A program made the position numbers and the translations under genes. The notes under the pieces were generated by a model. That model made no database searches, was not told the origin of the DNA, and saw only the letters and a list, made by a program, of their open reading frames with translations. Below are positions 1 through 64,000 of a stretch of 64,000 nt of DNA, piece after piece. The DNA is from a bacterium (GTDB lineage Bacteria; Patescibacteriota; Dojkabacteria; B142; OLB20). The first letter of the stretch is position 1. The number at the start of each line of letters is the position of its first letter. The stretch spans positions 110,277 to 174,276 of the forward strand of contig JAJTYI010000004.1 in NCBI GenBank assembly GCA_021463645.1, in the 5' to 3' direction.

Positions 1-355
1 TTGTATACATTGGACAATCGATAAACCTTTCAAACTGTATAAATCTCCACGCAAAATGATTATGCACGATATCGGGTTGGATTTTATTAATCATCTCAAT
101 TGCCTTCGGAATCTGGTAAACCTTCATAAAATTTCTCCATTCATCTATCTCTGACTGGTTATACATAGCTCTTAGTGATTTCGGTACAAGTGGTATAAGG
201 TTCCCACTGACTTTCGAATCTCCTGAAGCCATTAAATGTACTTCATGCCCAAGTCCATTCATCTCTTCCACAAGATTGTATACAACCAATTCCACTCCTC
301 CGTATTTCCTTGGCGGTACTGGTTCCTCAAATGGCGCAATATGTACAATTCTCAT
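1..355 (-). CDS. Glycosyltransferase family 4, N-terminal fragment (rest of gene lies beyond window start)
   Basis: Not in ORF track because it runs off the edge. Manual reverse translation from ATG at 355-353 gives MRIVHIAPFEEPVPPRKYGGVELVVYNLVEEMNGLGHEVHLMASGDS..., a typical GT4 N-terminal Rossmann start with the YGG-x-E motif. Confidence 0.65.
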   Translation of the reverse strand, partial: MRIVHIAPFEEPVPPRKYGGVELVVYNLVEEMNGLGHEVHLMASGDSKVSGNLIPLVPKSLRAMYNQSEIDEWRNFMKVYQIPKAIEMINKIQPDIVHNHFAWRFIQFERFIDCPMYT

Positions 356-376
356 TAACTTATATTAATAAATAAA

Positions 377-2164
377 TTATTTATGATGTTGAACTGAAAT
401 ATAATCGTGAATGATTCTTCTGCAACCAACGGATGACCATAGCTGAATCAAGCTCATCTGTCCTTCATAATTAGTTTGGTCCGTATAAAGTCGTGCTCGA
501 TTATTTGTTTCGTCATAGTAGTAGAGTTCGGGTACAGCTCCTAATTCTTTCCAACCTCTGAAACATGCTTCGCTGGTTTTAATTACAGCATCTCGAATTG
601 TATGCAATACAGGTTCTTGCCAACTTTCTCTCAGCCCTCGGAAATACTGTTTGGTTAAACCCGCTACTGTGTACGCTGCCTGTTTAGGCCAAATGACTCT
701 TCCATGATAGTTCTCACTCGAAAAATCATCATCATCGGTTGCCACTAATGTAGGTCCTACAGGCGTGTAGAAATATTCTAGATCTACCACTTTGATGGCA
801 AAACTAATTACTTCTTCTAAACTCGGATTACCGTAGAACAGATCGTATGATTCGTCCAAATGTAAATTTGTTAATGGAATATTTTTCTTCCCATGCAATG
901 CCAGTGAATAACCCAAGATTTCTTCGGTGTGGTATAAGCGGAATTTGATTTTCTGGTTATCCCATTTGGTGATAAGTTTATCTAGCTCTTCTAAATCGTC
1001 AATCTCGAAATAATCACTATATTCACGAATTAGTCTTAAACTTTGAGGATAGAAGACACAATTAACATCATAAGGTGCTAATGGTTGCTTGTGTTTCGGA
1101 TAAGCGAGACTACTATCACGCCAATTTCCTAAAATCAAGTATTCGGACTCATCTTCTTGTGATTTTTTGAAGGTGATAAGTTGTTTGCTTCTTGCATTTT
1201 CCAATATAAATTTTGAGACCTGAAGCAACTTTTGATGATGTGTTTCGGAAGTTAAAAACTTTTTTGAAACTCTTTTGAGACCCAAAATATATCTAGGTTC
1301 GATATCAATCATCCTCCTATCAATGTCTTCGAAAGGTTTTTCAGTTTTGTACTTGAATTCCCCGACTGCATTTTCGTGCCAGCCTTCACCATCCTCTGAA
1401 ATAAATTGCATTGACTGGTCGTACATGTAATCGATTGTATCTGTTGTGAAGTCTTTCAAACCAAGGTCAGCAGATTCAATCCAGTCTCGTGGGAATATTG
1501 TTCCGTATTCAAAACTACTTGTTTTCTTTGATTTAATGAGATGTTTAATTTGAGCTTTTGAATTTTTGTGTAACTCAAGAATTTCGCTATCGAGGAGATT
1601 TCTAGGGATGGGTAATCTCTGACGATATACACTCTTTAGACTTTTGGTATTTATTCCTAAATTTGTAAGTGTACGAATAGTAATTTTTAATGGTTCTTCA
1701 CCAATGATTCGTAGTCGATTATTTTCTATATCAATCTTTACTGGTTTTTTTACGATTATCTCTGAGCCGTAATACTTCTTTCCATCTTCCTCGACGAAGT
1801 ATTCATTCACGAATTGAATCTTATTGTAAAGTTTTGTGGATTTGGAGGAAATTTCTCTTGGTATAACCTTCTCAATCTTTCTGTCCACAAGCTGTTCGTA
1901 GGATGGTTTTGGATTAGTTCCTTCTACAAAGGATCTTAGAGTTCGTATATCACATACCAACGGAACTGCAATATTAATTTCTTTCTTTTCTAATTGTAAT
2001 TCAATTTGTAATTGTCCTTTATTCAATTTATAGGATGAAATTTCAATGCCAGAAGTGGGATGGAAAGTGGCACCAAATAATAAGTGGTTTTCAGGACCAG
2101 TAATCCTTAATTGATTGTACGAATCAATATCAAAATAGAAGTTTCCTTTTATAAAATACTGCAT
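377..2164 (-). CDS. Putative (alpha/alpha)6-barrel glycoside-hydrolase-like protein (GH15/GH63/debranching-enzyme-like)
   Basis: 595-aa ORF. The C-terminal half carries W/Y/D-rich segments (GTIFPRDW, GEGWHEN, GNWRDSS, YHGRVIWPKQAAY, PELYYYD, IQLWSS) that recall glucoamylase/debranching-type barrels. A 1-nt gap to the upstream GT4 gene implies an operon. Family call is from motif memory only. Confidence 0.4.
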   Translation of the reverse strand: MQYFIKGNFYFDIDSYNQLRITGPENHLLFGATFHPTSGIEISSYKLNKGQLQIELQLEKKEINIAVPLVCDIRTLRSFVEGTNPKPSYEQLVDRKIEKVIPREISSKSTKLYNKIQFVNEYFVEEDGKKYYGSEIIVKKPVKIDIENNRLRIIGEEPLKITIRTLTNLGINTKSLKSVYRQRLPIPRNLLDSEILELHKNSKAQIKHLIKSKKTSSFEYGTIFPRDWIESADLGLKDFTTDTIDYMYDQSMQFISEDGEGWHENAVGEFKYKTEKPFEDIDRRMIDIEPRYILGLKRVSKKFLTSETHHQKLLQVSKFILENARSKQLITFKKSQEDESEYLILGNWRDSSLAYPKHKQPLAPYDVNCVFYPQSLRLIREYSDYFEIDDLEELDKLITKWDNQKIKFRLYHTEEILGYSLALHGKKNIPLTNLHLDESYDLFYGNPSLEEVISFAIKVVDLEYFYTPVGPTLVATDDDDFSSENYHGRVIWPKQAAYTVAGLTKQYFRGLRESWQEPVLHTIRDAVIKTSEACFRGWKELGAVPELYYYDETNNRARLYTDQTNYEGQMSLIQLWSSVGCRRIIHDYISVQHHK

Positions 2165-2165
2165 A

Positions 2166-3479
2166 TTAAGTTAAATTCTTTTTTAAAAAATAATTACGGC
2201 TTACTTTACCTTTATGACTTTCGGTTATCTTCCTTTTTACAACCGCTCCTTTGTAAGCGTTTATATAATCATTTACCCTCACGTCCCAATCAAAATTGTT
2301 TAGAATAAAGTTGTAGGCATTATCAATAATCTTATTCCTGTAGTAATCGTCGAGTAACAAGGCAAAAATATAGTTAGCATATCGATCCAAATGATCAATA
2401 TTAACTAAACATCCAGTCTGATTGTGAACAATGAGGTTTTTGGGTCCCTCTCCGAAGTTCGATACTACGGGCACTTGCATGGCCATAGCCTCGAGAACAG
2501 TTATCCCAAAAGGTTCGTTTTCGGAGGTTATCAACAAAACGTCCGCACAACTATAAACCTCATTGACTTTGTCATGCGTGACAGAAGGTCTGAAAATCAC
2601 AAAATCAGAGACTTTCATGCGTTTGGCAAGGCTTTTCAATCTAGCTAAGTATTTTGTTTCTTCTTTTGTTCGATCTTCAGGCGTGGCTGAGCCTCCCCAA
2701 ATCACGAGGTAGACTGGTTTCTTATATTTCTTTTTTAGGATTTTTAATGCTTTTATTGCATGATGGTAACCCTTTGCTTCGGTGATTCTGCCGAGACATA
2801 ATAAGATTTTTGCATCTATGGGTAAATCGTATTTCTTGCGTACTATTTCAGTCGGAAGCCGTCTAAACATTTCGATTTGGATTCCTGGGGGAACAACATC
2901 AATCTTATCCGGATTAACCATGTACATCTTTGTTAATGTATTTTTTTCAGATTCTGTTGAGACGATTAGTTTGTGAGCCATCATTCCTACATAATTCTCC
3001 CATAATAACCTTGGAAGAAAATTATATTTCAATTCATTTATCAAACCTTGGAAGCTTTTCCTCTTCAAGTATCCGAGTGAATGAGGAGTCCAGATATAAG
3101 TGGCTTTAGGTATGAATTCTCTCATTTGTAACATCGATTTCGCACCGTCCCAGTAATGACCGTGAAAGATTATTTCTTCTTTGGAACCTTTAAGTGTCAT
3201 AGCAATTTTAGCTGTGAATTCAGCGATATGTGGTTCGATTTTCTCCTTTGGTATGAATTCATCAGGTCCGCATTTTATCCTTTCAACTATATAGTTTGGA
3301 TTGATTCTTTCTGAACTTGGATGATCGAGCTTTTGTCTGCAATATGTGGTAACTCTGATGCCAGGAATCTTTGAAAGTGCATTTGCTAATTGATGCTCAT
3401 AGATACACTGGCCGCCAGAATCAGGCTCGCCGGGTCTAGCTAGAGGATCAGAATGAGGTGATAAAAAAACAATATGCAT
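2166..3479 (-). CDS. Glycosyltransferase family 4, sucrose-phosphate-synthase-like
   Basis: 437 aa. The N-terminus MHIVFLSPHSDPLARPGEPDSGGQCIYEHQLA matches the G-x-PD-x-GGQ motif of SPS/sucrose-synthase-type GT-B enzymes. The C-terminal SENEPFGITVLEAMA is the GT4 E-x7-E region. Confidence 0.65.
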   Translation of the reverse strand: MHIVFLSPHSDPLARPGEPDSGGQCIYEHQLANALSKIPGIRVTTYCRQKLDHPSSERINPNYIVERIKCGPDEFIPKEKIEPHIAEFTAKIAMTLKGSKEEIIFHGHYWDGAKSMLQMREFIPKATYIWTPHSLGYLKRKSFQGLINELKYNFLPRLLWENYVGMMAHKLIVSTESEKNTLTKMYMVNPDKIDVVPPGIQIEMFRRLPTEIVRKKYDLPIDAKILLCLGRITEAKGYHHAIKALKILKKKYKKPVYLVIWGGSATPEDRTKEETKYLARLKSLAKRMKVSDFVIFRPSVTHDKVNEVYSCADVLLITSENEPFGITVLEAMAMQVPVVSNFGEGPKNLIVHNQTGCLVNIDHLDRYANYIFALLLDDYYRNKIIDNAYNFILNNFDWDVRVNDYINAYKGAVVKRKITESHKGKVSRNYFLKKNLT

Positions 3480-3704
3480 TGAAACACGAATGTGAATATG
3501 TTGATATTACTTTACATCACGTGTATTAGAGGAATGTTAAGGGTTTGTAAAAATTTATGTTTATGATTGAATTGTAAACACTTTTCTAAATAAATGAGGA
3601 TTAAGTTGTATTCACAGATTGAATATCTCTAGCTTTTGAGGGTTCTTTATGGTTTGGGTTAGATGTATTAATTTTAAAATAATTCATCTCTTTCGCAAAT
3701 TGAG

Positions 3705-4073
3705 TTAATTGTTTTCAATTATTATTTCTATGTCGTTAGAAATATAATACTTCTCGTGGTCACATACTGATGCGTAAGTGCTCAAATATCCGCTTTTCTT
3801 TGCATAAAATTTGATTTTATCGCCAATTTCATAAGTAGAGTTATATTCCGGGTTGGGACACTGTCCCCAGCCAATATCAGTTGTTATTGTCCAGGTTTTG
3901 CTTTGATCTTTAACATCAATGCTACATACGCTATCAGCATAACAACCATTATTGATGGAAACTATTTCTCCTTGTCTCTTTATCTCCCTATTAAAAAGTA
4001 AAAATAGTACGAGTGTAACTACTAATATGCTGAAAATTAAAAGTTTTATATATCGTGAATTTTTTCTTCGCAT
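3705..4073 (-). CDS. Small signal-anchored protein, unknown function
   Basis: 122 aa. Basic N-terminus followed by a hydrophobic helix (KLLIFSILVVTLVLFLLF), then a Cys-containing ectodomain. No family recognised. Confidence 0.45.
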   Translation of the reverse strand: MRRKNSRYIKLLIFSILVVTLVLFLLFNREIKRQGEIVSINNGCYADSVCSIDVKDQSKTWTITTDIGWGQCPNPEYNSTYEIGDKIKFYAKKSGYLSTYASVCDHEKYYISNDIEIIIENN

Positions 4074-4151
4074 AATATGTTTGAATAATTATGATTAACT
4101 TTAGAAGACTTCGTTATATTTTTAAAGTTTCTACTTATTATTTAAAAAATC

Positions 4152-4661
4152 ATGCAAAAAATCACACCCTGTCTATGGTTCGATATGAACTGTGAAGAAG
4201 CAGTTAATTACTATATCGATACTTTTAATAAATCCCCAAACATGAAATCGCACTCAAAAATAATTAGTATTCAAAGATATGAAGAAGGAATGCAAACTCC
4301 TGGAATTGAGAGTATGGTGGGAAAAGTTTTGACTGCAATATTTGAACTGAACGGTCAGAGTTTTATGGCACTTGATGGAGGTCCTACATTCACACTAAGT
4401 GAGGCCGTATCCTTCCAGATAGAGTGTGAAGATCAAACTGAAGTAGATTACTTTTGGGATCGATTATCAGCTGTCCCAGAATCGGAGCAGTGTGGTTGGG
4501 CAAAAGATCGGTTTGGTTTATCTTGGCAGATTGTTCCTAAAAGACTAGGTGAACTACTAAGTGATCCAGATAAAGAAAAAGCAAATCGAGTGCTTAACGC
4601 GATGTTGGAAATGAAGAAGATTGACGTGGAGGAGTTGGAGAGAGCGGGAAAGGGAAATTAA
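4152..4661 (+). CDS. VOC/glyoxalase-fold protein, PhnB/YjdN-like
   Basis: 169 aa. N-terminal ITPCLWFD..EEAVNYY and C-terminal DRFGLSWQIVP are hallmarks of the PhnB-like (3-demethylubiquinone-9 3-methyltransferase domain) family. Confidence 0.7.
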   Translation: MQKITPCLWFDMNCEEAVNYYIDTFNKSPNMKSHSKIISIQRYEEGMQTPGIESMVGKVLTAIFELNGQSFMALDGGPTFTLSEAVSFQIECEDQTEVDYFWDRLSAVPESEQCGWAKDRFGLSWQIVPKRLGELLSDPDKEKANRVLNAMLEMKKIDVEELERAGKGN

Positions 4662-5257
4662 ATCAAATTGATAATCTCTATCGGATACAACTTTTCTAAA
4701 GATTTTGCTAATTTAAAATCGAACCAGCCTAAAATACTTTCGTCCTGAGTATCTTCTGGGTTTGACTCGTTCATAAAATCTGGAAATTCATCAAGTTTTA
4801 TTAAGTAATATTCTTCGTGCCCGAAACCTTTTTGGTTTCCTTTATACAATAATTCCCTTTTATAACCCAAAATATCAATTCCCGTTTCTTCAAAAATCTC
4901 ACGATTTAAACCATCTATGACTGATTCGTTGGTTTTTAGATGTCCGCCAGGATAAACATAATATTCATCGGACTTCTTGATTCTATGAATCAGTAGTACT
5001 TGATTCTTACACAAAATTACCGCGCCTAATCTGATGGTTGTATCAAAATTGTAGTTGTCTTTTTCAATGAGTTTTCCATTATCCTGAATTGTAAAATCTA
5101 AGACCTCGTATAGTTCATTGCCATGGTTTTTAAAATGTTTATTTCCATCTGTAAAAATTTTGTTTTCACTCATTCCAAGTAATCTTGGACCAACTTTCTT
5201 GGTATTGTTGATTGTGAATTCGTGATTTTCGTGAGTGAAGGTGAAAGGTGTGTTCAT
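4658..5257 (-). CDS. Nudix hydrolase
   Basis: 199 aa. Nudix box GGHLKTNESVIDGLNREIFEETGI (GX5EX7REUXEEXGU), preceded by an ~80-aa N-terminal extension of unknown function. Confidence 0.75.
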   Translation of the reverse strand: MNTPFTFTHENHEFTINNTKKVGPRLLGMSENKIFTDGNKHFKNHGNELYEVLDFTIQDNGKLIEKDNYNFDTTIRLGAVILCKNQVLLIHRIKKSDEYYVYPGGHLKTNESVIDGLNREIFEETGIDILGYKRELLYKGNQKGFGHEEYYLIKLDEFPDFMNESNPEDTQDESILGWFDFKLAKSLEKLYPIEIINLI

Positions 5258-5391
5258 AAGACTTCTATTATATATTCAAGTAGGGGTTACTAATTGTAAT
5301 AGCTTACCAGAGAATACAATCTTAGCATAAAAAATAATTTTTCACTATTTTTTACCTTTAAATATTGAGCTTTTTAAAATAAAAATGTATC

Positions 5392-5400
5392 TGATATAAT
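5392..5400 (+). promoter_or_regulatory. Extended -10 promoter element TGATATAAT
   Basis: TGnTATAAT ends 21 nt upstream of the ATG at 5422, in an AT-rich intergenic region. Confidence 0.4.
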
Positions 5401-5421
5401 CCCTATATATGATTTGATTAT

Positions 5422-6000
5422 ATGTCAGCGATATTTTTTACCGGAGCTCCTGCTACTGGGAAAACTACCATTATTAGTCAACTTGTCCAACAAGGAGCAG
5501 TGTTATTGCCCCGGCATACCACTCGTTCTCCTAGACCTAATGATTTAGAAGGTGAATATGAATATTTAGATTCTCCGACCCTTTTAGGAAAATTTCTTAT
5601 TGGAGATTATCTAGAAAAAAAGATCAATACATTGTTTTTTGGCGGATGTCTTTATGCGACTCCGATTGATTGGGTTTCAGATACATTGATTAACAGTGAA
5701 GGACTAAGAGTAGCATCCTCTCCAAGTCTAGAGGTTGCCAGATGCCTCATGCAGTTATTACCTCGACATGCACGTTGGATTCATTTATTTTCTCCTGTCG
5801 ATGAGAGAGAACGAAGATTAATAACTCGAGGGATTTCATCAAGAGAACTAAATTATAGACTCACTGTGGGAGAGAACGGGATTCATGGTCAGCTTAAAGA
5901 GGCTACAGATAATATAGATACATCTAAATATTCTGTCCAAGGAGTCACTTACCTTATTTTGCAATTGGCGGGTAAGCAACTGGAAAAAGGAGGTTTATAA
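5422..6000 (+). CDS. Guanylate-kinase-like P-loop kinase
   Basis: 192 aa. P-loop GAPATGKTT. HTTRSPRPNDLEGEYEYL resembles the guanylate kinase TTR-x-PR-x-GE-x-G-x-Y motif. Confidence 0.55.
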   Translation: MSAIFFTGAPATGKTTIISQLVQQGAVLLPRHTTRSPRPNDLEGEYEYLDSPTLLGKFLIGDYLEKKINTLFFGGCLYATPIDWVSDTLINSEGLRVASSPSLEVARCLMQLLPRHARWIHLFSPVDERERRLITRGISSRELNYRLTVGENGIHGQLKEATDNIDTSKYSVQGVTYLILQLAGKQLEKGGL

Positions 6001-6594
6001 TGTTATCGCTTTCCTCAGTACCTTCTTAAAATCTGCTTCAATATACTTTAATATTTCTTTATCGATTTCCTCTTGAGTGTGATTCCCAATTGGTTGTAAC
6101 TCAGATTCAAATGATAAAACATGCTTAAGTGGATTTTTCCCTTCTTCTCTTTTTATTCCTTCATCATTACCTAGATATATTAAGGGAAGTCTCGATTCAT
6201 AGTAATGATACTTTTCGGTTGAGGTGTTATATATGGCATAAGATCTAACTTCTTCAATAATTTCTCCTTTATCTAGAATTTTGCCTGAGAGAATATCGTC
6301 TACCAACTCCTTTGAGTTGGCAGTAAGTAGGTCTGATGAGGGTACATAAAACCCGTCATCAATTCCTACAATCAGTTTAATTTCATCATTAATGTCATTT
6401 ACTTTAAGTGTTTTAAGAGTAAACTCCACTTTTCCTTGGGCTCTTTCACGCAAACTTCCTATTTCTTCATTCTCCCCGATTATTTTATAATCCAATAAAT
6501 TCTTGTATGTGAATTTATTTAGACCAAGTTTAGTAAATATACCAACTGTGGTATTGAATTTATCTACATTTTTTGTGGCGACTAATATAATCAT
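5995..6594 (-). CDS. Hypothetical protein, weakly Ham1/RdgB (ITPase-fold)-like
   Basis: 199 aa. IILVATKNVDKF resembles ATGNxGK and IVGIDDGFYVP resembles ADDSGL of non-canonical NTP pyrophosphatases. Tentative. Confidence 0.3.
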   Translation of the reverse strand: MIILVATKNVDKFNTTVGIFTKLGLNKFTYKNLLDYKIIGENEEIGSLRERAQGKVEFTLKTLKVNDINDEIKLIVGIDDGFYVPSSDLLTANSKELVDDILSGKILDKGEIIEEVRSYAIYNTSTEKYHYYESRLPLIYLGNDEGIKREEGKNPLKHVLSFESELQPIGNHTQEEIDKEILKYIEADFKKVLRKAITL

Positions 6595-6597
6595 AGC

Positions 6598-7602
6598 TTA
6601 ATCAATTCTTAAATTATAACCGTCGTCATTATAACACTCTCCAGGGACTCTAACAGATAAGTTTGTAGGTAAGATACTCATATTTGGATGCAATAATGGT
6701 CTAGTTATTGCATAAACAAGTCTTTTAGTCGACTCAGAATCCTTATAAGCACTGTGATAAGTTAATATCAAGTTTGAAAAACCCCTCTTTAAATATTTAA
6801 TATAAGGAGTATTTATCCAGTTGTTAGTTTCGTCAAGCGCTGTATCAATAATCGCTGTCAGACCAGGGTTTTCTTGTAGTACACCCACCAAATCGCCCTC
6901 ATTTACAACGCCTCCACCTGATACGCTTACAAAGAGAGAATCCTTTCCCATCCGTCCTAATTCTTCTTCTCCTATACGATGCTCTGTTTCGGGGAAATGG
7001 GGCAAAGATGCTACTACAACGTCTGAATCTTCAAAAATTCGAAACCAACTTTTTGGAAATATGTTCAATTCTGCTAGTCCTGGTTTCACCCCTCTTTCAT
7101 TAGAATATGAAATGTTAGCATTTGGAAACAGACCTCTAGAATTTCTAGCGAACCTACCGCCTATGCTACCGGTCCCAATCATGCCGATACTCAAATCGGA
7201 ATTATTCTCTCTTAATTTTATATCCTTTCTTGTCTCAATATTAGCAAAAGTATGAAGGTCTCTAGCAAGAAAACTACCAACAGCTTTCAATAAGTAGTTC
7301 ACCACTGCTCGATTCCAGGGGGTATCATTTTCAAAATAAGCAGTACGAATTCCCTCGTTTGATAGTACTTCCAAATCATGATGATTTTGAGGATGTCTAC
7401 CGGGATATAACAACAAACCCGCAATTCTAAGTAATAATGCATCAGGTAGAGCAACAGACGGAGTTTCTAAAACGCTCACACTTCTACCTTCAAATTTCTC
7501 CAGAGAGTCTGTATCTCCTGGTTGTAAATAGGCAACATTGTACCTATCTCTAATATCTTCAGGTATATGCTTAGGACCGAAATAACTTATGAGTTCATTC
7601 AT
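6598..7602 (-). CDS. D-isomer-specific 2-hydroxyacid dehydrogenase family protein
   Basis: 334 aa. NAD-binding GMIGTGSIGGRFA (GxGxxG), then DVVVASLPHFPETEHRIG...LFVSVSGGGVVNEGDL, typical of the family. Its start overlaps the stop of the upstream 1014-aa gene by 8 nt. Confidence 0.65.
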   Translation of the reverse strand: MNELISYFGPKHIPEDIRDRYNVAYLQPGDTDSLEKFEGRSVSVLETPSVALPDALLLRIAGLLLYPGRHPQNHHDLEVLSNEGIRTAYFENDTPWNRAVVNYLLKAVGSFLARDLHTFANIETRKDIKLRENNSDLSIGMIGTGSIGGRFARNSRGLFPNANISYSNERGVKPGLAELNIFPKSWFRIFEDSDVVVASLPHFPETEHRIGEEELGRMGKDSLFVSVSGGGVVNEGDLVGVLQENPGLTAIIDTALDETNNWINTPYIKYLKRGFSNLILTYHSAYKDSESTKRLVYAITRPLLHPNMSILPTNLSVRVPGECYNDDGYNLRID

Positions 7603-10600
7603 GGTAGTAGCCCAAATCAGTTAAGTGTTTCAATATATTCCTGGGTTGGTGGAATTTCCTGAACTCGCCGTTTAGTAAAACGTCGTCCATATCCATAATA
7701 ACTAGATCTCCAGGCACCAAGTTTGTCAGTCTTTCAGAATATCCATCTAAAGGGCCTTCAACGTGTATCATCTGTACATTCATTACGCCATGCTTATTGC
7801 AAATTTCATTAAACTTTCTGAGATTCTCCAAATCATTATCAATTACGTAAATTGTCCCGTGTTGGCTCCACTCCTCGATTCTTTTTTCGACAACGCCCAG
7901 CTTGTCAGGATGTGCTATAAATTCTATGCCTGTATGTTCGGCAAAGATTTGATTTGCCAGTCTTTCTAGACCAGATAATTCGTAACGAAGACGTTGTTCT
8001 TCGGTCATTGCGTAATTACCTATCCTTGGGTAGTCCTCAACTACAGAATCACCAGCAGTCCAAATTATTGATGAAACATCACCAGCATTAGTGATTTGAC
8101 TAAGTAGGTTTCCAACACCAGCATTCAGCCATGCTTGAGGCTTTTTCTCCTGAAAAGCATCACTTTCTTCAACTCTGCTTAACTTCTCGCGCACGATTCC
8201 TGGTATAGCAGGGTATGTAGAAGCGGCGATTCTAAATTGATTGATGAATGCAGTCTTATTCGATAATGCAATGTCGGTTAGTAAACCCTCCTGGGAAGCA
8301 TAGATCCAAAATCCTTCTGCTGCTGCATCAAGATTGAAATAACCAGTTTCGTTTTTAGCAAATTCCCAAGCTTGATTTAAAACCGTTTTGAATTGGGTGT
8401 CTTGAATTGTGATTTCCATATATTCAATTAATTCAACTTCATCAACAAATCGTGATATTTTCTCAGGATCTTTACGTCTTTTTACTATACTTCCATCCGA
8501 TTTAACTTTTATCATGGTTTCGTCAAATTCAACAGACGACTCTAAGTCCAATCCCTCAACTTGGATTCCGTTATTCCTCAGTATTTCTAACGTTTGATTT
8601 ATATTTGAACTAGAAAGCCCTCCAGCCAAATATTTTCTCTTTGAGATTCCTCCTAGAACTCTTACTAGTTGTTCGATATCCCCTTGCTCCCCAGTTCCAC
8701 CTTTTTTCTTTGAATCAACTAGAACCGCATCCACATTTGTATCAGAATTCAATTCAAAAATTTTTCGATCTAAATCATCTTCATCCAGGGCAACCATCTG
8801 TACGATTGAAATTTCATTTTCAAATCCAGCTTTTAATTCTTCCCTGATGGAATTGACCAATTCGGCATCATAATCACCTTGTAACTGGAGGGTTACTTTT
8901 TGCTGACTTCCACTTGGAATAACTCTTCTTAATATTCTTATAGCTTCGTCTGAACTTTTAGGTCTCATCAGTAGGAATAGGTTAGTTTCTATTCCACTTT
9001 CGTCAAGATAATCTATCATGTCTCTTATAGGATTTAATTCGAGCCATGGTAAGGGTAAATCCCGGTCACTGTAAAAATCGTGTACTTTATTCATCTTTAT
9101 AGCTACTCTCGGATCATCGATTCCTAGTGCTTTTCTCTTGTACTCTTCTGGGGTGTAAGTTAAATGTATTCCGAAATTTCTAACCCCAGAGAGCAAACAT
9201 GCTTGGGCATCATAGATGTTGTGAACTCCACATACTTTTATTTCTGCTTCCGTTCTACTTTCCTGAGTTTTCGAATCCACCTCATCTCGCTCTATTGGAG
9301 AATCTTCCGCATTTGCGGTTCTATTATAATTTCTGCGTAGGACACCCTGTCTTTCAATTTTAAGCATTTGACGATCTGGAGATAGTAGACCCGCACCTCT
9401 CGTTATAGGTACGAATCCAACTGAACATTCATTCACCATCGGATTAGGCACAAGTTGAACGTTACCTGGGCTTGACTTTAATTGAATTCTTATCGGATCT
9501 GCCTCTACTACTCTACAAATAACATTTTCTGCACCTGAATTACTAATTATATTTTCTGCAAGTGCCAAAGTACGTCCAGTATTGCTGTTGTCATCGACAA
9601 ATAATACTTTCTTTCCTTTGAATTCAATCCCATTTGATTTTATGTAATCTTCAATGTCGTCTTTGGTAGTTTCCTCGTCATCCCTTTTAACTGATGCAGA
9701 GTGAGTAGAAATTGGAAGTAACTCCAATTGTCTTTCTCTATTGGGATTTTTAATTTTATATAGGAGATCTGTAACTATTGCGGTTTCGCTTCCTCCCGAT
9801 GGAGCACCAACAACCACATCAATTTCAGGATGCTTGTCTGTAACCAAGTCTGCAAATGCTAGTACTTTCAGAGAGTTTTCAATTTCTGGCATCTTGAAAA
9901 CCACATCATCCCGTCCCAATAAATCGTTTGTAATATCATCAACAATAGAAAGTATTTCTGCTGAATTAATTTCAACTCCTGACTTATGGCCAAGCAAAGT
10001 TAAATAGTACTCCTGGGTAATATTAACCATAGAGTTAAAAATCCTCTCTCTCCTTTCTATGTACTCTGCATTTTCAGTTAATTCATACCTATCTTTATAT
10101 GTGTATGAATGATATAGAGTGCTTATATGGTTACGTAAATGGTCAATCATTCCGAGATATTGTAGATAATTTACATCGTCATATCCCTCAGAAAGTTGCG
10201 CTATTGCATCATTAACATCTTCTTTTATGACTTCTAACTTCCACTGTGTGGGAACACTTGAGTCTACAGAAATATAATATCTCGCTCCTTTATGGGTGGG
10301 TTTTTGACCAGGAAAAGCGTCTAACCTTCCATCTTTCTGATAGTATGGTAACAATCCAGTATCAGATTCATCAGAGTCTAAGTTCTTACCTAATTTATAA
10401 CTCCCTCGTAATCCTACTTGATTATTAGATAAATCAAAATCTCGAAGAGAAGATTTATTCCCCCAAATCGAACCTAGACCTAATTTTTCCCTTTGGTTAC
10501 TGCTATTATTTTCAACAACATTGACTACTCCAGTTACATAGGAGTGTAGGTCGGCATATTTTAAGTCTAATTGCACTGAATTACTTGGTGCAAAAAAGGG

Positions 10601-18109: not shown

Positions 18110-18406
18110 ATGAAGGTTGAGTACGCTACCAAAAGAGTAGAAAAGAAGTTTACAAAGTATTTACAGGGTACTGAATTTTCCGACAAAATTAAACAGAGGA
18201 TAATGGAATTAAAAGCAGCACCGAATTTATTGGTAATAGACAAAATGAAGTTTCCAGAATTGCATAAATTAAGGGGAGAAAAAAAAGGACTGATGTCCAT
18301 CAAAGTAAAAAAGAATTGGAAAATTATATTTAGGGCAAGAGATTCGTTTGACAACTATGCTGAAGTGAAGGCTCTTGAATTAATTGATTTTGAAGATTAC
18401 CATTAA
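18110..18406 (+). CDS. higB: HigB-like toxin (RelE/ParE superfamily, 'plasmid maintenance system killer')
   Basis: 98 aa. ...PELHKLRGEKKGLMSIKVKKNWKIIFRARD...VKALELIDFEDYH matches the HigB pattern LH-x-L-x-G-x(3)-G-x-W-S-I-x(5)-W-R-I-x-F ... DYH. A TATAAT lies at 18066-18071. Confidence 0.7.
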   Translation: MKVEYATKRVEKKFTKYLQGTEFSDKIKQRIMELKAAPNLLVIDKMKFPELHKLRGEKKGLMSIKVKKNWKIIFRARDSFDNYAEVKALELIDFEDYH

Positions 18407-18407
18407 T

Positions 18408-19502
18408 ATGGCTATTGAAATAGATACAACACAATTTAATATACCTCCGGGAAAAACTTTAAAGGAACAAATAAAGTATTTGGGTATGTCACAGAAGGAA
18501 TTGTCTGAAAGGATGGGGATTACCGAGAAAGCTGTTAGCCATATTATTACTGGTAAAGTAGCAGTTAGTTTAGATACTGCACTTAAATTAGAGACAATAC
18601 TTGGGATAGATGCTGATTTTTGGCTTAACTTAGAAGCTAATTACCAGATTAATAAGGCTAAAAACACAGAAACAATAATAGATAATACTGAATTAGAATT
18701 AGCAAAACTTTATACATGCTATAAATTTTTAGTTAGAAGAAACCTTGTACAAAGTAGTAGGAATTATGTTGTTAGAGTTCGAGAATTAAGAAGTTTTTTT
18801 GGAGTTTCCAATCTAGCATATATATCCAAATTAGATTATGGCGCGGCTTTCAGAAAGTCGGATTACAAAGAACTAGATAGATATGCATTGAGTATACTAC
18901 TCCGAATTGGAGAGATTGAAGCCAATGAGATGTTGGTAGGTAGTTATGACGCGATACTTCTTAAACAGTCTTTAAAAGAAATAAAGAAATTAACGAGATT
19001 AGATTTAAGTGTAGCCTTAAAAGAACTTAAGAATCTATTTGATCGTGCAGGATTAAAAATTGTCTATACTCCATTCATTCCGAATACTATGGTGAACGGG
19101 GTTGTTAAATGGATGGGAAGTACTCCTGTTATACAAATGACTGATTTTAGGAAATCAGCTGATATATTTTGGTTTACCTTATTTCATGAATTAGGGCATG
19201 TATTATTGCATGCTAATAAAAAGACACGATATGTGGATTCGTATGACATTAAAGTGGATTCTCAGGAGGAACAAGAGGCTGACAATTTTGCACAAAATGA
19301 ACTAATACCAAAAGAACAGTATGCACTGTTTCTTAAAGAAGGAAATTTCTTTGAAGCAGCAATTAATAGATTTGCAAAGAAAATTGGTATTTCACCAGAT
19401 ATTGTTGCTGGAAGACTTGCGTATGATAGGCAAGTTGATAGTTTTGGGTTTGAATTCGCGCATAAATACAGGAGAGCTCTTGACTTCGAAGTTATGTTAT
19501 AA
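18408..19502 (+). CDS. HigA-like XRE HTH antitoxin fused to an ImmA/IrrE (M78) zinc-metallopeptidase domain
   Basis: The ATG at 18408 lies 1 nt after the higB stop. The N-terminus LKEQIKYLGMSQKELSERMGITEKAVSHIITGK is an HTH. The C-terminal half has the HEXXH motif FHELGHVLLH. Confidence 0.7.
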   Translation: MAIEIDTTQFNIPPGKTLKEQIKYLGMSQKELSERMGITEKAVSHIITGKVAVSLDTALKLETILGIDADFWLNLEANYQINKAKNTETIIDNTELELAKLYTCYKFLVRRNLVQSSRNYVVRVRELRSFFGVSNLAYISKLDYGAAFRKSDYKELDRYALSILLRIGEIEANEMLVGSYDAILLKQSLKEIKKLTRLDLSVALKELKNLFDRAGLKIVYTPFIPNTMVNGVVKWMGSTPVIQMTDFRKSADIFWFTLFHELGHVLLHANKKTRYVDSYDIKVDSQEEQEADNFAQNELIPKEQYALFLKEGNFFEAAINRFAKKIGISPDIVAGRLAYDRQVDSFGFEFAHKYRRALDFEVML

Positions 19503-19525
19503 ATGAATTATAATCATTGACTGAA

Positions 19526-19544
19526 AGCGTTTATAATAAACGCT
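19526..19544 (+). terminator. Stem-loop downstream of the higA-like gene
   Basis: AGCGTTTA-TAA-TAAACGCT, a perfect 8-bp stem 24 nt after the stop. There is no clear U-tract, so terminator function is tentative. Confidence 0.35.
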
Positions 19545-19700
19545 ACAAGATATTGCTTGCTTCGTTTTAATTAATAATTTTGTTGCCGAGCTATTGCAAT
19601 GAGTTGATTGGTATAAAAAATGATAAGAATATTCCGCCGTAAGTGAAGATACGGAAAGACAATTAAATAGTTGGAAAGTTAATATTTAAAAAAAACTAAG

Positions 19701-19892
19701 ATGAAGAGAAATCAAGATATTCCTTCAATGAACCTTAATGACCTTGCTAGAGTAATTGGCAATGAAAGAGAATTCAGTAAATATGGGAAAGAAAAGAAGA
19801 CTGAAGATAAGCGTGCATTTAAAGATGAGAAAGGTATTTTTAGAGAGATGTCGGATAAGTTAGGAAAAGGTAAAATTATTGTGTCTGATTAA
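19701..19892 (+). CDS. Small K/E-rich hypothetical protein
   Basis: 63-aa ORF directly upstream of the HEPN-motif gene. Low complexity and no motif. Confidence 0.3.
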   Translation: MKRNQDIPSMNLNDLARVIGNEREFSKYGKEKKTEDKRAFKDEKGIFREMSDKLGKGKIIVSD

Positions 19893-19923
19893 TTATGGAA
19901 TTAGGATTAAAACTTCTGAACTT

Positions 19924-21186
19924 ATGCATAAAGCCGCTAAGACAAAACTTGACGATTTCCTAGAAGTAGTAAAAGTATACGAAGGTATTAGTGCCTTCTG
20001 GTTTTTTCACAAGTCTACAGAAAATTGTTTAAAACCCTTATACGAAGTATTGAAGAGTATTAACCCCTCAATTCAAGACTTTATACAAGAAGAGGATATA
20101 GGCTTTATTATTTGTGATGAAATTACTAAACACCTAAGAACGAAGACTGAAGTAAGTGGAAAAATTTCTACCATCGAACGCTGGCAAAAGTACTTCAATA
20201 GTGATGAAATAGAACCTATGAAATCCAAAATAATGAGGATGTTGGATAGTATACCATTAGAATACAAATTAATACTTACGCTTGGAGAATCTTCATGTGA
20301 AGGTTTTAAAAACCTATCACTTGAAATGGGGCAGGGCTTGAATTTAGTTGGAGTTGATCCCAAAGCTTTGCCAATTGTAGGAGAATTAGGTATCTACCCA
20401 AGACTATCGGCAGAATACTATGAGGAGAGAGTTTTAAGAAGTGGAAGCCATCTAGCAATAATAAAACACTTTAAAGGATATACACAAAATGCTAAAGAGA
20501 CATATAGTGTTAACAAGGCTCTAGAAAGTATTGATATGTTTATTTCACTTGGAATCATCTTTGGTCTTTTCGCAATTAGAAAACAGTTTATTGTAGATCT
20601 GGTGTCACAAAAGTATATTACTATTGTAAATAAAAATAATAAATTTGTCGGTCTCTTTAACTTACCTTACGATAAATCAAAAACTTTGCACAACCTGATT
20701 ATTATTGACAGGAATAATTTTGCATCAGAAGTTATTCATAAAACTAAACATATAAATAGTTATCTAGATCTATTGACTAACAAAATGAATGAAGATGCTA
20801 AAGAATTTACTAATAAAATCAATAATATTCTTTACTGGTTCCTAACGGGTACTACATCGACTAATCAAACCCTTGGATTCATAAGTTTAATGACATGTTT
20901 TGAAAGTTGCTATTCAGGACCAGATGAATCAAGGGAAAAAGATCAAACCTTAACAAAAAAGGCAAGTTATTTTATTGCCTTTCATTATGGTGAAAGGAGA
21001 CAGATATATTTAGATCTAGAAAAGATAAGGATTCTTAGGAATAAAGTGATCCATGAGGGGTTTAAACTAGAGTCGGATGAAGATCTCTTATTGAAATCAA
21101 TCCTAATAGAATACCTAAAGACAACGATAGCTAAAGAATTGATAATGTACCTGGATAATAAAGCCTCTTCAAACGAAGTAATCTAG
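19924..21186 (+). CDS. Hypothetical protein with C-terminal HEPN-like Rx4H motif
   Basis: The track ORF starts at TTG 19879 and the first ATG is at 19924 (420 aa). The C-terminal ~130 aa is helical and carries EKIRILRNKVIHEG (R-x4-H), as in Abi/Apea-type HEPN RNases. Confidence 0.5.
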   Translation: MHKAAKTKLDDFLEVVKVYEGISAFWFFHKSTENCLKPLYEVLKSINPSIQDFIQEEDIGFIICDEITKHLRTKTEVSGKISTIERWQKYFNSDEIEPMKSKIMRMLDSIPLEYKLILTLGESSCEGFKNLSLEMGQGLNLVGVDPKALPIVGELGIYPRLSAEYYEERVLRSGSHLAIIKHFKGYTQNAKETYSVNKALESIDMFISLGIIFGLFAIRKQFIVDLVSQKYITIVNKNNKFVGLFNLPYDKSKTLHNLIIIDRNNFASEVIHKTKHINSYLDLLTNKMNEDAKEFTNKINNILYWFLTGTTSTNQTLGFISLMTCFESCYSGPDESREKDQTLTKKASYFIAFHYGERRQIYLDLEKIRILRNKVIHEGFKLESDEDLLLKSILIEYLKTTIAKELIMYLDNKASSNEVI

Positions 21187-21387
21187 TTTCTTTTTATAAA
21201 CCACAGCCAGTACTTGCAGTTCCGCTACATCCAGTCTCCTCTCTGCACTCTCTATTTTGGAAATAAACGATTGTGGTTTACCTAATTTCTTTGCCACTTG
21301 TGCTTGTGTTAGATTTGCTTCTATACGAGCTTGTTTTAATCTTACAGCGACCTTCTTATAGGCTTTGGAGTGAAGCGGATTGGGCAT
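21169..21387 (-). CDS. XRE-family HTH transcriptional regulator
   Basis: 72 aa. RLKQARIEANLTQAQVAKKLGKPQSFISKIESAERRLDVAEL is a classic HTH_3 pattern. The 3' end overlaps the HEPN-motif gene convergently by 18 nt. Confidence 0.75.
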   Translation of the reverse strand: MPNPLHSKAYKKVAVRLKQARIEANLTQAQVAKKLGKPQSFISKIESAERRLDVAELQVLAVVYKKKLDYFV

Positions 21388-21479
21388 GAGTATTATTGAT
21401 TATTAATCAATCTCATGTTAGTATCCTGATATCGGATATCCCAAAATAGGATATTAATTTATTTATTATTTTAAAAATC

Positions 21480-22025
21480 ATGAGGAAGAAAACAGCAGTA
21501 TTAATTTTTACATTAGTAATCTTCTCTTTACTACTTATGGGTTGTAGTGGGTCTTCGGGAGTGGATGTCAATAACCAAGGAGAGAAAGTAGATAATCAGG
21601 GGGTTTCTCCAACACAAATACAACCGGTACAAACTAAGTTCAAACAGAATGAAAGAATAAAACTAGGAGATTATGTAGTTATAGCTCAGTCATATACTGC
21701 TAGTCACACAGGAACAAATGAATTTGATCAACCTAAGGCTGGAAATAAATATGTAGCTGTGGAGGTCTTATACGAGAATTATACTAGTGATAAAACTATC
21801 TCTTATAATCCATATGACTGGAAGTTAATAGATTCGGAAGGGTACAATTACGAATATAGCTTTTTAGGAGCGAAAGAACCAGGGCTAAGTAGTGGAGATA
21901 TAAATCCATCAAGCAAGGTCAGAGGTTGGCTAACTTTTGAAGTTCCTACAAATTCACAGGAGCATGTTTTAAAGTTTACTCCTAGTTTTTGGAGTAATGA
22001 GAACATTGAAATAGAACTCTTTTAA
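21480..22025 (+). CDS. Lipoprotein, DUF4352-like (immunoglobulin-like telomeric-protein fold family)
   Basis: 181 aa. Lipobox LLLMGCSG. GNKYVAVEVLYENYTSDKTISYNPYDWKLIDSEGYNY...VRGWLTFEVP is the DUF4352 pattern. Confidence 0.55.
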   Translation: MRKKTAVLIFTLVIFSLLLMGCSGSSGVDVNNQGEKVDNQGVSPTQIQPVQTKFKQNERIKLGDYVVIAQSYTASHTGTNEFDQPKAGNKYVAVEVLYENYTSDKTISYNPYDWKLIDSEGYNYEYSFLGAKEPGLSSGDINPSSKVRGWLTFEVPTNSQEHVLKFTPSFWSNENIEIELF

Positions 22026-22055
22026 ATACCTGAGATGGTCTAAAGTCTTATTAGA

Positions 22056-22064
22056 TGGTATAAT
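22056..22064 (+). promoter_or_regulatory. Extended -10 promoter element TGGTATAAT
   Basis: Ends 22 nt upstream of the ATG at 22087. Confidence 0.4.
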
Positions 22065-22086
22065 TGGCTAAGAATTCCAATGTATA

Positions 22087-23268
22087 ATGAGTTTCAATGT
22101 CAAACCAATAAAATTAAATAAGTGGCATATAATTATTGTTCTATTACTTATTGTCTTACCTCAGGTTGTTCTCCCCGCACTTCTTATTTGGTGGTTCTAT
22201 AAAAAAGCTCCTATTGCAAAAAAATATAAAATAGTTACTACTCTTGTCGTAGGTGGTTTGTTCACACTTATAACTGCTTCCACAGTTATAGCCTATACAA
22301 TGGATGCTGAACCCGATTTAAACATAATTGAGCCCAATAATAATATAAGTATTGAGGCAGAGGGAATTTTAATTAAAGGTGAATATACACCCGAAGATAG
22401 GAAAGTCTGGATAAACAATGAAGAAATAGAAACAGATAATGGTCACTTTGAGTATTATTATAAGCTTTCTAGTGGTCTGAATGAGATTGAAATCGAAGCA
22501 GGTGATTGGAAGAGAGCAACAAAAAATTTAACGGTCACAAGGATACAAAAAGAGAGCATCAAAACAACTACAACTGAGATGCCGCAGATATTGTTTTTGG
22601 TTACAGAAGTTGTAGATGGTGATACCGTTAAGGTAAGTAGCGATGAAGGAGTAAGTACAGTTAGATTAATAGGAATCGATACTCCAGAAACAAAAGATCC
22701 CAGAACCACCGTACAATGTTTTGGTAATGAGGCCACAGCCTATCTAAAAAGCTTAATCGAAGGGAAATCAATATACTTACACACAGACGATTCGCAAGAC
22801 GATACTGATCAATACGGTCGGTTGTTAAGATACATTGTTCTAGAAGATGGTACAGAGATTAATAAAAAAATGGTCTCGGAGGGTTATGCGTATGAATACA
22901 CTTACCAAGTAGCATATCAGTATCAAAATGAGTTTAAAGCTGCTCAGGAACAAGCCAGGGAGCAGGAAAAAGGCTTGTGGGCAGAAAATACATGCTCAGG
23001 ACAAAGAGAACTTCCAACCCCTGTTCCTAGTTTAATACCAACAACAAGTGCTCCTCTACCATTAATAGGTAATCAGAGTAAACCAACCACAAAGCCAGCT
23101 ACGCCAACAAAAGCTCCTACAAATAACTCTGGCTTTACTTGTAATTGTGCAAAGACTTGCACGCAAATCACTTCCTGTTCAGAGGCATATTTTCAATTAA
23201 ATGAGTGTGGTTGTAAGGTAAGAGATTCAGATGATGATGGAATTCCTTGTGAAACCTTATGCCAATAA
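22087..23268 (+). CDS. Membrane-anchored thermonuclease (SNase) with C-terminal Excalibur Ca-binding domain
   Basis: 393 aa. Two N-terminal TM helices. SNase core VVDGDTVKV...VRLIGIDTPETKDP...CFGNEATAYLKSLI...YGRLLRYI...MVSEGYAY. A P/T linker precedes the C-terminal CNCAKTCTQITSCSEAY...DSDDDGIPCETLC. Confidence 0.8.
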   Translation: MSFNVKPIKLNKWHIIIVLLLIVLPQVVLPALLIWWFYKKAPIAKKYKIVTTLVVGGLFTLITASTVIAYTMDAEPDLNIIEPNNNISIEAEGILIKGEYTPEDRKVWINNEEIETDNGHFEYYYKLSSGLNEIEIEAGDWKRATKNLTVTRIQKESIKTTTTEMPQILFLVTEVVDGDTVKVSSDEGVSTVRLIGIDTPETKDPRTTVQCFGNEATAYLKSLIEGKSIYLHTDDSQDDTDQYGRLLRYIVLEDGTEINKKMVSEGYAYEYTYQVAYQYQNEFKAAQEQAREQEKGLWAENTCSGQRELPTPVPSLIPTTSAPLPLIGNQSKPTTKPATPTKAPTNNSGFTCNCAKTCTQITSCSEAYFQLNECGCKVRDSDDDGIPCETLCQ

Positions 23269-23404
23269 TTGAAATTTTGGCGAGATTATAGGAGTTTAAA
23301 AGCATGTATAGGCAAAATAGGATCGAATCGCACACCTCTCGAATTTTGTAAATTGCACAAAATGCAGACCTTAAAAGAGGGGAATTAGTTTTTAGAATCA
23401 AATA

Positions 23405-25051
23405 ATGATTGTCTTGGAAGATACTTACATGCAAAAACTGATGAAATATGGGGAACTAAAAGCTGAAGATTATTTACGGAGTAAGAAGAAAATATTTAGT
23501 GATGAACAACCTATCTATATAGTTTATGTTAGAAAATCTACTAAAGGAGAGGAGAAACAAGAAAGAAGCATTCCCGATCAACTGAAGCTTTGCAAAAAAA
23601 TAAGTACAGAGAAAAAGCTTAAGGTATATGATTTCTATGAGGAGAAAGGTAGTGCATTCATTTCCGATAATCGTCCAGTATTCCGTCAGATACTGAACCA
23701 CATTTCAAAATCTGGTGGTAGAAAATATAACTCTATCCTTGCATTTTCTCCAGATAGGTTATCCAGAAATATGAAAGAGGCAGGTGAGATTATTGACCTG
23801 CTTCACAGAGGTCAGATGATAGATTTACAGTTTTCCTCTTTCCCGTTTATGAATAATTCAGATGGTTTGATGAGTTTAGGGATTCATTTTGTATTAGCAA
23901 AGCAGTATTCAGACAATGTTTCTATGCATACAAATAAAGGTATTGATGGAACTGTAGAAGAAGGGAAAGGTTTAGCTCATCCAAAATGGGGATATAAATT
24001 TGCTTCAGAAGACTTACGACTTTTTCGACCGGATGGAAGAAATTTCCATCTTATACAAAAAGCTTTTATTCATGCTTTGGAAGTTAAATCCTTAGAAGAA
24101 ATTGCGGTCTTTCTTAATACTGAAGGATTTGAATTTAAAGGAAAGAAGATAATAGTTACTAAGAATAGACTGTCATCGATGTTTGCTAATCCATTTTATG
24201 CAGGTGTTTATGTATCGGGAAGTAAGGTTATAGAGATGGGAAAAGCTGATCCATTATTTGAGCCTGTGATGTCACCTAAGGACTTCTTTCGTATAAGAGA
24301 GCTATATAAGGATAGGAACCATAATTTGAAGCCCAATATTAACAATTTCCTCTTAAGAGGTATGGTATTTTGCAATTATTGCCAAAAAGAAATGAAGCCA
24401 GGGAAGCCTAAAGGAAATGGCGGAAGGTATCTAAGATTTGCATGCACTAATAAAAGATGCCCTAGGCATACTGAACTTGTAAAAGGGACTGCAAAGAAGT
24501 TTAAACGAGAGATTCGGGCAAAGATAATCTTTGAGTTTGTCGATAAGATACTAAAAGATGGCATCAAGGTAGACCAAAAACTGTATAGTAAATTCCTTAA
24601 AGCCGGGCAAGAAGATGCAGTTTATCAACTCAATAAGTTAGAACAAGACTTAAAAATCACTAGGAAAAAGATTACTGAAACTAACAATAAAATTAACTCT
24701 AAATTAGAGATGTTTGAAAGAGCAGAAAAGAAGGATGTCGGGAAGAGAATTGAAAAGCAAATACAGGAACTTGAAGAGGAGTTAACTAAGCTTTTAGATA
24801 TGGAAATCAAGCTTGAAACAGATCTCCAGAAAGCTAAGGAGGCATTAAAGCAGAGTCCTATCTTATATGAAGATTTTGTGAACTTGTTCGAATACTCAAA
24901 TGGGGTAATACAAAACAGTGATAATCAGTACTTGGTTGACTGGATGCTTAGACAGGTATTTATGAACTTCTATGTTGATAGTACCAATGTTGTTACATAT
25001 CAACTAAATCCAATGTTTGAGAACTATCTTAAAGTAGATATGTTTTTTTGA
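23405..25051 (+). CDS. Large serine recombinase
   Basis: 548 aa. Resolvase N-domain IYIVYVRKSTKGEEKQERSIPDQL...FSPDRLSRN. Zn-ribbon CNYCQ...FACTNKRCPRH, followed by a coiled-coil. The start may be Met9 (23429). Confidence 0.85.
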   Translation: MIVLEDTYMQKLMKYGELKAEDYLRSKKKIFSDEQPIYIVYVRKSTKGEEKQERSIPDQLKLCKKISTEKKLKVYDFYEEKGSAFISDNRPVFRQILNHISKSGGRKYNSILAFSPDRLSRNMKEAGEIIDLLHRGQMIDLQFSSFPFMNNSDGLMSLGIHFVLAKQYSDNVSMHTNKGIDGTVEEGKGLAHPKWGYKFASEDLRLFRPDGRNFHLIQKAFIHALEVKSLEEIAVFLNTEGFEFKGKKIIVTKNRLSSMFANPFYAGVYVSGSKVIEMGKADPLFEPVMSPKDFFRIRELYKDRNHNLKPNINNFLLRGMVFCNYCQKEMKPGKPKGNGGRYLRFACTNKRCPRHTELVKGTAKKFKREIRAKIIFEFVDKILKDGIKVDQKLYSKFLKAGQEDAVYQLNKLEQDLKITRKKITETNNKINSKLEMFERAEKKDVGKRIEKQIQELEEELTKLLDMEIKLETDLQKAKEALKQSPILYEDFVNLFEYSNGVIQNSDNQYLVDWMLRQVFMNFYVDSTNVVTYQLNPMFENYLKVDMFF

Positions 25052-25163
25052 GAGTTTGATTGGATTTAAGTTAATTGATGAAATGGGGTGGTCATGCCTA
25101 CGCTAAAGCTACGGCAGACCTTACCCAGTGTATTTCTTCGCAAGCTCAGAAACACTGGGGTGG
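25022..25163 (+). repeat. 141-bp direct repeat, right copy (attR-like), includes last 30 nt of the recombinase gene and the structured unit
   Basis: Matches 17752-17892 with 2 mismatches. Contains TGGGGTGG at 25084-25091 and again at 25156-25163. Confidence 0.9.
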
Positions 25164-25233
25164 CAAATGGGACTCGAACCCACGACCTCCTCTTCCACAG
25201 AGAGGCGCTCTAACCAACTGAGCTATGATCACC
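25156..25233 (-). tRNA. tRNA-His(GTG)-like second copy with 3 substitutions in the 5' acceptor strand (possible pseudo-tRNA / att duplication)
   Basis: Identical to 33337-33414 except that the 5' end reads GGTGATCA instead of GGTGGCAA. This gives two acceptor-stem mismatches (A4.C69, C6.T67) and one T5.G68 wobble. It has its own upstream TATAAT (complement of 25247-25252). Confidence 0.6.
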
Positions 25234-25431
25234 AAATTCATCACCAATTATAACAAATTCCCCACAAGCTCACAAAATAGGCTTATCCCACCCAATGTGT
25301 TAGAATGAAGCAGGATTTAAGTATAAATGAGTTGCTTTTTTTGTCGAGACGTATTTTGTCATAGGAAGTTGTAATTATTAACCTCCTCTAAAGTCTCCAC
25401 TTTACGAATTTTAATCATTAGGTTGATATAT

Positions 25432-26298
25432 ATGGACAATGCAACAAAATTATTGATTTTACCTTCAGTTAAAGGAGTTGATGAAATAGTCAGAGGGATT
25501 TCTACCCCTGTAGAATTTACAAAAGGAGATTTTAATAAAGTTAAATTCAGATTTAGAGACAACGGTGTAGAAATTCTTCATGCGGGTGTAGATCTTAAAG
25601 AATTTTCGTTTGTCTGGCTGTCTTCTTTTTGGGAATCAAGAGATCTGGCTTATGCAATCAAACTCTATCTTGATTTTCACAAAGTCCGGCATACATATGT
25701 TGAGAAAAGCACTTCTAAAATTACTGACCAAGTCGAATTTTCTCTAAATAGTATTTCATCTCCAAACACAGTTTTTATAGATTCGGCAAAGTTGGAAGAT
25801 TATGTTGAAAAAATAGAAGAAACTTGCGGTTATCCGCTTATTGTCAAAGATACCAAAGGCTCGCAAGGCAAGTTTTCCGCATTTGTGGAGAACCGAGAAC
25901 AGCTTATGAATCAGCACAAAAACTTGCCTGCGCATAGAAAATACTTCTTCCAGCAATTTATCGCCAATGAATATGATTGGGGAGTTTTGATTGCAAATGG
26001 TGAGATTGTTTCAGCCGAAAAAAGTTTTCCGACAAGAGACGAATTTAGAAACAACGCCTGCAACGGAGCCAAAGAAGTTTTTGTTGACGTCAGCGAAATC
26101 CCTCAGAGAGTGAAAGATATTGCTTTGGAAGCCGCGAGAGCACTCAAACTTTCATGGTCGAGAGTGGATATCATCGTAGATAAAGTTACTGATATTCCCT
26201 ATATCATGGAGATCAACAGAAGCCCGGGAGTGACTTCCGGAACAACCGAGATTGCCGGAGCACAGTCGTTTATAAATGCGCAGTTGGGTTTACTTTGA
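25432..26298 (+). CDS. ATP-grasp ligase, RimK/glutathione-synthetase-like
   Basis: The track ORF starts at TTG 25423 and the first ATG is at 25432. Motifs: GYPLIVKDTKGSQGKFSAFVENREQL, FFQQFIANEYDWGVLIANGEIVSAEK, WSRVDIIVDK...YIMEINRSPG. Confidence 0.65.
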   Translation: MDNATKLLILPSVKGVDEIVRGISTPVEFTKGDFNKVKFRFRDNGVEILHAGVDLKEFSFVWLSSFWESRDLAYAIKLYLDFHKVRHTYVEKSTSKITDQVEFSLNSISSPNTVFIDSAKLEDYVEKIEETCGYPLIVKDTKGSQGKFSAFVENREQLMNQHKNLPAHRKYFFQQFIANEYDWGVLIANGEIVSAEKSFPTRDEFRNNACNGAKEVFVDVSEIPQRVKDIALEAARALKLSWSRVDIIVDKVTDIPYIMEINRSPGVTSGTTEIAGAQSFINAQLGLL

Positions 26299-26344
26299 AA
26301 TAAAAAATATCTTCGTGATCAGTGATTTTACTAAAGTTTAGAGC

Positions 26345-27343
26345 TTAATTCACTGCCGATTGAACAAGTTGGTCGGAATGAATTTGGACATCAAGAGAAC
26401 CTTTTTTATATGGGTCTTCGCCATCTTCATCACCAGGGTTTTCTCTAGACATACCGATAAAATCGAGCAGATTTCTTCCGGTTTTCTGATGAAATGCCAT
26501 CATAATTTCATTAAAAGTTCCCTTGTTGACCATATTGCGGATATCGTCCACAGTTATTTGTCGATCAAGTATATTGTTATTATTAAGAAGTGCTGCTAAG
26601 GCATTTCCTGCTTCTAAAGCTGTAGAATAGGTACTTCCATTGATTGAAAAAGTATAAACTTCGGGATAACCATCCGCATTTAATCCATGCTCTTGAAGCC
26701 ATAATACTTGGAATAATTCGATAGTTCTTGCTTCGCCGCTGTTAAAACTCTTTGCCCAAGACTCGGCTGTATAGCCCAAAGTTTGCCAGGTAGGCCAATT
26801 ATCCGTGACTGTTTTATATATTTGAAATCTTTGGAAAATTTCTTCTGCTGGCAAAAGTGGAGAAATTTCAGTAGCTCGATCAATTTGAAAAGCAAGATGT
26901 GTAGGAACCGGGACTCCATTTATGACCTGTACAGGAGTAGAACCTAGGCTATCACCACGGCCAAATAACAGATGTCGATTTACGCTTGGTCCCGAAGCCA
27001 CAGGAATATTACCTACAAATGCAGCAATGTCTTTAGGTGTATTACTTTGTCTTAAAGCTTCTGCGGCTGGTTGATAGTTTGTAAATATATTTTGCAAAAC
27101 TGACATGGATTCGGGTGAGGATGCTTTCTCCGAAATCTCCGGAACTTGCCTTAGATCTTGGACGGTTGTGTTCTCAGCTCCAATAGATGCAAAATTAGGC
27201 TGAGCATCGGTGTTGGAGGCAATCAAGTCAGAACTTGGAGGAAGGGATGGTTTTTCTTCCAGGACCAAGCTAGCTACGACTCGATCCTTAAATCCTTTTG
27301 TCCTTCCCAAACCGTCATACATCGGATTGATACAAGTAACCAT
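26345..27343 (-). CDS. Hypothetical protein
   Basis: 332-aa ORF, last gene of a three-gene minus-strand operon (14-nt gap to the upstream gene). No motif recognised. Confidence 0.55.
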   Translation of the reverse strand: MVTCINPMYDGLGRTKGFKDRVVASLVLEEKPSLPPSSDLIASNTDAQPNFASIGAENTTVQDLRQVPEISEKASSPESMSVLQNIFTNYQPAAEALRQSNTPKDIAAFVGNIPVASGPSVNRHLLFGRGDSLGSTPVQVINGVPVPTHLAFQIDRATEISPLLPAEEIFQRFQIYKTVTDNWPTWQTLGYTAESWAKSFNSGEARTIELFQVLWLQEHGLNADGYPEVYTFSINGSTYSTALEAGNALAALLNNNNILDRQITVDDIRNMVNKGTFNEIMMAFHQKTGRNLLDFIGMSRENPGDEDGEDPYKKGSLDVQIHSDQLVQSAVN

Positions 27344-27357
27344 ATGTACTATTCCTT

Positions 27358-30186
27358 TTAATGATGCCCTAAGATCTCACTCGACGATGTTGATGATGGT
27401 ACTTCTGGGTTCTTGTCAATTAAGAAGTTATACATTACAGCCTGAGAACGAAATATTGGAGGATAATCCGCTGAACCAATATTCCACTTCTCTTTAAAGA
27501 CTCCATCAGATACTTCTTCTTTAGTAATGACCAAAGGCATTATATTAGTTTGAAAGTATCTCTTGGCTTCATCCCAGTTTCCGCTTGGAACATCACGACG
27601 CATATGCCGGCTATCTAACGCTAAATAAACGAATTGGGTGAAAAAATAATAAGGGTCTTCGTTCGCAGGTTGGGTTATTAATCCTTTATCCATCATTATT
27701 CGATTCAACGCATTTATTTTCTGCTCGTCGTGTAGTAGACCCGCGAAATCATAAAATAAACGGTTTACTAACTTAGTATTGAAGTGTTCTAATATTTTAT
27801 TCCATTTTTCTTGGTCTTCTGGTGTCGGTTGTTCACCAAACCATACACCTCCATCTCGCCAAAACATTTTTTCCATAGTGCTATATAATGCGCTTATGTC
27901 CCTATCCGGGGTCGTTTCAAGTATCCTAGCTTCTTGTAGCATTCCTACAAATGTGTTTAGCGAGTCTACCGTAGCTTCGGGAGCGTATGGTGGATCAATT
28001 GTTATATCGGAAGCGAAAGGTTGATTGTCTACCAAAAGAGTTATAGGCGCTATCTCTCTAACTGCGCAAGTTTTAAAGATATGCCATCCTAGACTATTTC
28101 TGTCGTTTGGGTCAAAATCACCCGCTTTGTCAGAAAGTTCTTTTGTAACTAAAACACTTGTTGCTTGCTGGAATCTACTGTCATATTCATAGCTTCCTTC
28201 TGCTTTTAGAATATTAAGATGGGCGACTCTTAAATCCCTTGCTTTATGCTCATATTTTCCTACAAGGTCTTGAATATTTAATACCGCTGAACCTTCTTCG
28301 TGGTTATTGCTTGTGATTGAATGACGCATCAAGTAATTTACAAACTTTGGATTTCTAATCTGCTGCGAAAATAACCTTCTATAGAAAGCTTGAGGGTCTT
28401 TCTTTGCTTCTTGTTGCATATATTCAACTGTTCGCTGATAAGCAAACTCAGGGTTGGTTGGAATTTCAGAGACTTTGTACCAAACATCTGTATAGTTTGT
28501 TAATTGCCATAAATCCATCGTAGGAGAAATTCCGATTGCCTTGAGTGCATTTTCATTTCCTTCCGCAAATGGTCTAAGAGCTTCACCATATTTTTCTATA
28601 AAACTATCTGCTGCGGACTCCATTTCCCCTCTAATTGCCGTGACTTCTGCACGCCTTTCATTCGCCTTTTCATATGCTTCGCAGACTTGAGGATACTCTC
28701 TTTGCAGCATTTCGCTTAAAGGATTGTTCTGATACGTTCCGAAAGCTTCTGCGCGGCTTCCTGGTTCAAAGTCCATTAAACCTGTGGTCGGTTGTGATTC
28801 AAACCTAATTAAGTCATAGTGCCTTATTCCTTCTTCGGGTATGGCACTTTCCAACGGTGTTTTAATGCCTCGTTCTTTTAGTCTATTTCTGATTTGGGAT
28901 GCAAGTCCAGCTGGCCCCAATGACTCCATCACAAGGTCTTTCACCCCTAATGCCCGCGCCGCGGTTATCCCCACTTTTTGAACACGTGATACAGCAACAT
29001 CAATATTAGAAGCCTCTTTGGGTTCTTCGTAACCAGCTATATTTTCCGCGCTAATTTGTAAACTTGTTACTAGGGTAATGAAGTCAAGCTCAGCAGTATC
29101 TGACATCTCATGAAGATTGTCTACAAAACGCATATAATACGCGTCAAAGTCTTCTCCGTCTCTTTTCTCCGCGTTGTAGCAATTTTGTGCAAGTATCGCA
29201 AGATGTGTTCCTGTGCCCCTAAGTGCTTCCCCTTGGGGAGTTTCTTCTGTCCTTACCCAAACCTTTTCAGGCAGTAAGTGTTCTTTTCCGCCAAAGTGCT
29301 TTCTATAGACTTGAAGTAGAATCGACTCAGATGCTTCGTGTCGCTCGCCATCGTTTGGTATCTCTGGTCTGGTTAACGCGGCGCCAACACCTGCTTGAAA
29401 TTCCTCGGTTAAACCAACTTTGATGATTGGTGGTATGACTATTGCGGCTGTCGCCGCGGCGCCTGCGCCCCCTATAAGCCGTAAGAATTCTCTGCGGTTT
29501 ATTCCTTCTCTAGTTTTTGGTGGAATTTCCTCTCCTGGAACAATATTAGAAGTTGCGGATTTAGAAAACCAATTCTTAAATCTGGCTTTGAGTGCGCTTC
29601 CCGTGCCCCTCATTTTCCCAAGTAATGTGTAGGTATCATCGTCAAGTTTTTTTATCTCTACTGCTAATACCTCATCAAAATCCGTCTCATCTCCTTTTAG
29701 ATATGCATCAACTGGTATCCCTTCTGAATCAAGTTGTGTTCTTATTTCTTTCGCCTTTTTATATAAACTAGCAGCTGAAACTCCACCTTCCGCTGCTGTC
29801 TGCCCACTAAATTTTGTATAGAGCTCGTTCGCTTCTTGCCAAGTATTTACCCCTTGTATGCTTTGTACTGTTCTTAATAATGCCCATCCATGGTCATCAA
29901 GTTTTCCTGTCTCCTGATCTTGTTGAAGTTCGGTCTTAACAGTTTGATAAGCAACGTCTACTGCCAGTCTTAAAAGGTGATGATTCCCGCCTGTTTGTGC
30001 AAAAAAATCTTCAAAGATCCCATGAGCGTTTTCTCTTCCATCAGAAGTCAATCTAAGATGCCGCGTGTTTTCGTCTCTATAAACAGAGTCGCTATTAACT
30101 CTTCTCAAGTCGTCTTGGTATCTTGAGGAGAGCCTTAACACCTCTCCATTTAACTCCTCTTGTTCTGAAAATTTTAATAATTCCAT
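27358..30186 (-). CDS. Large hypothetical protein with internal twin-arginine-like motif and single TM segment
   Basis: 942-aa ORF. INRREFLRLIGGAGAAATAAIVIPPII at aa 229-255 (nt ~29419-29502). No catalytic motif recognised. Confidence 0.6.
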   Translation of the reverse strand: MELLKFSEQEELNGEVLRLSSRYQDDLRRVNSDSVYRDENTRHLRLTSDGRENAHGIFEDFFAQTGGNHHLLRLAVDVAYQTVKTELQQDQETGKLDDHGWALLRTVQSIQGVNTWQEANELYTKFSGQTAAEGGVSAASLYKKAKEIRTQLDSEGIPVDAYLKGDETDFDEVLAVEIKKLDDDTYTLLGKMRGTGSALKARFKNWFSKSATSNIVPGEEIPPKTREGINRREFLRLIGGAGAAATAAIVIPPIIKVGLTEEFQAGVGAALTRPEIPNDGERHEASESILLQVYRKHFGGKEHLLPEKVWVRTEETPQGEALRGTGTHLAILAQNCYNAEKRDGEDFDAYYMRFVDNLHEMSDTAELDFITLVTSLQISAENIAGYEEPKEASNIDVAVSRVQKVGITAARALGVKDLVMESLGPAGLASQIRNRLKERGIKTPLESAIPEEGIRHYDLIRFESQPTTGLMDFEPGSRAEAFGTYQNNPLSEMLQREYPQVCEAYEKANERRAEVTAIRGEMESAADSFIEKYGEALRPFAEGNENALKAIGISPTMDLWQLTNYTDVWYKVSEIPTNPEFAYQRTVEYMQQEAKKDPQAFYRRLFSQQIRNPKFVNYLMRHSITSNNHEEGSAVLNIQDLVGKYEHKARDLRVAHLNILKAEGSYEYDSRFQQATSVLVTKELSDKAGDFDPNDRNSLGWHIFKTCAVREIAPITLLVDNQPFASDITIDPPYAPEATVDSLNTFVGMLQEARILETTPDRDISALYSTMEKMFWRDGGVWFGEQPTPEDQEKWNKILEHFNTKLVNRLFYDFAGLLHDEQKINALNRIMMDKGLITQPANEDPYYFFTQFVYLALDSRHMRRDVPSGNWDEAKRYFQTNIMPLVITKEEVSDGVFKEKWNIGSADYPPIFRSQAVMYNFLIDKNPEVPSSTSSSEILGHH

Positions 30187-30197
30187 AGTTGGTATTT

Positions 30198-30518
30198 TTA
30201 GTTCAGTTTATTACCACTTAATACTTGTGTTTTTATTTTGCGCAACCTTTTCTCCAATTCTTTCTCATAGTTCTCCTCAAAATTTGCGATATTCTCTTTT
30301 ACAAACTGCCAAACTTTATCATCATTGTTTTCGCGCTCAAGCAAATCTATAAACTGTTGTCTATTTGTCTCATCGAGACTTGAGATGATGTGGTTAAAAG
30401 TAAAAGAGTTAATAAAATTCACCAACGGGCTGTTCTGGTCTTCCAACTCTTCAAACATAAGGATGTTTAGATTCAGACTGCGAACAAAATTAAGTAGTTG
30501 TATTTGTTGCGTATTCAT
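30198..30518 (-). CDS. Small acidic helical hypothetical protein
   Basis: 106-aa ORF, first gene of the minus-strand operon. A TATAAT lies on the complement of 30536-30541. Confidence 0.5.
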   Translation of the reverse strand: MNTQQIQLLNFVRSLNLNILMFEELEDQNSPLVNFINSFTFNHIISSLDETNRQQFIDLLERENNDDKVWQFVKENIANFEENYEKELEKRLRKIKTQVLSGNKLN

Positions 30519-31078
30519 ATACGTTCTTCTTGGTAATTATAGATTGTTGACAACTCACGACGCACTGCTGACGCAGTGTTTAATAATAACCTTAAATTTA
30601 TTATACACTTTTTTAATGAATTTGAGAAAACTATTTGATATGGCTCTAGACCATCAATGGTTTAAATTAAATAGATGGGCAGTTGTTGGACTCGTTCATC
30701 AACCTAGAAATAGATTTTAGATTCAATTTATTCTTCCTCTGTATTTCGGTATAATTCACTTACAAAGTTTAGTGACACCCAAACTCAGTGCTTCGGTATT
30801 GGACATGGTCAAACTATCCTATTATTTAGAAGCTGTTCGCACCGGAAAGCAATATAGAGTTAGTCAGAAACAATTAGATAAATTTTTGAAATCAGTTGAA
30901 AATAATTTAAAACGTCCCCTGTGAAATCCATATTATAAGATACTTTTCTTTTAAGCTAATTAGCTTAGGTTTGTTATTTTCGTTAAAATAGTAGTAAAAA
31001 TACTGTCCCATTCTTTGACGATATTACTGTTAATTAGGTAGATGATATTAATATTATAAATATTTATTAAAAACCGAT

Positions 31079-32380
31079 ATGCCTGAAACTGAGTATAGAA
31101 TTCCAGAAGATTACATCGCTCGCATGGCGGAAGAATTGGCAGGTTCGCAATCACTAAATTTAGTTGAAGGGGATGTACTTTTAATAAATTGTGATGAATG
31201 GGGTATTCCGCTTTATCAGAAATTAGCTAAAATCTGCGCAGATAGGGGAGTTGAATTGAGATTGGCGTACAATGGGACGCAGAATATACCGGAAGAATTG
31301 TTAAATCTTCAAAACAGAATCGCTGAGGGAGCTTTTGATGAGGGCTCCTCAGAACTAGCTGCGGAAGTAGAAAATATAGCAGGTGTTCATCTAAATGATG
31401 GAGCTAACAAGGTAATTGCATTAAGAGGGTTCCCTCCTCTCGATCTAAAAGACAGCGAGATAAGCGAGAGCTTGGGTGAGTTGTATGAAAACGCATCAAA
31501 GAAGAATCGAGAACTAAGAGGGCCAAAAGATTGGATAGTTATCTTGATACCTACCCCGGAAGAGGCAAGAATAATAGGGTTAAGTTATGAAGAATATCTG
31601 GAGATGTTCTTTAAGGCAATTGATCGAGACTATGAAACGGTTTACACAGAACAAAGTCGCGCGATAGAGAAATTGAGAAAAGGGAAAAAGTTAGAAATTA
31701 CACAACACAATCCTGACGCTCCCGAAGGTTGGCAGGATACTTATCTGGAAATAGACATAGAAGACCATTTCCGGGACGGGATAGTTAACTGGGCGAATTC
31801 AACCATAAGAAGAAATATGCCAGGAAGCGAAATTTTTACCGCTCCAAATAATGTAAACGGTGTATTTACAGTATTTGGTCCGATCTCCTTTGCTAGAGAA
31901 GTGCTAAAAGGTATGAAATGGGTAATAAAAGATAATGAAATCGACTTAGACCAATTAGAGATACTTATAGAGGGAGGAGACCAAGACTCTGCGGAATACG
32001 CAAGAATCTTAAAGGAAGTAAAGGCTGAACTTACTAAAGATGAAGGTGCGCGATTTATCGGAGAACTAGGAATCGGAACAAATCCTGTTATACAGGGCTC
32101 TCAAATTAATGCAGTTCTAGCCGAGAAGAAATTAGGATTTCATTTGGCAGCAGGGGATTCGTATGAAATTTATAACGAAAAACCCTATGCCGATGGTGTA
32201 TGGGTACATGTTGATAACGGTATTCGAAGTGCCCATCATTACGATCTACCATCTGCAAATTATGAAGGACTAACCATAAAGCTTGATGGAGAACAATTTA
32301 TGGTAAATGGAGTATTTGTTAACCCAGACGGTACTCCTGATCCTCAGTTAGCGTATATTTCTGCATCTACCGCAATTTGA
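31079..32380 (+). CDS. Aminopeptidase, M29 (AmpS/PepS) family
   Basis: 433 aa. NMPGSEIFTAP and FIGELGIGTNP match the M29 thermophilic metalloprotease motifs. Confidence 0.6.
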   Translation: MPETEYRIPEDYIARMAEELAGSQSLNLVEGDVLLINCDEWGIPLYQKLAKICADRGVELRLAYNGTQNIPEELLNLQNRIAEGAFDEGSSELAAEVENIAGVHLNDGANKVIALRGFPPLDLKDSEISESLGELYENASKKNRELRGPKDWIVILIPTPEEARIIGLSYEEYLEMFFKAIDRDYETVYTEQSRAIEKLRKGKKLEITQHNPDAPEGWQDTYLEIDIEDHFRDGIVNWANSTIRRNMPGSEIFTAPNNVNGVFTVFGPISFAREVLKGMKWVIKDNEIDLDQLEILIEGGDQDSAEYARILKEVKAELTKDEGARFIGELGIGTNPVIQGSQINAVLAEKKLGFHLAAGDSYEIYNEKPYADGVWVHVDNGIRSAHHYDLPSANYEGLTIKLDGEQFMVNGVFVNPDGTPDPQLAYISASTAI

Positions 32381-32712
32381 ATGAGCTTTTTCAATTCGGC
32401 TTCATCAATCTTATCTCCTTCTTTTAAGTCGATACCACGATGATTCTTAGAATCAAATCCAGAATTAAGTAACTTACTTTTATCTTTATCTGCGAATTTC
32501 GCCCCGTTCAGAAAGTTTAACTTTACATGAGTTTTAAATCCACATGCCGCTGCGATCATCTTGTTCCCACTCCAGACTGGGGTATTCCATTTCCATTCTT
32601 CTTTTAAATCCGGTTTAACTTCCAGTAGAAGTTTTCTAAACATGGAGATCAAATCCGCCTGCCATTTCGGCAGTTCAGAAATGTATTTGTCGATTTGTTC
32701 TGGATTGGTCAT
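32344..32712 (-). CDS. DUF1801 (YdhG-like) protein
   Basis: Likely start is Met9 of the track ORF. ISELPKWQADLISMFRKLLLEVKPDLKEEWKWNTPVWSGNKMIAAACGFKTHVKLNF is the DUF1801 pattern. Confidence 0.6.
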   Translation of the reverse strand: MTNPEQIDKYISELPKWQADLISMFRKLLLEVKPDLKEEWKWNTPVWSGNKMIAAACGFKTHVKLNFLNGAKFADKDKSKLLNSGFDSKNHRGIDLKEGDKIDEAELKKLIQIAVDAEIYAN

Positions 32713-33060
32713 ATATATACCTACTAAGATTACCAATATGATAATTTTACATGTTTTATATTTCTAACACGATTATATAGATCTGTTATATAATAAAGGA
32801 TGCTTTTGTTATATAACAAAAAATAGTACTATAGATATTTTTTATAATAGAAATATGGAGGGTGATACTTGTCCTCAAAGAGGTGACATTGTTTACTGCG
32901 AGCCAAAGGATGGTGGGATGGAGATCTCTTTTCCATGGGGGTTATCGGCGTATAGGCTGAATGAGAATGGGTACTTGATTCCTGTTGTAATAGGCCCTGG
33001 GGCGGGCATACTTACTGGGGGCGGTCAACTTTTTTTTGGAGGAGAATTACTACAAATGTA

Positions 33061-33339
33061 TATGAAGAATTACGAGCCAAATGGAACAAACAGAAAAAGA
33101 AACACGAGGATAAACTTGAAAGGATTAGCCAAGCAGACGAAGAGTATTATATTACCTCTGCAATGCTACTTGAGCTTGCGTCGAGAAGTTACGAACTATT
33201 TATGGGTTCTGAACCTGAACAAAAAAGGCGACTTATTACCCTTACACTTCAAAACCTAACCATAAAAGATGGAAAACTGCAGTATGACTGGATAAAACCT
33301 TTCGATTCTATCTTCAATTCTGCTAAGAGTCACGAATGG
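33061..33339 (+). pseudogene. Remnant of a large-serine-recombinase C-terminus (copy 2), reading straight into tRNA-His
   Basis: Translates YEELRAKWNKQKKKHEDKLERISQADEEYYITSAMLLELASRSYELFMGSEPEQKRRLITLTLQNLTIKDGKLQYDWIKPFDSIFNSAKSHEWGG. There is no catalytic N-domain or Zn ribbon upstream. The coiled-coil tail resembles tails of large serine recombinases. Confidence 0.5.
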
Positions 33340-33414
33340 GGTGGCAAATGGGACTCGAACCCACGACCTCCTCTTCCACAGAGAGGCGCTCTAACCAACT
33401 GAGCTATTGCCACC
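33337..33414 (-). tRNA. tRNA-His (anticodon GTG), CCA encoded
   Basis: The reverse complement reads G(-1)-GTGGCAA-TA-GCTC-AGTTGGTTA-GAGC-G-CCTCT-CTGTGGA-AGAGG-AGGTC-GTGGG-TTCGAGT-CCCAT-TTGCCAC-C-CCA. It has a perfect 7-bp acceptor stem, an extra 5' G opposite C73 (His identity element) and anticodon GTG. Confidence 0.9.
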
Positions 33415-33654
33415 ATCTTTGATAAATTCTTTTATCAATTCCCTCCATTGACCAGTTTTTAATTCTTTTTCTCTATCGATTGCCTCTTCCTTGGTTCTGA
33501 ACATTTCTTTATAAACTAACTCAAAAGGTATTCTGGTCTTTGTTGATTTCACTTTACCAAGATTGTGTTCACTCACCCTCTTATCAATGTCTTTGGTGTA
33601 ACCAGTATACAACTTTTGATCCTTTTTGCTTTGAATTATGTATATATAAAACAT
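33391..33654 (-). CDS. GIY-YIG nuclease superfamily protein
   Basis: 87 aa. MFYIYIIQSKKDQKLYTGYTKDIDKRVSEHNLGK...ELVYKEMFRTKEEAIDREKELK is the canonical small GIY-YIG (URI) pattern. The last 8 codons (DGGNSSVG*) are a translation of the tRNA-His 5' end. Confidence 0.85.
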   Translation of the reverse strand: MFYIYIIQSKKDQKLYTGYTKDIDKRVSEHNLGKVKSTKTRIPFELVYKEMFRTKEEAIDREKELKTGQWRELIKEFIKDGGNSSVG

Positions 33655-33668
33655 TTTATCAAATAAAT

Positions 33669-33719
33669 CGGCGCTCCCTGCCTGCCGGCAGGCAGGTAAC
33701 CAACTGAACTACAACCACC
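33669..33719 (-). pseudogene. Degenerate duplicate of a tRNA 5' segment (acceptor + D arm) interrupted by a 20-bp palindrome
   Basis: The reverse complement reads GGTGGTTGTAGTTCAGTTGGTTA-[CCTGCCTGCCGGCAGGCAGG]-GAGCGCCG. Compare GGTGGCAATAGCTCAGTTGGTTA-GAGCGCC of the intact tRNA. Confidence 0.6.
33677..33696. repeat. Perfect 20-bp GC-rich palindrome CCTGCCTGCCGGCAGGCAGG
   Basis: Self-complementary and 80% GC in an AT-rich context. It sits exactly in the D-loop position of the tRNA fragment. Confidence 0.9.
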
Positions 33720-34133
33720 AAATTTGTCACGTAAGAGATTATATCAAATTGTAAACTAGAAACTGAGGGATTAAAGAAGAAAATTGTCCGGGATTAAATC
33801 ACTGAACAAGGAACGAAGAAACAAAATGAGGTGTAACAACCCCGGATTTAATCCGGGGGAGTGTCCCGTAAAAGAGCGAACTTGTGAGCGAATTTGTACG
33901 GGACCCAACTACAAATCACGAAATAGATTATATCAAAAAGCGTTCTAGAAACTGAGGTTTTTAGTAGGAAACTTTATTAGAGATAAAATTAAGGAACTAG
34001 GAATGGAGTTTGACAATGACATGCAATCCTCCCTTGTTTGATAAATATCATTATATACTTGTCAAAGTCCCTAGCGATTTTACAATTAGGTTTTGTAGCT
34101 GTATAATCCCGATATATTTTTTATCCAATAACT

Positions 34134-34436
34134 ATGCCAGATTTAAATCTCGGTCGACACTTAGATGATATGAGTATTGATAATATCTTAATCGGTGAAG
34201 CAGCCCAAGTTGAGTTCGAAACAAGATATCTCAATGAACCCTCCTTAATAGATATAGGAAGTCAGAGGTTTAGATTTGAAGAAGTAAGACGAGAACAGCT
34301 ACGAGAGAGTTTTGCATTTGGTTTAAATCATGGTTTAAGGAACGAGTCTCTTGATACAACAAACCAACCAGAAAATCCTTATGAGCAAAGATTTGTAGGG
34401 TATGGTTATAGTTATGGATCAAGCATAGTGAATTGA
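34134..34436 (+). CDS. Orphan small protein
   Basis: 100-aa ORF. TATAAT at 34102-34107. No motif. Confidence 0.4.
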   Translation: MPDLNLGRHLDDMSIDNILIGEAAQVEFETRYLNEPSLIDIGSQRFRFEEVRREQLRESFAFGLNHGLRNESLDTTNQPENPYEQRFVGYGYSYGSSIVN

Positions 34437-34548
34437 AAATGTAAGTTATAAGTACTTTGCGGAGAGGTACTTAAACTAGAATCAGTCCTTCCTAGATTTA
34501 CTGCATTAGTTAGTTATTCTCTAAATTGGAGTATTAACTTTTTATAAC

Positions 34549-34577
34549 TTGATACAAATATCTCTACCCAATATACT
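34549..34577 (+). promoter_or_regulatory. Sigma70-type promoter TTGATA-N17-TATACT
   Basis: -35 at 34549-34554 and -10 at 34572-34577, 24 nt upstream of the ATG at 34602. Confidence 0.45.
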
Positions 34578-34601
34578 TAAGTATTCATTATCTCTATAAC
34601 T

Positions 34602-35006
34602 ATGAAAAAGCCACTTCTTCTTTCCAGTGCGATTCTAATTCTAATGTCTTTAGTACATATTATCTGGGGGAGGGAGAATTTTCTAAATGAATTTGCGAGT
34701 GATCAATCTGAACTTAAATTGATAGCAACTATTTCCTGGTATCAAGGTGCTGGTGTTATTTTCTTATTGGGAATGTTTCTTGGATTCCAAGCAGTCAGAG
34801 GGGTAATGAATAAAATGTTTATATTATTCTCGCTTTTATCACTTACTGCTAATATTCTCATTTTTGCCATACTCGCTTTAATGAATGACGAGTCAAAATT
34901 ACTACTTTCATCATTTCCACAGTTGGTAACGTTTTCGGTGGTGATAGGGTTACTGATTTATAGCACTAAAAAGAGTAGCGAAATTTCAGAGGAACTAGAT
35001 TCCTAA
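34602..35006 (+). CDS. Small integral membrane protein (about 4 TM helices)
   Basis: 134 aa with four hydrophobic stretches. No family recognised. Confidence 0.5.
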   Translation: MKKPLLLSSAILILMSLVHIIWGRENFLNEFASDQSELKLIATISWYQGAGVIFLLGMFLGFQAVRGVMNKMFILFSLLSLTANILIFAILALMNDESKLLLSSFPQLVTFSVVIGLLIYSTKKSSEISEELDS

Positions 35007-35076
35007 TACGTGAAATATTCATTCCCGAGTTCTGTGTTTTAGATATTCTTTCCAAACTAGATATTCTAATGATATA

Positions 35077-35457
35077 ATGATTAAATATCATGGTTATATA
35101 TTAATAATGCTTGGAGAGACTCCAACTGACAATTTGATATTATTTTTTTTAGAAAAATATCCCGGGGAAATGAAGAAATTGGGAAATGATTCAGGTCGTT
35201 TTGGCTATGTTCCTTTAATTTCCCTAGAATCTGGATGCGAGTGTCTATGTCCAGACATTAGTGGGATAAGTGTTGAGGATTTTTCACTTCTTGGCAAAGG
35301 GGATCCTTTTCAAAGAGCTTTTTTTGGCCGTAATGTTTCAGGTATTGCGCAGGTATTGGGTATGTCGGAGTACGGAGACTTTATCAAAGTTAGTTGCAAG
35401 GGAGAAATCTTCTTTATGTCCCCAAAGGCTCATGTAATCGTAGCTCGAGAAGCTTAA
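35077..35457 (+). CDS. Orphan small protein
   Basis: 126-aa ORF. TGATATAAT at 35070-35078 overlaps the first ATG, so the true start may be Met11 (35107). Confidence 0.4.
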   Translation: MIKYHGYILIMLGETPTDNLILFFLEKYPGEMKKLGNDSGRFGYVPLISLESGCECLCPDISGISVEDFSLLGKGDPFQRAFFGRNVSGIAQVLGMSEYGDFIKVSCKGEIFFMSPKAHVIVAREA

Positions 35458-35674
35458 ATTTAACCATATCAAAAATACATAGTGCAAGGGAAATTAAGAT
35501 TTTGGGAGCAATACCATGAACTAGTTTCTAATCCTTCCTATTAATCTCCCATCTATCCGCGCTAATTTTTCCTTTGTCTAGTCTCTCAAATACATCATCA
35601 TTATTGTAATTACTAACGAATCTTTACGTTAACGGTGTGTTATCACGTATTTCTAATTTTTATAGTTTAATTAA

Positions 35675-35911
35675 ATGGATCTAGCATCTCCAGATGCCCT
35701 AAGTGTAGCCGATAGAGTTGCTGCGGAAACCCCGGAGGAAACCGCAAGTTTTCTGAATCAACCATTACGTACCATAATTAATGGTCTTTTAGGAGGAAAT
35801 GAGAGACCTCATGTTGTGCATCTAGTCGGAAAACATGGCGTCTATGACGTAAATGCACATCCAGAATTGGATGAAAATGGGGTTAAACATAATATTTATG
35901 AACCACTTTAA
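35675..35911 (+). CDS. Orphan small protein
   Basis: 78-aa ORF with no motif. Confidence 0.35.
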   Translation: MDLASPDALSVADRVAAETPEETASFLNQPLRTIINGLLGGNERPHVVHLVGKHGVYDVNAHPELDENGVKHNIYEPL

Positions 35912-36272
35912 TTTTAATTAGGTATATAAAAACAGGTTGATTGACGAGAAGTTTTATTTTTGGTATTTGTGAGGACAAAAATCATCCATTGTTTTCACGA
36001 AAAAATAAGCTTGATTATGAATATACAAGACATTTTTCTATTCATGAATTAATTTCGCCCTATTGTCCGACTGTCCAATTTGATGGATTTAAGTAAATAA
36101 TTTTGCCGAAATTAGTCAAATAAATGTATATTCTGCGTTGGTTTATTTTCATTAATGATTGGAGAAGAAATTAAATCTTATCCAATTCTCTCCAAACAAA
36201 TTTTGCATATCATCCAAAATATTTCCAAAAAACCAATTTATTTCGTATAATTCTTAACTATTATTGAAATAA

Positions 36273-36599
36273 ATGTCAGTAAATTTTCCGGAACCACTAC
36301 CAGATAATCTCAATGAACTACAAGTAGGAAAATCGTATTTTATACCTCAGGGAAGAAGGGCATTATTACAGAGATGCGGTGATTGTATTGGTGGAAGCGT
36401 TCAGGAAGGAATTTTTACTGAAGCACCGGATTTTGCTCCAGCTAATTATACTACAAGAGAGTTTACTGTCAGGGAAGGTCAGGTTATTAGGGTTGCTGAG
36501 AAACCCGCGGGATGTACACAATGTTGTGGCAGTCCATGTGTACATCTGGGTCAGTTCGATACAGATAATCTATACCGTTTGATGGACAATAGCTTATAA
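36273..36599 (+). CDS. Orphan small Cys-rich protein
   Basis: 108 aa. CGDC...CTQCCGSPC cysteine clusters. TATAAT at 36246-36251. Confidence 0.4.
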   Translation: MSVNFPEPLPDNLNELQVGKSYFIPQGRRALLQRCGDCIGGSVQEGIFTEAPDFAPANYTTREFTVREGQVIRVAEKPAGCTQCCGSPCVHLGQFDTDNLYRLMDNSL

Positions 36600-36636
36600 T
36601 CAATTAGATATATAATTCCAAAATGTAATCTCTCCA

Positions 36637-36918
36637 ATGATAATTGATGTTGAAAAAAAACTCACTTCGATTTCAAACCTTCCTGACGGTTCTTTAATTA
36701 ATGTTCTTCCGGGCGCAGTCGGTCAAGTAATAGAGAGTTCTGGCTTGATAAAAGATATAAGTCCAGTTTTAATAAGGGAAAAGGCATACTTTACTCTTAA
36801 ACAAGGTCTAGGATATTGTTTAATTGGAATGTTTGGAGATAAGATAATTCACCCAGTAGACTATTCTGTTGAAGGTAACTTTCAAGTCGTATTGAAATGT
36901 CCACCAATTAATAATTAG
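36637..36918 (+). CDS. Orphan small protein
   Basis: 93 aa. TATAAT at 36611-36616. Confidence 0.4.
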   Translation: MIIDVEKKLTSISNLPDGSLINVLPGAVGQVIESSGLIKDISPVLIREKAYFTLKQGLGYCLIGMFGDKIIHPVDYSVEGNFQVVLKCPPINN

Positions 36919-37038
36919 AGTAAGAATCTCCCATAATATATAATTATCTTGTTCGGAAAATGGCTTTTGATTTTGAAAAGTAAGTGCAAGTCTTTGTGTA
37001 TTGCTAATTAGGGCGTATAATTAGTATATACATATTAG

Positions 37039-37302
37039 ATGAAAGAAATGTCTACTGAAGGTAAGCTCTTTCCTCTTCGGAAGGTCTTCGATAATAGTAC
37101 AGTAAAACTTTTGCCATATACATATGGTAATAGAATTAGTGATAAAAGATTTGAAGCTGAAGGTGAATTACTTGATACGGAAATTGAATATACAACTCAA
37201 GGATTAAATGTCTTCGGTAGACTACTAACTAGTGCTGCGGGCGAATTCGTTGTCCAAAATAGTATTGAAGTGTTTTGGATAACAAGTCCAAATCAAGAGT
37301 AA
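37039..37302 (+). CDS. Orphan small protein
   Basis: 87 aa. TATAAT at 37016-37021. Confidence 0.4.
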   Translation: MKEMSTEGKLFPLRKVFDNSTVKLLPYTYGNRISDKRFEAEGELLDTEIEYTTQGLNVFGRLLTSAAGEFVVQNSIEVFWITSPNQE

Positions 37303-37381
37303 TACTGAAAGTTTATCGAAATTCTGAATTCTCAATATTCCTCTCAAACCCCATTGCCCATTCCATGCCCTTTGTGCTACT

Positions 37382-38317
37382 ATGCTCCTTAAGCTATTTT
37401 TAACCGTGGAAGTACATATCAGTTTTCAACCAGAGGTTTTATTCAATCTTTTTTCCCAAGGAATCACGAACTCACTCTACACAGCGTTGTTTGTGTTGAT
37501 TCCTACTATCTTCTTGATAGTTATATTCAGCAAGAATTTTAACGCGTTAAAGCCTTCTAAGATTGAACTTTTCTTAGAGATGTTTATAGGTGGACTATTC
37601 GGATTGGTCGAAAGCATCATGGGAGAGAAAAATGCATTGAAATATTTTTCGTTTTTACTCACATTTTTTGTCTTCATCTTAGTTTCAAATTGGTTTCCGC
37701 TATTGCCTGGAATATCCTCAATCGGTCTTGTTGGTGAAGAGAAACATATCGAAGAAGAAGGTGTCGAGTACACTGCAATATCAAATCCAGAGATTATTGA
37801 AGATGCAGACGGAGGTGCAGTACTATCAGAAACAGCTACAGTTGAAGAAGAAGTTGAGCCAACTTTTGGGTGTCTATTAAAAGGCAAATGCTATTTGACT
37901 ACATCAGGAATCACAACCGGTAGCTTCACACATATGTTTAGAGCTCCAACAGCAGATCTATCCGCAGGTATTGCTCTAGCACTTATATCTGTATTGGTTA
38001 CAAACTTTATCGGATTCAAAACAAATAAACTTGCTTACTTGAGCAAATACATAAACTTCAATGGTCCTATAAACTTCGTTGTAGGTATTTTGGAATTAAT
38101 TTCAGAAGTGGGTAAAATTGTTTCATTCTCATTCAGGTTGTTTGGAAACATCTTCGCAGGAGAGGTTCTGCTAGTGGTTATTACTGCAATTTCATTCGGT
38201 GTCGCAACATTGCCTTTCCTCGGACTCGAATTATTCGTTGGGGTTATTCAGGCGTTAGTATTTTTCATGTTAACGGCTGTGTTTATAAATTTGGCAATCG
38301 AACATCATCATTCATAA
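37382..38317 (+). CDS. atpB: F0F1 ATP synthase subunit a, with an acidic loop insertion
   Basis: 311 aa. ITNS near the N-terminus and the essential-Arg helix SFSFRLFGNIFAGEVLL. First gene of the atp operon. The start codon is uncertain (GTG at 37409 is possible). Confidence 0.85.
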   Translation: MLLKLFLTVEVHISFQPEVLFNLFSQGITNSLYTALFVLIPTIFLIVIFSKNFNALKPSKIELFLEMFIGGLFGLVESIMGEKNALKYFSFLLTFFVFILVSNWFPLLPGISSIGLVGEEKHIEEEGVEYTAISNPEIIEDADGGAVLSETATVEEEVEPTFGCLLKGKCYLTTSGITTGSFTHMFRAPTADLSAGIALALISVLVTNFIGFKTNKLAYLSKYINFNGPINFVVGILELISEVGKIVSFSFRLFGNIFAGEVLLVVITAISFGVATLPFLGLELFVGVIQALVFFMLTAVFINLAIEHHHS

Positions 38318-38331
38318 TTAATATTTTTTAA

Positions 38332-38580
<249 letters not shown>

Positions 38581-38599
38581 TTATTAAACAAAAATTATC

Positions 38600-38962
38600 A
38601 TGCAAGCACTAGGATTCAATTTACTAAGTTTCATCATATATCTAGTACTGTTCGCAGTGCTCTTTGTAGTGTTGAATAAATTTCTTGTTCCACCACTTTT
38701 AAAAAACATCAATACACGAAAGAAGCTTCTAGAAGACAATCTTAAATTACAAGCTGAGATTGAACTACATAAAGAAAAATTAGAAAAGGAAGCAAAGGAG
38801 AAAGAGGCAAAATTGATAGAAAAAGCGGAGCTACAAGCAGAGGAAATTATTAGCCAAGCTAATACAGAAGCAAAATCAATTGTAGAAACAGCAAAAGAAA
38901 AGTCAAAGACTATGTTGGATGAGGTAAAAGAGCTTATAGCCAAAAAACAAAAATCAGCATAA
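38600..38962 (+). CDS. atpF: F0F1 ATP synthase subunit b (short, 120 aa)
   Basis: N-terminal TM helix followed by a K/E/A-rich coiled coil. Sits between atpE and atpA. Confidence 0.75.
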   Translation: MQALGFNLLSFIIYLVLFAVLFVVLNKFLVPPLLKNINTRKKLLEDNLKLQAEIELHKEKLEKEAKEKEAKLIEKAELQAEEIISQANTEAKSIVETAKEKSKTMLDEVKELIAKKQKSA

Positions 38963-38983
38963 TAATTATTAGCATACAAAAAA

Positions 38984-40438
38984 ATGGCAAATGTAACGAC
39001 TGGAAAAGTAATCTCGATTGATGAAGGTATTGTTACTGTATCTGGATTGTCGTCTGTGGGTGCTGGTGAGTTAATTAGAGTCAAAATTGATGATAACAAG
39101 TATGCTAGAGCTCTAGCATTGAACCTCGAAGAAGAAGTTGTAAAAGGGGTTATGATTGATCACCTTGACGAAGTAATGCAAGGCCAAAGCGCCGAAACAA
39201 CTGGGGAATTACCTTCGATTAGAGTCGATGACAATGTTCTCGGAAGAGTAATCAATGTTTTAGGAGAAGTTCAAGACAGTAGTGTCGAGATTCAATATGG
39301 CTCAGAAGCGAAAATGATGCCTATGGAGAAGAAAGCTCCTGGGGTTATAGAGAGAAAAGATGTTGAAAGACCTATAGAAACTGGAATTTTGGTTATTGAT
39401 GCATTGATTCCGATTGGTAGAGGTCAAAGACAATTAATTATCGGAGACAGACAGACTGGTAAAACCGCTATCGCAGTGGATGCAATTATCAACCAAAAGG
39501 GCAAAAACTGCCTATGTGTTTATGTAGCAGTCGGTCAGAAAGCCTCAAATGTTGCAAATATTGTCAGAAAATTGAAAGAAAAAGATGCGATGGAATACAC
39601 AACAGTAGTTGTAGCATCAGCAAATGATCCCGCAACACAACAATACCTCGCACCTTATGCAGGTACTGCAATTGCAGAGTATTTCGCAGAAAAAGGTCAG
39701 GATATACTTGTTGTTATAGATGACCTTACCAAACACGCAAATGCATACAGACAAATGTCACTATTGTTGAAAAGACCTTCAGGTAGAGAAGCATACCCTG
39801 GAGATGTTTTCTATCTTCACTCAAGATTACTCGAGAGGGCGTTACAATATTCTGATGCACTAGGTGGAGGTTCGATTACAACATTGCCAATTATCGAAAC
39901 TCAAGCAAACGACTTATCAGCATACATTCCTACAAATGTTATCTCTATTACAGACGGTCAGATTTATCTAGATCAGGATTTATTCAATGCTGGTCAAAAA
40001 CCTGCACTAAACGTCGGTCTTTCAGTGTCTCGTGTCGGAGGTGCTGCTCAAACAAAAACAATGAAAAGTGTTGCTGGTAAAGTTAAACTTGATCTTGCAC
40101 AATTTAGAGAATTAGCAGTATTTGCTCAACTAGGTTCAGAACTTGATGAAGCTACAAAGGCTCAATTGATTCGAGGAGAACATATCACCGAAGCAGTCAA
40201 ACAAGCTCAATACAATCCACTACCAGCTCCTGAGCAGATAGTGATAATGTACGCGGCAAGTCAGGGCTTCCTAGATGAAATGCCATTGAATGAAATCGGA
40301 CCTTGGAAAAAGCAAATTATACTTACATTAAAGACTAAATATCCAAAAGTGTGGGAAAGATTGAACACTGGAAAAGAAAAAGTCGAGGGTGAATTAGCCG
40401 AAGAAATAAATACAATTATTAACTCATATATAGATTAA
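38984..40438 (+). CDS. atpA: F0F1 ATP synthase subunit alpha (lacks the usual N-terminal extension)
   Basis: 484 aa. Walker A GDRQTGKTA. ...DDLTKHA..YRQMSLLLKRPSGREAYPGDVFYLHSRLLERA. An in-frame TAA at 38963-38965 precludes a longer N-terminus. Confidence 0.95.
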   Translation: MANVTTGKVISIDEGIVTVSGLSSVGAGELIRVKIDDNKYARALALNLEEEVVKGVMIDHLDEVMQGQSAETTGELPSIRVDDNVLGRVINVLGEVQDSSVEIQYGSEAKMMPMEKKAPGVIERKDVERPIETGILVIDALIPIGRGQRQLIIGDRQTGKTAIAVDAIINQKGKNCLCVYVAVGQKASNVANIVRKLKEKDAMEYTTVVVASANDPATQQYLAPYAGTAIAEYFAEKGQDILVVIDDLTKHANAYRQMSLLLKRPSGREAYPGDVFYLHSRLLERALQYSDALGGGSITTLPIIETQANDLSAYIPTNVISITDGQIYLDQDLFNAGQKPALNVGLSVSRVGGAAQTKTMKSVAGKVKLDLAQFRELAVFAQLGSELDEATKAQLIRGEHITEAVKQAQYNPLPAPEQIVIMYAASQGFLDEMPLNEIGPWKKQIILTLKTKYPKVWERLNTGKEKVEGELAEEINTIINSYID

Positions 40439-43094
<2,656 letters not shown>

Positions 43095-43171
43095 AATTAT
43101 CCCTTAATCTCTCAATTTCATAATCTTTACATCTTCACACTCAATCCTAAATCTCTTAATTCCTAAATTCC

Positions 43172-43546
43172 TCAATCTTCCTCCGGTTTTTCCACCTGCT
43201 CTAATCCATCAGCATGCTCTGCAGGAGAGTAGATTGTATATAATCTCAAATCTTCTGTTTCTGAAACATTTGTGACATTGTGCTCCACGCCTGATGGCAC
43301 AATAAAAGCGTCATCTGCCATCGCCTTTAAAGTTTCATCTCCTATTAAAATTTCTGCTTCTCCAGTCTCGATTCTGAAAAATTGATCGTGACCCTCATGG
43401 ACTTCTTTTCCGATTTCTTCGCCTGGTTTAATCGACATCAATACCAATTGTGAGTATTCACCAGTAAAAAGCACTTTCCTGTAACTGGCATTTCCCTCTG
43501 TCTCTCTCTCGATGTTGTCGAGATATCCGTTTTTGGATTTGTTCAT
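43172..43546 (-). CDS. Cupin-domain protein
   Basis: 124 aa. GEEIGKEVHEGHDQFFRIETGEAEI...IVPSGVEHNVTN fits the two cupin motifs. Confidence 0.65.
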   Translation of the reverse strand: MNKSKNGYLDNIERETEGNASYRKVLFTGEYSQLVLMSIKPGEEIGKEVHEGHDQFFRIETGEAEILIGDETLKAMADDAFIVPSGVEHNVTNVSETEDLRLYTIYSPAEHADGLEQVEKPEED

Positions 43547-43661
43547 GAATAAAAAATTAAAAATTAAGAACTAAGTATTGAGAATTCGGATTTAATAAAA
43601 AACTATTGAATTAATAATTCTGAATAATTCATTCTACTCTGATTCAATATTAGTGTCATAT

Positions 43662-44519
43662 TTAAGCATACATTGGTAATACAATTTCGGATATGCTATT
43701 GACCCAGTCATCATAATTCCTCAAATTAGGATTAGCTATAAATCCAGGATCTTCTATCGAAAGGGGAACTTTCAGATAAACCCCTACGGTAGTATCTCCT
43801 GAAGTTGCAGAGATAAGGTAGTCAGTCATTGACAAATCAATATTAAGAAAGATTGACGGTATGGTCTTGTGTGCCTTACCAGAGAAACGAATCTGTTGAC
43901 CTCCATTACCTACAAAGAAATCTCCAATTCTAGAATCAACAGGTAGTTGATTCAATTGAGTTCTAAGTTTAGATTCATTAAAGTCATATACAAGCCTGGG
44001 ATAAGGTAGAGCCCCTGGCGAATCATGGGGATTTTGAGTGTTTGTATAATTCAGATTCAAACCAAACCGATAAGGTCTGAAATAATAGGGGTTTTCATCA
44101 CTTCTCTTGAATCTGGTTTTGTTTCGTAAGAATCCTGGAATAGAAATATCTAATAATCTCAACCATGGTTTACCCTCGAAAGTATCCCACTGAAATGCAG
44201 CTGTAACAAGACCACCTTTCATTACCGCGAATTCAGGAACCATACCAGCCTGTTTTTGGGCAAAGTTGATTCTATAATATTTCTCAGGCGGAATAAGCTC
44301 AAAGCCACTGTTTGTTTCAGCTTGTATAACCTTCCATTCTCCTCCACCTCTTCTGATTAAACCTGAGTTATCTTTAAAAGATGCATCAAATTCCATACGA
44401 GGGATAAGTCTTTTAGCTTGTTCTAGAAGTTGAATTTGTAAGTCAGGATTTCCTAATACACTTTCTGGGAGACTTATGCCATATACATCATAGAGTATAT
44501 TTTCTAGTGATTCTACCAC
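43662..44519 (-). CDS. Hypothetical protein
   Basis: 285-aa ORF, 5 nt downstream of the IMPase-family gene (operon). No motif recognised. Confidence 0.5.
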   Translation of the reverse strand: MVESLENILYDVYGISLPESVLGNPDLQIQLLEQAKRLIPRMEFDASFKDNSGLIRRGGGEWKVIQAETNSGFELIPPEKYYRINFAQKQAGMVPEFAVMKGGLVTAAFQWDTFEGKPWLRLLDISIPGFLRNKTRFKRSDENPYYFRPYRFGLNLNYTNTQNPHDSPGALPYPRLVYDFNESKLRTQLNQLPVDSRIGDFFVGNGGQQIRFSGKAHKTIPSIFLNIDLSMTDYLISATSGDTTVGVYLKVPLSIEDPGFIANPNLRNYDDWVNSISEIVLPMYA

Positions 44520-44524
44520 TTATT

Positions 44525-45343
44525 TTATTTCAAAAGTATTCTGCTAATCTCCTCCACCAAAACCTCATTTCCCCCAATAAACCTCGGTTGTTCGATTCCA
44601 GGGATTTTTAAGTCAATTGTTTTACCCCCTGCGTATTTGATTAAAGCTTTCCCAGCCATAATATCAAATGGTTTTGAACCATGTCCCCAAAGACTTACAA
44701 ATGCATCAAGCCCACCACTAGCGGTCCATGCACAAGATAGTGCACCATTTCCAAGTAATCTTACTTTCCCAAAATTATTTATTAATTCGGTTAATTTTTG
44801 ATTCATCCAGTCTCTTTCGCTTTCCCAGTTTTCCTTGTGGGAAGCTAAGTCGACAGAAATCATAGCGGATTGAGGATTGGTTTCATCACTAATCTTTACA
44901 TTTTTACCGTTTAAAGTTGTGGGAATGCCCTCGGCCCCAGAATATAGTTGGTTTGAAATGGGGTTGTAAATTACTCCGAGCATAGGTTTATCACCTTTCA
45001 TAACTCCCACCGAAATTGCAAAGACTGGGACTTTTTTCGCAAAATACTTCGAGCCATCAATCGGATCAATAAAGCATGTATATTCCTTTTTGTCCGAATT
45101 TAAATCTTGATGTTCTTCTAAATGAAAACCTAACTCCGGAAACTCTTTGGAAATTTTGTTGTATATTTCCAACTCTATCTTTTCATCTAACTCAGTGTTT
45201 AAATCGCGGTCTGTCCAGCCTTTTTCAAGGTTTGTTTTGAGATGCGATTCAAGTGCGTCTTCAGAGGAAAGTGCTTTTTGAAGTAATTCACCTTCTTTGA
45301 CAACCAGTTTATTAATTTCAGTCAGAAGTTTTACGTAGTTCAT
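44525..45343 (-). CDS. Inositol monophosphatase / FBPase-family phosphatase
   Basis: 272 aa. FIDPIDGSKYF (DPIDGT motif), AISVGV, and WGHGSKPFDIMAGKAL (WD-x-AAG-like). Confidence 0.7.
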   Translation of the reverse strand: MNYVKLLTEINKLVVKEGELLQKALSSEDALESHLKTNLEKGWTDRDLNTELDEKIELEIYNKISKEFPELGFHLEEHQDLNSDKKEYTCFIDPIDGSKYFAKKVPVFAISVGVMKGDKPMLGVIYNPISNQLYSGAEGIPTTLNGKNVKISDETNPQSAMISVDLASHKENWESERDWMNQKLTELINNFGKVRLLGNGALSCAWTASGGLDAFVSLWGHGSKPFDIMAGKALIKYAGGKTIDLKIPGIEQPRFIGGNEVLVEEISRILLK

Positions 45344-45398
45344 AGGAAATTATACAATAAACCAACGATTTGATATTACTTATTATCAATATTTAATT

Positions 45399-45914
45399 AT
45401 GGGCACATATTTAATGGTTTTTATCATTGCCCTTAAATTCCTCCTCCCTGTTCTCTTAATTTGGTTTCCCTTTTTAGCTGGTTGGGTGAATTTCGTATTG
45501 GATACTATTGATGGAGATATCTTAATCCCCCTTGGCCTTGAGGATTACAATTATCAGACAATTGATAAACTAGCTGACTATGTGACATACATATTTATGC
45601 TTATTGTTGGTTGGAAATGGGAAATTCATAGAGAAATTAAAATCACTTTTGCACTGAGAACTGTAGGACAATTATTATTTTTCTTAACTAGAGATGAGTT
45701 AATGTTTTTCTTCTTTCCGAACTTCCTAGAACCTCTGTTTTTGATTTACGCAACATTATTAATCTTCAAGAAGAAAAGGGCATATGCAATTTATAAAAAA
45801 CATTTTAAATTGATATGGGGATTCATCTTGCTATACAAATTCCAAGATGAATATATTACACATGTTGGAAATGTAGACCGCTCGACTTTAATTAAAAATT
45901 TATTCAGTCTATAA
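45399..45914 (+). CDS. Integral membrane protein, unknown function
   Basis: 171 aa with 4-5 hydrophobic helices. Confidence 0.5.
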   Translation: MGTYLMVFIIALKFLLPVLLIWFPFLAGWVNFVLDTIDGDILIPLGLEDYNYQTIDKLADYVTYIFMLIVGWKWEIHREIKITFALRTVGQLLFFLTRDELMFFFFPNFLEPLFLIYATLLIFKKKRAYAIYKKHFKLIWGFILLYKFQDEYITHVGNVDRSTLIKNLFSL

Positions 45915-45962
45915 TATTGAGAATTACAATTTTGTAATATTTTTATTTCTTAAATTTATGTA

Positions 45963-46961
45963 ATGGGATTATTTGATTTCCTCAAGAAGAAAGAACCAGT
46001 TCAGCCAGTAGACCAACAGCCATCTGGTGCACCTGTAAATCCAGTTTCTACTTACCCAGTGAATTTTAGCGATCAGCAACCAGCTGCATCCGCTCCAACA
46101 GAGCCTGCTGCAGATGCAACACAAGCTCCTGCTTATACTCCTGCAGTTCCAACACAGGCACCAGTTGACAATTTCCAGGCTCCTGCACCAGCACCTATGG
46201 ATAACACAGTAGCACCTGCATCTGCTCCTGGTCCAGTTGATAATTTTGCGGTCCCTACAACAGCGCCAACTGACAATACAGTACCTCCAGTCGCAGGAAA
46301 TATGGGTACGCCACCAATGGATACTACGACAACTACGAATCAACAGTTCAGCGATGGACCAGTTCCTACACCTACAGACAATATGGCTCCAACTTACAAT
46401 CCAGTCCCTACAGATATGTCAGCAACTCCAACTCCAACGCAAGCACCAAGTTATCCAAATATAACTGCACCTATGAATGATGTGTCAACTACAAATACAG
46501 ATAGCTCGCTTCCAACAATGCCTAGTCAATACACACCTGTGACACCAGAGCCATCAACATCAATGCCTGACCTTTCTACATCTACTACCATGTCAGCTCC
46601 AACTCAACAGATGAATGACTCTATGGTTCAGGGCTCTGTTTCGAATATGGTTGATATGAATACACCAGTAACACCAATGACCCAACCAACTCCAACTATG
46701 GACACAGTAAGTGCACCTATGTCGGAACCTGCTCCATCTATGGATGCGCCTAGTATGGATCAGTTCTCAGGTAACACAACTCCTGTAGAGACATCAGGTA
46801 TGATGGACAATATGAACGTATCAACTCCTGCTTCTATTGACCCATCAATGCCTGAGCCTGTAAGCGCACCTGTCGAACCTACTAGTCAGATGATGACTCC
46901 ACCTATGCCAACTCCAACGCCTACCGATTCAACATCTGTACCGTCAAACGGAGCGTATTGA
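45963..46961 (+). CDS. Pro/Thr-rich intrinsically disordered protein with N-terminal amphipathic helix
   Basis: 332 aa. MGLFDFLKKKEP is followed by ~320 aa of P/T/A/M/D/N-rich sequence with recurring P-x-DN and TPxP motifs. Confidence 0.55.
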   Translation: MGLFDFLKKKEPVQPVDQQPSGAPVNPVSTYPVNFSDQQPAASAPTEPAADATQAPAYTPAVPTQAPVDNFQAPAPAPMDNTVAPASAPGPVDNFAVPTTAPTDNTVPPVAGNMGTPPMDTTTTTNQQFSDGPVPTPTDNMAPTYNPVPTDMSATPTPTQAPSYPNITAPMNDVSTTNTDSSLPTMPSQYTPVTPEPSTSMPDLSTSTTMSAPTQQMNDSMVQGSVSNMVDMNTPVTPMTQPTPTMDTVSAPMSEPAPSMDAPSMDQFSGNTTPVETSGMMDNMNVSTPASIDPSMPEPVSAPVEPTSQMMTPPMPTPTPTDSTSVPSNGAY

Positions 46962-47065
46962 TTGGATTATTAGGTAATTACAATTTTTCTATTAACTCCA
47001 CTTTAGAGTAGTATGTTAATTCTGTTGGTGCTAAAATACACCAGATTACTTATTATTTTTCAAAA

Positions 47066-47260
47066 ATGGGATTCAAAGATTTATTAGTCAAACTAGGCAT
47101 ACTAAAAGTAGGTGGTAAAGCAGGAACATATACTAATGCGGAGGATAGAATAGATGTTATGGGAGTTGATGAAGAAATCGTAGTTGAAGACGATGACCAC
47201 AATGATGACGATAATGATTCTGATAACGATTCAGACTCAGATTCTGGATCTGACGACTAA
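47066..47260 (+). CDS. Small protein with amphipathic N-terminus and poly-Asp/Ser tail
   Basis: 64 aa. MGFKDLLVKLGILKVGGK ... DDDHNDDDNDSDNDSDSDSGSDD. Confidence 0.4.
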   Translation: MGFKDLLVKLGILKVGGKAGTYTNAEDRIDVMGVDEEIVVEDDDHNDDDNDSDNDSDSDSGSDD

Positions 47261-47287
47261 ATATCAATATTTGTTAAATATTTTATA

Positions 47288-47707
47288 ATGCATAAAGCAA
47301 AAGCATGTGTGATTGGTTGCATTGATTTTAGATTTAGAGGTGCAACTGACAATTTCCTTAAATCTGAATCTTGGGCAGACAGTTATGACCTGATAAGTAT
47401 TGCAGGTAGTAGCAGGGATTTCATAAAGCCTATGAAAGAAACACATGGGGATTATGCTTGGTTACAGTTAGGATTATCAATAAAACTGCATGAACCTGAT
47501 TTGGTAGTGTTTGTAGATCATCAAGATTGCGGTGGATATGCACAGGATGGAACAATTCCAGGAGGTTTAGAGCGAGATGAAGACAGAGAGAAACATTCTG
47601 AAATGTTAGAACAATTAAAGGGAAAACTACTAGAAAAATATCCTAATCTTTTATTTCGCTTTTACCATATCGATTTTGATGGTGGGGTGAAAGAGTTGTT
47701 GGTTTGA
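47288..47707 (+). CDS. Small beta-carbonic-anhydrase-like protein (tentative)
   Basis: 139 aa. ACVIGCIDFRF (C-x-D-x-R) and VFVDHQDCGGY (H-x-x-C) mimic the beta-CA zinc ligand motifs. Confidence 0.35.
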   Translation: MHKAKACVIGCIDFRFRGATDNFLKSESWADSYDLISIAGSSRDFIKPMKETHGDYAWLQLGLSIKLHEPDLVVFVDHQDCGGYAQDGTIPGGLERDEDREKHSEMLEQLKGKLLEKYPNLLFRFYHIDFDGGVKELLV

Positions 47708-47740
47708 AATATTAATTACTGTTTATAAATAATTTTAATC

Positions 47741-47926
47741 ATGTTACAAGAAAACCTTGATTCAAATCAATTAGATAGTAGGGGGTGGCAATCTTTCAAC
47801 GAACGAAGCGCGGAAATCCTTGTAAACGAACAAGTGAGAGCGGATTTTTTAGCTAATACTAGAAGTATTAAAGAGATAAAAGATTCTCCCCCTGAAGAGA
47901 GACCGGATATTGATATCACGTGCTAA
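47741..47926 (+). CDS. Small hypothetical ORF, possibly the 5' part of the next gene
   Basis: 61 aa. Overlaps the next ORF by 17 nt in a different frame. Confidence 0.25.
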   Translation: MLQENLDSNQLDSRGWQSFNERSAEILVNEQVRADFLANTRSIKEIKDSPPEERPDIDITC

Positions 47927-48905
47927 TCGTGTTACGGTTGATTTTGGTACTAATGAAGGAGGAATTGAGACTATCCAAATTAACACTCCAGGAGGAGGAA
48001 CAGAATTCTTGGAAGATGAAGACATTGAGCAAATTATTATGAAAAGTAATGGAACCATAAGAATTAGTTCTCATATGTTCTGCGGCTGGGGAGAGTATGT
48101 ATTTAATGGAATATTAAATAATGGAGGGGAAACTGAAGGTAGCGATGAAGAGAAAATAAAAAATAAAGCACTAGGTATAGGCAGAATTATCTCATCAATT
48201 ACACTTGCAGTAGAGGATCCTAACGAAGTATTCTGGGGAAAATATGGAGAGGAGTTAGAAAAATTTGATATCTATAATCCTTCTGAATTTATTAATATTG
48301 CTAGTGACTATCTTGTGGCTAGGTCTATGAATCGAGATGTCGAAAATCCTAGTTATCTTCCTCTTATTCATCAAGCTTTTGTACATGGGAAAACCATAAA
48401 ATTGGCAACCCGTTTTCGAAATATTCATCAAATCATGAAAGCAACTTATGATTTGACCCCACAAAGTGACAGAAAAATTTCCGACACACCTCCACGACTT
48501 AGGAATGTTTTAAATATTTCAACCCATATAGACACTTTAGAAGAAGCACCTCATGTGCATATTGCAGATGCGGCAGTAATAAATATGACAAGTGATCGAG
48601 TTATCACCTCACGTTTTCAGATTGAAAATAAAGACACATTTTTTGCTCGCGTCAAATTTAATAAAGCAAAATCTCTGATTGATTTAATTTTCAAGATAAT
48701 GGAGGGTGATCATTCCGATACACGTGAGAAAATGCATACAACATATGTGTTTTGTGATGTGAAAGACAAGGAAGAGATACAAAAATTATTAGATGAAATT
48801 ACAGGGGAAAATCCGAAACGCAGTTTTGAAGTTATGGCAATGAGTGAGAACGAAATCGGAGCACAAAACGATCCTCTTCCCCCAACTCCAAGTGCACAAG
48901 AATAA
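47910..48905 (+). CDS. Hypothetical protein (start uncertain)
   Basis: 331-aa ORF opened by TTG. Its frame is open from 47880 and the first ATG is near 48040. No motif recognised. Confidence 0.5.
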   Translation: MISRANRVTVDFGTNEGGIETIQINTPGGGTEFLEDEDIEQIIMKSNGTIRISSHMFCGWGEYVFNGILNNGGETEGSDEEKIKNKALGIGRIISSITLAVEDPNEVFWGKYGEELEKFDIYNPSEFINIASDYLVARSMNRDVENPSYLPLIHQAFVHGKTIKLATRFRNIHQIMKATYDLTPQSDRKISDTPPRLRNVLNISTHIDTLEEAPHVHIADAAVINMTSDRVITSRFQIENKDTFFARVKFNKAKSLIDLIFKIMEGDHSDTREKMHTTYVFCDVKDKEEIQKLLDEITGENPKRSFEVMAMSENEIGAQNDPLPPTPSAQE

Positions 48906-48944
48906 TTTGTTTCCTATACTGGTTTGTTCTAAAATTGAGACAAC

Positions 48945-50534
48945 ATGTCACAAACTTTCCGAGAAATTAAACTAAATCGCAATAAAGCTAGATTAAAGAA
49001 AAAAAGACTAATATTAGTAACTCTTTTTCTTATAATTCTCATTTTTCCCGTTCTCTATCTTGTAAATAAACAATATACAATTTTTTCGGGGATAAATGAT
49101 CTTGAATTATACATTGTCAGGCCTCAACCGACAGAAATTCCTATAAAAACCGTCAAGCATTTCTTTGCACCTGTTGTAAAATTCACAGACTCTCGCTCAA
49201 ATATCGATTTGGATGATTTAAAATCTTCTCAATTAGTAACAATTTCTGAAAATGTAGATATTTTCTTAGATGGTTACCAAGCGGATGTAGTAGGAGTTGA
49301 GACACTTCCGGCAGAATTGGATTCAGGAAAGATTGCTATACTCCAAATTGATCAAATCACCCCAAATTTCAAGTCACTATCAGTTGATGGTTATAATCTT
49401 TGGGATAAAAATATTGATATAGATAAATATCCACTGACTTTCACCGAAAAAATACCTGGTGAAACTGGTTCTGAGATAAATTTCTCTAAAGAAAACATAT
49501 CTACGATATTCGCTGGTGGGGAGATTATCCCAGCTAGGGCAGTAGATCGTCTAGGATTGAATATTCACAATGACTATACATATTTGTACGACTTTGTCCG
49601 ACAAGAAATCGAAAATGCAGACCTTGCTATCGCTCAACTGGAAAATCCACTTATGGGAGATCCCACTCCATGCACTGGATGCACTGTTTTCGTTGGAGAT
49701 GAGAAAAATGCTCAGGGTTTTGCTAAAGTTGGTTTTGATATTCTCGCTTTTAGTGGAAATCATGCAGGCGATGGTGGTCAAATAGCATATGAACCCACAA
49801 TAAAAGCATTAACTGATGCAGGTATTAAATATACAGGTGTTGGTAAAGGAGTGGACGAGCAGATGAAACCGGCTCTCTTCGATATATATGGCAAGGTAAT
49901 TGGTATGATTAGCGCTGACGACGTTTCATATTTTTATTGGTCTAGTGATAAATCTGTATATGGTGTAAATACATTTTCTACAGCATCAAATGGGGTTTTA
50001 AACATCAATATGGAGAAAGTCGAGATGATAAAAACGATAAAAGAAGAAAATAACATCGATTACTTAATAATTTATGAAAGTTGGGGTATCGAATACACCA
50101 ACAATGCAAATTCACACCAAGTCGATCTGGCACATGCTCTTATCGACAACGGAGCCGATTTAGTTGTTGCAAGCCATCCTCATTGGGTGCAAAATATTGA
50201 GTTTTACAAGGGTAAGCCTATATTCTATGCATTGGGTAATTTTGTCTTTGATCAAACACATACGTTACCAACCAGGCAGTCTGTAGTAGCTAATCTTAAT
50301 TACTACAATGGACAGCTTGGAAATATTGAAATAATCCCTCTTCAAACATGTGGTTATCATCAGACGAAAAATGATTTAACAAAAGAATATTTGGATGGAA
50401 ATATATCTCTTGAGCAGCTTCAAAACAAACCAGAAAGCGAAGGATGTGTCTGGTGGCAACCTAGAAAAGTTCCAGAAGACACAGAAGAGTATACACAAAT
50501 TTTGGATAGGCTATTTGAATTCTCCACTTTCTGA
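48945..50534 (+). CDS. CapA-family (poly-gamma-glutamate capsule synthesis / metallophosphoesterase-like) membrane-anchored protein
   Basis: 529 aa. N-terminal TM helix. FSGNHAGDGG, ...ADLVVASHPHWVQNIE and ...FYALGNFVFDQ match the CapA/PGA_cap pattern. Confidence 0.6.
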   Translation: MSQTFREIKLNRNKARLKKKRLILVTLFLIILIFPVLYLVNKQYTIFSGINDLELYIVRPQPTEIPIKTVKHFFAPVVKFTDSRSNIDLDDLKSSQLVTISENVDIFLDGYQADVVGVETLPAELDSGKIAILQIDQITPNFKSLSVDGYNLWDKNIDIDKYPLTFTEKIPGETGSEINFSKENISTIFAGGEIIPARAVDRLGLNIHNDYTYLYDFVRQEIENADLAIAQLENPLMGDPTPCTGCTVFVGDEKNAQGFAKVGFDILAFSGNHAGDGGQIAYEPTIKALTDAGIKYTGVGKGVDEQMKPALFDIYGKVIGMISADDVSYFYWSSDKSVYGVNTFSTASNGVLNINMEKVEMIKTIKEENNIDYLIIYESWGIEYTNNANSHQVDLAHALIDNGADLVVASHPHWVQNIEFYKGKPIFYALGNFVFDQTHTLPTRQSVVANLNYYNGQLGNIEIIPLQTCGYHQTKNDLTKEYLDGNISLEQLQNKPESEGCVWWQPRKVPEDTEEYTQILDRLFEFSTF

Positions 50535-50592
50535 AAGTAATATTTTCCCACTTTGAGTTTTTATATAGTTGTGATATTATCCGGGTATAGAT

Positions 50593-51882
50593 ATGTATCA
50601 GATGATAGTAGAATCATTAAATTCACCGGAGCCTTTGCAAATCAATTCTGGGCTTGCTCATTTAAGGGATGCTCTATTAGGGGTATTTTCATTAAGAATG
50701 CAAGGAGGAACTATTGAATATATTCACCAAGATCCATCCAAAAGAACCTTTGGGAAATTTCGACAAGAAATAGGGCTTAGAGTTATTAGGACCTTATCGG
50801 ATGTTCAATCAACGCGAAATAATTTACGTGGAAATGGACTTGGTCTTACAGTAAATACTTGTGTTACTGGTGCAGTAATATTACCCGGAGTGCATGGTTT
50901 GTTAGAGTCTTTAAATACTTCTATACCAGCAATTATTGAGCAAGAAGGTGATCCATGCCAGTATGCTATTCAAAATCATATGGCTAATGTCTGTCACAAT
51001 GGAGCAGAAGCAACTTTACCTGAAGCGTGTGGTTACCATGTAACAGTTGGACCTACTAAGATAGAAGGAAGACCAGCTGTGGCAGTAGTTACAAATGGCG
51101 TTCCAGTTTCTACTGAATGTAGTCAAGTACAACCACCAGTTCTCAATACTCCTACACAAGCTTCTGAATCTGGAACTCAGCCAAATCCCGATGCCAATAC
51201 GGGTGATTGGAATAATTATTGTACTACGGAAGGACCATATCGACTTGCAGAGAAACCTTACTTCGTTAAAGTAGATGTGCCTTCCTTGACCGAGCAAGGA
51301 CCTGGATTTCAAATACCTGAAGGATTTTACCCTGTAAGAAATGGAGAAGGAATTGATCCAAACTTTGAAACAGAAGAGCAAATATTAGAAAGAGAAAGAA
51401 TCATGTTAGAAGATTTAAACACAGCTCTGGTTAGAAGTATGAATGCTCCAATTTTTCAAATTACCAAAGATGGATTGAGGAGGCTCACTGGAACTGATTT
51501 TCCACTAAATTTCCGAGCTGGTCATACTTTATTAGTTAACACAGAAGTATTATCAGATATTGTTACTTTTCTGGAGTGTGAGAACTCGGATATAGTATAT
51601 CTTATTAGAAATGAATCATATCTTCCTAAAGCTCCTGAGACTCCACGTCCTTCGCTTAGGTCTACTGGTAGGAATATTTGGGAGGGGATCACCTCGTTCT
51701 TTGAATTCTTAAGGAATATACCTTGGGGTCAAACAGTTGATGAAGTAGAAGAAGTTGAATTAGGTGAACCATCACAAGACAGTCTTTATGTCTTTTTCCA
51801 AGAGCGCATTAATAGTGCACCAAATCATAAAGCTAAGGATGTCTGGGAAAAACGTGCTAAAAAATATGGTGTAAATATCTAA
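50593..51882 (+). CDS. Hypothetical protein
   Basis: 429-aa ORF with no motif recognised. Confidence 0.5.
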   Translation: MYQMIVESLNSPEPLQINSGLAHLRDALLGVFSLRMQGGTIEYIHQDPSKRTFGKFRQEIGLRVIRTLSDVQSTRNNLRGNGLGLTVNTCVTGAVILPGVHGLLESLNTSIPAIIEQEGDPCQYAIQNHMANVCHNGAEATLPEACGYHVTVGPTKIEGRPAVAVVTNGVPVSTECSQVQPPVLNTPTQASESGTQPNPDANTGDWNNYCTTEGPYRLAEKPYFVKVDVPSLTEQGPGFQIPEGFYPVRNGEGIDPNFETEEQILERERIMLEDLNTALVRSMNAPIFQITKDGLRRLTGTDFPLNFRAGHTLLVNTEVLSDIVTFLECENSDIVYLIRNESYLPKAPETPRPSLRSTGRNIWEGITSFFEFLRNIPWGQTVDEVEEVELGEPSQDSLYVFFQERINSAPNHKAKDVWEKRAKKYGVNI

Positions 51883-51935
51883 CTCCCCATAAGTCAATAT
51901 TATGTCTTTGGATTTCCCTACTACTCAAAACAATA

Positions 51936-51944
51936 TGATATAAT
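51936..51944 (+). promoter_or_regulatory. Extended -10 promoter element TGATATAAT
   Basis: Ends 9 nt before the ATG at 51954, which implies a near-leaderless transcript. Confidence 0.4.
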
Positions 51945-51953
51945 GGGTATATA

Positions 51954-53147
51954 ATGAATTCTGAATTACTGAAACAAACCGTTAACAGATTTGTATTTCT
52001 AACTACCTTGTTAGCCTTTTTGGCTGGCTGTATGCCGACGCAATCAAAAGTAGGAGAGAATGGAGTAGTAGGTCATTACAATGAAACCGGAGGTGATTTT
52101 GAAACTTCACCAAGCTCACCTAAGATTCATTATAGAAATATGGATGGAGTACAATTCGATGTGAATACATTGGGTGCATTTATAGATTCATATTCTACAA
52201 TCAATGGATGTGAAACGATAACTGTAGAGAATCCAGTTTACCTAGCAGGTGATTTTGATGGTGGTAGAACACAATACTCCGATACACTTGCTTATGTAGC
52301 TGGTGATGGGAAGGTTATTTATTTAGCAAAAGGTAAGCCGATGAATTTAAGAGATGTAGTTCACGAATTTCATCATGCATATTGTCAAACACTTTCCCTT
52401 GACCAAATGATGAGCGATTGGGTGCCGGGTCAGAAGAATTTCAAGATAACAGATCAGAATGTAGCCTCGATAGATACCGATGTGAAAGTAATAGATCAAC
52501 GAGGATTTTATCTTCACATTCAGGTGGGTTCTGATGAACAGGTGCTTACTGCAATGGAAGAAATGGCAGCGTCTATGTTTATGCTTGAAGAACTTAATAT
52601 TGCTGAAACAGGTTGGGGGGTTTATCCAGGTAAATATCAGGATTTATTTCAATTAACACACGACTATCTGGTTTACTATGGTGCATCATCTGTCACTAAA
52701 GAAGAGATGTACGAAACATTAAGGGTAGGATTTAATGAAGGAAGAGGGAAGAGTGAAGGATATACTATAGTTTTTAACCATTTAGAAAATTTGGTCAGAT
52801 CTAAAGGTGTAGAAGTAAGAGAAGATTTTAAATCGGGAATAATTCAATACTACTACAGTTGGGAAAAAATGTCTGATCAGTACTCTCAAAGTGATGGGGG
52901 AAACGAAATTATTGCTTCAACGTTGAAAAATAAATGGACAAGAGATTTATTATTTGATTTGGTAGATGAAGCTTTAGAGGGAAATAAGATAGCTTGGACT
53001 GATTTAAATAAGCTTACTTCAACAACTACTAAAGCATCGCGAAATAAAGCCGCACGCGAAATATTACGAAAACGCTACAGTGCTAAAAGTCCACAAATAA
53101 TAGAGGAACAAGTTGAAGAAAATCCCGCATATTGGTCAACACTTTGA
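51954..53147 (+). CDS. Lipoprotein with HExxH motif (putative secreted zinc metalloprotease)
   Basis: 397 aa. Lipobox LAFLAGCMP. VVHEFHHAYC contains HEFHH (HExxH). Confidence 0.45.
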   Translation: MNSELLKQTVNRFVFLTTLLAFLAGCMPTQSKVGENGVVGHYNETGGDFETSPSSPKIHYRNMDGVQFDVNTLGAFIDSYSTINGCETITVENPVYLAGDFDGGRTQYSDTLAYVAGDGKVIYLAKGKPMNLRDVVHEFHHAYCQTLSLDQMMSDWVPGQKNFKITDQNVASIDTDVKVIDQRGFYLHIQVGSDEQVLTAMEEMAASMFMLEELNIAETGWGVYPGKYQDLFQLTHDYLVYYGASSVTKEEMYETLRVGFNEGRGKSEGYTIVFNHLENLVRSKGVEVREDFKSGIIQYYYSWEKMSDQYSQSDGGNEIIASTLKNKWTRDLLFDLVDEALEGNKIAWTDLNKLTSTTTKASRNKAAREILRKRYSAKSPQIIEEQVEENPAYWSTL

Positions 53148-53212
53148 CAATATATTAGAACTAAAAATATTATTATAACTCTTAAAGATACCAATTTTTT
53201 GTAATTTTAAAA

Positions 53213-54103
53213 ATGAATCCAGATTTTATAAATTATATTTCTCGGGGTAATATTAATCTTTTAAATCAGGATTCTAGAATTAGACCAGATATTATTGAGA
53301 ATCTTTCGATATTGACTGCTATTAGAAGTCGTACTTATCGGATGCCATTCGATTTACTTGAGTTTTATGTTGCAGGAGCAGGAAGGCAAAACTACATAGA
53401 AATTCAAAAATTAGATAAAAATTTTTCATTAAGTATTGACCAAGCAGGTTATGAAGCTATTCCAGCAGGGGATTGTGTCAAACAAGTATTTAATTTTTGG
53501 CATCATTTGGAGTTTAATGAACCTTCTACGGTAGAAGAGCTCAGAGGACTTGGTTATAAGTTTGTAATCGATAAAAATGCATCATGTAAGTATTTTTTTC
53601 ATAACGGAAATCATTGTGTTTTATTTCTTTCTAATGAAGATACAAATGAAGAAATTGTAATAGATCCATCATTAGGTGTAATTACAAGATTAGACAATAT
53701 GCCTAAACCGTTATATATCAAATCTAGTGAAAGGCTAGAAATAAATCTTGATTTTAGTATTCCTAAATTTCCGAATACCTATACCATGCCTATTGTTCAA
53801 TATTTTAGGAAAGGTTACGAACTTCAGGATGCATTAGTATTAGGTCTATCGCAAGAATTACCCATATATTATTCTTTCCAAATTGCAAGTTTAGATGGGA
53901 GGAAATTTAAAAGTGTATTAGTTGCAATAAAAAGTGGTGGTCAGAAAGCATCAATCGGTTTTTATGAAAAAGGAGAAAAATTTATAAATGATTATGGCTT
54001 GATAGAAAATATGAGTGATGGGGAAAGAGCATTGTTTTTCCAAGATATAGCTCGATTTGGATTAATATTGGGAAATAAACGCATTAAAATCAGAGAATCA
54101 TGA
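53213..54103 (+). CDS. Hypothetical protein
   Basis: 296-aa ORF with no motif recognised. Confidence 0.5.
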   Translation: MNPDFINYISRGNINLLNQDSRIRPDIIENLSILTAIRSRTYRMPFDLLEFYVAGAGRQNYIEIQKLDKNFSLSIDQAGYEAIPAGDCVKQVFNFWHHLEFNEPSTVEELRGLGYKFVIDKNASCKYFFHNGNHCVLFLSNEDTNEEIVIDPSLGVITRLDNMPKPLYIKSSERLEINLDFSIPKFPNTYTMPIVQYFRKGYELQDALVLGLSQELPIYYSFQIASLDGRKFKSVLVAIKSGGQKASIGFYEKGEKFINDYGLIENMSDGERALFFQDIARFGLILGNKRIKIRES

Positions 54104-54118
54104 GTTAATTATTTCATT

Positions 54119-54147
54119 TTGACAAAATGCGACAGAGTTGCAATAAT
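54119..54147 (+). promoter_or_regulatory. Sigma70-type promoter TTGACA-N17-AATAAT upstream of the metal transporter operon
   Basis: -35 at 54119-54124 and -10 at 54142-54147. Confidence 0.45.
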
Positions 54148-54170
54148 TGTGTGGTAATTTAATAATTTCT

Positions 54171-55049
54171 ATGAAAAAGCTGATTCCAGTAATATTACTA
54201 TTAATGATTGTCTTAACTGCAGTTGTTCTTTTTACTGAAAGTGATAAAAATAATGATGAATTAACTATTGTTACGACTTTCTATCCACCTGCAGAATTTG
54301 CTTCCCAGATTACCAAAGAGAAATTTAATGTTATTAATATCACTTCGGGTGGTGTTGAACCACATGACTTCGAACCTAGTCCTCAAGATATTGTCAAAAT
54401 CCGAAATGCTGATTTGTTCATCATAAACGGAAATGATTTAGATCATTGGGCAGAAGAACTTGTTGAGGAGAATAAAGAGATAAATTCAATCAATTTGAGT
54501 GAATACATTACGTCTGAACGTGGTAACGATCCACATTTCTGGCTCGATCCAGTTCATGCAATTGATCTGGTAAAAGCTATTTCTGAGAGAATCATTGAAA
54601 TTGATAAAGAAAACGAAAAATTATATATAGAAAACACTGATAAATATATTGATGTGTTAAATAAGCTTAATCAGGAATTCCGAGTTGGACTTGCAAATTG
54701 TTCACAACGAAAGATTGTAGTATCACACGATGCTTTTGAGTATTTAGGTGATAGATACGACATTGAAATTATAAATATTTCAGGAGTTACTCCTGAGGAA
54801 GAACCGTCAGCAATGAAGTTGGCAGAAATTAGTGATAAAGTTAAGGAATATAATATTAAATACATCTTTTACGAGACCTTGGTAAGTCCTAATCTGGCAA
54901 ATACAATTGCTCAGGAGGCTGGAGCAGAGACACTTGTTTTAGACCCAATCGAAGGTCTGTCAAATGAGGATGTAAAAGCAGGTGAAAATTATTTATCAAT
55001 AATGAGGAATAATTTGAATAATTTGAAATTAGCCATGAATTGCGAATGA
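54171..55049 (+). CDS. znuA: Metal (Zn/Mn) ABC transporter substrate-binding protein, ZnuA/TroA family
   Basis: The first ATG of the track ORF is at 54171 (MKKLIPVILLLMIV signal anchor). DPHFWLDP and the overall cluster-9 SBP pattern. Confidence 0.75.
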   Translation: MKKLIPVILLLMIVLTAVVLFTESDKNNDELTIVTTFYPPAEFASQITKEKFNVINITSGGVEPHDFEPSPQDIVKIRNADLFIINGNDLDHWAEELVEENKEINSINLSEYITSERGNDPHFWLDPVHAIDLVKAISERIIEIDKENEKLYIENTDKYIDVLNKLNQEFRVGLANCSQRKIVVSHDAFEYLGDRYDIEIINISGVTPEEEPSAMKLAEISDKVKEYNIKYIFYETLVSPNLANTIAQEAGAETLVLDPIEGLSNEDVKAGENYLSIMRNNLNNLKLAMNCE

Positions 55050-55795
55050 AGAACGATGTGATTATCAGTATCAAGAACTTATCATTTTCATATAACTCAA
55101 ATAAAGTTCTAGACGACATAAATATTGATATTGAACGAGGAGCATACCTCGGCTTAATAGGTCCAAACGGAGGCGGTAAATCCACATTGTTGAAAATTAT
55201 TCTTGGTTTGTTGAAGCCGGATTCTGGCCGAGTTGAATTTGCTGGTGGAGTAAATCCAAGATGTTCTGATGATTGTCGGATTGGTTACGTACCACAAAGG
55301 ATAAGCCAAGATTATCAAGATTTACCAGCAACTGTCTTTGATATAGTGGAGAGTGGCTTGGTGGCAAAGGAAGAAATTTTCAAATTACAAAAAAATCGAA
55401 ACGAAGTCATAAATGATGCCATAAAATTAGCAGGGCTGAAGGGTTTGGAAAACAAACTGATTGGGGAATTATCAGGCGGGCAGAGACAAAAAGCATTTGT
55501 TGCGAGAGCGTTGGCATCACATCCACAAATATTAATCTTAGATGAACCTTTTGTTGGTGTTGATTTATCCTCACAGGATGAGTTTTATAAGTTTTTGCGA
55601 AAATTGAACATCGAAAAAGGATTAACCATCATCTTCGTGTCTCATGACATTGATATTATTTCTGCACAAGCGAAGCAAATCATCGCATTGAACAGAAAAA
55701 TCGTTTATACCGGTAAAGCAGAAAAAATGAACGAAAAAGAACTAGTTGATAATATTTACGGTCAAAAATTTACACATATCCATCATGATCGCTGA
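55040..55795 (+). CDS. znuC: Metal ABC transporter ATP-binding protein
   Basis: 251 aa. Walker A GPNGGGKST, signature LSGGQRQ and Walker B ILILDEP. Confidence 0.85.
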   Translation: MRMKNDVIISIKNLSFSYNSNKVLDDINIDIERGAYLGLIGPNGGGKSTLLKIILGLLKPDSGRVEFAGGVNPRCSDDCRIGYVPQRISQDYQDLPATVFDIVESGLVAKEEIFKLQKNRNEVINDAIKLAGLKGLENKLIGELSGGQRQKAFVARALASHPQILILDEPFVGVDLSSQDEFYKFLRKLNIEKGLTIIFVSHDIDIISAQAKQIIALNRKIVYTGKAEKMNEKELVDNIYGQKFTHIHHDR

Positions 55796-56600
55796 TATCT
55801 TCGAAATCCTACAATACGATTTCATGGTAAGAGCTTTTTTAGCAGGCGTTATTGTCAGTTTAATCGCTCCATTGATGGGATTCTTTTTGGTGATAAGGAA
55901 ATTCTCTTTGATGGTTGATACACTTGCTCATATATCACTTGTTGGTGTGGCTGGTAGTTTATTATTCCAATTCAATCCTTTGTTCGGAGCCATGTTAGTG
56001 TCGGTCGGAGCTGGGATTGCGATGGATAGATTACGAAGTCTGAAAAATATTTTCTCGGATACTGTTATGGCGATTTTTATGTCTGGTGGACTTGCGTTAA
56101 CTTTGATACTTTTCAGTCTGGGTAATGGAATTGGAGTGAATATGCTCAATTATTTGTTCGGGAGCATTACGACAATCACACAAAGTGAAATCCTTTTGTT
56201 TGTGATACTTGGAATTATAGTTTTAATCACAGTATTTCTTCTTCGTAAAAAACTTTTCTTGATTTCTTATGATGAAGATTTAGCAGTAATTAACGGAATG
56301 AACACAAAATTGTATAACGCCCTATTTATGTTACTAGTCGGAGTGACGATTTCGCTCGCAATAAAAGCAATTGGTGCTTTGTTGATGGGGGCTCTTATGA
56401 TAATTCCAGTTGCAAGCGCAATGCAATTAGGCTACGGGATGAATAAAACGCTTCTATATTCGATTATTTTCTCTCTAACAAGTGTGATAGCGGGAATCAC
56501 TTTCTCTTTCTATCTGGATCTTCCAAGTAGTGCGGTGATAGTAATCTTACTATTAATTACATTTCTTGCCTCGGCATTTATACATAGAAATCATGGTTGA
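55785..56600 (+). CDS. znuB: Metal ABC transporter permease (ABC-3 family)
   Basis: ATG at 55785 (MIADIFEILQYDFMVRAFLAG...), an 11-nt overlap with znuC. About 8 TM helices. Confidence 0.8.
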   Translation: MIADIFEILQYDFMVRAFLAGVIVSLIAPLMGFFLVIRKFSLMVDTLAHISLVGVAGSLLFQFNPLFGAMLVSVGAGIAMDRLRSLKNIFSDTVMAIFMSGGLALTLILFSLGNGIGVNMLNYLFGSITTITQSEILLFVILGIIVLITVFLLRKKLFLISYDEDLAVINGMNTKLYNALFMLLVGVTISLAIKAIGALLMGALMIIPVASAMQLGYGMNKTLLYSIIFSLTSVIAGITFSFYLDLPSSAVIVILLLITFLASAFIHRNHG

Positions 56601-56991
56601 GACTGGCGAAAACATTTTATCTGATAAATTCGAAAGATTCGAATTGGGTATAGGAGTTTACACTGTAGATTTTTGTAATATGACGGCGAGTATGCGATAT
56701 GCCTTTGGACCTATGAAGAGCTATTCCAAACAGGTCGGATTCATAGGACTACTACCTGATAATATCCTCATCGGTTCGAATTTGGCACTTAGACCTTTCA
56801 GGTCAAGTGATAGTTTGTATGCGTTTGAATTAAATAGAGGGTTGGCTGTGAATCGTCTATTGTCGTCACCCACAAAGAGATTTGTTGATATAATGCATAT
56901 TATTATGAGGAATGAGAGTCCCATATTTAAATGTGGCGACTTGGATGAATTAGGAACGTTTATGGTTAATTTATTAATGCAAAAAGCTTAA
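56593..56991 (+). CDS. Hypothetical protein, paralog 1 of a tandem pair
   Basis: The ATG at 56593 overlaps the znuB stop (ATGGTTGA). 132 aa. Similar to the next ORF (GFIGLLPDNILIGS / GYIALSPQTLLIGS; LYAFELNR / LYVFELER; FKCGDLDEL / YECTNLPDL). Confidence 0.5.
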   Translation: MVETGENILSDKFERFELGIGVYTVDFCNMTASMRYAFGPMKSYSKQVGFIGLLPDNILIGSNLALRPFRSSDSLYAFELNRGLAVNRLLSSPTKRFVDIMHIIMRNESPIFKCGDLDELGTFMVNLLMQKA

Positions 56992-57014
56992 ATGCCTGAA
57001 AACCCCGTACTTTT

Positions 57015-57392
57015 TTGCCAGATAAGTATATACCACTAAGTATCTTTATTGGATACAGGTCGTCAGTGTTCCTGAAATATATAGAAGATAAAGAGTTTGG
57101 CTTCGGAAGTTTAAAAAGACTTCGAACAGATGTAGGTTATATTGCACTTTCTCCCCAAACTCTATTAATCGGTTCAATTATGGCTATGTCAGACTTGAAG
57201 GCTAGGAATGGAAATCTGTATGTATTTGAATTAGAAAGATTGCACATTGTACGAAGACTCTCGAAGGCTCCAACTACTGTGTTTTCAAATGTTTTACATG
57301 ATTATTTAAATCCTACAAACCGTATTTATGAATGCACTAACTTACCCGATTTACGGAATGTTATGCTCGGAATAGTAAGTACTTGGAAATAA
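57015..57392 (+). CDS. Hypothetical protein, paralog 2 of a tandem pair (TTG start or frameshifted ATG start)
   Basis: 125 aa from TTG 57015. An ATG at 56992 directly after the upstream stop would be in frame if the T6 run at 57011-57016 were T7. Confidence 0.45.
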   Translation: MPDKYIPLSIFIGYRSSVFLKYIEDKEFGFGSLKRLRTDVGYIALSPQTLLIGSIMAMSDLKARNGNLYVFELERLHIVRRLSKAPTTVFSNVLHDYLNPTNRIYECTNLPDLRNVMLGIVSTWK

Positions 57393-57427
57393 TCTTAACT
57401 AAAAAGTGTTAATTAGTAATAAGTATA

Positions 57428-57456
57428 TTGACAGTTTAATTATCTTGACTTAAAAT
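57428..57456 (+). promoter_or_regulatory. Sigma70-type promoter TTGACA-N17-TAAAAT
   Basis: -35 at 57428-57433 and -10 at 57451-57456, 25 nt upstream of the padR-like ATG. Confidence 0.55.
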
Positions 57457-57481
57457 ACCTCGTATAGCGATATAGTCAAAA

Positions 57482-57817
57482 ATGAAATTATCCAAAGAAA
57501 TTATAAAAGGTTCACTTCCATTAGTAATTCTTGAGATTCTCTCTGATGGTGACGAATATGGATACAATCTATCTCAAGAAATAAGAAAACGATCGAATGA
57601 GTTACTGAAAGCAGGTGATGGGACTCTTTATCCTGCTATGTACAAATTAGAAAGTAAGAAATTGATTAAATCGTATTGGAACGAAGATTATTCTCCTAAA
57701 AGAAAATACTATCTCATCACGAAAGAAGGAAAATCATATCTGAAAGAACATAAAGAGGAGTGGAGAGAGTTTATTAAAATGTTACAAGAGAATTTTAAAT
57801 TTAGTGTGGCGCTATGA
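57482..57817 (+). CDS. PadR-family transcriptional regulator
   Basis: 111 aa. LPLVILEILSDGDEYGYNLSQEI...GTLYPAMYKLESKKLIKSYW is the PadR winged-helix pattern. Confidence 0.8.
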   Translation: MKLSKEIIKGSLPLVILEILSDGDEYGYNLSQEIRKRSNELLKAGDGTLYPAMYKLESKKLIKSYWNEDYSPKRKYYLITKEGKSYLKEHKEEWREFIKMLQENFKFSVAL

Positions 57818-58941
57818 ACAAAGAAGAATGGCTTGATTCACTAAATGAGAAGCTATGTCTACCTGATGAATACGGTAAAGAAATTGTGGCAGAGTTCGAG
57901 TCCCATCTTTATCAATCACAATATGACTCGAAGTTCGAATTAAAACAATTAGGTAATATTAATTTATTAATTAACCAAATTATGAAATCCAAAAAAATAA
58001 AGACTACCGATTATTTGAAATTGATCAGTACCTGGAAGTTGGTAGTCGTTTTAATTTCTGCTGTTGTAATACCGATATATATTACGATTTTTTATGTGAT
58101 TGTGTATGCATTGTCATATTTCTTTTATGCATATGAAGCGAACATGGTTAATCAAATTAAAGGAACTGACATTATCATGCTTACTTTCTTTTCAATAATA
58201 TTAATTATAATAAGTATCTTTGCACTGAAATTCTCAACTAAATTTATTAGTAAGTATAAGGACTATAAGCAAGTTGAATTGGCGTTTAGTATGACTTTCT
58301 TGCTTATACTCTTGTATTTTATTAATAACTCTGGCTTAAGTTTTTTCAACTTGATTTTCGCGGGAGATTTTCAATCATTAGCAAACCGCTTAATACTCAA
58401 TCTAGTAGGAATTACTTTCTGGCTTGTAGTCAGTTACTTGATAATTGTGATGAGTAGGGGAATAAAACTTAATCTGAATTTGTTTGGAATCCTCATTAGA
58501 ACTCTTTTCATTGTTTCTAGCGTAGTGATATTTTCCTATATGAAGGATCTTGGAACGAATAAAATTGGAAATAATTTAGCATCTCCATATATGGATTCTG
58601 TGGAATATATTTATGAGAATTTTAATAAATATCTTGCATATGAAGAAGGCTTTGATTATAAAAATGATCCCTATTTGGCGAAATTTGATATCGTTGCATT
58701 ATATTCTAATCAAGAATGTTGGGATATTGACGAAAGTACAGGGGGCTGTGAATATGCTACCGAGAAGGTATATATAATCGATGAGAGTTGTCAGGAATGG
58801 CATATTTCAAATGATTGTAATGTATTAAGTTTGTATGACGACTCTGATGGACTACGATATGATTTGAACTTAGAAAATGGTCTCTTCTGCTACGGTTCTA
58901 ATTCAGAGAATCAAAAAGGGTGTGGGTTGATTAATCTTTAA
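57814..58941 (+). CDS. Multi-pass membrane protein co-transcribed with PadR
   Basis: 375 aa. ATGA overlap with the PadR gene. N-terminal soluble helix bundle, about 6 TM helices and a Cys-containing C-terminal ectodomain. Confidence 0.55.
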   Translation: MNKEEWLDSLNEKLCLPDEYGKEIVAEFESHLYQSQYDSKFELKQLGNINLLINQIMKSKKIKTTDYLKLISTWKLVVVLISAVVIPIYITIFYVIVYALSYFFYAYEANMVNQIKGTDIIMLTFFSIILIIISIFALKFSTKFISKYKDYKQVELAFSMTFLLILLYFINNSGLSFFNLIFAGDFQSLANRLILNLVGITFWLVVSYLIIVMSRGIKLNLNLFGILIRTLFIVSSVVIFSYMKDLGTNKIGNNLASPYMDSVEYIYENFNKYLAYEEGFDYKNDPYLAKFDIVALYSNQECWDIDESTGGCEYATEKVYIIDESCQEWHISNDCNVLSLYDDSDGLRYDLNLENGLFCYGSNSENQKGCGLINL

Positions 58942-59452
58942 AGATTAACTCCATCAGAACCAAATCATAAAATTGTCCATCAATAAAAAGCTCTTTGTGT
59001 AATTCGCCGACTTTTTCGAAGCCGACACTTTCGTAGAGATTTATAGCTTTGTAGTTTTTGCTTACAACATCCAGCTTTATTTTCTTAAATTGAGAAAATG
59101 CCTTCAACTCTTCAATAGCTTTTAATACTAATTCCTTACCAATTCCTTGTCTTTGGTAGTCCGGATTCACAAACATCCCTACCAAATTAGCAACGTGTTT
59201 AGTCTTGATTCGGTTGCTCCATATTACTGTAACGGATCCCACTATCCTATTTTCAATAAATGCACACAGCATAATTGACTCTTTGTTCTCTAGGGAGGAT
59301 TTAATATAACTCATCCATTTCTCGTCAACATCATTCAGACTTTCCTCGTAGCTTGTTGCGAAGGCAAGAGGGAAAATTTTTAGACTTTCGAGTCTGAGGG
59401 CTTTATATTGCTCCCATTCTTCAATTTTTGGTTTGCGGATTTCTAATGCCAT
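58931..59452 (-). CDS. GNAT-family N-acetyltransferase
   Basis: 173 aa. Acetyl-CoA motif YQRQGIGKELV (Q/R-x-x-G-x-G/A). Confidence 0.8.
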   Translation of the reverse strand: MALEIRKPKIEEWEQYKALRLESLKIFPLAFATSYEESLNDVDEKWMSYIKSSLENKESIMLCAFIENRIVGSVTVIWSNRIKTKHVANLVGMFVNPDYQRQGIGKELVLKAIEELKAFSQFKKIKLDVVSKNYKAINLYESVGFEKVGELHKELFIDGQFYDLVLMELIFKD

Positions 59453-59453
59453 T

Positions 59454-60362
59454 TTATAGTTCTATTAAAATTATTCCTGTTGCAACAACAATTATACCTA
59501 AAACTTTTTGGAATACATCAACTTTGCTGAATTTCTCTTCACTTACTTTGGGAAGAAATTTCGCTATGAATACAGCAATAAGAAAGACAAAAATAGCGTT
59601 TATGCTATTTGTTACCTGAACCAGGGCCAAAGGTGCCAACATTGTCGCATATCGGAACAGAATCGTTGCTGACATCTGCATATGTTCATTTGGTAGATTA
59701 TAAGAGAATACTTTCTTGGGATCTTTTTTTATGGCATTGATAAATTGTTTTCTATATTTCGGAACAGTAAGGATTAATACTATACCGGTAAGCATTGCAC
59801 CGAAAATTTCAAAGAATACTGCCGACCAGAAGTCAAAATTTATTGCAAACAATTTAAAAATTAAAGAGGATGCTGAGAAAAGTATGACGGCACCAAACAT
59901 CAAGGTAAGAACCTTCTTTTTGACTCTGAATTTTCCATTCTCAATATGCATCATAGTTAATAAGCCACCGGAAAGTACAATTATTGCTCCTAAAGTTTGT
60001 TGAAAGTTTAGGATTTCTCCAAGAAAAATGACTCCCAAAAAATATGTTGTTGGTGCAGAGAGTTGCCATAAAACACTAATTTTTGTGGTTTCTTCAATAC
60101 GTAATGCATACAAATATAGCAATGCTCCAATAACATAAAATGCCCCAATACTAGTCACTAATAGGGCTTGATTGAGTGGTGTTGATAAAATTTGTGGATT
60201 GAAGAGTAGAATAATTGGTAAAAATATTGCATTTACCATCGATGTGAAAATCATCATTGCTCCGACACCACCTTTGAAAAATTTACCAAGTAGATATTTA
60301 TCAAGATGATTGACTACTGCGTAAAGGAATTGAGAAGATAGTGCGAAAAACAACCAGTTCAT
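59454..60362 (-). CDS. EamA/DMT-family transporter
   Basis: 302 aa with about 10 TM helices and a two-repeat architecture typical of EamA. Confidence 0.65.
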   Translation of the reverse strand: MNWLFFALSSQFLYAVVNHLDKYLLGKFFKGGVGAMMIFTSMVNAIFLPIILLFNPQILSTPLNQALLVTSIGAFYVIGALLYLYALRIEETTKISVLWQLSAPTTYFLGVIFLGEILNFQQTLGAIIVLSGGLLTMMHIENGKFRVKKKVLTLMFGAVILFSASSLIFKLFAINFDFWSAVFFEIFGAMLTGIVLILTVPKYRKQFINAIKKDPKKVFSYNLPNEHMQMSATILFRYATMLAPLALVQVTNSINAIFVFLIAVFIAKFLPKVSEEKFSKVDVFQKVLGIIVVATGIILIEL

Positions 60363-60363
60363 A

Positions 60364-60837
60364 TTAGAAAACCTTATTAAAAATTTCAGTGGAAAGCATT
60401 ATTACTCCTGTAACGGTTCCAATTAATGCTAGACCGGATGCAGTTTTTAGATATACGCTTTTTTGTTTAACTGTAGATGTAGTTCTATTAAAAATTAGCT
60501 TTAAATTGTTTAAAACAATCGCATATGATATTCCAAATAAAAGTGACATCACCAAGAATAGTATCATTTCGATTGCTCCAGAGACGGATAATGCTCCAAT
60601 AAGTAAAGTTATAAGTGCGTAGAGTAGAATTATCAAATAAGACGAAGCCAGATAGATTAAAGTTAAAATTCCATCTTCTTGCGATTGGTTGTTTTGTTGA
60701 ACAAGAACAACAATCACAAATAATAAAATTGGAAGGAGGTAAACCGAAAAAAAGATAGCGGCAAATCTAGGTATCGGTCGAAAAAGGGAAAGCAATTTAT
60801 TTGTGTAGATTACTGGAGTTGAAGGTGCATGTGACAT
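60364..60837 (-). CDS. Integral membrane protein, unknown function
   Basis: 157 aa with 4 hydrophobic helices. Confidence 0.5.
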   Translation of the reverse strand: MSHAPSTPVIYTNKLLSLFRPIPRFAAIFFSVYLLPILLFVIVVLVQQNNQSQEDGILTLIYLASSYLIILLYALITLLIGALSVSGAIEMILFLVMSLLFGISYAIVLNNLKLIFNRTTSTVKQKSVYLKTASGLALIGTVTGVIMLSTEIFNKVF

Positions 60838-60847
60838 CTATTGTTGT

Positions 60848-61177
60848 CTAAGATATTATCCAGCTGTATTTTCTCATATTAATCTTGTAATTCATACTTA
60901 CTTCTATGCCTTCACTCTCGAGTTTCTCTTTTTGTACCACTTTGTCAATTCCGCCAATATTTTGATTAATTGAAATTCGACCTGATTTACTTATAACCCG
61001 CCACCAGGGTATTTCATTTTCTTCAATCGTAAGTGAGCGAAGAATTCCCCCAACGACTCTAGCGGCATTTGGGCTCCCAGCTAGTGTCGCAACAGTTCCA
61101 TAATTAGTTACTGTTCCTTTTGGGATTGATGAAACAATATTTAGGACGTTTTTGCGAAATTCTGAATTGGTTTTCAT
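60848..61177 (-). CDS. Alkyltransferase-like (ATL) protein: MGMT DNA-binding domain with Trp in place of the acceptor Cys
   Basis: Likely start is Met17 of the track ORF (61177). The upstream 16 codons translate a palindromic repeat. IPKGTVTNYGTVATLAGSPNAARVVGGIL...IPWWRVISKSGRIS compares with the MGMT consensus IPCHRVV. Confidence 0.65.
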   Translation of the reverse strand: MKTNSEFRKNVLNIVSSIPKGTVTNYGTVATLAGSPNAARVVGGILRSLTIEENEIPWWRVISKSGRISINQNIGGIDKVVQKEKLESEGIEVSMNYKINMRKYSWIIS

Positions 61178-61194
61178 TTTGTTGGATAAGAATA

Positions 61195-61217
61195 GACTCC
61201 TGCCTTCGCAGGAGTGA
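61195..61217. repeat. GC-rich hairpin element, copy 1 (ACTCCTGC-CTTC-GCAGGAGT)
   Basis: 8-bp perfect stem at 61196-61215. Reverse complement of the copy at 61269-61291. Confidence 0.85.
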
Positions 61218-61268
61218 AAATGCAAGGATAGTTAATATTAGGTCGGCAACTAATCCATTGATTAGCTG

Positions 61269-61291
61269 TCACTCCTGCGAAGGCAGGAGTC
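61269..61291. repeat. GC-rich hairpin element, copy 2 (ACTCCTGC-GAAG-GCAGGAGT)
   Basis: 8-bp perfect stem at 61271-61290. In inverted orientation relative to copy 1, 51 bp away. Confidence 0.85.
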
Positions 61292-61315
61292 CATTCACTT
61301 GACCTCTTTATTGAA

Positions 61316-61615
61316 TTAAATCTTACTAATCATATCTTCATCCATATTCGCCTGTTTCAATCTCTTGATTGTATTTTTAATCCCCATCAAATGGTCATCG
61401 TGGATTGTTTTATACACATCCAATTTCTCGATATTTTCAACTAGGAGTGATGCAAAACGATCAACTGCCTCTTCGAAATATCTTTTTGATGGCTCATCTA
61501 AGTCAGCGACTCGATCGTGGGTGAAAATGAATGTATAGTGTGGATTGTCCTCTCCAAAAACTAATGTGTTCTTTGGTGTTGGTTCTGGTCTATCAGGGAA
61601 ATGTACTTTTGACAT
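61316..61615 (-). CDS. Hypothetical protein
   Basis: 99-aa ORF with no motif. Confidence 0.45.
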   Translation of the reverse strand: MSKVHFPDRPEPTPKNTLVFGEDNPHYTFIFTHDRVADLDEPSKRYFEEAVDRFASLLVENIEKLDVYKTIHDDHLMGIKNTIKRLKQANMDEDMISKI

Positions 61616-61639
61616 TGGTGTTTGTGTTAAAAAATAGAA

Positions 61640-62215
61640 TTAATTTAAAAATAAAAATGTGACTATGAAATATACAATAAAAGGAACAGAAGCCCCGAGA
61701 ATTACTTGTAAAAGTGTGTGTTTTTTAAGAACTAGCCGTGTCCAAGCGATTAGTGGTACTAGTAAAAACAGCGGCCAGTAAATCCAACCTGCTATGTGAT
61801 TTAGAAGTATCATCAAAGATGTATTTAGTGCTGTATGAAAACTTATTCGATAAAACACATTAATTATAGTAAGTGTGATTGTGATACTTAATGATAATAC
61901 CAATAGTTCAATAATGAACCAGCTTATGTTTAGGCGGATGAAAATTAACGAAATTAATAACCAACCAGACAATATTGCTAGTAAAAATATTGTCCGATTT
62001 GTTCGATCTTTTTTATCTAGGTCTAGTTTTTTCTTAAGATAAAATGCTGAACCAAATGTTTGTATGAAAAGTGTACCTGTGTATAAGATGTCTACGTCTT
62101 GAATTGAATATCTTCTAATTACAGTTATAAAGATAACGAGCAATAGAGTAATTAACCATGGATAGGATACAGCATAGTTTGTCAGTTTTTCGATTTTTTT
62201 GATATGTCTATTCAT
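61640..62215 (-). CDS. Membrane protein, divergent PAP2-like
   Basis: 191 aa with about 6 TM helices. SFHTA (resembles PSGH) and TRLVLKKHTLLQVILGA (resembles SR-x5-H-x3-D with D replaced by Q). Tentative. Confidence 0.35.
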   Translation of the reverse strand: MNRHIKKIEKLTNYAVSYPWLITLLLVIFITVIRRYSIQDVDILYTGTLFIQTFGSAFYLKKKLDLDKKDRTNRTIFLLAILSGWLLISLIFIRLNISWFIIELLVLSLSITITLTIINVFYRISFHTALNTSLMILLNHIAGWIYWPLFLLVPLIAWTRLVLKKHTLLQVILGASVPFIVYFIVTFLFLN

Positions 62216-62583
62216 TCTATAGTTCCAATCATTTTGACTTTAGGAGAAGTCGTTAATATTGAGATTCCGTGAGGAGATTCATCCATTGCTTGAGTTAAAT
62301 CTCTCCCACAACTTGCTTGTCCTTCTGATTCCGTGTGAATTCCGTCAACCCACTTATCTGACTCTCTAATTTCATGTACACGACCAGATACTGCTACGTA
62401 ACAATCGTTGCCTGATTTGCCATCATATTCAGAAAGTTCTGTAGTAGTGAATGTTATTTGTTTATCGGTTTGGGTTTTTTCATTAGATGTGGATTCGTCT
62501 TCTACGGAGGAACATCCCACCGCAAATAAAGTAATAGTAAAAAGAATTATTAATTTTTTCATATTCTTAAATAATAAAGACAT
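62212..62583 (-). CDS. Lipoprotein with cytochrome b5-like heme/steroid-binding domain
   Basis: 123 aa. Lipobox LFAVGCSS. TTTELSEYDGKSGNDCYVAVSGRVHEI...W..G.H matches the bacterial cyt-b5-like domain pattern. Confidence 0.6.
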   Translation of the reverse strand: MSLLFKNMKKLIILFTITLFAVGCSSVEDESTSNEKTQTDKQITFTTTELSEYDGKSGNDCYVAVSGRVHEIRESDKWVDGIHTESEGQASCGRDLTQAMDESPHGISILTTSPKVKMIGTIE

Positions 62584-62699
62584 ATATTAGCAGAGAATGA
62601 ATTTCACAGTAAAATTAACAAAAACTATTGACATTATGTTTCAACTATATTTATATTCATATCTATAATAAATTACTGCCTATTTCTTATAGAACAAAA

Positions 62700-62840
62700 A
62701 TGAGTGACGATTATTATCAAGATGATTATGATGGAGATGAAGAAGTAACCCTATTTCCAGATGAGGATGAGGTGGATTTTGAGAATGAATTCGCCGAATT
62801 TACACTACCAGACGATAACGATAGTTCTATTGACCTCTAA
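62700..62840 (+). CDS. Small highly acidic protein
   Basis: 46 aa from the ATG at 62700 (MSDDYYQDDYDGDEEVTLFPDEDEVDFENEF...). Low complexity. Confidence 0.3.
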   Translation: MSDDYYQDDYDGDEEVTLFPDEDEVDFENEFAEFTLPDDNDSSIDL

Positions 62841-62935
62841 ACCAAAATTCCTGTCTTTTTGGGGTTTAATTTCAATTATTGGATGAATATAATATATAAT
62901 CTCTGTTGTAGAGAGTATTATTATCCTGATTTTTT

Positions 62936-63229
62936 ATGACCAAAATTGATAACGAGACTACAAAATCCGTCGCTGATTTAATTAAAATTCACATTGACGA
63001 GGAGCAAATTCCCCTTTATAGCGAAAATCTTAACACAGCGATTGATGCGGTGAATACATTCTCTGATTTAGATACAAAAGATGTCCCAATTACATCCCAA
63101 ACTGTAGGCACTGAAAATATTATGAGGGATGATATTGTTGAGGAAGGATTTAGTCAGGAAGAAGCATTAACCAATGCACATCAGACCAAAAATGGATATT
63201 TTCTAGTAAGAAAAGTCTTTAATGATTAA
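62936..63229 (+). CDS. gatC: Asp/Glu-tRNA(Asn/Gln) amidotransferase subunit C
   Basis: 97 aa. VADLIKIHIDEEQIPLYSENLNTAIDAVNTFSDLDTKDV is the GatC pattern. ATGATTAA overlap with gatA. Confidence 0.8.
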   Translation: MTKIDNETTKSVADLIKIHIDEEQIPLYSENLNTAIDAVNTFSDLDTKDVPITSQTVGTENIMRDDIVEEGFSQEEALTNAHQTKNGYFLVRKVFND

Positions 63230-64000
63230 AAATAAAAAACTCACAATAAAACAAGTGCGGAAAGACTTTGCAAACAAGAAGTATACTCCTGAAGAATTGT
63301 TGGCAGATACCATCAAAACAATAGAAACACACGATTCGAAATACCATGCCTTTGTAAGTACAACATTTGATGAAGCTCGAGATGCTCTCCAATCCGATGA
63401 AAAAAAATCACTTTGGGGAATTCCTTCTGCTCTGAAAGACAATTTTAATTGGATAGGCACCAAAACAACCGCTTCATCGAACATATTGAAAAATTATATT
63501 TCTCCTTACAACGCAACTGTTACACAGCGATTATTAGATAACTCTGCATGCATCCTTGGAAAAACAAATATGGATGCATTTGCACATGGTTCAAGTACCG
63601 AGTCTTCTGACTTTTTTACAACATTAAATCCATTTGATGACACAAGAGTAGCAGGAGGTTCTAGCGGAGGTTCTGCGACCGCTGTAGGCTTAAATATGAG
63701 TGTGTATTCTATAGGCTCAGAGACTGCTGGTTCAGTTAGAGGTCCGGCGTCCTGGTGTGGCTTGGTTGGTTTTGCTCCAACTTTTGGGAGAATTAGTAGA
63801 TATGGGGTCATTGCTATGGGTTCGTCCCTTGATCGACCAGGAGTTATGACAAATTCGGTAGAAGATGTTGCAATTCTACACAAAATATTATCAGGCCAGG
63901 ATAAATATGATGCCACTTCTATTCAAGAACCTCCTCAGGATTTGACGAATGAACTTGAAAATCATAAAAGGAATCTAAAAATTGGATTACCAAAACAATA
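63222..64000 (+). CDS. gatA: Asp/Glu-tRNA(Asn/Gln) amidotransferase subunit A (5' part; continues beyond window end)
   Basis: Not in the track because it runs off the edge. Manual translation from ATG 63222 gives MIKNKKLTIKQVRKDF...WGIPSALKDNF...GKTNMDAFAHGSSTE...AGGSSGGSATAVG...SIGSETAGSVRGPAS (amidase signature). Confidence 0.9.
   Translation, partial: MIKNKKLTIKQVRKDFANKKYTPEELLADTIKTIETHDSKYHAFVSTTFDEARDALQSDEKKSLWGIPSALKDNFNWIGTKTTASSNILKNYISPYNATVTQRLLDNSACILGKTNMDAFAHGSSTESSDFFTTLNPFDDTRVAGGSSGGSATAVGLNMSVYSIGSETAGSVRGPASWCGLVGFAPTFGRISRYGVIAMGSSLDRPGVMTNSVEDVAILHKILSGQDKYDATSIQEPPQDLTNELENHKRNLKIGLPKQ

Follow-up and report, generated by a model that had tools for sequence, protein, structure and literature searches.

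What does the long reading frame ending at position 21186 of this window (the whole stretch of 64,000 nucleotides analysed here) encode, and does its product act by itself or together with the small genes packed against it on either side? The first-pass annotation had described an ORF of 420-435 aa with an R-x4-H motif near its C-terminus, carried on a mobile element, and had proposed a stand-alone or three-component defence or addiction module that might take in a 63-aa ORF upstream (orf63) and a convergent XRE gene. Both features of the large ORF are present in the sequence: it spans 19879-21186 on the plus strand, giving 435 aa if translated from a TTG and 420 aa if translated from the ATG at 19924, and it contains the motif LEKIRILRNKVIHEG, in which nt 21037-21039 encode R372 and nt 21052-21054 encode H377. 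The genes and domains concerned are these:

19701..19892, plus strand: orf63, 63 aa, K/E-rich, a backbone gene with no partner role specific to the HEPN gene
19924..21186, plus strand: HEPN gene, 420 aa, of two modules (N-terminal alpha/beta and, as predicted, C-terminal ApeA-like HEPN), a swapped cargo unit
19924..20709, plus strand: N-terminal domain, residues 1-262, helical over ~1-110 and then alpha/beta over ~111-262 (AF2 secondary structure)
20710..21183, plus strand: predicted C-terminal HEPN domain, all-helical, residues 263-420 (~160 residues), with a profile match to ApeA
21037..21054, plus strand: R-x4-H catalytic motif (R372-N-K-V-I-H377), with invariant R and H
21169..21387, minus strand: XRE/HTH_3 regulator, 72 aa, Pfam HTH_3 8.8e-15

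We take the ATG at 19924 as the true start, since homologues begin there (their N-termini, MHK... or MEK..., coincide with its position) and since, in a sister element, backbone conservation stops just before it, at 19922, one base ahead of the ATG; the same two observations rule out the TTG-extended 435-aa start. The 63-aa ORF had been said to overlap that extended start, and here the overlap stands (14 nt) while the TTG as a start does not; 31 nt separate orf63 from the ATG. For the 72-aa XRE gene the coordinates and the Pfam match agree with what had been described, a gene converging on the HEPN gene with an 18-nt 3' overlap, and it is divergent from the DUF4352 gene on its other side. The AF2 model of the 420-aa protein has a pLDDT of 88.8 and a pTM of 0.90. 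No ApeA, HEPN or defence model in Pfam, NCBIfam, PADLOC or PHROG matches this protein at E ≤ 0.1, and the PADLOC run that the first-pass annotation had called for thus returned no model at that threshold; automated surveys miss the family because no annotation or defence-finding library tried recognises it.

The identity of the C-terminal domain was approached through its homologues. An exhaustive HMMER search of 1.84 billion protein clusters returned 43 family representatives at E<1e-3, and the conservation counts given here come from an alignment of 39 homologues. Conservation of the R-x4-H, on which the earlier HEPN proposal had been staked, holds throughout: R372 and H377 are invariant in 39/39 homologues at pairwise identities of only 15-31%, and W305, E327 and R358 are likewise invariant across the 39. 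A bare R-x4-H is expected by chance; the invariance of both motif residues together with that of W305, E327 and R358 in so many homologues is not. Compared with PDB sequences, a profile of the C-terminal domain finds three solved ApeA variants, Ec2ApeA (9hxd) with E=5.9e-7, Ec3ApeA with 1.1e-4 and Ec4ApeA with 1.7e-3, the link to ApeA being a 32-bit profile match split over two stretches. In this alignment R372/H377 fall on the catalytic R502/H507 of Ec2ApeA, and the profile score is lower against the R502A chain of ApeA, R502A being a catalytic mutant (bioRxiv 10.64898/2026.01.26.701840). The best defence-database model for the C-terminal domains alone is DzbB (Dazbog, PADLOC PDLC03836), matched weakly by 15/39 members (best E=7.7e-6) whereas the window protein itself stays above E=0.1; the C-terminal domains of a few of the 39 weakly match CARF_HEPN, Csx1 and Cas13a models, and two members have a weak HepT-like match (E=0.022).

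In the AF2 model the C-terminal domain is a confident six-helix, all-helical structure (pLDDT 88). Foldseek searches with this C-terminal model against the PDB gave nothing at E<0.1 and no ApeA entry among the matches listed, the HEPN structures 4nqf (TMq 0.46) and 2hsb (TMq 0.36) appearing only among non-significant matches (E>1); with the full-length model, nothing significant was found in the PDB or in BFVD. Because the motif is invariant and the ApeA profile match aligns the catalytic residues, we assign the C-terminal ~160 residues, on sequence grounds, as a HEPN domain distantly homologous to those of ApeA and DzbB. The HEPN identity suggested at first pass is thereby upheld, and the CARF-HEPN, Csx1 and Cas13a matches in family members point the same way.

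ApeA, which cleaves tRNA anticodon loops, aligns with the window protein over its E-helix and over a Y-x2-R-x4-H-x-G helix, and both genes are stand-alone. ApeA is a single-gene HEPN anti-phage system with cryo-EM structures 9HXB-9HXM (bioRxiv 10.64898/2026.01.26.701840). It differs in size, with ~590 aa against 420 aa, and in spacing: the conserved E lies 44-49 residues from the catalytic R in 39/39 family members but ~120 residues away in Ec2ApeA, so ApeA-specific insertions of ~100 residues are missing in the family, and the aligned blocks of Ec2ApeA stop at 383 and resume at 489. The N-terminal 260 residues have no detectable sequence similarity to ApeA, the full-length profile aligning with Ec4ApeA only C-terminally, and ApeA/HEPN_Apea models are absent both from the matches of the window protein (E ≤ 0.1) and from the model matches listed for its 39 aligned relatives.

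Other HEPN systems resemble the family less. Dazbog is a two-gene system that includes a DUF262 protein (PMC10952713), whereas no DUF262 gene is found among the scanned window neighbours or annotated in the fetched homologue loci. The CARF-HEPN proteins Csm6/Csx1, and Cas13, share the R-x4-H catalytic helix; we reject CARF-HEPN membership, since the family protein lacks a CARF domain, its gene has no CRISPR surroundings, and its N-terminal domain is unrelated. The HepT/MNT and AbiF/AbiD toxins have in common with it the HEPN RNase fold, as predicted here, and would share a growth-arrest role. A HepT/MNT system is rejected on the ground that no nucleotidyltransferase lies in the adjacent scanned genes and that the protein has 420 aa with an extra domain, compared with a ~130-150-aa toxin, and an AbiF/AbiD type on the ground that there is no Abi_2 match and that the search for an RNA antitoxin near the gene found no tandem repeat of the relevant type in 17700-25300 and no Rfam family save tRNA.

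The N-terminal region had been described as having no recognisable motif, and this holds: no family was found for it in Pfam, PADLOC, NCBIfam or PHROG, and an N-terminal profile gave zero matches to PDB sequences at E ≤ 10. Within the family P111, Y114 and G185 are its invariant residues. We regard it as a candidate sensor or regulatory domain.

Whether the gene needs its neighbours can be read from the element that carries it, which comprises the following parts together with an upstream gene pair that is listed further on:

17746..17899, no strand: left direct repeat, 154 nt, ending with 14 nt that match the tRNA-His 3' end
17886..25044, no strand: integrative element, 7.16 kb, with copies in wastewater-metagenome contigs
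19923..22035, no strand: variable slot, holding HEPN, XRE and DUF4352 genes here and, in contig L016, unrelated genes of 289 aa (plus), 193 aa (plus) and 169 aa (minus)
21480..22025, plus strand: DUF4352 lipoprotein-like gene, Pfam DUF4352 4.4e-25
22087..23268, plus strand: SNase-family nuclease with Excalibur domain, membrane-anchored or secreted, part of the backbone, Pfam SNase 8.6e-28 and Excalibur 1.3e-3
23405..25051, plus strand: large serine recombinase, the element integrase, Pfam Resolvase, Recombinase and Zn_ribbon_recom
25016..25169, no strand: right direct repeat, 154 nt, running into tRNA-His
25156..25232, minus strand: tRNA-His(gtg), the integration target beside the recombinase end, ARAGORN; Rfam tRNA 56.7 bits

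The left and right repeats are 95% identical, and a third copy at 12201-12354 is 64% identical. The carrier encodes a serine recombinase and uses tRNA-His genes as its insertion sites in wastewater Candidatus Dojkabacteria (CPR), and the mobile setting proposed at the outset is borne out by its copies: contigs L006-L010 of a wastewater metagenome contain the element at 99.47% identity over 7,160 nt, with left flanks that differ, and in L016 it adjoins another tRNA-His copy. In a blastn comparison of L016 with the window, identity is 97.3% over 17886-19922 and 96.5% over 22036-25044, and the left breakpoint between backbone and cargo is at 19922/19923. The one sequence shared between these blocks is a relic of ~95 nt from the 3' end of the XRE gene; in L016 it lies beside the other cargo, and in window terms it starts near the HEPN stop codon. 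The L016 element retains the HigB, HigA-M78, orf63, SNase and recombinase genes, the HEPN gene having been replaced. For the alternative cargo of L016 we found no known family, no PDB match and no likeness to the window HEPN domain. One of its features is an RCGLVH motif of its own.

Of the two organisations first put forward, the stand-alone one is favoured, as the HEPN gene is replaced alone and its homologues are solitary; by sequence, it probably needs neither orf63 nor the XRE gene. Being alone in an exchangeable slot, it is not a member of a three-gene module but plausibly a new single-gene phage-defence nuclease. The family is rare and unnamed. Word-indexed homologue searches, with the single sequence or with the family profile, recovered only the query protein itself; scanning contigs for the four closest homologues yielded no confirmed locus, nothing matched in the plasmid and phage collections, and an HMM search of 80 CPR loci picked via AtpA found no family member. 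The closest homologues are solitary genes, and five members (P0002, P0003, P0004, P0012 and P0042) lack conserved neighbours as well as any homologue of orf63 or XRE close by. Some members sit in mobile or defence-like settings: one in an integrase/AlpA island, one alongside a HigB/HTH pair with NERD-UvrD, HD and large helicase genes, and one adjoining an RHS toxin. Several homologues are located among housekeeping or unannotated genes. In P0010, a distant member, a gene of 60 aa lies 3 nt upstream, so a small partner is conceivable for some members.

The likeliest function, in our analysis, is that of an infection-triggered ribonuclease: a self-contained, single-protein HEPN enzyme of this family, carried as an exchangeable cassette, a reading to which we give a probability of about 0.55. 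Alongside the domain homology, the motif conservation, the stand-alone organisation and the structure and mobility of the element, which the comparisons above establish, we infer the RNase activity, the dimerisation, the trigger and the defence phenotype. By analogy with ApeA, two HEPN domains would dimerise to form a composite R372/H377 active site; the protein would stay idle until its N-terminal domain detected an infection cue, and once activated it might cleave cellular or viral RNA, so that phage growth would be halted through abortive infection. Should this function be confirmed, the HEPN defence nucleases grouped around ApeA and DzbB would gain a compact relative; the putative sensor domain of the protein, having no known counterpart, would be useful for studying how HEPN effectors are activated, and the locus offers a well-bounded case of an exchangeable cargo slot on a mobile element in a candidate-phyla-radiation bacterium. 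More tentatively, and at clearly longer odds, the protein may be the founding member of an unrecognised family of small HEPN immune nucleases that are related to ApeA, act as single proteins and have an N-terminal sensor of a new fold; episymbiotic CPR bacteria (Candidatus Dojkabacteria) would trade them as plug-in cassettes, placed after a PD-lambda-2-like switch on a 7-kb mini-island that targets tRNA-His. The recurrent placement beside tRNA-His may in addition point to a functional tie with that tRNA.

A non-immune role is the first alternative to weigh: the protein could be an HEPN RNase, or a catalytically silent HEPN fold, with a part in maintaining the element (addiction) or in processing RNA, or one tied specifically to tRNA-His. 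HEPN domains are also known in TA toxins and RNA-processing enzymes (PMC3710099), and several family members lie in the housekeeping contexts mentioned above. In the three closest members with known downstream DNA a tRNA-His gene follows at 79 nt, 317 nt and 3.97 kb, and for P0002 and P0003 this proximity is unexplained by att-like repeats, so that a functional link to that tRNA is a possibility; however, tRNA genes often serve as hot spots for integration, and the element demonstrably targets tRNA-His. The strict conservation of the catalytic residues also speaks against a silent or non-immune role, as does the defence role of ApeA and DzbB, the closest relatives to have been characterised, and we consider such a role improbable.

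Similarly improbable, in our estimate, is a reading that ties the gene to the conserved genes upstream of the slot, two of which make up the following pair:

18110..18406, plus strand: HigB-like toxin gene, first of a PD-lambda-2-like backbone module, Pfam HigB-like_toxin 1.8e-6; PHROG 3066 (TA toxin) 7e-10
18408..19502, plus strand: HTH of HigA type with a fused M78 (ImmA/IrrE) peptidase, the module's second gene, PADLOC PD-Lambda-2_B 6.1e-37

The HigA-M78 protein, called as 364 aa in L006, matches Pfam Peptidase_M78 and HTH_3 and NCBIfam antidote_HigA (4.5e-19), as well as the PADLOC models RmrA and CapP. PD-lambda-2 is a validated three-gene defence system made up of a HigB-like protein, a HigA-HTH-peptidase and a small third gene (PMC9519451); 18110-19892 of the window has the same three-gene layout, with component B matched over nearly its full length, and differs in that neither the HigB-like protein nor orf63 matches PADLOC PD-Lambda-2_A or _C. 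On this basis the HEPN gene might be the output of a HigB/HigA-HTH-M78/orf63 switch that responds to infection or damage in the style of CapH/CapP or ImmR/ImmA and controls transcription of the slot cassette. Consistent with such control, the module, orf63 and spacers of 198 nt and 30 nt are kept directly ahead of two cargos that differ, all on the same strand, and a perfect 9+1+9 palindrome at 19526-19544, just past the HigA-M78 stop, overlaps a TATAAT. Against it, a promoter and terminator scan gave nothing above shuffled background, homologues elsewhere have no such module, and the PD-Lambda-2_A and _C matches are missing.

orf63 has no family match in Pfam, PADLOC, NCBIfam or PHROG, and it fits better with this upstream module than with the HEPN gene that we read as stand-alone. 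L016-L018 carry a 63-aa copy, 84% identical, ahead of a different cargo, and compared with the L016 copy there are 18 substitutions with frame and length intact and a pN/pS of 0.32, a coding test that the 97%-identical L016 copy makes possible and for which the 99.5%-identical copies have too few substitutions. The module of three components, HEPN toxin, orf63 as antitoxin or adaptor and convergent XRE as transcriptional regulator, is the least probable reading, for all the tight packing of the three genes, the joint presence of HEPN, XRE and DUF4352 genes in the segment that differs from L016 and the small gene immediately upstream in P0010: orf63 persists before an unrelated cargo, which with its absence near five other members rejects it as a dedicated antitoxin, and the XRE 3' relic beside that cargo, with no homologue near those five members, likewise rejects the XRE gene as a dedicated regulator. 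Most simply, the XRE gene is a neighbour whose product regulates the DUF4352 gene divergent from it, and the 92-nt region upstream of the XRE gene contains palindromes.

The gene at 19924-21186 would, on our reading, encode a single-protein HEPN ribonuclease that is triggered by infection and carried as an exchangeable cassette of a mobile element; we put the probability of this full explanation at roughly 55%. The large ORF, its R-x4-H motif, the 63-aa ORF before it and the XRE gene that overlaps it were all found as the first-pass annotation had described them:

19879-21186, + strand: large ORF, 435 aa if read from TTG, 420 aa if read from the ATG at 19924
21037-21039 (R372) and 21052-21054 (H377): R-x4-H motif, LEKIRILRNKVIHEG, in the large ORF
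19701-19892: orf63, 63 aa, K/E-rich
21169-21387, - strand: XRE/HTH_3 gene, 72 aa (Pfam 8.8e-15), with an 18-nt overlap with the 3' end of the large ORF
18110-19892: HigB-like toxin gene, HigA-HTH/M78 peptidase gene and orf63
25156-25232: tRNA-His, adjoined by the large serine recombinase gene that closes the element

The TTG-extended start is not borne out; the ATG at 19924 is the real start, since homologues begin at this position and, in a sister element (metagenome contig L016), the conserved backbone stops at 19922, one base 5' of the ATG.

A profile built from alignment A4, which covers the C-terminal 159 residues, matches the solved ApeA anti-phage proteins Ec2ApeA (E=5.9e-7), Ec3ApeA (1.1e-4) and Ec4ApeA (1.7e-3). 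The match consists of two blocks, a helix ending in a conserved glutamate (...LE.L) and a helix I-Y-x2-R-x-x-I-V-H-x-G, and it aligns R372 and H377 on R502 and H507 of Ec2ApeA, with a lower score for the chain bearing R502A, the catalytic mutant of the ApeA structural study (bioRxiv 10.64898/2026.01.26.701840). With the C-terminal domains of the 39 aligned family members scanned alone, 15 match the PADLOC model of DzbB (Dazbog; best E 7.7e-6), and a few match CARF_HEPN, Csx1 or Cas13a. The invariance of R372 and H377 and the profile match on the catalytic residues of ApeA support the HEPN reading and establish, at the level of sequence, that the domain belongs to HEPN, with a conserved catalytic dyad homologous to that of ApeA; taken alone, we regard this assignment as highly probable. 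AlphaFold2, given the family alignment, predicts the whole protein with pLDDT 88.8 and pTM 0.90 (C-terminal domain alone, pLDDT 88.1) as helical over ~1-110, alpha/beta over ~111-262 and six helices over 263-420. Foldseek against PDB and BFVD gave no significant structural match; the HEPN structures 4nqf (TMq 0.46) and 2hsb (TMq 0.36) appear solely among the non-significant matches, and no ApeA entry is among the matches listed.

The 420-aa protein has no meaningful match in Pfam, NCBIfam, PHROGs or PADLOC and none among PDB sequences, and a word-indexed search of 5.8 billion proteins retrieved the protein itself only. HMMER, run exhaustively over 1.84 billion cluster representatives, returned 43 proteins at E<1e-3 (5 of them at E<1e-10); many of the 43 align over most of their length and the 39 aligned members measure 383-458 aa, which marks the family as genuine, though rare, and as two-domain. 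It is not confined to CPR, since the DNA carrying its members ranges from 32 to 63% G+C. Across the 39-member alignment, with 15-31% identity to the 420-aa protein, M1, W305, E327, R358, R372 and H377 are invariant and R346 and Y369 nearly so; the R-x4-H motif, whose loss in homologues the first-pass annotation would have counted as a refutation, is thus kept throughout.

On paper the protein resembles ApeA, in that a single chain joins an orphan N-terminal region to a C-terminal HEPN domain, yet the two differ in several respects. ApeA and HEPN_Apea models are absent among the matches of the 420-aa protein or its relatives; the conserved glutamate lies 44-49 residues from the catalytic arginine in all members, whereas the aligned ApeA blocks are ~105 residues apart, so that the ApeA-specific insertions are missing; and the large, conserved N-terminal domain, in which no motif had been recognised at the outset, has no match over its 260 residues in the PDB, ApeA included. 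Unlike Dazbog, the protein has no DUF262-containing partner among the neighbours scanned. We consider it a credible further variant within a known kind, the single-protein HEPN defence effectors, with a predicted function. By analogy with ApeA (bioRxiv 10.64898/2026.01.26.701840) and with HEPN proteins generally (PMC3710099), HEPN-HEPN dimerisation would build the active site, the N-terminal domain would hold the protein inactive until an infection-derived cue appears, and RNA cleavage would then stop translation and abort the infection.

Whether the gene acts alone or with orf63 and the XRE gene as a three-component module was left as an alternative in the earlier proposal. The closest homologues, P0002, P0003 and P0004, and the distant P0012 and P0042 share no conserved neighbour, and tblastn of their loci detects no homologue of orf63 or of the XRE gene. 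The decisive observation is the sister element in L016, whose backbone is 97.3% identical to the window over 17886-19922 and 96.5% identical over 22036-25044 and keeps the HigB-like, HigA-M78, orf63, SNase and recombinase genes, orf63 still being 63 aa long at 84% amino-acid identity; the slot 19923-22035 is occupied there by unrelated genes of 289 and 193 aa (+) and 169 aa (-). Downstream of the 193-aa gene lies a relic of the XRE 3' end (~95 nt), and its position beside other cargo suggests an XRE gene older than the exchange, with the HEPN ORF by itself as the unit exchanged. The last codons of the HEPN ORF run into XRE antisense, so the 18-nt overlap would be an accident of insertion. The three-component module is therefore not supported, given homologues with neither partner and a sister element that keeps orf63 with other cargo, and the solitary homologues and the cargo exchange favour a stand-alone gene. 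In the L016 cargo (L016 10201-12421) the 289- and 193-aa genes overlap and the 169-aa gene is convergent and membrane-like; none of the three has a known family, and the 193-aa protein has its own R-x4-H (RCGLVH).

orf63 belongs to the element backbone and is probably a real gene; against L016 it carries 18 substitutions and an undisrupted frame, and its pN/pS (0.32) is close to the values for HigB (0.28) and HigA-M78 (0.22). The HigA-HTH fused to an M78 peptidase matches PADLOC PD-Lambda-2_B (6.1e-37), and the backbone order of HigB-like gene, HigA-HTH-M78 peptidase gene and small third gene is like that of PD-lambda-2, a validated defence system of three-gene layout (PMC9519451), although the HigB-like protein and orf63 are not matched by the PADLOC A and C models. 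This set may itself serve the element as a module for defence or addiction. A perfect 9+1+9 palindrome (AGCGTTTAT-A-ATAAACGCT, 19526-19544), 24 nt past the HigA-M78 stop and overlapping a TATAAT, could be an operator or a terminator. The HEPN gene might be expressed from the backbone upstream of orf63, near this palindrome and TATAAT, a speculative idea given an uninformative promoter scan. The XRE and DUF4352 genes diverge from a 92-nt region that holds two palindromic stretches (21385-21457), CATGAG..ATTGATTATTAATCAAT..CTCATG and ATCCTGATATCGGAT, which look like operators for the XRE protein.

That the HEPN gene lies on a mobile element is confirmed by recurrence with different flanks, repeats, a recombinase and a tRNA-His site. 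Several metagenome contigs, including two labelled wastewater, carry window 17886-25044 (7,160 nt) at 99.47% identity and differ in their left flanks; 154-nt direct repeats (17746-17899 and 25016-25169, 95% identical) bracket this segment, and the last 14 nt of the left copy come from the 3' end of tRNA-His. The element adjoins a tRNA-His in L016, L007 and L010, and the flank of the window's second tRNA-His (33337-33413) comes after that tRNA-His in L007 and L010 and before it in L016. Since it lies beside second-copy flanks in other contigs, the 7.16-kb element appears to move from site to site, and in different strains its variant family inserts at both tRNA-His copies. Both are tRNA-His(gtg) genes; in the element-adjoining copy the acceptor stem contains two mismatches and a G-U wobble and the Rfam score is 56.7 bits, versus 70.3 for the other, so that this copy may be defective. 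A third repeat copy (12201-12354, 64% identical) suggests, with the other two tRNA-His-tied repeats, a second island in tandem at 12.2-17.9 kb beside the element at 17.9-25.0 kb. This neighbour has a NERD-domain gene and four genes of no assigned family and lacks its own recombinase; a same-strand cluster of four genes on it (14285-17767; 312, 299, 215 and 330 aa) has no Pfam match and no significant PADLOC match for the three proteins scanned.

Elsewhere, family members lie in an integrase/AlpA island, in an RHS toxin locus and in a cluster of HigB/HTH, NERD-UvrD, HD and large helicase genes. Among members whose downstream DNA is known, the closest three are each followed by a tRNA-His gene, at distances of 79 nt, 317 nt and 3.97 kb, and neither P0002 nor P0003 is bordered by att-like repeats. 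A functional tie of the HEPN family to tRNA-His is conceivable, and inheritance of a hot spot for integration would explain the positions simply. An 87-aa GIY-YIG gene beside tRNA-His, homologous to window ~33394-33708 and located in contig L003, has the tRNA 5' end duplicated exactly, over 25 nt, on its two sides (L003 9638-9662 and 9943-9967), like a small insertion into the tRNA gene. The host is Candidatus Dojkabacteria (WS6, CPR); relative to MAG HKST-UBA15, its AtpA shows 97% amino-acid identity and the region 90% DNA identity, and the window has ~35% G+C. A 1,013-aa protein (7595-10639, - strand) combines phosphoribosyltransferase and PRA-isomerase domains with long unannotated regions, an unusual fusion.

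Follow-up and report, generated by a model that had tools for sequence, protein, structure and literature searches.

How does a segment of only 65 nt come to lie, more than once, between two copies of the terminal sequence of a tRNA gene, and what kind of genetic unit, if any, does it represent? The question arises from a window of 64,000 nt, the whole stretch of DNA that was analysed here, which comes from a bacterium of the Dojkabacteria lineage (contig JAJTYI010000004.1 of assembly GCA_021463645.1, positions 110,277 to 174,276 of the forward strand). The segment, denoted U, is bounded by (T)GGGGT(GG) and, together with one such core, amounts to 72 nt, that is, 24 codons. A search of the window that allowed up to three mismatches recovered exactly three copies, where shuffled sequences lead one to expect none. 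These copies and the two versions of tRNA-His in the window are as follows.

12277-12341: U copy 1; left core TGGGGTGG, 12269-12276, following the tail R1; right core GGGGT, 12342-12346, followed by the arm X1.
17822-17886: U copy 2; mutated left core TAGGGTGG, 17814-17821; right core GGGGTG, 17887-17892, followed by the arm X2.
25092-25156: U copy 3; left core o1, TGGGGTGG, 25084-25091; right core o2, GGGGTGG, 25157-25163.
25156-25232, minus strand: tRNA-His', a copy of tRNA-His in which 3 nt of the 5' acceptor strand differ, producing two mismatches, and which is otherwise identical.
33337-33413, minus strand: intact tRNA-His, the chromosomal target; core TGGGGTGG, 33337-33344.

The preliminary description of this DNA had recognized a 72-nt unit, flanked by the heptamer GGGGTGG, that was present three times and missing at 33337. 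The three copies and the vacant fourth junction stand, but the heptamer is intact on both sides in copy 3 only: AGGGTGG precedes copy 2 and GGGGTGA follows it, and copy 1 is followed by GGGGTCA, so that the repeat common to the copies is (T)GGGGT. For the 65 nt themselves, the relationship between the copies is as originally described, with copies 2 and 3 identical throughout and copy 1 differing from both by three substitutions. The U copies show 97% mean column identity and are not more conserved than their near flanks, which are themselves 98-99% identical. It is the position of the homology edges that is most informative. In the comparison of copy 1 with copies 2 and 3, as well as with a further copy in the wastewater assembly L107, the homology of U begins and ends precisely at the cores; given that these copies have different partners, both sides of U must have been used in site-specific recombination.

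The nature of the core is apparent from the tRNA. On the plus strand, (T)GGGGT(GG) is the complement of the 3'-terminal (CC)ACCCCA of tRNA-His, and every junction in the array described below carries this sequence, which is the crossover core of large serine recombinases (LSRs). The core of copy 3, o2, passes directly into tRNA-His'; at the fourth junction, at 33337, the R4 recombinase tail, ending in ...cacgaaTGGGGTGGcaaatggg, is joined directly to the intact tRNA-His, without U. Four recombinase features of the window are relevant here.

12183-12276, plus strand: R1, a recombinase-tail remnant (KDGKLSYEWVKPFDSVFVSAKGHTWGG).
23405-25051, plus strand: F-type LSR of island E3, with the Pfam domains Resolvase, Recombinase and Zn_ribbon_recom.
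25016-25083, plus strand: F' tail block, comprising the final 29 nt of LSR coding sequence and 40 nt beyond.
32855-33336, plus strand: R4, a degraded C-terminus of an R-type LSR.

Homologues of the LSR at 23405-25051 come for the most part from Patescibacteria. The window protein is truncated by the variant tail F', and versions that are 99% identical to it (P0001, P0150 and P0152) have a tail that is longer and continues through the core. In at least 43 of 120 LSR homologues, the C-terminal tail consists of the antisense translation of the tRNA T-arm, so in this LSR family the open reading frame crosses the crossover point into the target tRNA. Read in antisense, tRNA-His yields NGV-A(N/S)GTRTHD in the F-type frame and WGG-KWDSNPRP in the R-type frame; the corresponding tails are ...NGV-A(N/S)GTRTHD for the F-type of the window, ...SHEWGG-KWDSNPRPPLPQRGALTN followed by a stop for the R-type, and ...NPIWGG-KWDSNPRP... 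for a third type found in L100, so that one point in tRNA-His serves three LSR lineages. Within the window, the R4 open reading frame (33163-33402, plus strand) runs antisense through tRNA-His and ends in ...SHEWGGKWDSNPRPPLPQRGALTN and a stop; the other LSR reading frames observed to terminate in the tRNA are P0003, P0121-P0127, P0150/P0152 and L100 1616-3292. Because the reading frames of all three lineages cross the core and stop inside the antisense tRNA-His, the attachment core is located within the recombinase gene. Where an R-type tail does not run into the tRNA, it leads instead into an arm that encodes W-x-D/E-x-F-x-N/T; such arms are left ends of islands and loosely mimic the tRNA. 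The motif W-x-D/E-x-F, conserved in R-type tails of the unintegrated kind, is also encoded by the right arms X1, X3 and X4, which are therefore left ends of islands as well.

Considered together, the mobile islands and the junctions with the shared core show that the window from about 12.2 to 33.4 kb is a tandem array that consists of a remnant of an island E1, then E2, E3 and E4, and finally tRNA-His. The islands E2 to E4 are listed below.

12347-17813, plus strand: island E2, with a NERD nuclease and unknowns; it retains only an F' tail remnant and has no recombinase.
17892-25083, plus strand: island E3, about 7.2 kb, with (by Pfam) a HigB-like toxin, an HTH/M78 protein, DUF4352, SNase and the LSR.
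25233-33336, plus strand: island E4, with a RimK-like ATP-grasp protein, a 942-aa open reading frame, an M29 peptidase, DUF1801 and the R4 remnant.

The arms X1 and X2 are the left ends of E2 and E3, respectively. E3 (17886-25044) is 99.5% identical to positions 4065-11224 of L001 and occurs in three assemblies at three different junctions, namely, in the window, in L001 (4065-11229) and in L108 (3803-10968); such identity across three assemblies indicates very recent mobility of this island. In both L001 and L108, E3 is bounded by TTCTAGATGGGGT(G) direct repeats, without U. In L108, it is the sole island between the chromosomal flank Z and tRNA-His, in the layout Z-TTCTAGATGGGGTG-X2...E3...Fa tail-TTCTAGATGGGGTG-tRNA-His, which provides a clean attL/attR pair and implies that attB was Z-core-tRNA-His. 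In L001, E3 lies between Z and X1, with the junctions Z-core-X2 and Fa-core-X1. Three more junctions are free of U: the third LSR type joined through the core to the tRNA in L100, the R1 tail fused directly to tRNA-His in L105/P0121, and R4 tail-core-X1 in L098. L098 begins within tRNA-His', runs on into E4 and then directly into E2, compared with E2, E3, E4 in the window, and its E4 has a different middle part. Both differences suggest that the array is often reshuffled within the population. Degenerate junctions within E2 (at 14151) and within E4 (near 30677) suggest that both islands are composites of older modules; the stretches 14151-14175 (GGGGTCACTTGTAGGACTCG) and 30672-30700 (GATGGGCAGTTGTTGGACTCG) resemble the arm X4 of L042. 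Look-ups of exact proteins returned nothing for the window LSR or for a 1014-aa open reading frame in the left flank, and those for the 190-aa and 330-aa reading frames led to contigs that break at the repeat.

The surroundings of the two tRNA sequences deserve brief comment. tRNA-His' scores 56.7 bits compared with 70.3 bits for the intact tRNA-His; it probably constitutes the left (P') arm of E4 and may mimic a tRNA rather than being a working gene. Directly upstream of it is a promoter-like site, TTGTGA-17-TATAAT with a TG (25275-25247, minus strand). At the intact tRNA-His, an 87-aa open reading frame with a GIY-YIG nuclease domain (33391-33654, minus strand) overlaps the 5' end of the gene by 23 nt; it is missing at the equivalent position of L108 and may itself be an insertion beside the tRNA. 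Just upstream of tRNA-His are diverged repeats of about 190 nt (family D3, 33727-33974; L108 11046-11440), which are conserved in L108 and hold hairpins (CCCGGATTTAATCCGGG; GTCCCGTA...TACGGGAC). L107 has a comparable hairpin to the left of Z, and the D3 repeats have no match in Rfam.

The search for further copies of U that the preliminary description had called for yielded only four beyond the window, which brings the total to seven, and all four come from wastewater or sludge assemblies and are located at island junctions. A scan of metagenomes with the pattern of the first hairpin gave 89 matches, two of which contain U (L041 and L042, activated sludge); the other 87 were chance matches, removed by BLAST. 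A scan of 185,579 species, each represented by one genome, detected one true U, in the Ca. Dojkabacteria MAG L094, and pattern scans of IMG/VR yielded zero matches and one chance match. When U was translated in both tail frames and used as a protein query, only two short junction reading frames, P0148 and P0149, were retrieved. The former corresponds to the copy-2 junction U-core-X2, on a 247,571-nt NCBI contig that also bears the recombinase of the window (P0151), and the latter led to L107, where U is found between the flank Z and a new arm, X5. The L042 junction is orthologous to that of copy 1.

On this tally, the left partners of U number three (the R1 tail, the F' tail and Z) and its right partners seven (X1, X2, tRNA-His', X3 in L041, X4 in L042, X5 in L107 and an aberrant flank in L094). 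(T)GGGGT is present on both sides of copies 1-3 and of the copies in L041, L042 and L107. L094 has the only U copy without a second core, which may be due to a deletion or an assembly join; at positions 1352-1430 of that contig (HKST-UBA15, JAGQLL010000044.1), U ends in ...AGAAACACT, followed by unrelated ATTCAGCACC... and no second GGGGT core. In the collections searched, we found no dispersed copies and no U outside island arrays; nor was U ever seen in tandem, which would have created the junction …ACACTGGGGTGGTCATGCC…. A pair of junctions with both flanks identical, one with U and the other without, was not found either, so we infer, rather than observe, that U is gained or lost in one piece.

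To which of its neighbours does U belong? The F' tail is never found without U (four contexts), and for X1 and X2 there are junctions with U as well as junctions lacking it; U thus appears to be linked more tightly to the recombinase-tail side. Compared with canonical E3, the E3 of the window differs by a single block swap that starts at 25044, the point where F' departs from the canonical Fa tail: F' (40 nt), core and U replace the 14-nt Fa tail. The F' block recurs at 17746-17813 (family D1, 95%), and F' plus U make up the 141-bp repeat of the preliminary description; U is not confined to this repeat given that copy 1 and the copies in L042 and L107 have other left flanks. F' itself (25045-25083, 17775-17813) contains in-frame stops and about 33 extra nucleotides relative to the canonical tail, and its GATTGGATT (compare GATGGGGT) may be what remains of an older core. 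The seven U copies differ by five substitution events, all of them within the 15 nt that adjoin the left core o1, and are invariant over the 50 nt on the o2 side (P ~0.01). The tRNA-proximal core, o2, appears to be the more active one. We compared three models of integration, with U located at the right end of an island, at its left end, or in pre-existing tandem units; the partner statistics together with the block swap favour U being carried at the right, recombinase-tail end of islands, the alternatives being that U resides at island left ends or that pre-existing tandem units serve as targets.

The interpretation that in our view has somewhat better than an even chance of being correct is that U is a gene-less, non-autonomous mini-module, bounded by att cores, of an LSR-built stack of islands at the 3' end of tRNA-His. 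The architecture of U, the core that it shares with its neighbours and the variability of its partners are direct observations. Since U is a segment with an LSR core on each side, the duplicated heptamer results from site-specific recombination rather than from transposition. With both edges serving as recombination partners, U would be reshuffled in the same manner as the larger islands. It is too short to circularise alone and has no recombinase of its own; most likely, a neighbouring island would excise or integrate via the core beyond U, taking U along, by accretion and cis-mobilisation. The three left and seven right partners, along with the swap of F', core and U at 25044, are the sequence features that indirectly suggest such co-movement with an adjacent autonomous element. 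As to the origin of U, a collapsed island is the simplest guess. Among the identities originally proposed, the collapsed ends of an island, or an accessory part of attP, come closest to the evidence: the cores do delimit U on both sides in module-like fashion, but the homology between its ends and the known arms fails to reach significance. No significant similarity was detected between U and tRNA-His (on both strands), the R, F and K tails, the arms X1-X4 or the flank Z, so that a collapsed-island origin lacks the support of homology. Two resemblances noticed by eye, the register GGGGT-N10-AC shared by the left end of U and other right arms, and that of AQKHWGG to AKSHEWGG, failed shuffle tests.

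Three observations fit the mini-module interpretation poorly. An E3 LSR active at o2 would have to accept the right end of U instead of the canonical Fa arm, and acceptance of a different arm is unusual for LSRs. The invariant 50 nt, which include the 10-nt loop of a hairpin, could mean that U is functional. Finally, the missing second core in L094 is explained solely as a secondary deletion.

The main alternative, which we regard as possible but considerably less likely, is that the invariant 50 nt proximal to o2 are a half-site for the recombinase or a directionality factor, in which case U would be a selected, portable left arm of an attachment site that keeps the tRNA-proximal landing pad good or defines attP for a sub-lineage of islands. 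The excess of right partners at o2 (seven) over left partners at o1 (three), the confinement of variation to the o1-proximal 15 nt and the constant association of U with the F' tail are all as expected under this scenario, and the length of U, approximately 2 x 30 bp, is within the range of two LSR half-sites. Yet canonical E3, with an LSR 99% identical, integrates without U, islands of the R, F and K types all sit directly on the tRNA without it, and the right end of U is unlike either the own arms of those LSRs or Z, which is presumably their native flank. Moreover, the copies are so similar that the invariance may merely reflect recent spread.

A stronger version, which strikes us as rather improbable, would make U a minimal attachment-site cassette for serine integrases, mobile and under selection, with the 50 nt functioning as a portable half-site or a fold-back structure. 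Should this be the case, the landing site beside tRNA-His would be remade after each integration, driving the accretion of islands, and a 'MITE-like' non-autonomous partner of LSRs would be described in U for the first time.

An RNA function for U appears unlikely, be it as a structured 3' trailer or insulator that separates the recombinase gene from the antisense tRNA or as a small tRNA-linked RNA whose 3' end resembles the acceptor end of tRNA-His. The two hairpins drawn on paper in the preliminary description are indeed predicted by folding, on both strands and more strongly on the tRNA strand (for 80 nt, -30.7 kcal/mol and z = -3.6, compared with z = -1.7 on the plus strand). The only substitution in a stem, in copy 1, stays paired on the tRNA strand alone, where U-A becomes U-G, and the promoter-like site mentioned above is present upstream of tRNA-His'. 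But the 65 nt of U alone give z = 0.0, so both predicted stems depend on bases borrowed from the flanking cores, and the outer stem is lost in L094. The covariation analysis that had been suggested gave no support, compensatory double changes being present in 0 of 23 pairs among just five distinct sequences. Rfam searches, both at the gathering threshold and at E values up to 10, detected only the two tRNA-His genes and nothing within U; ARAGORN made no call there, searches by consensus found neither a promoter nor a terminator inside U, and a U-run of the terminator kind is absent. The proposal of a small tRNA-linked RNA further suffers from the fact that only copy 3 adjoins a tRNA: copies 1 and 2 and those in L041, L042 and L107 have none upstream.

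We find it harder still to accept U as an autonomous-in-trans miniature insertion element, the counterpart of a MITE for serine integrases, inserting itself into cores with duplication of the core, despite its presence at every internal junction of the window array, but not at R1-core-tRNA, Z-core-X2 or R4-core-X1, and its three left and seven right partners. A double-stranded circle of 72 bp seems a sterically implausible substrate for an LSR, terminal inverted repeats are lacking, U is never in tandem or outside arrays, and very large collections contain just seven copies. The original suggestion of a miniature insertion element with a target duplication fails for related reasons: the flanking repeat is always the LSR core, which is found at U-free junctions as well, the two ends of U are not inverted repeats of each other, each half forming its own predicted hairpin, and there are no dispersed copies.

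That U is a coding extension of, or an in-frame insertion in, the recombinase C-terminus is very improbable and largely refuted: the 72 nt (24 codons) are open in both LSR tail frames, and the right end ...AQKHWGG recalls the R-type ...AKSHEWGG, but no recombinase, full-length or homologous, carries the U-encoded peptide among 5.8 billion proteins, the LSR reading frame stops 30 nt upstream of copies 2 and 3, no recombinase gene precedes U in L107, and the similarity of U to recombinase tails is not significant (p = 0.03 to 0.28 before correction). Integration of U as a single-stranded dumbbell was entertained, since its middle is an inverted image of its ends when these are joined, but was not retained, as LSRs cleave both DNA strands.

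Regarding U as a mini-module has several consequences. At least three LSR lineages of Patescibacteria share a single core of 6-8 bp at the very end of tRNA-His, and in the resulting shuffled stacks of small islands, even a gene-less segment of 65 bp can persist as a module. Recognition of such cores aids in the delimitation of islands and att sites in genomes that are hard to annotate and provides natural attP/attB pairs, such as Fa-core-X2 with Z-core-tRNA-His, for integrase bioprospecting. It also counsels caution, in that short direct repeats at tRNA ends are not to be taken for transposition footprints; for U, the reading as a MITE with a target-site duplication is wrong, and the att-related reading was right in spirit.

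Arrays of att-bounded modules are not without relatives. Perhaps the closest parallel to U itself is provided by the CIMEs, which travel with ICEs and IMEs by site-specific accretion, as in the ICESt1/ICESt3 family (PMC5704250). Like a CIME, U is bounded by the att repeats of its neighbours, lacks a recombinase and transfer genes of its own, and belongs to a tandem series of autonomous or decayed elements at a tRNA 3' end; by analogy, it would be expected to move only when a neighbour recombines at the outer att site and takes it along. Known CIMEs measure kilobases, contain genes and depend on tyrosine integrases, whereas U consists of 65 bp without a gene, is associated with LSRs and resides in a patescibacterial host; furthermore, the derivation by decay, through internal deletion, that applies to CIMEs is not demonstrable for U, the ends of which are not significantly similar to tails or arms.

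With respect to the array as a whole, the composite SCC islands of staphylococci, with their multiple integration-site repeats, recombinase-less pseudo-SCC remnants and the Ccr LSRs (PMC3900703), show a similar organization: in both cases, an LSR-driven stack has formed at the 3' end of one conserved gene, a short direct integration-site repeat delimits each module, remnants without recombinases lie in between, and alternative repeats let modules move singly or jointly. The target is rlmH/orfX for SCC and tRNA-His for the array described here, the LSRs of which belong to sub-families unrelated to those of SCC and have reading frames that extend through the core into the tRNA; no described pseudo-SCC is nearly as small as U. 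Tandem tRNA-linked arrays of islands are known also in Prochlorococcus, in the form of tycheposons (10.1101/2020.12.28.424599), where likewise successive integrations at one tRNA displace older elements outward, partial tRNA repeats separate the elements, and fragmented integrases and remnants are common. Only a minority of tycheposons use large serine recombinases, and their repeats are partial tRNAs of tens of nucleotides; in the array with U, the repeat is 6-8 bp, and U is a non-tRNA spacer between two such repeats.

Two more distant comparisons concern the attachment site. In SSV-type archaeal integrases, the att core is inside the integrase gene as well; here, it is at the extreme 3' end. 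The attC sites of integrons resemble the present case in that the modules of an array are separated by short imperfect palindromes that are structured and contain the crossover point, but they are recombined by the tyrosine recombinase IntI at R''/R' core sites (RYYYAAC / GTTRRRY), neither of which is seen in the array with U; here, the crossovers occur outside, not within, a single hairpin, and LSRs act on double-stranded DNA. In the light of these comparisons, U is best described as a small new variant of already known att-bounded structures.

Follow-up and report, generated by a model that had tools for sequence, protein, structure and literature searches.

A histidine tRNA gene of an uncultured Candidatus Dojkabacteria bacterium holds a tiny inserted nuclease gene

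The DNA analysed here, a stretch of 64,000 nucleotides referred to below as the window, comes from an uncultured Candidatus Dojkabacteria bacterium and contains a histidine tRNA gene that holds a tiny inserted nuclease gene. The features of this locus, and a second tRNA-His copy elsewhere in the window, are as follows.

33337-33413, minus strand: intact tRNA-His(GTG), CAA-type allele (ARAGORN; Rfam RF00005, 70.3 bits).
33391-33654, minus strand: GIY-YIG nuclease ORF, 87 aa (Pfam PF01541, E=1.4e-18).
33414-33423, minus strand: leader-like ATCAAAGATG, directly 5' of the intact tRNA and within the ORF, resembling the leaders of empty sites.
33655-33669, minus strand: 15-nt linker GATTTATTTGATAAA, joining the GAGCGCC of tRNA origin to the ATG.
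33670-33676, minus strand: GAGCGCC, repeating the seven bases that come after the D-loop in the tRNA, in CAA-type spelling.
33677-33696, no strand: perfect 20-bp palindrome CCTGCCTGCCGGCAGGCAGG, between GGTTA and GAGC in the D-loop/D-stem of the old fragment.
33697-33719, minus strand: old tRNA-His 5' fragment GGTGGTTGTAGTTCAGTTGGTTA (nt -1 to 22), TTG-type.
33720-33768, minus strand: native leader and promoter-like segment; the same segment abuts the intact tRNA-His in the related contigs L217 and L218.
33840-33858, no strand: GC-rich hairpin CCCCGGAT-tta-ATCCGGGG, dating from an older remodelling of the leader of tRNA-His.
33863-33904, no strand: GC-rich hairpin GTCCCGTA...TACGGGAC, part of the same older unit.
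33905-33974, minus strand: distal promoter and leader copy, with TGATATAAT at 33935-33927 and ending in TTTGTAGTTGG.
25156-25232, minus strand: second tRNA-His copy (Rfam, 56.7 bits; ARAGORN).

ARAGORN, Rfam and Pfam confirmed the original prediction that the GIY-YIG ORF (33654 to 33391, minus strand) ends inside tRNA-His, its stop codon being the TAG of GGTTAGAGC in the tRNA D-loop. The tRNA has the acceptor stem GTGGCAA/TTGCCAC, with G-1 encoded at 33414 and C73 and CCA encoded too, and its sequence is the same in the window and in L001, L217 to L220 and L258. The last codons of the ORF had been described as tRNA sequence from nt -1 onward; nt -1 to 22 do encode the end of the protein (..KDGGNSSVG), but the duplicated segment begins earlier, its 5' limit being ATCAAAGATG, which is similar to the native leaders GACAAACATG (L217) and GACAAATATG (L216) of sites without the nuclease gene. 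The ORF consists of a conserved core of about 76-79 codons and a tail, IKDGGNSSVG plus the stop, that is read from the duplicated leader and tRNA. An RNA intermediate would have been hinted at if the duplication began precisely at the RNase P site, but such a start was rejected because about 3-15 nt of leader are duplicated too, the start in the window lying about 9 nt 5' of the tRNA. No Shine-Dalgarno motif was visible in the 15-nt linker ahead of the ATG, the first 6 nt of which are kept in L001. The only known RNA families found in the window with Rfam were two tRNAs, with no intron or riboswitch around the ORF, and the 5' region contained no stable RNA structure beyond the hairpin (z=-0.5). 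A group I intron with its endonuclease was rejected, there being no ribozyme core in the Rfam search and the 5' exon being duplicated rather than spliced, and an assembly artefact was rejected because the same layout is present in independent ENA, JGI and Logan assemblies.

Upstream of the ORF, a degenerate copy of the 5' part of the adjacent tRNA, split in the D-loop by a perfect palindrome, had been proposed. The palindrome was found as described (33696-33677), and the copy is real, since local alignment of the upstream 400 nt with the adjacent tRNA was significant (z=6.6), a score that none of 200 shuffles equalled. However, it is not a degenerate copy of the neighbouring gene but an exact copy of another allele, identical at 23 of 23 positions to the intact TTG-type tRNA-His of L259, a related contig in which the site is empty. 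The L259 gene is fully compensated, with acceptor stem GTGGTTG/CAACCAC and D stem GTTC/GAAC. In relatives, the upstream fragment and the adjacent tRNA agree exactly (z=18.6); these exact copies and the shuffling together rule out chance similarity.

In the window, the fragment left of the palindrome is TTG-type and everything to its right is CAA-type, including the GAGCGCC on the incoming side, which the TTG-type allele would spell GAACGCC; the palindrome is therefore the junction between old and new DNA. Because the stranded fragment belongs to the other compensated allele, the incoming DNA probably brought a whole linked tRNA allele, and the cassette seems, judging from these spellings, to have arrived together with its own tRNA-His. 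The old fragment in L258 is likewise TTG-type, and pseudo-copies of a different allele were also found for tRNA-Asp in L017 and tRNA-Lys in L168. A TTG-type remnant beside a rebuilt CAA-type tRNA fits co-conversion from a donor. Alternatively, the TTG-type spelling could in principle have been copied by gene conversion from the distal TTTGTAGTTGG, which looks like a shortened TTG-type tRNA 5' remnant, but L258 has no such distal remnant, which counts against that source. The second tRNA-His copy shares its 3' 71 nt with the first, whereas its 5' acceptor strand, GTGATCA, pairs with the 3' TTGCCAC with two mismatches and one G-U; it is probably a chimeric pseudo-tRNA with a promoter-like leader of its own. 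The proposed resemblance between the leaders of the two copies was found as a match of GTGAYRAATTTGGTG, present in the window at 25230-25244 and 33716-33730 only, but the pattern was derived from those two sites and so shows uniqueness only.

The insertion was demonstrated by comparison with related Dojkabacteria. Four contigs (L216, L217, L218 and L259) have the same neighbour gene, promoter and leader as the window, followed directly by an intact tRNA-His, and the GIY-YIG gene, the fragment and the palindrome are all absent from them. At least eight others (L001 to L006, L219 and L220) are occupied, with the 5' part of the tRNA duplicated and a layout as in the window. A presence/absence polymorphism of this kind at one gene with the same flank, as expected of homing genes, supports the original proposal that a nuclease cassette inserted into the tRNA gene and duplicated its 5' part; an ancestral operon free of duplicated fragments is not what the relatives have, as every occupied one carries the fragment. 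In L258, the same tRNA-His contains a different GIY-YIG gene, of 79 aa, with its breakpoint at nt 14 and a different hairpin, the protein being 46-50% identical to its best matches in our collection of family members (which did not include the window cassette). The different gene, breakpoint and hairpin indicate that this site has been invaded recurrently. Occupied lineages, the empty L259 and L258 are roughly equidistant in their neighbour proteins (80-89% identity), so that the distribution of presence and absence is patchy.

The leader/promoter repeat and the two GC-rich hairpins beyond the fragment had been noted as well. They are all present (33727-33785 and 33916-33974 are 75% identical over 59 nt), but they do not belong to the insertion: the hairpin at 33840-33858 is found in the empty L216 to L218 and in L219/L220, though missing from L001, and that at 33863-33904 is found in the empty L216 (two copies), L217, L218 and L259. 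Being present at empty sites, the distal promoter copy and both hairpins are older than the GIY-YIG insertion. A tblastn search (E<=10) of the distal spacer in the empty-site loci that share it found no remnant of the GIY-YIG ORF. In the 64-kb window there are only ten GC-rich hairpins with a stem of 7 bp or more, compared with 2-4 in shuffles; the stems of all ten reach 8 bp or more, and six fall in tRNA-His-related sequence.

The native leader carries an extended -10, TGATATAAT, at 33746-33738, now about 330 nt 5' of the intact tRNA. This segment (33720-33768), on which a -35/-10 scanner made no call, may act as the promoter. The 5' end of the ORF contains a promoter-like match (33662-33635, 10 of 12 positions) that could drive the tRNA independently; it is not conserved in L001. 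Because there is no conserved internal promoter, and because tRNAs near members of this nuclease family lie on the nuclease's strand in 33 cases to 0, the tRNA is probably co-transcribed with the nuclease from the displaced promoter, as originally suggested.

The encoded protein belongs to the GIY-YIG superfamily, scoring 67.4 bits against a cut-off of 22.6 for the Pfam PF01541 profile. Residues Y16, G18, R26, H30, N31 and E62 are invariant in 14 diverse homologues and Y3 and Y5 are kept among close relatives; the catalytic Y, Y, R, H and E are all invariant. Residues 1-66 correspond to the GIY-YIG catalytic profile, residues 68-80 to an extra helix common to 78-aa homologues, and the last 8-10 residues are the tRNA-encoded tail, which is disordered in the AF2 model (pLDDT 82 overall and below 50 for residues 82-87; topology E-E-H-H-E-H-H). 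A Foldseek search of this model against the PDB gave UPF0213 1zg2 (E=1.7e-4) as the sole match below 0.001, followed by Slx1 and I-TevI catalytic domains (E=0.011-0.18), and a profile search of solved structures gave UPF0213 1zg2 (E=3.1e-17), 1ywl (E=1.7e-12) and I-TevI (E=0.003), so that UPF0213 BH0048 and Slx1 are the best solved relatives. Among the best 150 relatives, most are 80-130 aa long, which fits the single-domain UPF0213/bacterial Slx1-like subfamily, and no second or DNA-binding domain was found in the 87-aa protein with Pfam, the homologue alignment or the AF2 model. The protein is a predicted single-domain nuclease of UPF0213/Slx1-like type with the catalytic domain only. Comparison of the ORF in the window and in L001 (dN/dS 0.15 at dS 0.73) showed that it is under purifying selection. 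The papers that we searched contained nothing relevant on the function or genomic behaviour of YhbQ or bacterial UPF0213 proteins.

The original prediction had called for a search for other GIY-YIG genes abutting tRNAs, and a survey of 79 GTDB genomes from several phyla showed that the association recurs. All 33 tRNAs within 320 nt of a family ORF were on the strand of the nuclease and none was on the opposite strand, and tRNA density was 0.44 per kb near family ORFs versus 0.056 per kb elsewhere. Sixteen family copies, covering 14 anticodons, abut a downstream tRNA. When we examined 13 loci of the survey in which the ORF overlaps the tRNA or lies within a few nucleotides of it, ten had an upstream duplicate of the tRNA, and in nine of these the duplicate was a 5' part bearing a GC-rich hairpin, in most cases within or next to the D-arm; in the tenth, L087, the upstream tRNA copy is intact and the hairpin is in the downstream copy. 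Similarly, loci with an intact tRNA upstream of the ORF have a hairpin-bearing 3' duplicate downstream. Flanking direct repeats with z>=5 were found for 18 of 80 family copies, and only about 30% of sampled copies adjoin a detectable tRNA. Nearest-neighbour proteins shared the tRNA type in 12 of 18 cases, a count that includes several near-duplicate pairs and some imprecise labels, so that clustering of the proteins by tRNA type is suggestive only. A phage origin of the family was rejected, only two viral loci being found with the patterns used.

These data are best explained, we believe, by a minimal selfish cassette, a single-domain GIY-YIG ORF of about 240 bp, that invaded the Dojkabacteria tRNA-His gene at the D-loop, a reading to which we assign a probability of roughly two in three. 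The inserted block consists of the palindrome, seven tRNA bases, the 15-nt linker, the ORF and a fresh copy of tRNA nt -1 to 22 preceded by about 9 nt of leader, so that a complete tRNA-His is rebuilt directly downstream. Stranded upstream are the old gene's first 23 nt, together with its native promoter and leader. No promoter, terminator or stop codon of its own was recognisable in the cassette, which most likely uses the tRNA promoter, the tRNA then being made from a long co-transcript. As the ORF stop lies inside the D-loop, RNase P cleavage at the 5' end of the tRNA would remove the stop codon from the message. We infer that the protein cuts tRNA genes and that the linked tRNA allele would be delivered when a D-arm break is repaired in a homing-like manner, co-conversion reaching through the tRNA 3' end; selection would then remove chimeric tRNAs with mismatched acceptor stems. 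Points against this reading are that the protein has no DNA-binding module to give it specificity and that only about 30% of the sampled family copies adjoin a detectable tRNA.

Alternatively, the gene may be a domesticated, host-beneficial nuclease linked to tRNAs (for tRNA or tDNA maintenance, processing or defence) and co-transcribed with them for regulation, the duplications being by-products of old rearrangements. Purifying selection over a dS of 0.73 and a conserved cassette (the fragment, palindrome and linker are identical at 54 of 56 positions between L219 and L001 despite the divergence) would fit just as well a useful gene that has long been inherited vertically, and the strict co-orientation with tRNAs points the same way. 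The COG4123 methyltransferases include YfiC, the tRNA m6A37 methyltransferase. In a 2006 survey, Slx1-like GIY-YIG domains of bacteria were reported as fusion partners or neighbours of a TrmH-like domain and of COG4123 methyltransferases, and a connection with RNA metabolism was proposed (PMC1564403), which would suit such a role. However, four closely related sites do without the gene, L258 has a different family member at the same site, most family copies adjoin no tRNA, the partial duplicates match whichever tRNA hosts each copy across the 14 anticodons, and the remnant allele in the window differs from the functional one. We therefore regard domestication as unlikely and prefer the selfish cassette.

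The palindrome raises another possibility. The 20-mer occurs once in the window (0 expected by chance) and is conserved at 20 of 20 positions in L001, L219 and L220 despite a dS of 0.7 in the adjacent ORF, suggesting constraint; the same sequence occupies the same D-arm position in L034, L254 and L174. The search for further copies that the original prediction had proposed found it in at least 155 other contig stretches (at least 120 metagenomic and 35 viral), a promiscuous 20-bp insert in many unrelated contexts. A restriction of the palindrome to GIY-YIG or tRNA contexts was rejected (of 85 metagenome copies only about 7 had tRNA-like surroundings, and of 45 viral ones about 3), as was an intrinsic terminator, since no U-run is adjacent in the window and the scanner called none there. 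Its ends are sharp, 60 of 80 copies not extending as a palindrome, and short direct repeats flank 17.5% of palindromes versus 2.3% of control positions (Mann-Whitney p=5e-4). With regard to a possible MITE- or REP-like element, the observations are the at least 155 stretches, the sharp ends and flanking direct repeats that are enriched but present in only about 18% of copies. No description of the sequence was found in the papers that we searched.

REP elements and their RAYT transposases provide an analogue for a system centred on such a palindrome, in which the mobile entity, or its cis site, would be formed by the 20-mer and the related hairpins rich in GC, the Slx1-like nuclease would mobilise them through extruded hairpins or cruciforms, and solitary palindromes would be non-autonomous. 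The wide occurrence, the sharp ends, the direct repeats and the conservation of the palindrome all favour this idea, as does the presence of the structure-specific nuclease Slx1 among the closest solved relatives of the protein. In addition, about 5 of some 130 sampled palindromes have a family GIY-YIG gene no more than 150 nt away, each of these palindromes sitting in a pseudo-tRNA, and the 200 nt around family ORFs show a 4-fold enrichment of GC-rich hairpins, although this enrichment is confounded by intergenic location. However, about 95% of the sampled palindromes have no GIY-YIG gene nearby, many family copies lack such a hairpin, the hairpin follows the pseudo-tRNA copy, upstream or downstream, rather than keeping a fixed position relative to the ORF, and we know of no GIY-YIG enzyme that catalyses transposition. 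This explanation appears to us improbable.

That the cassette is the edge or cargo of an integrase-borne genomic island using tRNA-His as its attachment site is already largely refuted: tRNA-His is a clear integration hot spot (downstream DNA differs among L001 to L006, a large serine recombinase adjoins the tRNA in L001, L005, L218, L220 and L259 and lies at 23405-25051 in the window, and tRNA-His-like repeats are present at 25060-25162, 17790-17892 and 12269-12346), but the cassette and the variable islands are on opposite sides of the tRNA (5' and 3', respectively), the cassette is unchanged whatever adjoins downstream, it encodes only the nuclease and no recombinase, the empty L218 and L259 have the recombinase without the cassette, and L003 and L004 have the cassette without the recombinase, leaving this a very remote prospect.

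The selfish cassette that we favour can be compared with several known systems. T4 SegB is a protein of about 220 aa with a DNA-binding region. In its published description, this GIY-YIG homing endonuclease recognises a 27-bp target that has the T-psi-C stem-loop motif of tRNA genes at its centre, and it promotes the inheritance of its own gene along with that of the tRNA genes nearby (PMC2330249). In both cases a GIY-YIG gene lies amid tRNA genes, and the window cassette also seems to bring a linked tRNA allele. However, SegB is encoded by a free-standing phage gene in the T4 tRNA cluster, whereas members of the window family sit on the chromosomes of CPR and other bacteria and are seldom seen in viral contigs; the window protein, at 87 aa, has the catalytic domain only and is of UPF0213/Slx1 type, without the specificity-giving DNA-binding module that I-TevI and the Seg proteins carry; and the family junctions lie in the region from the D-arm to the anticodon stem and leave a duplicated part of the tRNA, in contrast to the T-psi-C site of SegB. 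The window protein resembles UPF0213 (the BH0048, EF2693 and E. coli YhbQ type) and the Slx1 domain in sequence and fold matches, in size and in having a single domain, but Slx1 works with Slx4 on branched DNA and no partner is evident for the window protein.

Paquin, Laforest and Lang reportedly described, in 1994, a GIY-YIG ORF fused to atp6 in Allomyces mitochondria. There, as here, the insert brings a copy of the part that it interrupts, so that the gene stays functional and the displaced part becomes a pseudo-fragment; in Allomyces it is the 3' end of an organelle protein gene that is duplicated, and here it is the 5' part of a bacterial tRNA gene (the 3' part in some relatives), with GC-rich palindromes in the displaced fragment. 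Integrative elements targeting tRNA genes likewise insert in a self-complementing way and leave a flanking direct repeat of the tRNA, but they use tyrosine or serine recombinases, typically enter the 3' end and span kilobases, whereas the 5' part is what the window cassette restores, with a nuclease as its sole product and a length of about 0.3 kb. Yeast mitochondrial GC clusters, Rickettsia palindromic elements and REP sequences are short GC-rich palindromes in AT-rich DNA, found even in structural-RNA genes; the window palindrome differs from them in being a single exact 20-mer across very different genomes and viruses.

Association of bacterial GIY-YIG genes with tRNAs was not described earlier in the papers that we searched, and our data suggest a widespread, apparently undescribed kind of tRNA-gene parasite. 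More broadly, and only tentatively, much of the UPF0213/Slx1-like family (about 80 aa; at least 8,250 clusters at 50% identity) may be an unrecognised class of minimal homing elements, parasites of tRNA genes in many phyla and above all in CPR bacteria, cutting in the region from the D-arm to the anticodon stem, perhaps by recognising tDNA structure instead of sequence, spreading with a linked resistant tRNA allele and leaving hairpin-riddled remnants, with the 20-bp palindrome as a cis-acting end or nuclease site that persists alone in hundreds of genomes and viruses; we consider this possible, though less likely than not.

If true, a concrete and testable role, as tRNA-gene-targeting selfish cassettes, would be provided for a very large protein family of unknown function, whose members could include compact enzymes specific for tRNA gene structure. 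The locus would illustrate a route by which a mobile gene enters an essential, highly conserved RNA gene without destroying that gene, namely by carrying its own copy of the 5' half or a whole linked allele, while borrowing the promoter and even the stop codon of the tRNA. Horizontal replacement of tRNA alleles in streamlined CPR genomes, hitch-hiking with the nuclease, is implied, as is the production of some tRNAs only as the tail of an mRNA. That unrelated genomes and viruses share one exact 20-bp palindrome is a separate phenomenon that itself calls for an explanation.

The tRNA-His locus, read on the minus strand from 33974 to 33337, has the following features:

33974-33905, minus: distal promoter-like and leader segment, terminating in TTTGTAGTTGG
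33904-33863, read on minus, after the distal leader segment: GC-rich hairpin GTCCCGTA..TACGGGAC
33858-33840, read on minus: GC-rich hairpin CCCCGGAT-tta-ATCCGGGG
between that hairpin and the proximal promoter-like segment: spacer of about 70 nt
33746-33738, minus: TGATATAAT, in the proximal copy of the promoter-like and leader segment
33719-33697, minus: 23 nt of tRNA-His 5' sequence, GGTGGTTGTAGTTCAGTTGGTTA
33696-33677, after the 23-nt tRNA fragment: perfect palindrome CCTGCCTGCCGGCAGGCAGG
33676-33670, minus: GAGCGCC, the next seven tRNA bases
between GAGCGCC and the ORF, minus: 15-nt linker
33654-33391, minus: 87-codon ORF with a GIY-YIG domain (Pfam, E=1.4e-18)
33413-33337, minus: intact tRNA-His(GTG), called by ARAGORN and Rfam

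As the original prediction had it, the ORF ends inside the tRNA, its final codons and TAG stop being supplied by the first 23 bases of the intact tRNA-His; each feature originally noted at the locus is borne out. The similarity of the stranded upstream fragment to tRNA-His is real (z=6.6), with none of 200 shuffles as good, which removes the concern that it might not be significant. The two promoter/leader copies are 75% identical over 59 nt, and GC-rich hairpins are scarce in this 35% G+C window, with 10 in 64 kb, six of them in tRNA-His-related sequence. Adjoining the locus is a membrane-protein gene (34602-35006), whose 93%-identical homologues are from Candidatus Dojkabacteria (CPR/Patescibacteria; NCBI labels).

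With the neighbouring gene as an anchor, the same locus was fetched from related metagenome contigs. In L217 and L218 (neighbour 76% identical), the proximal promoter and leader run straight into an intact tRNA-His (...TTTGATATAATCTTTTACGTGACAAACATG|GTGGCAATAGCTCAG...), and no GIY-YIG gene (tblastn, E<=10), fragment or palindrome was found; L216 (neighbour 74% identical) and L259 (80%) are empty sites too. Exactly the layout of the window is present in L219 and L220 (93%) and in L001-L006 (85%). Compared with the empty site, the inserted block interrupts the D-loop between GGTTA and GAGC and is made up of the palindrome, GAGCGCC, the linker, the ORF core and a newly added stretch of tRNA nt -1 to 22 preceded by some 9 nt of leader; equivalently, a duplication of about 39 bp (leader and tRNA 5' part) flanks the ORF, and the palindrome splits the upstream copy. 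Insertion of the GIY-YIG gene into tRNA-His, predicted as into or next to it, is demonstrated by these empty and occupied loci. The distal copy of the promoter and the remaining two hairpins, originally described alongside the GIY-YIG gene, are indeed present in the window but also occur at empty sites (as two such units in tandem in L216), and hence represent older leader remodelling, not part of the ORF insertion.

The stranded fragment had been described as a degenerate tRNA copy with four mismatches, but it matches at 23 of 23 positions the TTG-type tRNA-His allele (alleles being named by acceptor-stem spelling), whereas the sequence right of the palindrome is CAA-type throughout, from GAGCGCC (GAACGCC in the TTG-type) to the 3' acceptor strand of the rebuilt tRNA. 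On these grounds, the fragment is most probably an untouched remnant of the previous resident tRNA-His gene, and the palindrome marks the exact boundary between old and incoming DNA. At the empty site L259, the intact tRNA-His is of another allele (GGTGGTTGTAGTTCAGTTGGTTAGAACGCC...CATCAACCACCCCA), with both acceptor and D stems compensated, and is identical to the common CAA-type allele outside those stems. Homing-like repair of a D-arm break is the simplest reading of the allele switch: the resident gene would be broken in its D-arm and its left end retained up to the break, repair would copy the donor through palindrome, ORF and tRNA, and only events converting the whole tRNA would survive, since the acceptor stem of a CAA-5'/TTG-3' chimera would be mismatched. 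For the window alone, gene conversion from the distal remnant TTTGTAGTTGG is an alternative source of the TTG-type fragment, but it does not apply to L258 (neighbour 82% identical), whose stranded fragment is likewise TTG-type. In L258, the same tRNA-His gene holds a different family member of 79 aa, whose best matches in the collected set (the cassette of the window not included) share 46-50% identity with it. The breakpoint in L258 follows nt 14, and another hairpin, CCCTC..GAGGG, interrupts its stranded fragment behind nt 7. The sequence suggests that the L258 lineage, too, may have undergone several successive invasions. At 285-990, L258 has three tandem leader units of about 50 nt (GGCTTGCCA..), two of which bear hairpin+ATAAA+TAG(C/T)TC remnants. 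The fragments of L219 and L220, which are hybrid (CAA...GTTC), and that of L001, which is fully CAA-type, are consistent with their later conversion by the neighbouring intact tRNA. Judged by the neighbour protein (80-89% identity), L258, the empty L259 and the occupied lineages are about equally far apart, indicating a patchy distribution, not a clean single gain.

A second tRNA-His copy (25156-25232, minus) is 100% identical to the first over its 3' 71 nt, and its 5' acceptor strand, GTGATCA, is unpairable with TTGCCAC (two mismatches and one G-U). Its own TATAAT is accompanied by a leader, GTGATGAATTTGGTG, which resembles the native leader as originally noted, and the copy looks like a chimeric pseudo-tRNA with a resident 5' end and a converted 3' part. 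A repeat of about 80-100 nt, starting in the tRNA 3' end (CCCCA), is found at 25060-25162, 17790-17892 and 12269-12346, and contains the hairpin CCCAGTGT..ACACTGGG as well as a piece resembling 3' tRNA-His sequence (AGGTC, hairpin, TGACCACCCCA). Together with the true chromosomal flank of L003, which reappears in the window at 12191-12277 (29/29 aa), these repeats make the roughly 21 kb downstream of tRNA-His look like stacked islands that they bound. A large serine recombinase is encoded in the window at 23405-25051; in L001 (6253-7929), and likewise in L005, L219 and L220, a serine recombinase ORF on the opposite strand extends into the tRNA-His gene, placing the island junction inside or right at the tRNA 3' part. 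We rejected the cassette as part of these islands, which use the 3' side of the same tRNA-His. Elsewhere in the window, two mutually related 20-nt hairpins, ACTCCTGCCTTCGCAGGAGT (61196-61215) and ACTCCTGCGAAGGCAGGAGT (61271-61290), are 75 nt apart, and a local G+C peak at 46001-47000 (0.46 vs about 0.35), with strongly negative GC skew, had no Rfam family match.

Other GIY-YIG genes abutting tRNAs were found in a survey of 79 GTDB genomes (Patescibacteria, Omnitrophota, Bacteroidota/Ignavibacteria, Nitrospirae, Planctomycetes and others): 16 of 89 copies of the UPF0213/Slx1-like family have a same-strand tRNA starting -40 to +300 nt from the stop codon, with 14 anticodons represented, and about 11 further copies have one just upstream. 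All 33 tRNAs within 320 nt of a family gene are co-oriented with it (none opposite), and tRNA density is 0.44 per kb near family ORFs vs 0.056 per kb elsewhere. Among distant metagenome homologues, P0007 and P0014 lie just upstream of same-strand tRNA-Lys and tRNA-Cys, respectively. At 13 surveyed loci where the ORF overlaps the tRNA or lies within a few nt of it, an upstream tRNA duplicate was present at 10; nine of these are 5' parts, which start 3-5 nt before the tRNA, mostly end at nt 25-38, and have a GC-rich hairpin inserted in them or replacing part of them. Such hairpin-bearing duplicates are found at tRNA-Gln (L024, L075), tRNA-Ile (L029), tRNA-Cys (L054, L056) and tRNA-His (L031); that at tRNA-Asn (L034) holds the very same 20-mer at the same point, GGTA|GAGC, and at tRNA-Asp (L017) the duplicate is an entire pseudo-tRNA whose acceptor stem is compensated in its own right and whose anticodon and T arms are replaced by hairpins. 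At the tenth locus (L087, tRNA-Pro), the upstream copy is intact and the hairpin is in the D-arm of the downstream copy. Where the intact tRNA is upstream (L044, L065, L083), a hairpin-bearing 3'-part duplicate lies downstream. Because old fragments end in the D-arm to anticodon-loop region in both orientations, their sequences would place the original break there. Significant flanking direct repeats occur at 18 of 80 testable copies, a few at non-tRNA sites. A nearest-neighbour sample, small and partly redundant, hints that subfamilies may track tRNA type (Gln, Pro, Cys, Asn, His, Lys). Two to three family genes are in tandem in L065 (2405-3354) and also in L023, L046, L053 and L071; those of L065 follow tRNA-Cys, with hairpin-bearing tRNA 3' fragments in between.

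Searches of metagenome and viral contigs showed that the palindrome is not private to GIY-YIG cassettes: the exact 20-mer was found in at least 120 metagenome-contig and 35 viral-contig stretches (at least 155 in total; L096-L175, L223-L257) from very different genomes and viruses, ranging from 29% to 71% G+C, with 3-6 copies on some contigs. It is mostly intergenic and often flanked by short direct repeats, which in imperfect form surround 17.5% of copies vs 2.3% of control positions (p=5e-4), and it ends at 20 nt without extension in 60 of 80 copies, and is thus a discrete unit. Its sequence was not found in the searchable literature. No more than about 8% of copies lie in sequence resembling a tRNA and about 4% within 150 nt of a family gene, the latter being in pseudo-tRNA D-arms ahead of the ORF in L139 (Asn), L168 (Lys, twice; pseudo-copy Lys-UUU beside intact Lys-CUU) and L254 (Asn-like). 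The D-loop of L174 (Val) carries this insertion too, with no GIY-YIG match in the contig part examined. Within 200 nt of family ORFs, GC-rich hairpins of any kind show a 4-fold enrichment, which is confounded by intergenic location. Since the hairpin tracks the pseudo-copy and not the ORF, we favour either of two readings, that hairpins are small promiscuous inserts tolerated in a dead tRNA copy, or that selection keeps them there because they disrupt either the direct repeat or the target of the nuclease; the palindrome may also be a cis site of the nuclease itself. In the viral contigs L247 and L224, the palindrome is at the variable-loop position of a tRNA-Met-like gene; ARAGORN still calls a tRNA in L247, as though the palindrome were a long extra arm, and calls none in L224. 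In L254, from about 815, a tRNA copy downstream of the GIY-YIG gene, without an ARAGORN call, is interrupted just past the anticodon-stem region by structured GC-rich sequence, perhaps an intron or another insert.

The GIY-YIG gene is maintained: its ORF core, compared between the window and L001, gives dN/dS=0.15 at dS=0.73, and its catalytic residues do not vary even in distant homologues. Over the same divergence (L219 against L001), the stretch from the fragment through the palindrome to the first bases of the linker agrees at 54/56 positions, with the upstream promoter region unalignable; gene conversion could account for the conservation of the fragment, and that of the palindrome (20/20) suggests constraint or re-insertion. 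Among GTDB species representatives, no close relative of the nuclease was found (best, 61% identical). The protein belongs to the GIY-YIG superfamily and its UPF0213/Slx1-like subfamily, the closest solved proteins in a profile search being UPF0213 BH0048 (E=3e-17) and EF2693, followed by Slx1, with I-TevI far weaker. A fold search with the AlphaFold model (pLDDT 82; tRNA-encoded tail disordered) returned the same protein set, with only 1zg2 significant (E=1.7e-4) and Slx1 matches at E 0.011-0.064. It is predicted to be a single-domain Slx1-like GIY-YIG nuclease without a DNA-binding module. The family comprises 8,250 clusters at 50% identity (E<=1e-10), and no functional description of it was found in the literature searched; a 2006 GIY-YIG survey reports bacterial Slx1-like domains fused or associated with TrmH-like and COG4123 methyltransferases, and only speculates on a role in RNA metabolism (PMC1564403).

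No conserved promoter was found between the stranded promoter and tRNA-His; a promoter-like 10/12 match at 33662-33635, in the start of the ORF, has no conserved counterpart in L001. This, together with the 33:0 strand bias, makes it most likely that tRNA-His is co-transcribed with the nuclease ORF from the tRNA promoter. RNase P cleaves at the tRNA 5' end. Such a cut in the putative co-transcript would remove the stop codon of the mRNA, so that a single transcript would yield a complete ORF or a tRNA, never both.

The cassette does not qualify as a group I intron. It shares with homing endonucleases an insertion polymorphism at one site, but classical members have an attached DNA-binding domain, whereas its protein has none. 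It also resembles endonuclease ORFs that bring along a substitute end for the gene they target. In its proposed way of working, the cassette would be closest to T4 SegB; segB is a GIY-YIG endonuclease gene within a tRNA cluster, and its product binds to a motif conserved in tRNA genes and promotes the inheritance of its own gene together with the adjacent tRNA genes (PMC2330249). The literature searched, with incomplete coverage, held no prior description of bacterial, tRNA-targeting, self-complementing UPF0213 genes. The original interpretation is supported by these results and extended. We put at about 70% the probability that this is a selfish GIY-YIG cassette inserted in tRNA-His with the gene restored; homing together with the linked tRNA allele, and co-transcription with the tRNA, are the best-supported further readings of these sequences.
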